Assembly (NCBI GenBank): GCA_963558905.1
Contig: CAUWJA010000001.1
Coordinates: 1 to 33,494, forward strand
Origin: an uncultured Eggerthellaceae bacterium
GTDB taxonomy: Bacteria > Actinomycetota > Coriobacteriia > Coriobacteriales > Eggerthellaceae
Reading direction: 5' to 3'
Length of the DNA stretch: 33,494 nucleotides
The position numbers and the translations under genes were made by a program. The notes beneath the pieces are model-generated. The model saw nothing but the letters and a program-made list of their open reading frames with translations. It was not told the DNA's origin and did no database searches. Below are positions 1 through 33,494 of the stretch, piece by piece (position 1 is the stretch's first letter; every line of letters starts with the position of its first letter).

Positions 1-854
1 ATGATGTCGGAAAGCGCCAGCGAGATGGACCAGTAGGTGGTGAGCATGGCCAGAAGCGTGAAGACCGAGCCCAGGATCTGCGCCCACAGCCCGATGCCCT
101 CGGACCAGCCGATCATGGCCAACTGGGTGATCTGGGCGGAGCTGGCCAGCGAGCATGCGGCGATGACCAGGATGAACATCAGGTTCAGTCCCAGGCCGAT
201 CAGCACGGCGTTGCGGACTTTGACGGGGTCGCGGTCAAGGCCTTCGACCGCTTGGGGCACGCTGAAAAATGCGATGAACGACATCATGGCCATGCCGAAG
301 AAGGCCAGAAGCTCAGGGAAACTGCCCACGGCGTACATGATGGAGTTGTCCAGGTGGAACACGGACGCGATGCCCAGAATCGCCACGATGGCGATGATGA
401 TGTCGATGGAGATGGCTTCGCTTATGCCCAAGACCTTGAGGCCGAAGAACACGACGGCGGCTGCGATGACGTAGAAGACCAGCTTCGCGGCCAGCGGGGG
501 AAGGCCTGCGGCCTGCAGGATTTCGGCACCGCCCGCCACATATGCCGCCAGGTTGAAGATGAGCACCAGTGTGACCAGGACGAACATGCCCACGGTCAGC
601 GCCTTGCCGAAGCGGCCGCGGAACAGGTAGTGCTGGAAGATGCCCACGATCTGGGTGCCTTTTCCGGTTCCCATGGTGAGCTCGGCGAGCATCATGTGCA
701 TGCAGTAGCTGAAGAAGAACGCGAGCAGGAGGATCGCGAGCGCCGAAACGGTGCCTGCGCGCGTGATCAGGTACGGGAGGGTCATGATGCCGCTGCCCAC
801 GCCGTAACCGGTGATGATGCAGGCGGCCTGCCAGATGGTGAGTTTCTTATCCAT
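1..854 (-). CDS. Amino acid permease (aromatic/HAAAP-like, APC fold); 3' end runs off the window
   Basis: Not in the ORF track; translated by hand from ATG 854: MDKKLTIWQAACIITGYGVGSGIMTLPYLI... GxGVGSGIMTLP is a TM1 signature, followed by many hydrophobic helices. GAAAG RBS upstream; frame open to base 1. Confidence 0.8.
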   Translation of the reverse strand, partial: MDKKLTIWQAACIITGYGVGSGIMTLPYLITRAGTVSALAILLLAFFFSYCMHMMLAELTMGTGKGTQIVGIFQHYLFRGRFGKALTVGMFVLVTLVLIFNLAAYVAGGAEILQAAGLPPLAAKLVFYVIAAAVVFFGLKVLGISEAISIDIIIAIVAILGIASVFHLDNSIMYAVGSFPELLAFFGMAMMSFIAFFSVPQAVEGLDRDPVKVRNAVLIGLGLNLMFILVIAACSLASSAQITQLAMIGWSEGIGLWAQILGSVFTLLAMLTTYWSISLALSDI

Positions 855-1016
855 CGTCTGCTTTCTGTCGTATCTGACCGTATCGGGGGTTCAAAGCGCT
901 TCCGGCGGTGCGGATGCGAAGCCGCATGCGTCCGAGCGCGCACGGAGAGCCATGATACACCACCTTACGCATCTTCGCGTGATGCGGGCTTTCCGCTCCG
1001 GCCCGGCCCGCCCGCC

Positions 1017-1135
1017 CAGGCGGCGCTCCGGGCCAGCCCGTTCGGTCAGGCGGCGCTTCGGGCTAGGTCCGCCCGCCCGGCCAGGCGGCGCTTCGGGCTA
1101 GGTCCGCCCGCCCGGCCAGGCGGCGCTTCGGGTTA
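1017..1135. repeat. GC-rich tandem repeat, 35-bp unit
   Basis: caggcggcgcttcgggctaggtccgcccgcccggc at 1047 and 1082, partial copy at 1117, degenerate 30-bp copy at 1017. Confidence 0.9.
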
Positions 1136-1954
1136 GGCCAGCACGCCCACCTGCTCCAGGATGACTTTGGCGAAAAGCAGGACGAGAACCGCGATGATGA
1201 TGGGCCGGATGATACGGGTTCCGTCCTTCATGACGCGGCCGGCGCCCAGATAGCTTCCCAGCGTCTGGAACACCGCGGCGATCAGTCCGAGCTCGATCAT
1301 GACGGCGCCGTTGACGGCGAACATGGCGAGGGCGGCGATGTTGCTGGAAAGATTCGCAACCTTCATTTCGCCCGACGCCTCTTTGACGGACATGCGCGCG
1401 ACAGCGGTGAACGCCAGCAGCATGAAGGTGCCGGTTCCCGGTCCGTAGAAGCCGTCGTAGCCGCCCAGGAGGAAGGAGAAGGCCACGACAATGGCCATCC
1501 GCCGCGCCAAGGGCATGGATTCGTCGGTTTCGTCGCGCAGCGCGCGTTTGCGCAATACGAAAACGGCGGCGACGGGCAGCGCCACGATGAGCAGCATGCG
1601 GAAGACGTCTTCGGGGGCGATGAGCGCCAGCCGGGCGCCTATCAGCGAGCCTGCGATGGCGGCAAGCCCCGCGGGCAGCGCCTCGCGGAAGCTCACGTAT
1701 CCGCCGCGCCATAGGCGAAACGTCGCGGTTGCGGTGCCGATGGCGGATGCCAGCTTGTTGGTGCCGACGGCGTTCACCGGCGGGATGCCTGCGAGCAGGT
1801 ATGCCGGCAGCGATATGAGTCCGCCGCCTCCGGCGATGGCGTCCACGAAGCCTGCCAGAAACACCAAGGGGCAGATGATCAGAAGGGCCGAAAGGTCGAA
1901 CGGCAGGGCGGGAAGGCCGAAGGACAGGGCCGAAAAGTCGAAGAGGGTCTCCAT
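1133..1954 (-). CDS. TSUP (TauE/SafE, YfcA-like) transporter
   Basis: AGFVDAIAGGGGLISLPA, AVGTNK and GGYDGFYGPGTGTF motifs. Confidence 0.9.
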   Translation of the reverse strand: METLFDFSALSFGLPALPFDLSALLIICPLVFLAGFVDAIAGGGGLISLPAYLLAGIPPVNAVGTNKLASAIGTATATFRLWRGGYVSFREALPAGLAAIAGSLIGARLALIAPEDVFRMLLIVALPVAAVFVLRKRALRDETDESMPLARRMAIVVAFSFLLGGYDGFYGPGTGTFMLLAFTAVARMSVKEASGEMKVANLSSNIAALAMFAVNGAVMIELGLIAAVFQTLGSYLGAGRVMKDGTRIIRPIIIAVLVLLFAKVILEQVGVLA

Positions 1955-2109
1955 AAAGCGGTTTGTTCTTCCTGTACGAATGATATCGGGAGCAGAACCA
2001 TCGGATTATAATACGTTGCGTTAATGGGGCTGCAGCGGTTCGGGAATAGACCGCATGCGGCGGCAAGTCGGCCGTTCGCCGGCATGCGAACAGGCGAAAT
2101 GGTGGTTGA

Positions 2110-2877
2110 ATGGTCGAAACGAAGACGGCGGAGAACGCGCTTGCGCGGCGCCGGTTGAAAAAGCTCGGGGTTATCGGCGGCTTGGGGCCGGCGGCTTCGG
2201 CGCATTTCTATCGCAGGGTCACCGAACTCACCGACGCTGCCACCGACCAGGAGCATCTGGAAATAGCTTTGCTGTCCGTTCCCCAGACGCCCGATCGCAC
2301 GGCGTTTCTGTCGGGCGCTTCGGACGTGTCGTTCGTGCCGGGGCTCAATGCTGCCGCGCATCAGCTTGAATCGCTCGGCTGCGAAGTGCTGTGCATCACC
2401 TGCGTGACGGCGCATTCCCTGTTCGACCAGGTCTTCGGCGGGCTGACCGCGGCGCGCGCCCTGCATATGCCCAGGGAGGCGGCTCACTCGGTCCGTGCTG
2501 CAGGATGCTCGAAAGTGGGGATCATGGCCACGGACGGAACTGCGCGCACGGGTGTTCTGCAGAAGGCCGTTGAGGCGGAGGGCCTCGAAGTCCAGCTGCC
2601 CGACCGGCGCCATCAGGATCTGGTCATGAGCCTCATCTACGATGACGTGAAGATGGGCAGGGAACCCGAAATGGATAAGTTCGAAGCCGTCTGCTCCCAT
2701 CTGCGCGAACAAGGCTGCGACGGCGTCATTTTGGGCTGCACCGAGCTGTCGCTGATAGACACGCCGGCAAGCTTCGAGGGCATGGTCGTCGTGGATGCCA
2801 TGGAAGCGCTGGCAGCCTGCGCCGTGCGCGCCTGCGGGGCGAAGGTGCGGGAAGAATACGTGAACCGCGCATTCTGA
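2110..2877 (+). CDS. PLP-independent aspartate/amino acid racemase (RacX/YgeA family)
   Basis: LGVIGGLGPAAS, PDRTAFL, CVTAH and ILGCTELS with both catalytic Cys. TATAAT near 2006. Confidence 0.9.
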   Translation: MVETKTAENALARRRLKKLGVIGGLGPAASAHFYRRVTELTDAATDQEHLEIALLSVPQTPDRTAFLSGASDVSFVPGLNAAAHQLESLGCEVLCITCVTAHSLFDQVFGGLTAARALHMPREAAHSVRAAGCSKVGIMATDGTARTGVLQKAVEAEGLEVQLPDRRHQDLVMSLIYDDVKMGREPEMDKFEAVCSHLREQGCDGVILGCTELSLIDTPASFEGMVVVDAMEALAACAVRACGAKVREEYVNRAF

Positions 2878-2936
2878 CGCGGTTTCCGCCCTTTCGCCGC
2901 AGGGCCGAGGGATCAATCATTTCAGGAGGAACCACC

Positions 2937-4322
2937 ATGCAAGGCAGGTCCTTGATTGCATTGCTGTGCGTCATGTACGGCGGGGCGTTTCTGGGCGGGT
3001 TCAACGAAAACCTGGTCAATATGGCCCTTGTGAGCGTGATGGCGGAATTCGCCGTCGATTCCGTCACCGCCCAGTGGCTGGTCACGGGGTACATGATTGT
3101 GGCGACCGTCGGCGTGACATGCATGGCGTTCTTCTGCCGGCGCGTCAAGCTGCGCACGTTGTTCTTCGCCGCATCGGTTGCGAATCTGGCGGGGTCGGCC
3201 ATGGGGCTTCTCGCCCCGTCTTTCGAGATGCTTCTCGTCGCCCGTCTCATACAGGCGGTTGGCACGGGCATCTTCATCCCCATGATGATGAACACGGTGC
3301 TGGCGGTCACGCCGAAGCGCAAGCTGGGCACCTACATGGCCATCGGCAGCTGCATCATCTCGTGCTCACCGGCGTTTTCGCCTGTGATCTGCGGAGCCAT
3401 CGTGACGGCATTCGGATGGCGCTACATCTTCCTGGTCCCCATCGCCGTCTCCGTCGTGCTGCTGGCTGCCGGTGCGGCCTTTGTGCGCAATCTGGGCAAC
3501 AGCGAGGCGCATCTCGATGTGCCTTCGGTTGCCATTTCCGCCGTGATGCTGACCTGCCTGTCGTTCGGCCTGGCTGAGCTTGCGATCGTGCCTGTCGCTG
3601 CCGGAATCTCGCTGGCGGTTGCCGTGGCGGGTGCGGCGGCGTTCATCGTCCGCCAGCTGCGCTGCGAGCATCCGCTCATAGATCTGACGCCTGCGCGCCG
3701 TCCGGTGTTCTGGCCGACCCTGCTGCTGGTCACGGTCACCATGATGAGCACGTTCTCCATGAGCGTGGTGCTGCCCATGTACCTGGAAGGCGCGCTGGGG
3801 CTTTCCGCGGCTGCGGCCGGCATGGTGATCCTGGTCCCCGTCCTGGTCAACGTGCTTGTCACGCTCGTGGGCGGACGCGTATTGGACAAGCGGGGCGAAT
3901 GGCCGCTTCTGCCTGTGGGGTTCGGCCTGATTGCCGTCGGCTTCGCGTTTACGGCGGCTGTGGCGCCGGCCATGTCGGTGGCGGCGGCGTTCGCGGGTGC
4001 GATTCTGGTGTACGGCGGCGTCGGCCTGGTGTTCTCGCCTTCGCAGACGGCCGGTCTGCGCCAGCTGCCCGCCGAAGAGCATCCTTTCGGCGTAGCGCTG
4101 TCGACTACGGCGGTTCAGGTTGCGGCGTGCATCGGTCCTTCGCTGTTCACGGGCGTGATGCAGGCCCGTCAGGCGGTGCAGGTTGCGGTCGGAGTGCTGC
4201 CGGAGGCCGCGGCCGCCCAAGGTTTTGCCGCCGCAATGGCCATAGCGGCATGCATCGGCGTTGCTGGATTCGCCGTGGCGACGGTGTATGCGTGGAAGGC
4301 CCGTTGCCGGGCGAAGGCCTGA
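2937..4322 (+). CDS. MFS efflux transporter, DHA2/LmrB-like
   Basis: AQWLVTGYM, LLVARLIQAVGTG, FGWRYIF; about 14 TMs; AGGAGG RBS. Confidence 0.9.
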   Translation: MQGRSLIALLCVMYGGAFLGGFNENLVNMALVSVMAEFAVDSVTAQWLVTGYMIVATVGVTCMAFFCRRVKLRTLFFAASVANLAGSAMGLLAPSFEMLLVARLIQAVGTGIFIPMMMNTVLAVTPKRKLGTYMAIGSCIISCSPAFSPVICGAIVTAFGWRYIFLVPIAVSVVLLAAGAAFVRNLGNSEAHLDVPSVAISAVMLTCLSFGLAELAIVPVAAGISLAVAVAGAAAFIVRQLRCEHPLIDLTPARRPVFWPTLLLVTVTMMSTFSMSVVLPMYLEGALGLSAAAAGMVILVPVLVNVLVTLVGGRVLDKRGEWPLLPVGFGLIAVGFAFTAAVAPAMSVAAAFAGAILVYGGVGLVFSPSQTAGLRQLPAEEHPFGVALSTTAVQVAACIGPSLFTGVMQARQAVQVAVGVLPEAAAAQGFAAAMAIAACIGVAGFAVATVYAWKARCRAKA

Positions 4323-4354
4323 CCGGCAAGGCCGGCATTCGGCGGCGAGGGCTA

Positions 4355-5164
4355 TCAGCGCCCGTCTTCGGTTTCGCGGATGCCCTGGTCAAGATAGTAG
4401 CCGGTATCGGAGAAGCGCTTGCGGTAGATGAGGAAGCATGCCAGCATGATGGCCACGGTGTTGGCTGCCGTGATGGCCATCAGGATGACGATCTGGTATT
4501 TTGCGGCACCCAGCGGATCGGCTCCTGCGAGGATCTGGCCCGTCATCATGCCGGGGATGCTCACGATGCCCGCTGCGCTCATGGTGGCCAAAGTGGGCGT
4601 CATGCCTGCGGCTATGCTTGCCTTGATGCTGGGGAAGGCGGCTTCGAAGGGAGTGGCGCCCAGCGCTATCAGGCTGAACATCTCGTCTTCGCGTGCGTCC
4701 ATGCCGGAGAACAGACGATCTGCCGCCACGGCTATGCTGCTTATGGCGTTGCCGATCACCATGCCTGCGATGGGGATGAGCTCGCGGGCGTTGTACCAGG
4801 GGTCGACATGGATGACGGCCTGCGTGATGAGAGCGACTGCGGCCAGGGACGAAAGCGCGATGCTGGCGAACACGGGTGCGGCAAGGCCGGAAACCGAGCT
4901 TTTGACACGCTCCAGCGCGATCTGGGTGGCTGCAGCCACCATGCAGATCAGCACTATGGCCACGAGCCACCAGGTTTGCAGCTCGAAAAGGTACGCCAGA
5001 AGGAAGCCGCAGGCCAGAAGCTGCAGGAAGCATCTCAGCGTCGATACGGCTATGCGCCGTTGCTGGCCCAGCTCGAGCTTCCAGGAAATGAGCGCGGCAA
5101 CAACCATGAATGCGGTGGCGCAGACCAGTTCGATCCATCCTATCTCAACAACGCCGCTATCCAC
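4355..5164 (-). CDS. fetB: ABC permease, FetB/YbbM (UPF0014) family
   Basis: R..LQLLACGFLL, IPIAGMVIGN, GIVSIPGMMTGQILAGADP..A.KYQI. Confidence 0.85.
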   Translation of the reverse strand: MDSGVVEIGWIELVCATAFMVVAALISWKLELGQQRRIAVSTLRCFLQLLACGFLLAYLFELQTWWLVAIVLICMVAAATQIALERVKSSVSGLAAPVFASIALSSLAAVALITQAVIHVDPWYNARELIPIAGMVIGNAISSIAVAADRLFSGMDAREDEMFSLIALGATPFEAAFPSIKASIAAGMTPTLATMSAAGIVSIPGMMTGQILAGADPLGAAKYQIVILMAITAANTVAIMLACFLIYRKRFSDTGYYLDQGIRETEDGR

Positions 5165-5891
5165 GATGCGCCTCCTGCTGCCCTTGAGAAACCGCGCTGC
5201 CCGCCGATCCGGGCTTTCCTGCGGTCGCTGCGGATTCGGATAGCCGTCCGTCCGCCATGTGCAGGGTGCGCGACGCCAGCCCGTCAGGCCCCCTATGGCG
5301 GATGCGCAGACAGGCGGTGCCGCGGTTTGCGGCTGCCTGCGTGATGCGGCTTACGGCGGCGGAGGATTCGCTGTCCAAGGCGGCATCGACTTCGTCCATC
5401 AGCAGCACGTCGGGCCCGGTCAGAAAAGCTCTCAGCAACGCGACGCGTGCGGCCTGCCCGCCTGAAAGCCGGTTTGCCTCCCGGTTGAGCGGAACATCGT
5501 CGAGCAGCGCCTCGTCCATGGAATGCCGCAGATCGGCATCGCTTGGCATGGGGCTGTTCTTGCGCACGGCGAGCTTCCAAGGCAGCAGCAGGTTATCCCG
5601 CACGGAGCCCGGGACAAGGGAGGCCTTCTGCGGAATGAGACAGACGCAGGCGCGCCACCGCGCGGGCTCGAAGTCCGTGTGCGGGCGGCCGCGCAACGCA
5701 AGGGCGCCTTCCGAATGCGGCAGCATGAGGGCGCAGGCGCGCAGCAGGGTGCTCTTCCCGCAGCCGGACACGCCGGCAAGGTCGACGATGCTTCCCTCGT
5801 CCAGATCGAAACCGACATGATCGACGATGCGCGAGGTGAGCCCGTCGCGCATCATGTCGACCGAAAGTCCGGATACGGCGAATAGGCTCAT
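5157..5891 (-). CDS. ABC ATP-binding protein, FetA/YbbL-like
   Basis: Walker A GVSGCGKST, LSGGQ signature, VLLMDE Walker B; overlaps the fetB start. Confidence 0.85.
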   Translation of the reverse strand: MSLFAVSGLSVDMMRDGLTSRIVDHVGFDLDEGSIVDLAGVSGCGKSTLLRACALMLPHSEGALALRGRPHTDFEPARWRACVCLIPQKASLVPGSVRDNLLLPWKLAVRKNSPMPSDADLRHSMDEALLDDVPLNREANRLSGGQAARVALLRAFLTGPDVLLMDEVDAALDSESSAAVSRITQAAANRGTACLRIRHRGPDGLASRTLHMADGRLSESAATAGKPGSAGSAVSQGQQEAHRG

Positions 5892-6742
5892 CGGTCCCTC
5901 GATTCCGCGTCGTTTCCGTCAGCGTGCGTCCGCTCGGGTGCGCCGTGCGCGCTGCGCGCCTCGTCGACATCGGAGCGCAGCCTGATGCGGTGCGCGGTCT
6001 TCTCCCGGTGCGGATGGGCGGTCACATGCACTTCGTCTTTCGCGATGCTCGCCACCTTCTTGACGGGGGCGGCCGCAACTTTCGCCACCTTCTTGACGGG
6101 CTCGATGACCTTGTCGCTGTAATCTTCGGGGGCATGCGTGCGCCAGCCGAAGAATTCGCTTGCGTAGCGGAGGGCGAATACGAGCACGACGCAGGTGATG
6201 GCGGCGTAATCACCCAGGAAGTCGCTTTGCTTCATGAGGGCGAATGCCGTGCATCCGAAGAGCGCCGCCGTGCCGTAGAGCGTGCCGGACTGGAATGCCG
6301 CCGGGCGCTGCGCCATGAGCACATCGCGCAGTATGCCGCCGCCGACTGAGCAGATGGTGCCCAAGATGACGGACGGGATGATGCCCAGCCCTGCGCTGAG
6401 GCCCTTGCCCACGGAGACCACGCCCCACAGGCCGACCGACAGGTTGTCCATGAAGTCGACCACCCAGTCGAACATGGTGGCGATCTTATGGAAGTAGAAG
6501 ACGAACATGCCGGCAACAGCGCACGCCAGAATGAGCACAGGGTGTTGGAATGCGTATATGCCGAAGTCTTGCAGCAGGACGTCTCGCACGATACCGCCGC
6601 CCAGTCCTGCGATGATGGCTATGACCACGGTGCCGAAGATGTCGTATTTCGCCCGGACGGCCGTCATGCCCCCGGCAAGTCCGCCGGTGAGCGCGCCGGC
6701 CATTTCGTACCAGAAGGGAATCGCCAGCACGCTTTCCAGCAT
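5888..6742 (-). CDS. TRIC / UPF0126 (YicG/YadS-like) membrane protein
   Basis: Two-fold internal repeat GLGGGIVRDVLL / VGGGILRDVLM; charged C-terminal tail. Confidence 0.88.
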   Translation of the reverse strand: MLESVLAIPFWYEMAGALTGGLAGGMTAVRAKYDIFGTVVIAIIAGLGGGIVRDVLLQDFGIYAFQHPVLILACAVAGMFVFYFHKIATMFDWVVDFMDNLSVGLWGVVSVGKGLSAGLGIIPSVILGTICSVGGGILRDVLMAQRPAAFQSGTLYGTAALFGCTAFALMKQSDFLGDYAAITCVVLVFALRYASEFFGWRTHAPEDYSDKVIEPVKKVAKVAAAPVKKVASIAKDEVHVTAHPHREKTAHRIRLRSDVDEARSAHGAPERTHADGNDAESRDR

Positions 6743-6745
6743 GGC

Positions 6746-7771
6746 TTAGCTTTCGTCAGATGGGCGTGCGGGCGCCTCGGTTGCGCCGCTGACCGCATCG
6801 GCGGAGGCTTCGGCGGCTTCGCGTTTGACGTCTTCGAGCGGTTTGCCGGAGAAGTTCAGGCTGTGCGTGATGCGGCGTGCGTCCTTTTTGGTGAAGGAGT
6901 CCGCCGAAAACGCCGCGATGGCCGCCATGGCGTCATCCTGGGCGCTCAGGTAGATGTCCCAGAATCCCTTCGTGCTGACTTCATGGGTGAAGGGGTTTTC
7001 CCATGGTTCGTTGCCATGGTTGCCGAATGCGCTTTGCTCGATGGCCTGCCCGCGGTGCGACATGGAGCGGTAGAACGAGAACGGCCGCTTCAAGATGCCC
7101 GTTTCGATGCGGGTCGCAACGCTGCGCAGGCGTCCAGTAGGGGAGTAGAACAGCCCTTGGATCGAGCGGAAGTCCTTGACGGCGGCTTTGAACAGGTCTG
7201 ACGGCGGGAACATGCCGAAAGCTTTCATGCCCACGTACGCGTAGAGCTTGCCGATGATGTCCAGCACCTCGTCGGAGCCGTGCAGAACCTCGACGGCCGG
7301 GCGGTACGTCGAAATGGTCTCCCCGGTTTTGGCGAACAGGACCATCTCGTCGAATTCGCGCTCGATCTCTGCATGCACTTCGCTTTCGGAACCGCTGTCC
7401 AGCCCTTCGACGCCGGCGTTGCAGATGGCGAATTGCTGGGAGTAGACCAAGGGATGCATGGCGCGGTCCAGCGAATAGTGGCACAGGAAGCCGAATGCAT
7501 AGGCGCGGCCTATGGGACGCTCATCCTCATCGAGCAGGTCGATGGCTTCGCGCAGGGCGCAGATCAGCTTGTTGGTCTTTTCGTTATGCATGATGCTGCC
7601 CAGATGGAAAAACGGCTTCATGCGGTATGTGAGCACCACGTAGAACAGCGGGTCGGGGCCCTGGTTTCCCAGAAGGAACGCATCGCGTTCTTCCTCGGTC
7701 GGGCCGACGAGGGTCCCCAACTGCGGATAAACGTCTTTGCCGAAGAAATCGTGAGTCATGATGGCCGGCAT
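6746..7771 (-). CDS. Zinc-dependent phospholipase C family protein (no signal peptide)
   Basis: MPAIMTH N-terminus, LGNQGPDPLFY, GFLCHYSLDRAMHP, HAEIE; GAAAGGAGG RBS. Confidence 0.8.
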   Translation of the reverse strand: MPAIMTHDFFGKDVYPQLGTLVGPTEEERDAFLLGNQGPDPLFYVVLTYRMKPFFHLGSIMHNEKTNKLICALREAIDLLDEDERPIGRAYAFGFLCHYSLDRAMHPLVYSQQFAICNAGVEGLDSGSESEVHAEIEREFDEMVLFAKTGETISTYRPAVEVLHGSDEVLDIIGKLYAYVGMKAFGMFPPSDLFKAAVKDFRSIQGLFYSPTGRLRSVATRIETGILKRPFSFYRSMSHRGQAIEQSAFGNHGNEPWENPFTHEVSTKGFWDIYLSAQDDAMAAIAAFSADSFTKKDARRITHSLNFSGKPLEDVKREAAEASADAVSGATEAPARPSDES

Positions 7772-8029
7772 GGCGGCCTCCTTTCTCCCATGGGAGATGA
7801 TGCGGTGCGGGGTCTGCGGCCGGCGCTTTACATCGATTTGACGAACTCGCCGTCCGGATTCCGTTTCGTTACGCCGCTCATGATATACAATTGCTTCCGT
7901 GTTTACCCATGTCTCCGGAAAGATTTGGGTGTTCCGTTACATAAGGGTTGAAAACGGCCGCACCGCATGCCGGTGTGTTTGCCATGCTTGGGCGGCAGGG
8001 AGCCGTGACCGATTGAGAGAAGGTGTTAG

Positions 8030-9259
8030 ATGGCTCGTCTCAAGATGACGAAGCGAGAGAAGAGCTGGGTCATGTACGATGTGGGCAATTCCGCATTCGT
8101 GCTTCTGTCCACAGCCCTCATCCCTGTGTATTTCAGCTCCATCGCCGAAGGAAGCGTTGTCGTTGCGTGGGGTTATGCAGAGACCATCGCTTCGTTGGTG
8201 GTGGCGCTGCTCATGCCCATCCTGGGATCGCTCGCCGACCTGCAGCATATGAAGAAGAAGTTCCTCATCGGTTTCGTGGGCACGGGCGCGGTGTTCTGCT
8301 GCGCGCTGGGTCTGCCTTCGCAGGCATGGATTTTCCTCGCGCTGTACGTGGTGGCTTCGATTTCCCTCAATTCGTCCATGGTATTCTACGATGCGCTGCT
8401 CATCGATGCCACGGATAGTGACGATCGCCTCGATGAGATCTCCAGCCAGGGATACGCCTGGGGCTATATCGGCAGCTGCGTGCCGTTCATCGCATGTCTG
8501 GCCATCGTGCTGGGCGGTGGCGCCATCGGCATCGATATGATGACCGGCATGAAGATCGCCTTCGTCATCACCGCCGTGTGGTGGGTGCTGTTCACCATCC
8601 CCCTGGTGCGCAACGTCCATCAGCTGCATTTCAAGGAGCGCGTTCCCCATCAGCTGTCTGCCACCATGCATGGCTTGCTGGGCACGCTCAAGCGCATGTG
8701 GGCCGACAAGTCGCTGCGTTTCTTCATGCTGGCGTTTTTCTTCTACATCGACGGCGTGCATACCATCATCAAGCTGTCCACCAGCTATGGCGCCGATCTG
8801 GGCATCGATGCCACGCAGATGGTGCTGGCGCTGCTGGTCACGCAGTTCGTGGCGTTCCCGTCTGCCATCATCTACGGCCGCCTGGGCCATAAGGTAGGCA
8901 CGAAGAAGATGCTGCTCGTGGGCATTGCCGCATACGGCTTCATCACCATTTTCGGCGCCTTCTTCCTCAAGAGCGCATTCGAGTTCTGGATCCTTGCCAT
9001 CATGGTGGGCTTGTTCCAGGGCGGCATCCAGGCGCTTTCGCGCAGCGAGTTCGGCAAACTCATTCCCAAGGAGCACGCCAACGAGTACTTCGGCTTCTTC
9101 GACATCTTTGGCAAGTACGCCGCCGTCATGGGCACGTTCCTGGTCAGCTTCATCACCCAGATCACGGGATTCGCGAACCTGGGCGTGCTGTCCATCGGCA
9201 TTCTGTTCGTGGTGGGTTTCGTGCTGATGTGGAAGGTTCCCGAGCGCAAAGACGCCTAG
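8030..9259 (+). CDS. MFS transporter, UMF1/ATG22 (YxiO-like)
   Basis: SWVMYDVGNSAF, ISSQGYAWGYIG, GGIQALSRS, EYFGFFDIFGK. Confidence 0.9.
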   Translation: MARLKMTKREKSWVMYDVGNSAFVLLSTALIPVYFSSIAEGSVVVAWGYAETIASLVVALLMPILGSLADLQHMKKKFLIGFVGTGAVFCCALGLPSQAWIFLALYVVASISLNSSMVFYDALLIDATDSDDRLDEISSQGYAWGYIGSCVPFIACLAIVLGGGAIGIDMMTGMKIAFVITAVWWVLFTIPLVRNVHQLHFKERVPHQLSATMHGLLGTLKRMWADKSLRFFMLAFFFYIDGVHTIIKLSTSYGADLGIDATQMVLALLVTQFVAFPSAIIYGRLGHKVGTKKMLLVGIAAYGFITIFGAFFLKSAFEFWILAIMVGLFQGGIQALSRSEFGKLIPKEHANEYFGFFDIFGKYAAVMGTFLVSFITQITGFANLGVLSIGILFVVGFVLMWKVPERKDA

Positions 9260-9348
9260 TTTCGCGCAGGGCGTTCGGCTTCGCATGGCGGTGCCCGGCT
9301 TCGCGCAAGGGTGCGCAGGTCCGGCATCGCGACATCATCGTTGCTTCG

Positions 9349-9395
9349 GCTCCGCTTCCGTCCGTCCTCCGGGACGACGGGGGCGGGGCCTTTTC
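9349..9395 (+). terminator. Probable intrinsic terminator
   Basis: GC-rich stem gctccgcttccgtccgtcc/ggacgacgggggcggggc followed by ctttt. Confidence 0.55.
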
Positions 9396-9558
9396 GTATT
9401 TCCGGCTGCGGCGAGGGTGCGCCAGGTTTCAGCGGCGTTACATCGGATTGCGGCAACGTGACGCCAGTTTTACAGAATGGCAGCGTCTTGCGGACGCGCT
9501 GGCCTGCGGGTGTAGGATGCTGCCGTAAATAGAATCCGCGCCGAAGAAAGGGATCACC

Positions 9559-10380
9559 GTGGCTGATGAGATGAAAGCCGTCGCCTCCGATGCGGCACCG
9601 ACCCCTCCTGTTGACGCCGCGCAGCAGATAGAGGAATTGAAGAAGCAGATCGAGGAACTCCAGAAGGCCATCGCGGCCCAGTCCGCACCCGAGCCGCAGC
9701 CGGAGTCCGCACCCGAGCCGCAGCTGGAGCCCGTACCCGTACCCGCGCCGGAGCCCGTTGCGGTGGTCGAGCCGGTTCCTTCTCCCGTTGCAGCGCAGCC
9801 GGCCGTTCAAGCCGATCAGGTCGCGGAACCTGATTCCGCCGCCACCCAGCCTGCGCCGCAGCCGGTTCCCGTCGATCCGTATTCGTATGCGCCGGTCCAA
9901 CCTGATATGTCGGCCGCCGCCGCTGCTCCCGCACCCGCTGCTCCCGAGTTCGCTTCCGCACAGAGCGTGCCTCCTGTTCCCCCCGCAGCGCAGCAGGCCT
10001 ATTCCCCGCAGACCGCCGATCCCACGTATCCGTATCAGGCCGGTCCGGGATACGCGCCGCCTGCCGGTCAGGCGTATGCCCAGCAGGCTTACACCCAGCA
10101 AGCATATGTCGCACAGACGTATTCGCATCCCAAAGATCATGTTGCGGCAGGTCTGCTGGGTGTGTTCTTGGGCATGTTCGGCATTCACAAGTTCTATCTC
10201 GGATACAACACCGCAGGGTTCATCATGCTCGGCGTATCGCTTCTGGGCAGCTTGCTCACGTTCGGACTCGCGGCTTCCGTGGTATGGCTGATCGGCTTGG
10301 TCGAAGGGATCATCTATCTGGTGAAAAGCCAGCCTGAGTTCGAGCAGACCTACCTTGCGGGAAAGCGTGAATGGTTCTGA
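9559..10380 (+). CDS. TM2 domain protein with long Pro/Ala/Gln-rich N-terminus
   Basis: C-terminal KDHVAAGLLGVFLGMFGIHKFYLG...LVEGIIYL. 24-bp duplication (SAPEPQ.E) at 9680-9727. GTG start after GAAAGG. Confidence 0.85.
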   Translation: MADEMKAVASDAAPTPPVDAAQQIEELKKQIEELQKAIAAQSAPEPQPESAPEPQLEPVPVPAPEPVAVVEPVPSPVAAQPAVQADQVAEPDSAATQPAPQPVPVDPYSYAPVQPDMSAAAAAPAPAAPEFASAQSVPPVPPAAQQAYSPQTADPTYPYQAGPGYAPPAGQAYAQQAYTQQAYVAQTYSHPKDHVAAGLLGVFLGMFGIHKFYLGYNTAGFIMLGVSLLGSLLTFGLAASVVWLIGLVEGIIYLVKSQPEFEQTYLAGKREWF

Positions 10381-10575
10381 TTCCGGGCGCGCCCGTAGGG
10401 TCCGTGCGTGTTCGGCGGCGGCGTGCGCACCGCTGAACACCACGCCTCGGGGCGGCTCCATGAATGGGTGAAAATCCAGCTCAGGGTGTGCGACGCCATC
10501 GCCATCGGCTACACTGTGCTCATGTGCATTAGCCGCTTCAAACAGGGTAATCCCAGAAAGTGATGGTGGTTTCAA

Positions 10576-12641
10576 TGGCAGCTCCCGAGACTTTGCATGT
10601 CCGCAACATCGTGTTGGTCGGACAGGATGGTGCGGGCAAGACTTCACTCGCAGAGGCAATGCTCCACATCTCCGGCCAAACTCCTCGCATGGGTACCACG
10701 CACGACGGAAAGTCGTACATGGATTACGATCCCGAGGAGATCAAGCGCAAGTTCACAATGAGCACGTCCATTGCTCCCATCCCGTACAAGGATTACAAGA
10801 TCAACCTGCTTGACACTTCGGGCCACCCCGATTTCATCGGCGACACCCTTGCCACCATGCAGGCCGCCGAAATGGCCATGTTCGTCATCGATGCTGTGGC
10901 GGGACCCCAGGTCATGACCACCAAACTGTGGAACGAAGCCGAGAACATGCGTCTTTCCCGTTCGGTGTTCATCAACCATATCGACCGTGAGAACGCCAAC
11001 TTCGACGTGATCATGGCAACCCTGCATGCGCGTTTCGGCAGCCGTCTGGGTCCGGTCACCATCCCCATCGGCGTCGACAAGGATTTCAAGGGCGTCATCG
11101 ACGTCCTGCGCATGAAGGCGCGCTACTTCGACGGCGATTCCGAGCGCGTTGAAGACATCCCCGCTGAATATGCCGCTGCCGCGCAGGCAGCTCGCGATAA
11201 GCTGTGCGACCTGGTCGCCGAAGCCGACGATGAGCTCATGATGAAGTATCTGGATGGCGAAGAGCAGCTGACCCAGGAAGAACTCGAGGCCCTGTTCGAC
11301 AAGGCCATCGCCCAAGAGCTCTTCGTCCCGGTGTTTGTGGGGTCCACCATCATCAAGCAGGGTATCCAGGGCTTGATGGAAGACATCTGCACGTACTTCC
11401 CGCATCCCACCGCGCACGGCCCCATCGAGCTTGTCGACGGCAGCTCCATCACCGTCACCAAGGAAGGCGAGCCCTCCTGCTTCGTCTTCAAGACGCTGGC
11501 CGACCCCTATGTTGGCCGTTTGAGCTTCGTCAAGGTGCTTTCCGGCACGCTGACGCCCGGCATGGATCTGGTCAACGCGCGTTCCGGCAAGAAGGAGCGT
11601 CTGGGACACATCTACCTGATGAAGGGCAAGGAGACCGTCGACGTCAAGAGCGCGAAGGCGGGCGACATCGTGGTCGTGCCGAAGCTGTCTGAGACCAAGA
11701 CCGGCGATACGCTGTCTGCCTATGGCAAGATCCAGATCGCGCCGCTGCCGTTCCCGAAGCCTCAGTATCCCGTTGCCATCGAGGCTGCGGAGAAGAAGGA
11801 AGAGGACAAGCTGAGCACGTTTTTGGCCCGCGTGGTCGAAAACGATCCCACTGTGCGCATCGAACGAAACGAGGAGACGCATCAGACCATCCTCACCGCC
11901 ATGGGCGACGCTCAGGTCGATACCATCCTGAACCGCCTCAAGGAGCAGGCGAACGTGGTGGCCAAGCTTGTGCCTGTGCGCATCCCGTACCGCGAGACCA
12001 TCCGCAAGCAGGCCGAAGCCCAGGGCCGTCACAAGAAGCAGACCGGCGGCGCGGGCCAGTTCGGCGATTGCTGGCTGCGTGTGGCCCCCAACCCCGGTGC
12101 GGGCTATGAGTTCGCGGATGAAATCAAGGGCGGCGCCATCCCCGGCGGTCTGGTTCCCGCGGTCGATAAGGGCGTCCAGGATGCCATGGCCGAAGGCTTT
12201 TTGGCCGGTTATCCCATGGTCGACATCAAGGTGACCGTGTTCGACGGCTCGTATCACCCGGTCGACTCCAACGAGATGGCGTTCAAGACTGCGGCCCGCA
12301 TCGGCTTCCGTGCCGCATGCGAGCAGGCGAGCCCTGTAATATTGGAGCCCATGGTCAACATGGCCATTACGGTGGGCGAAGCATACGCAGGTGCCATCAT
12401 GGGCGACATCTCCACCCGCCGCGGCCGTATCGTGGGCACCGACTCCGATAACGCCGGCGACACCGTCATCATGGTCCGCGTGCCGTATGCCGAAGTGGTC
12501 ACCTACACCAAGGATCTGCGTTCGCTGTCCCGCGGCAGCGGTTCGTACACGCTGGAGTTCGACGGCTACGAAGAAGCGCCGCACGATGTGCAGAAGAAGC
12601 TGGTCGAGGAATACCAGGCCAAGCGAGCAGCTGGGAATTAG
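10576..12641 (+). CDS. Elongation factor G paralogue (EF-G2/FusA2 type)
   Basis: GQDGAGKT, DTSGHPDF, PYRETI, KKQTGGAGQFG, DGSYHPVDSNEMAF. Lies outside a str operon. Start uncertain (10560-10576). Confidence 0.9.
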
Positions 12642-12674
12642 CAGTCATCACGTGCAGTGACGCGCAAGCCTCCT

Positions 12675-12712
12675 CCGCCCCGGACCGATTCGGCCCGGGG
12701 CGGTTCCGTTTC
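12675..12712 (+). terminator. Intrinsic terminator after the EF-G paralogue
   Basis: ccgccccgg (12675-83) / ccggggcgg (12695-703) stem, then ttccgtttc. Confidence 0.65.
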
Positions 12713-12775
12713 AGGGCGGCTTTGGTTCGGGACCCTGGCCCGGGGCGGTTCCGTTCCAGGGGCGGTTTCGGTTTC
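12692..12775. repeat. Imperfect direct duplication, 45-bp period
   Basis: ggcccggggcggttccgtt at 12692 and 12737, with similar downstream sequence. Confidence 0.8.
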
Positions 12776-12937
12776 AAAGCCAATCTGAAGAAATTCTTAA
12801 GGGGTGCAGGAGAGTGCGTGCGCCGGATGGCCGGACGGGGCGCGCGGCGCAACCGGCTTGCTTGGGCATGGTATGCTTTGCGGTGAAGGCGGCATCTGCG
12901 CCTTGCATGTTCAGGCCCATCACGAGGAGGGATTCCC

Positions 12938-13873
12938 ATGATGCAGAACCTGTTCTTCCTATCGGCAGACAAACGATGCGCCGCTGCGCTGCCGGACTTC
13001 GTCCCCGGAGACGTCGCCGCGTCGTCGGACCGCACCTCTCGTTTCGCCGCCGCGCCATCCGCCCCTATTCCCGGTCGCGCCGTCAAAGCGTGGGGCATTG
13101 TGCTTGCGGCTGCCGCAATCGCGTTCGCGGCATTTTCCATGGCGGGATGTACGGGCGGCAATGCGTTCGAGCCGGAGCCGCCCATCCCGGTCGACCAAAG
13201 CCGGCTTGTCGGCGACGCATTGCTCGCAGAGGCTTCCGATTCGCTTGGGCCTGATGCCGAGTGTGCAGCGGAGGGCCATCTGATAATGGCCAGCGAATAC
13301 GATGCCGGCATTCTGACGGTCTATGCGCTGACCTCGACCGGAGGATACGGTTTCCTGAACGGGTATTTCGTCAAAGTGTCCGGCACCGGAGTGACTCCCG
13401 CCGTACTCACGTTCTCCGTCCCCGAAGATTCCGGCGGACAACCTGCGCTGCTCAACATCCGGTATCCCCTTGATGGCGACCGGTATGCCGATTCCGTCCG
13501 CGAGATGATTCCAAGCGGTTATGCGGACCGTGCCCTGAATCCCACCGATGAGGATGTGGCGCTGATCCGTGAATGCGAGCAGTCGTATGCGACGGCGTAT
13601 CTGGAGGAGATGGGCCGTGAGGCGCAGGTGGGAGAGTATGGCGATTTCCCCACGGTTCTCCTTACCGACCTGGGCGTTTCCGTGGAAGTGTCGAATATGA
13701 TCCTGGAGCGGCAGGACGGGCTGCTCGAAGGTTGGCCGCTTGGTGTGGGCACGTGCGAGCGTGTCGAGGACGGTGATGATTTCATCACGTTCACGCGCAC
13801 GGTCTACGATACGGGCGAAACGGTCGAGCGGATTTACGTCGATGCTGCCACCGGCGATGTCATGATGGAATAG
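12938..13873 (+). CDS. Hypothetical lipoprotein
   Basis: GAGGAGG RBS; hydrophobic stretch ending in lipobox MAGC; acidic mature domain. Confidence 0.7.
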   Translation: MMQNLFFLSADKRCAAALPDFVPGDVAASSDRTSRFAAAPSAPIPGRAVKAWGIVLAAAAIAFAAFSMAGCTGGNAFEPEPPIPVDQSRLVGDALLAEASDSLGPDAECAAEGHLIMASEYDAGILTVYALTSTGGYGFLNGYFVKVSGTGVTPAVLTFSVPEDSGGQPALLNIRYPLDGDRYADSVREMIPSGYADRALNPTDEDVALIRECEQSYATAYLEEMGREAQVGEYGDFPTVLLTDLGVSVEVSNMILERQDGLLEGWPLGVGTCERVEDGDDFITFTRTVYDTGETVERIYVDAATGDVMME

Positions 13874-13875
13874 GG

Positions 13876-14057
13876 TGCGAAAATCCAAGTCTTTCGGGTT
13901 TCCGTAGGCTTTCAAGGGGCGCCCTGCCGTCCGTTTCCGCATCTTTGTTTTCCACGCATGAATATGAGCTGGGGAAACGCATGGTGGTCGGGTGGATGCG
14001 GACTGGAAGGGCGAGGTGGGTGCCGTGCGGAACCCGAAACAGTCGGGATTCGGTGCA
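13876..14057. repeat. Long palindromic intergenic element, copy 1 (MITE/REP-like)
   Basis: Imperfect terminal IRs tgcgaaaatccaagtctttcggg...cccgaaacagtcgggattcggtgca. Inner IR tccgcatc/gatgcgga. TGAGCTGGG at the centre. Confidence 0.65.
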
Positions 14058-14070
14058 TTTTCTCCCAGGC

Positions 14071-14107
14071 AACAGAAACGGGGCGGAACCATTATGGCTC
14101 CGCCCCG
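14071..14107 (-). terminator. Intrinsic terminator of the DDAH gene
   Basis: Minus strand cggggcggagcca-taa-tggttccgccccg followed by tttctgtt. Confidence 0.7.
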
Positions 14108-14164
14108 CATTCGGTTTGCGGGACGCCGCATGCTGCACGTCCGCGAACCGCGGCTATGCAGCTC

Positions 14165-14941
14165 TTAGAAGCGCAGGGACAGGCAGCTCAGACCGCCGTC
14201 GAGCTTGCGGTACTCAGAGGTGTCGACGACCAGGGTCTTGTAGCCCAGATCCTGAACGGCCTTCAGCACGGTGGGGTAGCCTTCGGGCACGATGACGGTG
14301 CCGTTGACCCAGATGCAGTTGGCGGCGTAGGCCTCATCCTCGGGGATGACGACCTTGTTGTACTTCTCGAAGTCGGGCTTGGTGATGAACTCGCCGCTGA
14401 CCAGCATGTTGTTGTCTTCCAGGTAGTTCACGCCGGTCTTGAGGTGCAGCACCAGCTCCAGGGGAACTTCGCTGCCGGAAAGGCCCCAGTCCTCAAGGAT
14501 CTCGATGAACTGGCGGATGCCCTCTTCATTGGTGCGGGCGGAGCGGCCGACGTAGAAGTGGTCGCCGACCATCATGACGTCGCCGCCTTCCAGCGTGCCG
14601 GGGGACTTGATGTAGGCGATGTGGTCATCGTCGAAGAACTGGCGGATGGTGGGTTCCATCTCCTTGGATTCGCCGTTGCGGCTGCCGGCGCCGGGATTGT
14701 CGATGATCGCACCGCAGCGGGTGATGACGGCGGTGTCTTCGACGAAGCAGCTGTCGGGGTACTCTTCCAGGGCGGGCAGGACGGTCACTTCGACGCCGCA
14801 CTGCTTGAGGGCGGCGATGTAGTCGTCATGCTGCTTGAGGGCCAGTTCGTAGTCGGGCTTGCCCAATTCGGGAGCGGACGTGATGCCATCGACGAGCGAC
14901 TTGGAAGGCCTGCGGACAATGACGTTGGAGAACTTGGTCAT
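14165..14941 (-). CDS. Dimethylarginine dimethylaminohydrolase (amidinotransferase superfamily)
   Basis: PDSCFVEDTAV, LEGGDV, LHLKTG, DGGLSCLSLRF (Cys-His-Glu triad). ATG 14941 follows GAAAGGAG, so the ORF-track extension is unlikely. Confidence 0.9.
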   Translation of the reverse strand: MTKFSNVIVRRPSKSLVDGITSAPELGKPDYELALKQHDDYIAALKQCGVEVTVLPALEEYPDSCFVEDTAVITRCGAIIDNPGAGSRNGESKEMEPTIRQFFDDDHIAYIKSPGTLEGGDVMMVGDHFYVGRSARTNEEGIRQFIEILEDWGLSGSEVPLELVLHLKTGVNYLEDNNMLVSGEFITKPDFEKYNKVVIPEDEAYAANCIWVNGTVIVPEGYPTVLKAVQDLGYKTLVVDTSEYRKLDGGLSCLSLRF

Positions 14942-15092
14942 GTGTTCCCAACTCCTTTCAGCTTGCTGCGCAGCGCAGCGCGTAGGAACGGTCGGCGGCT
15001 TTTGGCGCCGTGGGTATTCTACTCCATTTTGAGCCGACGGGCGCATTGCCGGCGCATCTGTTGGCGTCCTGTCAGACGTGCCGGCCGGTCCG

Positions 15093-15470
15093 TCAGTCGT
15101 CGGCGCCGGTGATGGCGCCCACGATGGCGCTCACGATGCTGATCACGATGCTGGCCACGAATGCGCTGCCGAAGCTCGCGATCACGAAATCGACCTGGAA
15201 CAGGCCGTTTGCAAGCCAGCTTGCCAGATACAGCATGAAGGTGTTCACGACCAGGGCGAAGATGCCCAGCGTGAGCACGCTGATGGGCAGGCTCAAGATG
15301 TGCAGGATGGGCTTGATGGATGCGTTGAGGCCGGCCAGGAACAGCGCTGTGATGAAGATGGCCACCCAGGGCTCGGTTCCTCCGGCGGCGGAGACGTCGA
15401 TGCCGGGAACCAGCCAGACGGCGGCGGCAACCGCGACTGCCGTGACAAGCCAACGGATGATGAATTGCAT
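15093..15470 (-). CDS. YvlD / phage_holin_4_2 family 4-TM membrane protein
   Basis: MQFIIRWLV..., LNASIKPILHILSLPISVLTLGIFALVVN; GAGGAG RBS before ATG 15470. Confidence 0.85.
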   Translation of the reverse strand: MQFIIRWLVTAVAVAAAVWLVPGIDVSAAGGTEPWVAIFITALFLAGLNASIKPILHILSLPISVLTLGIFALVVNTFMLYLASWLANGLFQVDFVIASFGSAFVASIVISIVSAIVGAITGADD

Positions 15471-15792
15471 AGCTCCTCGCTTTCGACGGAACGGATGGGT
15501 GCGGCGTCGCAGCGCACCGCGGCACACCGCAGTTCCGGCGCGTCGGCGTGCCGGCATGGCGCTGGCGGCGTTGGGCGGGTACGGCCGCTGATGCAACCAG
15601 TTTCTCATACGGGATGCGCTTCGGGCAGCGCGCGGACCGAATGGGCACGTCTGCGTTGCCCGGCTGTTTACGCGCCGTCACCTGCGTTGCGTATTCCGGC
15701 CCAAGACGACAGGCGGTTCGCCCTTAGGGTGCTTTCGTGCACGGATGCTCTTCAGGCGTCTTCTGCGCGGCATCTTCGCTACAATGCTGGGC

Positions 15793-17160
15793 ATGAAAAC
15801 CAACGACAGACATAATCCGAATCAATCCGGCAAGCCGAAGCGTCCTTCCGGCAAGGCCGGCTTCGACCGGCCCGCCCGCTCTGCAAAGCCGAAGCGTCCT
15901 TCCTCCAAGCCCGCAAATTCGTCGGAATCTTCCCATCGGACGGCGAAACCCCGGATGGATCGGCGTTCAAAAGGCGCGCTTTTCTGCCCGATAGACAGCC
16001 GCTGCGGGGGCTGCTCGCTTCTGCGGGTGCCCTACAAGCAGCAGCTGGCTGACAAGCAGGACCAAGTGGACGGCCTGTTCGCCGAGCTGCGCGATGCCGG
16101 AACGCTCGTGCACCCCATCTGCGGAATGGATGATCCGCGCCACTACCGCAACAAGGTGGTTTCGCCCTACGTGGGGGTCTATGACCGCCGCGCCCGCAAA
16201 CGCCGCATCCTGTGCGGCATGTACGAGCGCGGAACGCACCGTGTGATCGATTCGCGCGAGTGCCTGCTTGAGAACCGCCTGGCCAAGTCCATCATCCTGA
16301 CCGTACGCGACCTCATGCCCGCCTTCCGCATGGAACCCTACGATGAGGATGCCGATACCGGATTCCTGCGCCACGTGATGGTGCGCGTGGGTCACAATTC
16401 GGGCGAAGTCATGGTCACGCTGGTCACGCGTGAGGAGCGCTTTCCGGCGTCGCGCAAGTTCGTCCGCGAGCTCAAGCGCATCCATCCTGAGATCACCACG
16501 GTGGTCCAAAACGTCAACACGGCCCAGACCAACGTGATCCTCGGCAAGAAGGAGCATGTGCTCTACGGCCCCGGATTCATCCTGGATACGCTGTGCGGTT
16601 TGACCTTCCGTATCAGCTCGCAATCGTTTTACCAGGTCAACGCCACGCAGACGGAGGTGCTCTACACCCGTGCCATCCAGATGGCGAAGCTGACCGGCGT
16701 CGAGACGGTCATCGACGCGTACTGCGGGACGGGCACCATCGGCCTGGTCGCGGCCCGTGGGGTGGCGGGCGGTCCTGGCGCTGCGCGCGTCATAGGGGTG
16801 GAGGAGCGCCCCGATGCCGTGAAGGACGCCGCGAACAACGCACGCCACAACGGCATCGAAGCTGAGTTCGTCACGGGCGATGCGGGTGAATTCATGCGCG
16901 AGCGGGCGGCGGACATCGCGGCCGATGTGCTGCTCATGGATCCGCCCCGCAGCGGTGCCACGCCGGACTTCCTGAAAGCGGCATGTGCGATGGCGCCTGT
17001 TCGCATCGTCTACATCTCTTGCAATCCGAACACGCAGGCGCGTGACGTGGAATACCTGGTCGGGCACGGCTACCGCATCGCCGAAATGCAGGCTGTGGAC
17101 ATGTTCCCCCATACGGATCATGTCGAATCCATCGTCTCGCTTGAACGCGTGCAGAACTGA
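15793..17160 (+). CDS. rlmD: 23S rRNA m5U1939 methyltransferase RlmD
   Basis: CPIDSRCGGC Fe-S motif, YRNK, SFYQVN, DAYCGTGTIG, DPPRSG, YISCNP, DMFPHTDHVE. Confidence 0.92.
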   Translation: MKTNDRHNPNQSGKPKRPSGKAGFDRPARSAKPKRPSSKPANSSESSHRTAKPRMDRRSKGALFCPIDSRCGGCSLLRVPYKQQLADKQDQVDGLFAELRDAGTLVHPICGMDDPRHYRNKVVSPYVGVYDRRARKRRILCGMYERGTHRVIDSRECLLENRLAKSIILTVRDLMPAFRMEPYDEDADTGFLRHVMVRVGHNSGEVMVTLVTREERFPASRKFVRELKRIHPEITTVVQNVNTAQTNVILGKKEHVLYGPGFILDTLCGLTFRISSQSFYQVNATQTEVLYTRAIQMAKLTGVETVIDAYCGTGTIGLVAARGVAGGPGAARVIGVEERPDAVKDAANNARHNGIEAEFVTGDAGEFMRERAADIAADVLLMDPPRSGATPDFLKAACAMAPVRIVYISCNPNTQARDVEYLVGHGYRIAEMQAVDMFPHTDHVESIVSLERVQN

Positions 17161-17196
17161 ACCGCGCTGCATGCGCGCACCGGAAGGGAGCAGAAC

Positions 17197-18183
17197 ATGG
17201 CCTATTCGACATTCATCCGCGGCATGGGCGACGCGGTGGGGGATACGCCGTTGGTGCGCCTCGGCGCGCTTAGCGATGAGCTGGGTGCCGATGTCTACAT
17301 CAAGTACGAGGGCGCGAATCCCGGTGGTTCCATCAAGGACCGCGCTGCCAAGAATATGATCGACGAGGCGGAATCCGCCGGCACCATCGTGCGCGGCGAA
17401 AGCGTGCTCATCGAACCGACAAGCGGGAACACCGGCATCGGCATCGCGCTTATCGGTGCGGACCGCGGTTACCGCGTGATCTTGACCATGCCGGAATCCA
17501 TGAGCGCAGAGCGCCGCGCGCTGCTTGCGGCCTTCGGGGCGGAGCTGGTGCTGACGCCGGCGGCGGACGGCATGGCGGGCGCTGTAGCCGAAGCGCAGCG
17601 GCTTGAAGCGGAAACACCTGGCGGCTGGATCGTGGGCCAGTTCGAAAACCCCGCCAATCCTGCGGCGCACGAGAAGACCACCGGCCCGGAGATCGAGCGT
17701 GCGCTGGGGGCTGCGCCCGATTACTTCGTCGCTGCCGCCGGCACCGGCGGAACCGTGTCGGGCGTGGCCCACTATTTCAACGGGCATGTGCCCGCGCGCG
17801 GCGGCCTTGCCGCCATGGTGGGGCACGCCACGCAGGTCTTCGCCGTAGAGCCTGCGGAAAGCCCGCTGATCGCGCAGACGCTTGCGGGCGAGGAGCTTGC
17901 GCCGGGCGCGCACGGCATCCAGGGCATCGGGGCGAATTTCGTTCCTGCCGCGCTTGACCTGGCCGCGCTCGATGGCGTCATCGCCGTGACCACCGAAGAG
18001 GCCTACGCGCAGGCCCGTGAGCTGGCATGCGCTTACGGTCTGCTGTGCGGCATCTCCAGCGGTGCGAACGTGGCTGCCGTGCGCAAGCTGGTCGAGCGGC
18101 ATCCCGAAGCCCGCGGCAAGACCATCGTGACCGTGGCCGTTGACACCGGTGAGCGCTACCTGTCCTGCGGGTTGTATGGCTGA
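17197..18183 (+). CDS. cysK: Cysteine synthase A
   Basis: NPGGSIKDR (PLP Lys), EPTSGNTGI, GQFENPAN, GTGGT, HGIQGIG, DTGERYLS. Confidence 0.93.
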   Translation: MAYSTFIRGMGDAVGDTPLVRLGALSDELGADVYIKYEGANPGGSIKDRAAKNMIDEAESAGTIVRGESVLIEPTSGNTGIGIALIGADRGYRVILTMPESMSAERRALLAAFGAELVLTPAADGMAGAVAEAQRLEAETPGGWIVGQFENPANPAAHEKTTGPEIERALGAAPDYFVAAAGTGGTVSGVAHYFNGHVPARGGLAAMVGHATQVFAVEPAESPLIAQTLAGEELAPGAHGIQGIGANFVPAALDLAALDGVIAVTTEEAYAQARELACAYGLLCGISSGANVAAVRKLVERHPEARGKTIVTVAVDTGERYLSCGLYG

Positions 18184-18316
18184 TCCATCCGCGGACCGGC
18201 CGTTGCGCCGGTCGCATTCGCGCAAAGTCGCGCCCATCCGGCCTGCACTTCGGCCGTCCATTGCCGGCCTCGTCCGCCAGCCGGGTGCTTTCCATCATCC
18301 CATCAGGAGGAATCGT

Positions 18317-18964
18317 ATGACTGAAGAAGTCGAACAGGTGAAGATACAGATCATTCTGGCCAGCGGATCGCCGCGTCGCCACGAGTTGCTCAAACGAGCC
18401 GAGGTGCCGTTCACGGTGCTGGTCAGCGAAGTGGATGAATCCTTGGAGCCCGATTTGCTGGCGCGCCCCGAAGAGGCGGCGAAGAAGCTTGCCGAGCGCA
18501 AGGCCGGCGCTGCCGTGCAGCAGGTGCTGGGCGTGCCCGACTACGTCGGCGCTGCGGCGGTGATCGGGGCGGATACCATGGTGGTGTGCAACGGCCGCAT
18601 CTTCGGCAAGCCCGTCGACGAAGATGATGCTCGCCGTATGCTGCGCCAGCTGTCCGGTCGCACGCACGAGGTCATCACGGCGGTTTCGGTGTGGTTGATC
18701 TCCGCCCGCAGCGTTGAGGATGTGTCGCTCGGATTCCGCACGCTGACCGAGACCAGCCGCGTGACGTTCCGCGAGCTTTCCGACGAGGACATCGAGTATT
18801 ACGTGGCAACCGGCGAGCCCATGGACAAGGCCGGCGCATACGGCATCCAGGGCGAGGCGGGCAAGTTCGTGGCCCGCGTCGACGGGGATTTCGACAACAT
18901 CGTGGGCCTGCCCGTGGACCGTTTGCTGGAGGAGTTCGAAGAGATCTTCGAGGCGGCCCGATGA
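18317..18964 (+). CDS. maf: Maf family nucleotide pyrophosphatase
   Basis: ILASGSPRR, IGADT, GKP, DKAGAYGIQG, NIVGLP; AGGAGG RBS before ATG 18317. Confidence 0.92.
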   Translation: MTEEVEQVKIQIILASGSPRRHELLKRAEVPFTVLVSEVDESLEPDLLARPEEAAKKLAERKAGAAVQQVLGVPDYVGAAAVIGADTMVVCNGRIFGKPVDEDDARRMLRQLSGRTHEVITAVSVWLISARSVEDVSLGFRTLTETSRVTFRELSDEDIEYYVATGEPMDKAGAYGIQGEAGKFVARVDGDFDNIVGLPVDRLLEEFEEIFEAAR

Positions 18965-20280
18965 AAAAGGCCTCCGTGCCCGACCGTGCTGCCGCGGTGA
19001 TTGCGCGCGCCTGTGCAAGCGTTGCAGGCGGTACGGACTTCGCGGCCGATGCGGGCGCCGTCGATGCAGACGCTGTCGGCGCGTGCCCTGCTGTGGCCAT
19101 GGTCAGCGGCGGCTCGGACAGCGTGGCGCTGGCGTACGCTCTGGCGGATCTGCGCGATGCCGGCCGGTTGCCGTGTCGGGTCGCCTTCGTGCATATCAAC
19201 CATAACTTGCGTGGCGAAGCGTCTGACGGCGATGCTGCCTTCGTGCGGGCTCTTGCGCGGCATCTTGGCTTTGAGCTGCGGGAATTTTCCATCGATGTGC
19301 CAGCGCTCATGGGGGATGGCGGCAATATGGAGGCCGTTGCCCGCGCCGCCCGCTACCGCGCTGCGGCCCAGGCCCTCTCAGAGCTCGGTGCCGAGGCGTC
19401 GACCGAAACCCCTGACGCCGCCCCGTGCGGCCTGGTGCTCACGGCCCATACGGCCGATGACCGGGTCGAGAACTTCTTCATGCGTGCCATCGTGGGCACG
19501 GGTCCGGGCGGCTTCCGTTCCATGGGCTACGTGTCGCAGGTGGAGGGTTGCGCGGTGTGCCGTCCGCTTCTGGATATGGGCCGCGAAGAGCTGCGGGAAT
19601 TCATCCGTTCGCACGCCGATGCGCTGCTTGACCCCGCGGCCCCGGCCGACTGCGCCGCTCCGGGCGGTTTTTGCGCCCCGGGAGGCCGTGCCCTCTCGTT
19701 TGCGCCCGATGGTTGCGCTGCCGTGCAGCCTGCGCTTTGGCGCGAGGATGCCACCAACGCCGACACCGACCGATTCCGCGCGTACGTCCGCCGCGAAATC
19801 GTGCCGCAGGCGAAAGCGCGCAATCCGCGCCTGCTTGATACGTTGACGCGCACCATGAACCTGATTGCGCAAGAGGATGATATGGTTGCCGCTATGGCCG
19901 ATGAGCTGGCAGCCCGCATGGTCCGCCGGCTTGATGCGGCGGGTTGCAAGGCTGCGCCCTCGACCGGTTGCAATGCGCCTGCTGTGGCTGCTGCCGGGTT
20001 TGCGGCCGGTGCGTTGCACGGCTCCGCCGGCGTGCTGATTGCGCCCGAGCTGGCCGAAAGCCCCGTTCCCCTTCAGCGCCGCGTGCTTGATTCGGTGCTG
20101 ACGGCGCTTCTTCCCGCCGATGATCGCGTTGAAACCGCCAGCATCGAGGCGTGCCTTTCGTGTTTGGGGGCATCCGGCCGTGTGGTGAACATCCAGGGCG
20201 ATCTGGCGGTCAGCTACAACAAGCGCGGCCTGCGCATCGAGCCCATGGCCGCCTTCCGCGCCCGTCGCAATCGGGGTTGA
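18961..20280 (+). CDS. tilS: tRNA(Ile)-lysidine synthetase
   Basis: PP-loop SGGSDS, HINHNLRG, EAVARAARY, TAHTADD, RPLL, WREDATN; ATGA overlap with maf. Confidence 0.9.
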   Translation: MKKASVPDRAAAVIARACASVAGGTDFAADAGAVDADAVGACPAVAMVSGGSDSVALAYALADLRDAGRLPCRVAFVHINHNLRGEASDGDAAFVRALARHLGFELREFSIDVPALMGDGGNMEAVARAARYRAAAQALSELGAEASTETPDAAPCGLVLTAHTADDRVENFFMRAIVGTGPGGFRSMGYVSQVEGCAVCRPLLDMGREELREFIRSHADALLDPAAPADCAAPGGFCAPGGRALSFAPDGCAAVQPALWREDATNADTDRFRAYVRREIVPQAKARNPRLLDTLTRTMNLIAQEDDMVAAMADELAARMVRRLDAAGCKAAPSTGCNAPAVAAAGFAAGALHGSAGVLIAPELAESPVPLQRRVLDSVLTALLPADDRVETASIEACLSCLGASGRVVNIQGDLAVSYNKRGLRIEPMAAFRARRNRG

Positions 20281-20338
20281 CGACAGGCGCGCGGCATGCG
20301 GGCCGTAGTGCGCGGCGTTTGGGTCGAAGCCGCGTTTT

Positions 20339-20500
20339 CGCACCGAATCGGAAGTGTTTCGGGACTTGGAGCGGGTTTTGAAGGCGAGACGCCTCATTAT
20401 TTCGGAACCCTGGATGATGGAGCAATCCTGAGCTGGGATTATTCGAGCCGTTTCGGTTCTGGATTCGCGCTGCGTCCCGAAAAACTTCGGTTTTGCTGCG
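20339..20500. repeat. Long palindromic intergenic element, copy 2
   Basis: 27-bp IR cgcaccgaatcggaagtgtttcgggac / gtcccgaaaaacttcggttttgctgcg (22/27 match). TGAGCTGGG at 20429. Confidence 0.7.
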
Positions 20501-20537
20501 CTCTGGGCGTTCGGTGGGAAATTTGGACAATGGCGGG

Positions 20538-21464
20538 TTACTGTTCCACCTTGGTCACGCGGAGTTCGATTTCCTCCAAGCTCTGGGAATCGACCAGGCC
20601 GGTGTATTCCGGATCGAGCGTGAATGCGATGGCGGTGTTGGGCGCGACATTCTGGGAGACGACGCGATAGGACTTGAGGGCCTCGATGTCGTTGGTGTCT
20701 ATGAACGATCCGTCGTCGGCGACAGGCACAAGCTTCACGTTGTCTTCGCCGTAATGGTCGCGCAGATCCCCTGCCATCGAGATGTAGCCTGCCGAGGCAA
20801 GGTTTCTGCCGACGTAATCCTGCACGTAGCGGGTCTCGGGGCCGGGGCATGCATCGATCTGGGTCAGGGGGATGTCGAAGGTGGGCGTGTCCGAGCCGCC
20901 GACCGGCTTGACCAACAGCACGATGGAATCGATGCTCGAACATCTGACCAGGTTGTCGTATTCCTCTCCGTTCTCATCGACGTCGAATATGAGCTTGATC
21001 TCGGTATTCGGCTTGAGGTTCTGGCTCACGACCACGTATCCCTTGAGCGCCTCTTCGTCCGTGACGTCCACATAGGAGCCGTCGGTGGAAACGGGAACCA
21101 GCTTCACGTTCGAGGCGCCGTAGCGGTCACGCAGGTCGTTGCTCATGGAGACGTATCCGACGTTTGCGAGGTTCGAGCCTGCGTAATTTTTCACGTACCA
21201 GGTGTATTTGTCGGGAGACTGCATGATGGTTATCTGCTCAGGTGCGCTCTGCTCGGCGGCAGAATCGGAGGTTTGCGCGCCTTGCTGTCCTTCTGCCTGT
21301 CCCTGGTCCTGAGTGCCCTGCTGGGCTGAGCAGCCGGCCATGCCTGCAATCGCCATGCACAGGATGCAGGCGACGATGGTGGATGCGAGCAGGCGGGCCC
21401 TGCCTTTCGCGCCGGTTTCGTTTCGATGGCGGCACTTCGAGTGCGCAGCTGCAGATTGGTCCAT
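20538..21464 (-). CDS. Lipoprotein with a tandemly duplicated ~120-aa domain
   Basis: GAAAGGAGG RBS, lipobox MAGC. Repeats YVKNYAGSNLANVGYVSMSNDLRDRYG / YVQDYVGRNLASAGYISMAGDLRDHYG. Confidence 0.8.
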   Translation of the reverse strand: MDQSAAAHSKCRHRNETGAKGRARLLASTIVACILCMAIAGMAGCSAQQGTQDQGQAEGQQGAQTSDSAAEQSAPEQITIMQSPDKYTWYVKNYAGSNLANVGYVSMSNDLRDRYGASNVKLVPVSTDGSYVDVTDEEALKGYVVVSQNLKPNTEIKLIFDVDENGEEYDNLVRCSSIDSIVLLVKPVGGSDTPTFDIPLTQIDACPGPETRYVQDYVGRNLASAGYISMAGDLRDHYGEDNVKLVPVADDGSFIDTNDIEALKSYRVVSQNVAPNTAIAFTLDPEYTGLVDSQSLEEIELRVTKVEQ

Positions 21465-21552
21465 GGGGGGACCTCCTTTCAGGGGAGTGGATGAAATCGC
21501 GAAGCGGATTTCCGATCGCCCTACAGTGGGAGATTCGCTTGGACCAACGGTA

Positions 21553-21575
21553 GACCGCGAAGACGCTTCGCGGTC
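21553..21575. terminator. Perfect 10-bp hairpin downstream of cydC (possible terminator)
   Basis: gaccgcgaag-acg-cttcgcggtc; no clear U tract. Confidence 0.45.
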
Positions 21576-21595
21576 AAGGGCGCTTCAGCCAGGTT

Positions 21596-23488
21596 TCAAA
21601 CTCCGCGGTCGAAGGCGAGCAGCGTGCGGTAATGCGGGCTCGTGCGCTCGAGCTCCGCGGGCGAGGCATCCAGCAGCACGTCGCCATCGCGGCCCACGCG
21701 GCCGCCGTCCAGGAAGATGACGCGGTCCATGAGCCCTGCGCCTTCCAGGTGATGGGTGACCATGATGAGCGTGCGGCCGGTCAGCGTTTCGACCAGCGTG
21801 GTGAGAAGCGCCTGCTCGGTTGCGGGGTCAAGGCCCGCGCATGGTTCATCCAGGATGACGATGGGGGCGTCTTGCAGCAGCACCCGGGCAAGTGCGATGC
21901 GGTGCCGCTCGCCGCCGGAGAAGCGCAAGCCGGCTTCGTCGACCATGGTGTCAAGGCCGTCGGGCAAGCGTCGGACCATGTCACCGAGCCCTACCTGCTC
22001 CAGCACGCGCCATGCGTCATCTCGGGTTGCATGCGCATTGCCTACGCGCAGGTTCTCCAGAAGCGTGGTATGGAAAAGGTAGGTGGTCTGTTGGATGACG
22101 CCGATGTAGCGGGCTATGCCATCGCCGAGGGCTGCGGGGTCCGCTCCGCCGATGCGCACGGTGCCCGCGTCGCCGACCAGGTCCCCGCGCAGAATCTGCG
22201 TGAGCGTGCTTTTGCCGGCACCGCTGCGGCCCAGGATGGCAACCTTCTGACCGGCGGGAATGTGGAGGCTCAGGCCGTCGAGCACCGCGCGGTGCGTGCC
22301 GGGGTAGGCGAAGGTGACGTCTGCAAGGTCGATGTCGAAAGGAGCGCAGGGTTCGGTGGACGCAATCGCGGTGCGGGGTTCGGGGGGCTCGGTTGCCGTG
22401 GCGGGCTGCGCAGCGTCGGCCGCAGATGCAGCCGCAGACACGGCGGCGTCCGGGTTGGGCAGATCGTTGAGGCGTTCGATGGAATCGCGGTAGGCTCCTG
22501 CCTGGACGGCTGCGGTCGATAGCGGAGCGAAGGCGTCGATCAGCGGGAAGAATGCCAGCACGAAGGCGGCGATCCAGTTGGCGGCCGGTGCGTTGGCGCC
22601 GCCGAAATGCGCGCCCGCCCACACGAGCAGCACGGCAGCGCCCACGGCGAAGATGGCCTGTGCGGCCAGATCGCGTCGGCGGGAGAACCGTTCCATCTCG
22701 GCCTCGATCCGTGCGGCATCCGCCGCGGCATCATGGCATCGGGCTAGGTAATCGCCGCTGCGCTGGGAAAACACCCAGTCGGCGGCGCCCAGCACGTTGT
22801 CGGTCAGCTCAGCGTACAGCTCGTTGCGCAGCTCCTTGAGCTTCGCCTGGCGCGCGCCGTTGCAGATGACGGAGACCAGCGGCACCACGAACACGAGCAC
22901 ACCTAAGATCAGCAGCATGGCGCAGGCGATCCATGGCGAGAAGAAACCCAGCGCAGCCACGGCGCCGGCGTAGATGAGCAGCGCCACCACGGTGGGGAAC
23001 AGCGTACGCAGATACAGGTCCTGCAGATGCCCGATGTCTTCGGCCAGGAGGCCCAGCACGTCGCCCGTGCGGCGGGCGCCCCGCATGACGGCAGGGTCGC
23101 GCTCAAGGGACTCGTAGAGTTTCAATCGCAGCTTCGACGTCATGCGCAGAACCCAATCGTGGCTGGTCAGGCGCTCGATGTATTGCAGAACGGGCTTGCC
23201 CAGGCCGAAGATGCGCACGAATATCAGCGGCAGATGCAGCGCCAGGATGGTTTCCACCATGGCGGCGCCGCTGATCAGGTAGCCGGACGTGAACATGAGC
23301 AGCACGGCGAAGGCGTAGGTGATGAAACCCAGCGCAAGCGCAGCGGCAAGCGCCTTGCGGTAATGCTTGAAAAACGGCTTGACCCACCGGTCGCGGCGGA
23401 TGGTGGTGCGGATGCCCGCGAGAGTTGCGCGGTCGGTTCGCCCGGTGCGGATGCGCCCGCGGTCCATGCGGTGCGTATTTCCGGTCAT
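21596..23488 (-). CDS. cydC: Thiol reductant ABC exporter subunit CydC
   Basis: FTSGYLIS, VRIFG..KPVLQYIERLTSHD, LYLRTLFP; NBD motifs GRSGAGKST, FSGGE, ILDEP. Confidence 0.9.
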   Translation of the reverse strand: MTGNTHRMDRGRIRTGRTDRATLAGIRTTIRRDRWVKPFFKHYRKALAAALALGFITYAFAVLLMFTSGYLISGAAMVETILALHLPLIFVRIFGLGKPVLQYIERLTSHDWVLRMTSKLRLKLYESLERDPAVMRGARRTGDVLGLLAEDIGHLQDLYLRTLFPTVVALLIYAGAVAALGFFSPWIACAMLLILGVLVFVVPLVSVICNGARQAKLKELRNELYAELTDNVLGAADWVFSQRSGDYLARCHDAAADAARIEAEMERFSRRRDLAAQAIFAVGAAVLLVWAGAHFGGANAPAANWIAAFVLAFFPLIDAFAPLSTAAVQAGAYRDSIERLNDLPNPDAAVSAAASAADAAQPATATEPPEPRTAIASTEPCAPFDIDLADVTFAYPGTHRAVLDGLSLHIPAGQKVAILGRSGAGKSTLTQILRGDLVGDAGTVRIGGADPAALGDGIARYIGVIQQTTYLFHTTLLENLRVGNAHATRDDAWRVLEQVGLGDMVRRLPDGLDTMVDEAGLRFSGGERHRIALARVLLQDAPIVILDEPCAGLDPATEQALLTTLVETLTGRTLIMVTHHLEGAGLMDRVIFLDGGRVGRDGDVLLDASPAELERTSPHYRTLLAFDRGV

Positions 23489-25227
23489 TTCGCCATCACC
23501 TCCTGCGGGGTGCCGATGGCGGCTATGCGGCCGTGATCGAGCACGATGACCTGGTCCATGTCGTCCATCCAGTGCAGGCGGTGCGTGGCGAAGATCACCA
23601 GACGGTCCTCCATGAGCGGCAGCATCCGTGCTTTGAGCTCGTATTCGGTCTCGATGTCCAGATGCGCGGTGGGTTCGTCGAACAGGATGATGCGGCGCGA
23701 GCGGTCCAGAAGCGCGCGGGCGATGGCGATGCGCTGGGCCTGGCCGCCCGAAAGCGCGCGCTCCCCTTCGCCTATGAGGGTGTCGATGCCTCGGGGCAGC
23801 TCGTCGGCAAGTTCGCGCAGACCGACTGCGTCGATGGCCTGTTGAACTGCGATTTCGTCTGCATCGGGGGTGTAGAACGCCACATTCTCGCGCAGTGTGG
23901 CATGGAAGATGTAGGGGTTCTGCGGGATATAGATGACCTGGCGCTGCCAGCTGTCCTGGTGCAGGCTCGCAAGCTCGACGGGGGCGGAGGGCGCGGCCGG
24001 GCTTGCCGAACCGGCCCGGTCGTCAGGTCCGGGGCCTGTGACGCAGCCCGCCACGGAGAAGCCGCCCGAAGTGGGGGCGGAGAATCCCGCCAGGATGCCG
24101 ACCAGGGTGCTTTTGCCCGATCCGCTGGCGCCGATGATGCCTACGCGGCTGAATCCGCGCAGCACGGCATCGATGCCGTCAAGCGCGGGTCCGGTGCTTT
24201 CACGGTATGAAAACACCAGGTCGCGAAGGTGAAGCTCGGAATCTTCGCCCCATTCGCCCAGCTGAACCTGCTCGGGCTTCGCATCGGGTTCGGCGATGAT
24301 CGCCGTCACATCGGCAAGCGCGTTCTTGCCGTCGAGCGAGGCGTGGTAGTCGCTGGCGAATTCGCGCACGGGCTTGAAGTACTCAGGCACCAGGATCAGC
24401 GTGAGCAGGGCGGGGAAGAGCGCGATGGTGCCGTCGACCAGACGGAAACCCAGCATGATGGCAACGCCTGCAAGCGACAACGTGGCGAACAGGTCAAGCA
24501 CCGCGCCGGAGAGCGTGGCCACGCGCAAGGTTTTGACGGTGACTTCGCGGAACCGTTCGCTGGTTTGGAAGATGGAGTCTCCGTAGGCTTTGCTGCGGCC
24601 GAAGAGCTTGTGCGTGGCCAGACCGCGCAGCGAGTCGATGAAGTGGTTGGAGAGCACCTCGAACTGGGCGTATTGCTTGGCCGCCTCCGCCTTCGCGGTT
24701 TTGCCCAAAAGCACCATGTACAGCACGATGAACGGGAACATGATGCCTGCGATCAGGCCCGACACCCAGTCATGGGGGATGATGAAGGCCAGAAGCACCA
24801 GCGGGATGATGAGCACGGCGACCATCTTCGGCACGATGATGGCCAGGTACGCATCGATGCGGTCGATCCCCTCGATGGCAAGCGAGGCGACCGATCCCGT
24901 GCCGCGGCGTTGGATGAGGGCGGGGCCTTGGGAGAATATCTTGGCTAGAAGCTCATCGCGCAGGCGGGAGGACTGCTCGTGCGCGTAGCGGTCGATGATG
25001 CGGCTCTTCGGGTTCAGGACGACCTGGCGCCCGATGAAGCATGCCAAGAACAGTGCGACCCAAAGCGCCTGGTCGGCAACGGGGTCGCCCAGCCAAAGAC
25101 CGGTAAGTGCGGAGGCCAGGGCGTAGGCCTGCCCGATGATGGCGATCGCCTGCAGGACCGTGAGCGCTGCCGCTATCGCCAGCTGGACCCGCATGCCGGG
25201 CAGGGCGAGGACCAGCTTGTCGAGCAT
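23485..25227 (-). CDS. cydD: Thiol reductant ABC exporter subunit CydD
   Basis: FIDSLRGL, TLRVATLSG.VLD, PEYFKPVREFASDYHA; NBD motifs LSGGQAQR, DEPTAHLD; GAAGGAGG RBS. Confidence 0.9.
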   Translation of the reverse strand: MLDKLVLALPGMRVQLAIAAALTVLQAIAIIGQAYALASALTGLWLGDPVADQALWVALFLACFIGRQVVLNPKSRIIDRYAHEQSSRLRDELLAKIFSQGPALIQRRGTGSVASLAIEGIDRIDAYLAIIVPKMVAVLIIPLVLLAFIIPHDWVSGLIAGIMFPFIVLYMVLLGKTAKAEAAKQYAQFEVLSNHFIDSLRGLATHKLFGRSKAYGDSIFQTSERFREVTVKTLRVATLSGAVLDLFATLSLAGVAIMLGFRLVDGTIALFPALLTLILVPEYFKPVREFASDYHASLDGKNALADVTAIIAEPDAKPEQVQLGEWGEDSELHLRDLVFSYRESTGPALDGIDAVLRGFSRVGIIGASGSGKSTLVGILAGFSAPTSGGFSVAGCVTGPGPDDRAGSASPAAPSAPVELASLHQDSWQRQVIYIPQNPYIFHATLRENVAFYTPDADEIAVQQAIDAVGLRELADELPRGIDTLIGEGERALSGGQAQRIAIARALLDRSRRIILFDEPTAHLDIETEYELKARMLPLMEDRLVIFATHRLHWMDDMDQVIVLDHGRIAAIGTPQEVMAK

Positions 25228-25306
25228 CCGATTCCTCCTTCGGGTGGGTGGCGGCGGTTGGGGGGGGGGTGTTTCCGTCGCAGTGCGCTTCGTACCTTTG
25301 GGGTGA

Positions 25307-25341
25307 TGCCAATATGCTACTAGGCAAGTAGCATATTGGCA
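25307..25341. promoter_or_regulatory. Perfect 15-bp inverted repeat, putative operator
   Basis: tgccaatatgctact-aggca-agtagcatattggca between divergent cydD and the XRE gene. Confidence 0.65.
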
Positions 25342-25551
25342 ATACGCAGTGCCATCATTGTCGTGAATCGTCCGTATTGTATGCCAATTTCCGCCTGACC
25401 TGGCCTTTGCAACCGCAAGGCGCTTTCAGATTGCATAAAATGAAGCCCTCGGTTGGTGGATTGGAAGGTCTGGCTACGGCAGAATCGGTGTGCCGGCATG
25501 AAGAATCCAGGGCGCGCCCCAAGCGCTGCCGTAACCGTGAAAGGAATCGCG

Positions 25552-26577
25552 ATGAGCTTCCGCGACAATCTGCAGAGCCTGCGTGCTCAGAAGAATATGA
25601 CCCAAGAGCAGCTTGCCATGCTGCTGGGGGTATCCCGCCAATCCGTCACCAAATGGGAAGCCGAGCGGTCGTACCCTGAAATGGACAAGCTAATCAAGAT
25701 GTGCGACATCTTCGAATGCTCGCTCGATGATCTGGTCAAGGGTGATTTGACGGGGCGCGCGTCTGCGGCCGCCGTGATGCCTGCGGGCAGGCCGGCCGAC
25801 GTGTGCGGCTACGACGAGCATCAGCGCATGCTGGCGTGGAAGATCCCCACGGGCATCGCGGCCATTCTGATGGGCGTGGCGTTCGCCTTGCTGTTCGACG
25901 GCCAGATGGACCTGGGGTCCGAAAGCTCCAACGGCGCCCTGTTCGTCATGCCGGTGTTCGTCGGCGTCATCGCGGGCTTGGCGCTGATCATCCCCGCCGG
26001 AATGGCGCACTCCGCGTTTGTGAAGGCGCATCCGTTCGTGGAGGACTTCTACACCGAAGAGGACAGGGCCCGTGCCCGCAAGCAGTTCTCGGCCGGGTTG
26101 ATCGCCGGCATCGCGTTCATCTTCGCGGGCATCTGCTGCATGATCATGATCGAGCCTGCGGCGGAAGGGTGGGCGTTCTTCCTGCTGATGACGTTCGTCG
26201 CGCTGGGCGTGTGGAACATCGTGCATTACGGGATTCTGCTCGGCCGCACGAACATCGCGGAGTACAACAAGTCCGTCGCCGACGAGCTTGAGATGGAAGA
26301 CATCGTGAACGCCCAGGTAGATGAGGCGTGGCGCAATGCGCTGGTGGCGAAGAAGCGCCGCAGCAAGAAGCTCGGCGCGGTGTGCGGCGTGATCATGCTC
26401 GTGTCCACGATCATCGGTCTGGCGCTGCTGTTCGTGCCGGTGTTTTCGGCACCTGACCTGGACTCCTTCGAGCCTTTGGGGACGTCGGCTTCGTGGTTCT
26501 GGATGGCGTGGGTCGTGGGCGGCATCCTGTGCGGCATCGTGTCGCTTCTATGGGAGGCCTTCGCGAAGGAAGACTGA
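25552..26577 (+). CDS. XRE-family HTH regulator with multi-pass membrane domain
   Basis: MTQEQLAMLLGVSRQSVTKWE...PEMDKL..CSLDDL, then about 6 TMs; GAAAGGA RBS before ATG 25552. Confidence 0.88.
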   Translation: MSFRDNLQSLRAQKNMTQEQLAMLLGVSRQSVTKWEAERSYPEMDKLIKMCDIFECSLDDLVKGDLTGRASAAAVMPAGRPADVCGYDEHQRMLAWKIPTGIAAILMGVAFALLFDGQMDLGSESSNGALFVMPVFVGVIAGLALIIPAGMAHSAFVKAHPFVEDFYTEEDRARARKQFSAGLIAGIAFIFAGICCMIMIEPAAEGWAFFLLMTFVALGVWNIVHYGILLGRTNIAEYNKSVADELEMEDIVNAQVDEAWRNALVAKKRRSKKLGAVCGVIMLVSTIIGLALLFVPVFSAPDLDSFEPLGTSASWFWMAWVVGGILCGIVSLLWEAFAKED

Positions 26578-26603
26578 TCAGGACCAGTCTTCCGGCCGAT
26601 GCC

Positions 26604-27420
26604 CTAGAGGGCGTCAGCCGGGCCGGTCTGCCCCGTGGTTTGCAGCGCGTGTTCGATGAGAGGTACGGCGCGGTGAGCCAGATACAGCGGGATGTTCAGC
26701 AGGTTCCCGTCGAACGACAGGTTGCGCAGCGACAGGCGCACGCGCAGCGGCGTTGCTTCCTGCCTGGCTTGGGCGTAGTAGCGAAGGCTCGGTGAGGTCA
26801 CGGAAACGCCCTCTTTGATCTCGATCGGAACGACGGTGTTGCTGACCTGCGCGATGCAATCGACCTCGTGTTTGGGCTTGTCGTTCGTCCAATATCGCGG
26901 CATGGCGTCGAGCTGCGGGATGAGCGCCTGCATCGCATAGTTCTCGGCGAACGCCCCCTTGAACTCAGCGAACAGGGCATCTTCGCGGGCGAAGGCGCTG
27001 GCGTCGAGCCTGGACAGACGGCGCAGCAGGCCCACATCCAGGCAGTACGCCTTGAAAGCGGACGCATCATCGTAGGCGGACAGGGGGATTCCCTTCGCGC
27101 TGTTCAACTTGATGCGGTGGATCAGCCCTGCATCCATGAGCCATTCCACGGCATCTTCGTATTCGCGCGCACGCGCCCCTTCGCGCACGATGCCCCAGGT
27201 GAACTTCTTGTTCTCGCGGGCAAGCTGTGCGGGAAGCGAATTCCATACCAGGGAGAGCTTGGCGAACTGCGCCCTGCCTCCATGCTTGGCGAAGTCCCGT
27301 TCGTAGGAATCAAGCAGGTCGGAGAGCACTTTGTCGACTGCGACGGTATCCTGCGTTTCGCACCAGCGCGCCACCGCCTCGGGCATGCCGCCCGTTGCGA
27401 AGAACCGTCCCAGGTGCTCG
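26604..27420 (-). pseudogene. 5'-truncated AAA_14 ATPase / DUF4143 gene
   Basis: Homology starts at the mid-protein motif ...FFATGGMPEAV. Has FKAYCLDVGLL, GAFAENY, EVD, PIEIK, but no Walker A/B and no RBS. Confidence 0.75.
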
Positions 27421-27426
27421 GGGACC

Positions 27427-28176
<750 letters not shown>

Positions 28177-28218
28177 GGTCGTTCCTCGGTTCTTGATGTG
28201 GGTCTGACGGCGCAGTGC

Positions 28219-29631
28219 CTACAGGTCGGCGGTCTTGATGGCCAGCACGTCGCGTGCGGGCTCGGTGTCGGGCGTCCACGGGGTGGAGCCGCTGGATGCA
28301 CCCGGGCCTTTGCGGCCGAAGCGCCCCTGCTTCTTCGGCTTGCTGTGGGCGATTTGGCGGTTCGCGGTCTTTTCCTCCATGCGGCGCGTCCAGGCGCTCA
28401 TGGGCAGCGTCACGATCAGGTAGAAGATGGCGGCCACGATGTAGGGCGTGATGTTGCCCGTGTTGGCCGTGATGACCTTGGCGAACATGACGGTTTCGGA
28501 CAGGCCGACGGCAGCCAGAAGCGAGGTGTCCTTGTACAGCAGGATGAACTCGTTTGTCACAGTGGGGATCACACGGCGGAACGCCTGGGGGATGATGACG
28601 TGCAGCATGGTCTGCGCGCCGGTCATGCCCAGCGAGCGCGCGGCTTCGAACTGGCCTTTGCTGATGGACTGGATGCCTGCGCGGAAGATCTCGCACAGAT
28701 AGGCGCCGGAATTGAATGCCATGACGATGGCGCCCAGGACGAAGTTGTCGAGCGCGATGCCCAGAAGCGGCAGGCCGAAGAACGCGATGTAGATCTGCAG
28801 GAACATGGGGGTGCCGCGCACCACGTTGACATAGACGCTGGCCACAGCGCGCGCCAGACGGAACTTCGACATGCGCAGAAGCGCTGCCAGGAATCCCAGC
28901 GGAACGGCCATGGGGATGCCGCAGAGCACCAACCCCAGGGCGGTGAGCCAGCCTTTGGCCACTTGGGGGAAGCTGGTCACCATGATGGTGGGATCGAAGA
29001 ACAGGTGCAGAAACGTGTTGGAGTTCCAGGCCTGCACCCAGGATTGGCCGGAGAGCCACTGGGAGATCTGCTCGGCAGCGGAGATGCCGGTGACGGTGAT
29101 GGCGTCGGGGGCGACGGTGTCTACGGCGGTCCCGTCCATGCCGGTGGCGGTGCCTGCGATGGTGAAGCTCCCGCCGTCAGCGGGCAATTCCACCTTGTAC
29201 ATCTCGATGCGGATCAAGAGGCCTGCGGGCGTGCCTTCAGGGAAGTCGATGGTGACATCGCCGTTTTCCACATAGGTCTCGGTGGCCACCTCGATGCGGT
29301 CAAGGCCGTCGAGCGCTGTGACTTTGACCTGGTCGGCCATCAGGTGGGTGCCCTCGGGCATGTCAAGCGTCACTTGGGAGAGGCTCTCGCCCTGGTCGGC
29401 CTGCGCCTCCCATGTCACGCGGGTGGGTGTTGCCCCCATGATGTTGCCCGTGCCGTCTTGGTTGGGCTTGGCCGTGCAGGACGTCACCTCGAGCGCGCAG
29501 GCATCGGCGGGCGAGGCCATGGCGGCTGCGAAGGTGCATGCGACGGCGGCGAAGGCGAGAGCCGCAGCAAGCGAGAATGCAGCCAGGGCGCGGGTGGCGA
29601 AAGAGCTGGGTTGGTCGGTCATGGAAGTCAC
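28219..29631 (-). CDS. Polar amino acid ABC permease with extra N-terminal extracytoplasmic domain
   Basis: C-terminal half YVNVVRGTP, AYLCEIFRAGIQSI.KGQFEAARSLG, LYKDTSL. N-terminus is a signal peptide plus a ~150-aa soluble domain. Start could be 29622. Confidence 0.9.
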   Translation of the reverse strand: MTSMTDQPSSFATRALAAFSLAAALAFAAVACTFAAAMASPADACALEVTSCTAKPNQDGTGNIMGATPTRVTWEAQADQGESLSQVTLDMPEGTHLMADQVKVTALDGLDRIEVATETYVENGDVTIDFPEGTPAGLLIRIEMYKVELPADGGSFTIAGTATGMDGTAVDTVAPDAITVTGISAAEQISQWLSGQSWVQAWNSNTFLHLFFDPTIMVTSFPQVAKGWLTALGLVLCGIPMAVPLGFLAALLRMSKFRLARAVASVYVNVVRGTPMFLQIYIAFFGLPLLGIALDNFVLGAIVMAFNSGAYLCEIFRAGIQSISKGQFEAARSLGMTGAQTMLHVIIPQAFRRVIPTVTNEFILLYKDTSLLAAVGLSETVMFAKVITANTGNITPYIVAAIFYLIVTLPMSAWTRRMEEKTANRQIAHSKPKKQGRFGRKGPGASSGSTPWTPDTEPARDVLAIKTADL

Positions 29632-29754
29632 CGTCTTTCGGATGGTGGATGAGCGGATGGAGCGGGAGGTGCCGGATCGGCGGAGGCGGCGTGCGTTTCC
29701 GTGCGCATGACGGGCGGTGCTGCGACCGCCCGTCGGTTGCCGGAATGCGTGGTG

Positions 29755-30639
29755 CTAGTTGGCAGAAGCGCCGAACCACTTCTGATAGAGGGCGTCATAG
29801 GAGCCGTCGTCCTTGGCTTTGGCCAGTGCGGCGTTGAGCGCCTCGGTCAATGCAGGGTTGTTCTGGTTGACGGCGATGGCGTACTGCTCACCGGTAGGAA
29901 TCTCCTGGATGACCTTGCAGTCGGTGTAGGCGTTGCTGACGTAGTACTGGACCACAGGCAGGTCGGCCACGATGCCGTCGATCTGGCCGGCCTGCAGGGC
30001 GGCGAAGATGGCGGTCATTTCGTCATAGGCGATTACTTCGGCGCCGTCGATGTTCTCAAGGGCCCAGTCGTAACCGGTGGTGCCGCTCTGGGCGCCGATC
30101 TTCTTACCGGCCAGGTCATCGGCGGATGCTGCGGAATCGGAGGTCAGGACCACGACGCCTTGGTTGGAGTCGCAGTAAGGATCGGTGAAGGTGATCTGCT
30201 CCTCACGTTCGGGGGTGATGGTGAAGGAGGAGACGCCCACGTCGGCCTTGCCGCCGGTCTGGATAACGCCGACGATCGAGTCGAACTTCATCGTGGGCAG
30301 GTACTCGCACTCAAGGCCCATCTTGTCAGCGAGCAGATTCATGAGTTCGACCGCAAAGCCGACGGGCTGGTTGTCGGAGTCGGCGCTTTCAAACGGAGGG
30401 AAGTCAAGCGATGCGGCCACGGTCAGCGTGCCGTCGGTCACCAGCTGGATGTCGCCGGCGTCAGCGGCATCGGTGCCGGCGCTGCCGGAAGAGGAGCTCG
30501 ACGAAGAGCTGGAACTGGAGGAGCTTGAGCTGGAGTCGCTGCTGTTCGAGCAGCCGGCGAGGACGAGTCCGCCAAGGCAGAGCGCCAGGCAGAGCGCCGC
30601 TGCGGCGGCGAAGAGGGGTTTGGCTTTGAAGTTCTTCAT
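29755..30639 (-). CDS. Polar amino acid ABC substrate-binding lipoprotein (SBP family 3), probably basic amino acid/arginine
   Basis: Lipobox LAGC, poly-Ser linker, DFPPFE, SSFTITPERE, GAQSGTTG; GAAAGGA RBS before ATG 30639. Specificity inferred only from the leader. Confidence 0.9.
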   Translation of the reverse strand: MKNFKAKPLFAAAAALCLALCLGGLVLAGCSNSSDSSSSSSSSSSSSSSSSGSAGTDAADAGDIQLVTDGTLTVAASLDFPPFESADSDNQPVGFAVELMNLLADKMGLECEYLPTMKFDSIVGVIQTGGKADVGVSSFTITPEREEQITFTDPYCDSNQGVVVLTSDSAASADDLAGKKIGAQSGTTGYDWALENIDGAEVIAYDEMTAIFAALQAGQIDGIVADLPVVQYYVSNAYTDCKVIQEIPTGEQYAIAVNQNNPALTEALNAALAKAKDDGSYDALYQKWFGASAN

Positions 30640-30652
30640 GGGAGATCCTTTC

Positions 30653-30690
30653 AAAAATAAAAACACCCATCGGACGGCTTGGATGGGTGC
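30653..30690 (-). terminator. Intrinsic terminator inside the 5' leader (attenuator)
   Basis: gcacccatc-caagccgtcc-gatgggtgt followed by ttttattttt, ending just before the SBP RBS. Confidence 0.85.
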
Positions 30691-30730
30691 TGCGAAATGT
30701 AGTCATGGATATGCTCGGAAAATCACGCAG

Positions 30731-30775
30731 TCACCTTTGTCGTCGTCGCTCCTCGGCATGTCGTGCGTAGAACAT
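30731..30775 (-). CDS. Arg-rich leader peptide MFYARHAEERRRQR
   Basis: GGAGG-5 nt-ATG TTC TAC GCA CGA CAT GCC GAG GAG CGA CGA CGA CAA AGG TGA. Confidence 0.75.
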   Translation of the reverse strand: MFYARHAEERRRQR

Positions 30776-30849
30776 GGCTTCCTCCGTTTCAATCGGTTAC
30801 AACGGGCCTTTTGGGCGCTTCGTTGCTTTAGTCGGTTAAAGTGTTGAGC

Positions 30850-30878
30850 ATTATCGAATAAATATGCACCATTAGCAA
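30850..30878 (-). promoter_or_regulatory. Housekeeping-sigma promoter of the ABC operon
   Basis: TTGCTA-17 bp-GATAAT on the minus strand within an AT-rich island. Confidence 0.7.
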
Positions 30879-30922
30879 GTACAAATTTAAAAATATTCAA
30901 ATTGATGATAAGTTTATGCAAT
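30853..30922. promoter_or_regulatory. Putative ARG boxes (ArgR operators)
   Basis: Minus-strand cores TGCATATTTATTCG (30855-68), TGAATATTTTTAAA (30886-99), TGCATAAACTTATC (30907-20). The last two are 21 bp apart. Confidence 0.6.
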
Positions 30923-30982
30923 AGATAGCTGATATGCGTCCGTTTGCATTCAATATGGCGCCGCTGATGGGAGATGGGTGGC

Positions 30983-31048
30983 TCCGTAGCATTTCAAGGT
31001 GAACCGGGTTGTTCGTTTTGCCGGCCCGAAAGACTTCGGATTCGGGGC
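30983..31048. repeat. Partial copy 3 of the palindromic element
   Basis: cccgaaagacttcggattcggggc matches the right arms of copies 1 and 2. tccgtagcatttcaagg matches tccgtaggctttcaagg at 13901. Confidence 0.55.
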
Positions 31049-31164
31049 TTTCGCCTCCAGGGGCTTTCGCTGGAAAGCGGGCACCGGCTTTCATCGGTGC
31101 CCGCTGCGGTTCGTCTTCGCATCTTCGCCGAAACGCATCGGCTTCGCGATGGGGTCGACGCGAT

Positions 31165-32400
31165 CTATCCGATCTTGGTGGCTTCGCGTCGGATGGTGCC
31201 CGCTTCGTAGAGCGCGGCGATCTCCTCGTCGGTTACGCCGACCGACTTGAGGATCTCTTCGTTCTCCTGGCCGACAAGCGGCATGCTGCGTGCGATGCGG
31301 CCCGGGTTGTTCCTGAGCTTCGGAATCACGTTGACGCCCTTGACCGTGTCGCCGTCAAAGGAATTCGTCCATTCCGTGAAGGTCTCGCGGGCCTGGTAGT
31401 GGGGGTCGGCGGCGCAATCCGCAAAGGTGTAGATGCGGCTGCACGGCACGCCCGCGCCCAGAAGGATCTCTTCGGCTTCGGCACCCGTATGCGAGGCGAA
31501 GAAGTCTGCCAGCGCCGCTTCGAGCGCATCGCCGGCGGGCGTACCCATGGCGCACAGCCCCATGCCGTCGTAGAAGGGGTCGCTGTTGATATCCAGGTCA
31601 AGCGCCTTGAGGGCGTTGCGCACCACGCCGGCGCCCAGGATCAGGATGTACAGCGGCACGCCGTCGCTGCAGGTGTAGGCGCCATAGCCCGCTGAAGAGG
31701 TGGAATGCGACCCCTCGCGTTTGGGCAGCGCGCCGGTGTTGAGGTAGTTCATCACGTAGAAGCCGGAGCAGCGGATCATGGCCTCGTATTGCGCGATATC
31801 CACGCTTTCACCCTGGCCGGTCAGCTGCGCGCGATGCAGCGCGGCAAGGGCGCCCGTGATGCCGAACAGTCCCGTGAAGTAGTCGGAGGGCTGGGGGAAG
31901 GCGGGGATGGGCAGGCGATCGGGGAATCCGTTCATCTCCATGTAGCCGGAAAACGCCTGGCCGATGCCGTCGAAGGAAGCGCGGGTGACGTATTCGGGCA
32001 CGCCGGTCTGGCCGAAACCGGAGATGTGCACGATGACCAGCTTGGGATTGATCTCCCAGAGAACCTCATCGCTCATGTCCCACTTGACCATCTGGCCGCC
32101 GCGGAAGCCCTCGACCAGGATATCGGCCGTCTTGAGCAGCTCGAAGAAAATCTCGCGGCCGCGTCCCTTGCGCACGTCCATGCACAGCGAGCGGGAGTTG
32201 CGGCGGTCCATCTGCGTGCCCCAGCCGCCCAATGCGGGGTTGGGGCGCGAGGTGTCGCGGCCCTTGGGGTTTTCGATGCCTATGACATCGGCGCCGAGAT
32301 CGCCCAGCATTGCGCAGGCGAACGGCCCTGCTATGGCCTGGGAGAGGTTGATGACGCGCACGCCCTGAAGCGGTCCGAACGGGGTGATGTCTTCTGCCAT
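31165..32400 (-). CDS. Family III CoA-transferase, CaiB (carnitine CoA-transferase)-like
   Basis: FGPLQGVRV, IAGPFA, GADVIGIENP, HISGFGQTG, PAFPQPSDY (catalytic Asp), ESVDIAQYE. Confidence 0.9.
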   Translation of the reverse strand: MAEDITPFGPLQGVRVINLSQAIAGPFACAMLGDLGADVIGIENPKGRDTSRPNPALGGWGTQMDRRNSRSLCMDVRKGRGREIFFELLKTADILVEGFRGGQMVKWDMSDEVLWEINPKLVIVHISGFGQTGVPEYVTRASFDGIGQAFSGYMEMNGFPDRLPIPAFPQPSDYFTGLFGITGALAALHRAQLTGQGESVDIAQYEAMIRCSGFYVMNYLNTGALPKREGSHSTSSAGYGAYTCSDGVPLYILILGAGVVRNALKALDLDINSDPFYDGMGLCAMGTPAGDALEAALADFFASHTGAEAEEILLGAGVPCSRIYTFADCAADPHYQARETFTEWTNSFDGDTVKGVNVIPKLRNNPGRIARSMPLVGQENEEILKSVGVTDEEIAALYEAGTIRREATKIG

Positions 32401-32464
32401 GTTTCCACCTTGCTTTCAATCGGTTCCATGCGGCGGGGTGTCCTGTCGCAGTCGGAAGAAGACA

Positions 32465-32479
32465 GCAAATTGCATGCCA
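32465..32479 (-). promoter_or_regulatory. Putative sigma54 -24/-12 promoter for the leftward CoA-transferase
   Basis: TGGCATGCAATTTGC (GG-N10-GC). Confidence 0.65.
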
Positions 32480-32512
32480 TAGGGTTTCTCTCGGGCCGTG
32501 CGTCCGGTCGCC

Positions 32513-32527
32513 TGGCATGTTTTTTGC
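32513..32527 (+). promoter_or_regulatory. Putative sigma54 -24/-12 promoter for the rightward CoA-transferase
   Basis: TGGCATGTTTTTTGC (GG-N10-GC). Confidence 0.65.
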
Positions 32528-32565
32528 GAGGCGGTTCCCGATGTTCCCGTTCGAAAGGGTTGATA

Positions 32566-33494
32566 GTGAAAACCGAGGATATCCCCGAATTCGGCCTGCT
32601 CCATGGCTACCGCGTGGTGCTCATCGGCCTGTCTGTTGCGGCGCCGTTCGCCGCTGAGCTCTATGCCGAGCACGGCGCCGACGTCATATGGATCGAGCAC
32701 CCCACCACTCCGGATATGGGCCGTTTTTCGGTTCATGGGGGCAGTTGGCAGCAGGATCGCCGCAATATGCGCAGCGTGGCCATGAACTATATGAAAGAGG
32801 AGGGCCGCGAGGCGTTCCTCAAGCTGATGGAAACCGCCGATGTCCTCATCGAAGCGTCGACCGGCGGGCGCTTCGAGCGCGCAGGGCTTTCCGATGATGT
32901 GCTGTGGGAGGCGAACCCCGGTTTGGTCATAGCCCATATCTCCGGCTTCGGCCAGACGGGCGATCCGGCGTATGTGCGCCGAGCCAGCTACGATCCCATC
33001 GCCCAGGCATTCGGGTGCGCGATGCGCATGAACGGCTCTCCCGGGCAGCGCTCCGTTCCCGCGATGCCGTTTCCCGGAGACTATACGGCGGCGTTCTATG
33101 CGTTCGGCATGACGCTGGCCGCGCTCCTCAAGCGCACCGAGACGGGGAAGGGCGAAAGCATAGATGTGGCCCAGTTTGAAGCCATGGTCCGCATTCAGGC
33201 GAACTATCCGTTCGATTACTGGAAATACGGCAAGGATTACATCAAGGAAGGCGACCATAGCCTGATCTGCGCCCTGTACGGCACGTACGAATGCGCCGAC
33301 GGGGAAGAGATCTACGTATTGTTCCTGGGTCCCGGTGTGCTGAAAGCCGGCCTTCCGCTCATCGGTTTGGAATACGGAAGCGAGCTGTTCCCTGAGGGCG
33401 AGGGCATCATCCCCTACGGAAGCCATGCCGCCGATGTCGCCGAGGCCGCGTTCGCCGAGTTTCTCTCGCAGCACACCGCCGCCCAGGCCGAGGA
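32566..33494 (+). CDS. Second CaiB-like family III CoA-transferase; runs off the window
   Basis: Not in the ORF track. GAAAGG RBS, GTG start: MKTEDIPEFGLLHGYRVV...HGADVIWIE...QDRRNMRS...HISGFGQTG...AMPFPGDY...GESIDVAQFE. Confidence 0.88.
   Translation, partial: MKTEDIPEFGLLHGYRVVLIGLSVAAPFAAELYAEHGADVIWIEHPTTPDMGRFSVHGGSWQQDRRNMRSVAMNYMKEEGREAFLKLMETADVLIEASTGGRFERAGLSDDVLWEANPGLVIAHISGFGQTGDPAYVRRASYDPIAQAFGCAMRMNGSPGQRSVPAMPFPGDYTAAFYAFGMTLAALLKRTETGKGESIDVAQFEAMVRIQANYPFDYWKYGKDYIKEGDHSLICALYGTYECADGEEIYVLFLGPGVLKAGLPLIGLEYGSELFPEGEGIIPYGSHAADVAEAAFAEFLSQHTAAQAE

Follow-up and report, generated by a model that had tools for sequence, protein, structure and literature searches.

The window, the whole stretch of 33,494 nucleotides analysed here, lies on contig C1. 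A leader region on its minus strand precedes a three-gene operon for a polar amino-acid ABC transporter, in the order substrate-binding protein (SBP), permease, ATPase:

29755..30639, minus strand: SBP_bac_3 substrate-binding lipoprotein, predicted to bind arginine (Pfam PF00497 and predicted Arg contacts)
28219..29631, minus strand: polar amino-acid ABC permease with an N-terminal extension (TIGR01726 over cut-off)
27427..28176, minus strand: polar amino-acid ABC ATPase, GlnQ/ArtP-like (profile matches)

The extension of the permease (≈ 200 residues ahead of the transmembrane domain) has no NCBIfam name. Profile searches of the genome assembly, which is 1.76 Mb and 76% complete, found argG, argR and arcA, and no argC over the cut-off.

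The nearest named homologs of the SBP are from Eggerthellaceae (Coriobacteriia). Its best NCBIfam match, a Lys/Arg/Orn SBP, is below cut-off, and the HMM names are not decisive. We aligned the SBP to chain 6svf, whose residues fit the numbering published for the arginine-binding protein of T. maritima (TmArgBP; PMC4022495) at an offset of 18; the structure entry list of 6svf also contains 4PRS and 4PSH, entries named in that paper. The TmArgBP paper lists Asp37, Phe38, Glu42, Phe76, Arg101, Gln142 and Asp183 as contacts of arginine. All seven mappable contacts have their counterpart in the SBP (D79, F80, E84, F119, R145, Q184 and D226); Ser131, from the same contact list, could not be mapped. 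From its sequence, the operon is predicted to encode an arginine importer.

The region upstream of the SBP gene contains the following elements:

30886..30920, minus strand: ARG-box-like half sites in tandem, lying 5' of the promoter, a weaker predicted ArgR operator (tandem PWM)
30878-30873 and 30855-30850, minus strand: -35 and -10 boxes of a sigma-70-type promoter-like site with a 17-nt spacer (motif scan)
30855..30868, minus strand: ARG-box-like palindrome in the promoter spacer, a predicted ArgR operator (PWM, second-highest single site in the genome)
30785-30781, minus strand: Shine-Dalgarno sequence GGAGG of the leader ORF (sequence)
30775-30731, minus strand: leader ORF of 14 codons, 5 of them Arg (4 CGA and 1 AGG; sequence and homologs)
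30748-30740, minus strand: tandem CGA control codons (sequence; switch position in ribosome-masked folding)
30735-30726, minus strand: predicted 5' strand of the antiterminator, spanning the leader stop codon (folding and covariation)
30694-30686, minus strand: predicted 3' strand of the antiterminator, overlapping the 5' arm of the terminator (folding and covariation)
30653..30690, minus strand: intrinsic terminator, stem 30690-30663 and U tract T5-A-T5 at 30663-30653 (folding and homologs)

The U tract abuts the ribosome site of the SBP gene with its 3' end. A previous sequence-only reading of this DNA had described the upstream ORF (uORF) with its ribosome-binding site, the terminator and the competing helix on the minus strand, and we found all of them where it had placed them. 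It was also right that the antiterminator 5' strand begins 13 nt past the first tandem CGA, as the coordinates bear out. The promoter that it had proposed is present as a site at the locus, but with one such site observed against 0.4 expected in shuffles it is weak on its own; the -10 region is common to the homologous leaders. A TAAAGC-like motif lies ≈ 15 to 25 nt 3' of the -10 box (30825-30835), often within a small 5' hairpin, and is common to this leader and L002, L004, L005, L008 and L242-L246. A T-box or known riboswitch was rejected, since the window had no Rfam match at gathering score and six related loci gave none at E values of 0.1 or below. The differences listed for the leader in contigs of related strains (30653, 30703 and 30723) spare the uORF and the core helices, a weak indication given how few the changes are. 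One contig from an RNA library spans 30704-30900; it continues past the promoter on the upstream side and may derive from DNA, which makes it uninformative on transcript ends.

The ARG-box-like site in the promoter was overlooked by the sequence-only reading. The tandem half sites further upstream rank 16 of 147 in the genome and are kept in the ortholog of genome G015. The PWM was derived from 34 sites at arg genes of other genomes with a consensus as seed and its scores are favoured by AT-rich DNA, so that the second rank of the palindrome is supportive only. Repression of the promoter by ArgR would probably add an initial, coarse level of control, by analogy with TrpR at trp.

We analysed the folding of the leader in several ways. 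The terminator stem has a predicted energy of -14.3 kcal/mol (z -3.5; 1 of 200 shuffles was equally good) and the antiterminator one of -14.2 kcal/mol (z -2.2; 6 of 200 shuffles). In a stricter test of the antiterminator, sequestration of the terminator arm was scored and the upstream segment was shuffled. Sequestration was 0.56 against a shuffle mean of 0.29, and 29 of the 200 shuffles matched it. The antiterminator of this copy is thus unexceptional alone, and its support comes from the homologs described below.

Ribosome-masked folding was carried out with the first free base set 9 or 13 nt past the start of the A-site codon. In this leader, in the a-type SBP leaders and in most argG leaders, the terminator arm was sequestered for as long as the ribosome had not passed the Arg codons and became free directly beyond them; the two b-type SBP leaders gave a blunt modelled profile. 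Masked folding had been put forward by the sequence-only reading as a check, and in the leaders with a clear profile the antiterminator was indeed lost once the ribosome reached the last Arg codons or had just passed them, but the switch is predicted to be shallow in this copy. The codons positioned to work here are limited to the upstream CGA, the first tandem CGA and perhaps the second; the final AGG is not among them. The antiterminator merely equals the terminator in energy (-13.8 to -14.5 kcal/mol for the latter), spans about half of the terminator arm, and has an outer helix whose register is shifted relative to the homologs. The equilibrium probability of the terminator was 0.6 to 0.7 with the ribosome at the first tandem Arg codon versus 0.84 to 0.96 at later positions. 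Since the terminator still forms at 0.6 to 0.7 at equilibrium, the switch of this copy would depend on the order of folding. Our models predict that this genome carries a shallow switch and that the homologous copies are sharper. No trp-like protector (1:2) hairpin is predicted in this copy, in which a ribosome at the start codon leaves the arm sequestered; knockout of the start codon should therefore yield read-through. A dip consistent with a protector hairpin was seen by masked folding in five argG leaders.

For a comparison of leaders, we collected 33 SBP homologs in 30 loci, one of them without upstream DNA. An Arg-run uORF with a terminator was present at 5 of the 33 homologs, in three genomes: G016 and G024 each have a tandem pair, and the fifth is the present copy. 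From these five leaders we built a covariance model, which retrieved five more, in G006, G007, G012, G014 and G017. The family thus comprises 10 copies of four types in 8 of the 28 genomes of the genus. In these leaders, whose ORFs are 13, 14 or 16 codons long, CGA accounts for 41 of 58 Arg codons, and 41 of the 43 CGA trinucleotides are in frame. The four SBP-type peptides are divergent and have little in common besides the Arg run.

All 80 cells of the terminator alignment are paired, with three of eight pairs changed on both sides (slid controls, 16-54%), and 44 of 50 cells of the antiterminator core are paired, with two of five pairs changed on both sides (slid controls, 12-66%); the four types are closely related, so these cells overstate the number of independent events and kinship inflates the counts. 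One core pair of the antiterminator varies as G-C, U-A and C-G. The conservation tests by which the sequence-only reading had proposed to be judged thus favour it: the 10 homologous leaders share the Arg-run uORF, the terminator and the antiterminator, with compensatory changes.

The five copies found by the covariance model (L242-L246) precede a hydrophobic ORF of 34 codons. This ORF is conserved, has a good ribosome-binding site and lies ≈ 90 to 130 nt 3' of the terminator; four of the five genomes have no close SBP homolog. The ORF may be what is left of the SBP signal peptide, or it may encode a small membrane protein that responds to arginine through the leader.

Among 150 family genomes the covariance model found no copies outside the genus, and none of five matches there had, on inspection, an Arg-run uORF together with a terminator; 12 weaker matches within the genus that were inspected were plain terminators or coding sequence. 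When the leader served as a DNA query across the genus, all that it matched was the promoter and the SBP start of G015. At 67 named SBP loci the leader was present only in two Slackia records, whose peptides are identical to copies already counted and which we left out of the 10. A metagenome scan with the SBP gave eight distant loci, none of them useful. The closest ortholog of our locus lacks the leader. In the G015 ortholog, whose SBP is 90% identical, the promoter and the ARG-box-like sites are kept and the uORF and terminator are absent:

L002:1259-1491: region of the G015 ortholog in which a short GC-rich leader replaces uORF and terminator

Judged by sequence, the difference between the two would reflect a recent loss or gain of the attenuator.

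The sequence-only reading had also suggested that leaders of arginine biosynthesis genes and argS be scanned for the same design. We found it upstream of argG in 22 of the 24 genus genomes with an argG 5' end, and it was absent at argS in five of five genomes. Nor was such a leader present at argR (five genomes), arcA (three) or one argC locus. The argC of L046 (contig C1 of G024) matches its profile over no more than positions 1 to 142 of 345, in an open frame of 207 aa, and looks broken or truncated; the other four genomes examined had no argC over the cut-off. The uORF of the argG leaders is 30 to 33 codons long, contains two or three Arg doublets and lies ahead of a terminator; this genome is one of the 22:

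L040:508-690 (G000, contig C114): argG leader of this genome, upstream of argG, conserved with covariation in the genus

After two duplicates had been dropped, the alignment held 20 distinct argG leaders, in which CGA makes up 80 of 148 Arg codons and indels ahead of the first doublet are whole codons. Pairing of the antiterminator reaches 87.9% of cells, against 40-48% in slid controls, and both sides have changed at 7 of its 12 pairs. The argG leader peptides have residues in common beyond Arg, and these fall in the antiterminator helix. In the argG leaders of G000 and G015 the terminator has been rebuilt with an extra hairpin. The two exceptions are L194 (G018), which keeps the terminator without leader ORF and antiterminator strand, and L190 (G027), which has neither.

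Outside the genus, we examined the best 67 argG matches in the same family, a set in which kin are not independent. The argR gene lies directly 5' of argG in 35 of these 67 genomes, and in 32 of the 35 the C-terminus of ArgR is RRR, for which CGA supplies two or three of the codons in nearly all cases. None of five genus genomes with argR elsewhere has an RRR tail. In 28 genomes, a complementary sequence past the argR stop codon closes a hairpin over the final codons; a stretch rich in pyrimidines comes next, and then another hairpin and C-rich sequence. A free-standing uORF with a terminal Arg run, 30 to 47 codons long, lies upstream of argG in 16 of the best 67 genomes, and several of these uORFs have an ArgR-like tail and hairpin. 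L199 and L216, two of 12 candidates in one set, were dropped for want of a terminal Arg run.

L153-L156, L159, L160, L162, L164, L170, L172, L173, L176 and 23 loci among L199-L238: argR-argG junctions, 32 of the 35 with an RRR tail
L152, L157, L161, L167, L168, L171, L200, L205, L217, L224, L226, L227, L229, L232, L233 and L236: free-standing uORFs upstream of argG

In 10 of 10 free-standing-uORF genomes examined, which are 85-99% complete, argR was not found; these uORFs are possibly remnants or replacements of argR. The coding tail of ArgR may be an arginine sensor for argG, in which case translation of the repressor itself would gate the biosynthetic genes behind argR. Since the hairpin overlaps the control codons, Rho-dependent or translational control would be as likely here as intrinsic termination.

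To gauge how unusual the codons of the leader are, we counted codons in 630 long ORFs of this genome, in which CGA makes up 5.0% of Arg codons. The leader does contain the five Arg codons, four of them CGA, that the sequence-only reading counted; the binomial probability is 3 × 10-5 for at least four CGA among five Arg codons and 5 × 10-4 for at least five Arg in 13 codons, both calculated post hoc. A terminator lies downstream of 55 of the 2343 short ORFs with Shine-Dalgarno sequence and ATG in the genome. Only three of these 55 have four CGA codons: this leader, the argG leader and one on contig C19. In five relatives, a search with one pattern found tRNA-Arg genes with ACG and CCG anticodons and no TCG anticodon in any of the five, and in the incomplete assembly of this genome only TCT and CCT anticodons were detected. 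Because ACG and CCG but no TCG tRNA-Arg was found, CGA is probably read through wobble by the ACG(ICG) tRNA. Wobble reading of a CGA run would make the leader sensitive to modest falls in tRNA charging.

We conclude from the comparison of sequences, with a probability of roughly 0.8, that the leader is a classical ribosome-mediated transcription attenuator keyed to Arg-tRNA and layered on ArgR repression, ahead of a predicted arginine importer. The attenuator itself was the interpretation advanced by the sequence-only reading, and conservation, covariation in the homologs and the same design at argG all support it. The leader has what the class is known by: an ORF with its own ribosome-binding site and a run of control codons, an intrinsic terminator between leader and first gene, a control amino acid that fits the downstream function (through the predicted Arg contacts and the argG leader), and, by covariation and masked folding, an antiterminator that excludes the terminator and is open to pairing with the ribosome at the control codons but hidden once it is at the stop, a feature that is weak in this copy taken alone. 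When charged Arg-tRNA is low, the ribosome would wait at the upstream CGA, at the first tandem CGA or perhaps at the second. It would then leave 30735-30726 free to pair with 30694-30686 and so occupy the base of the terminator arm; with the terminator blocked, RNA polymerase would continue into the transporter operon. If the ribosome instead moves on to the stop codon, it would cover 30735-30726, the terminator would fold and transcription would end near 30655.

The main competitor holds that the leader senses the general speed of CGA decoding (as set by how much ACG tRNA there is, by its inosine modification, by growth rate or by translation stress) or does no more than fix the level of read-through, and that arginine control is mainly the task of ArgR. 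The strong preference for CGA over the common CGC and the apparent lack of a TCG tRNA are points for it, as are the ARG-box-like site and the G015 ortholog, which manages with the promoter alone. In the his leader of Salmonella, Arg-Arg pairs containing CGA are described to cause de-attenuation without starvation (PMC4046918), a result that shows that CGA codons can drive an attenuator, yet equally feeds this competitor. On the other hand, the design was found specifically at argG and the predicted arginine importer, with only the three cases among the 55 terminator-linked short ORFs. The failure to find argR in any of the 10 free-standing-uORF genomes examined also fits a leader that is itself the arginine sensor. 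We regard this competitor as unlikely.

The leader could also encode an arrest peptide, of which SpeFL, TnaC and the erm leaders are precedents, with the ribosome stalled at R-x-R motifs by free arginine, ornithine or citrulline or by a ribosome-binding drug. Both R-R-R and R-Q-R do occur in the run, leaders that respond to antibiotics are cited as having an Arg-Leu-Arg motif (PMC8632094), and the argG leader peptides have their residues in common beyond Arg. These residues, however, sit in the antiterminator helix, and the SBP-type peptides differ outside the Arg run, where an arrest peptide would be conserved. Synonymous codon choice is constrained, which an arrest peptide does not need, and stalling at high arginine would activate synthesis and uptake when they are not needed. 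Such a peptide is very improbable here. Equally improbable is a decayed, non-switching relic whose terminator is a constitutive dampener and whose uORF is being lost, which would suit the weak antiterminator, its shifted outer helix and the loss in the closest ortholog, but this copy retains an intact Shine-Dalgarno sequence, start and stop codons, CGA run, U tract and pair of helices, and the few related-strain differences noted above weakly point the same way.

How does a classical attenuator keyed to Arg-tRNA compare with known systems? Leader-peptide attenuators are familiar from the enterobacterial trpL, hisL, thrL, leuL, pheL and ilv leaders. Like these, the present leader has a run of cognate codons in a short ORF and an antiterminator that overlaps the 5' arm of an intrinsic terminator. 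As at trp, the attenuator is combined with a repressor site at the promoter, here a predicted one. It differs in that the control codons are Arg, mostly CGA, that the targets are an importer and argG, that the antiterminator strand spans the leader stop codon, and in the protector hairpin, which is not predicted in this copy. By these testable features the leader would belong to the classical class, as an arginine-keyed variant extended to uptake. The usual controls of arginine genes are repression by ArgR and Arg T-boxes; our leader resembles these in serving an arginine regulon and in its ARG-box-like site, and differs in being translated and in lacking a T-box match in Rfam.

In Actinobacteria, attenuators are described for trp, trpS and leuS (PMC1262725), and the cysS leader uORFC-8-2 is given as an example of an attenuator (PMC8632094). 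PMC1262725 reports no conserved RNA structure upstream of arginine operons in the Actinobacteria surveyed and T-boxes for arginine genes elsewhere; it also reports that the ilvB and leuA leaders of Streptomyces look similar but did not act as classical attenuators. Sensing by Arg codons has two described precedents. Salmonella orf34 (speFL), the leader of speF, has two consecutive Arg codons at which pausing in low arginine refolds the RNA and raises downstream expression (PMC6386406). It has 34 codons, encodes a conserved peptide, works through Rho, unmasking of the ribosome-binding site and RNase G, and controls ornithine decarboxylase; it differs from our leader in that the abstract describes no intrinsic terminator/antiterminator pair (PMC6386406). 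S. aureus rbfL, likewise a short uORF, detects a shortage of arginine when ribosomes pause at its rare Arg codons, but these codons are AGA/AGG, control is translational, pausing blocks the downstream ribosome-binding site and lowers expression, and the target is a biofilm regulator (PMC13009471).

The sequence-only reading knew of no classical bacterial attenuator keyed to Arg-tRNA. Arginine is indeed among the amino acids without an established attenuator of the leader-peptide class, but Arg-codon-sensing uORFs are in print (PMC6386406 and PMC13009471). Our literature search, made by titles and the starts of abstracts in a collection with few subscription papers, gave no Arg-keyed attenuator with an intrinsic terminator and none for Coriobacteriia; it also returned nothing on an ArgR tail as sensor or on a case of an attenuated transporter. 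What would be new is the classical intrinsic-terminator switch keyed to arginine; Arg-codon sensing as such is already known.

If our reading of the leader is right, classical attenuation extends to Arg-tRNA and to amino-acid uptake, and rare, wobble-read CGA codons serve as the sensor. The observations beyond the genus suggest something broader, for and against which we see about equal odds: that the arginine regulon of the Eggerthellaceae is built on CGA-run sensors in three forms, namely attenuators at the importer and argG in this genus, the argR tail, and, where argR has been lost, a free-standing uORF with the tail and hairpin preserved. If the argR tail acts in this way, a protein-coding gene would double as an amino-acid-sensing leader peptide, which would be a new architecture of attenuation. 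The Eggerthellaceae are gut bacteria with an arginine-leaning physiology, and the leader, if read correctly, would provide a sequence-level handle on arginine control in this family.
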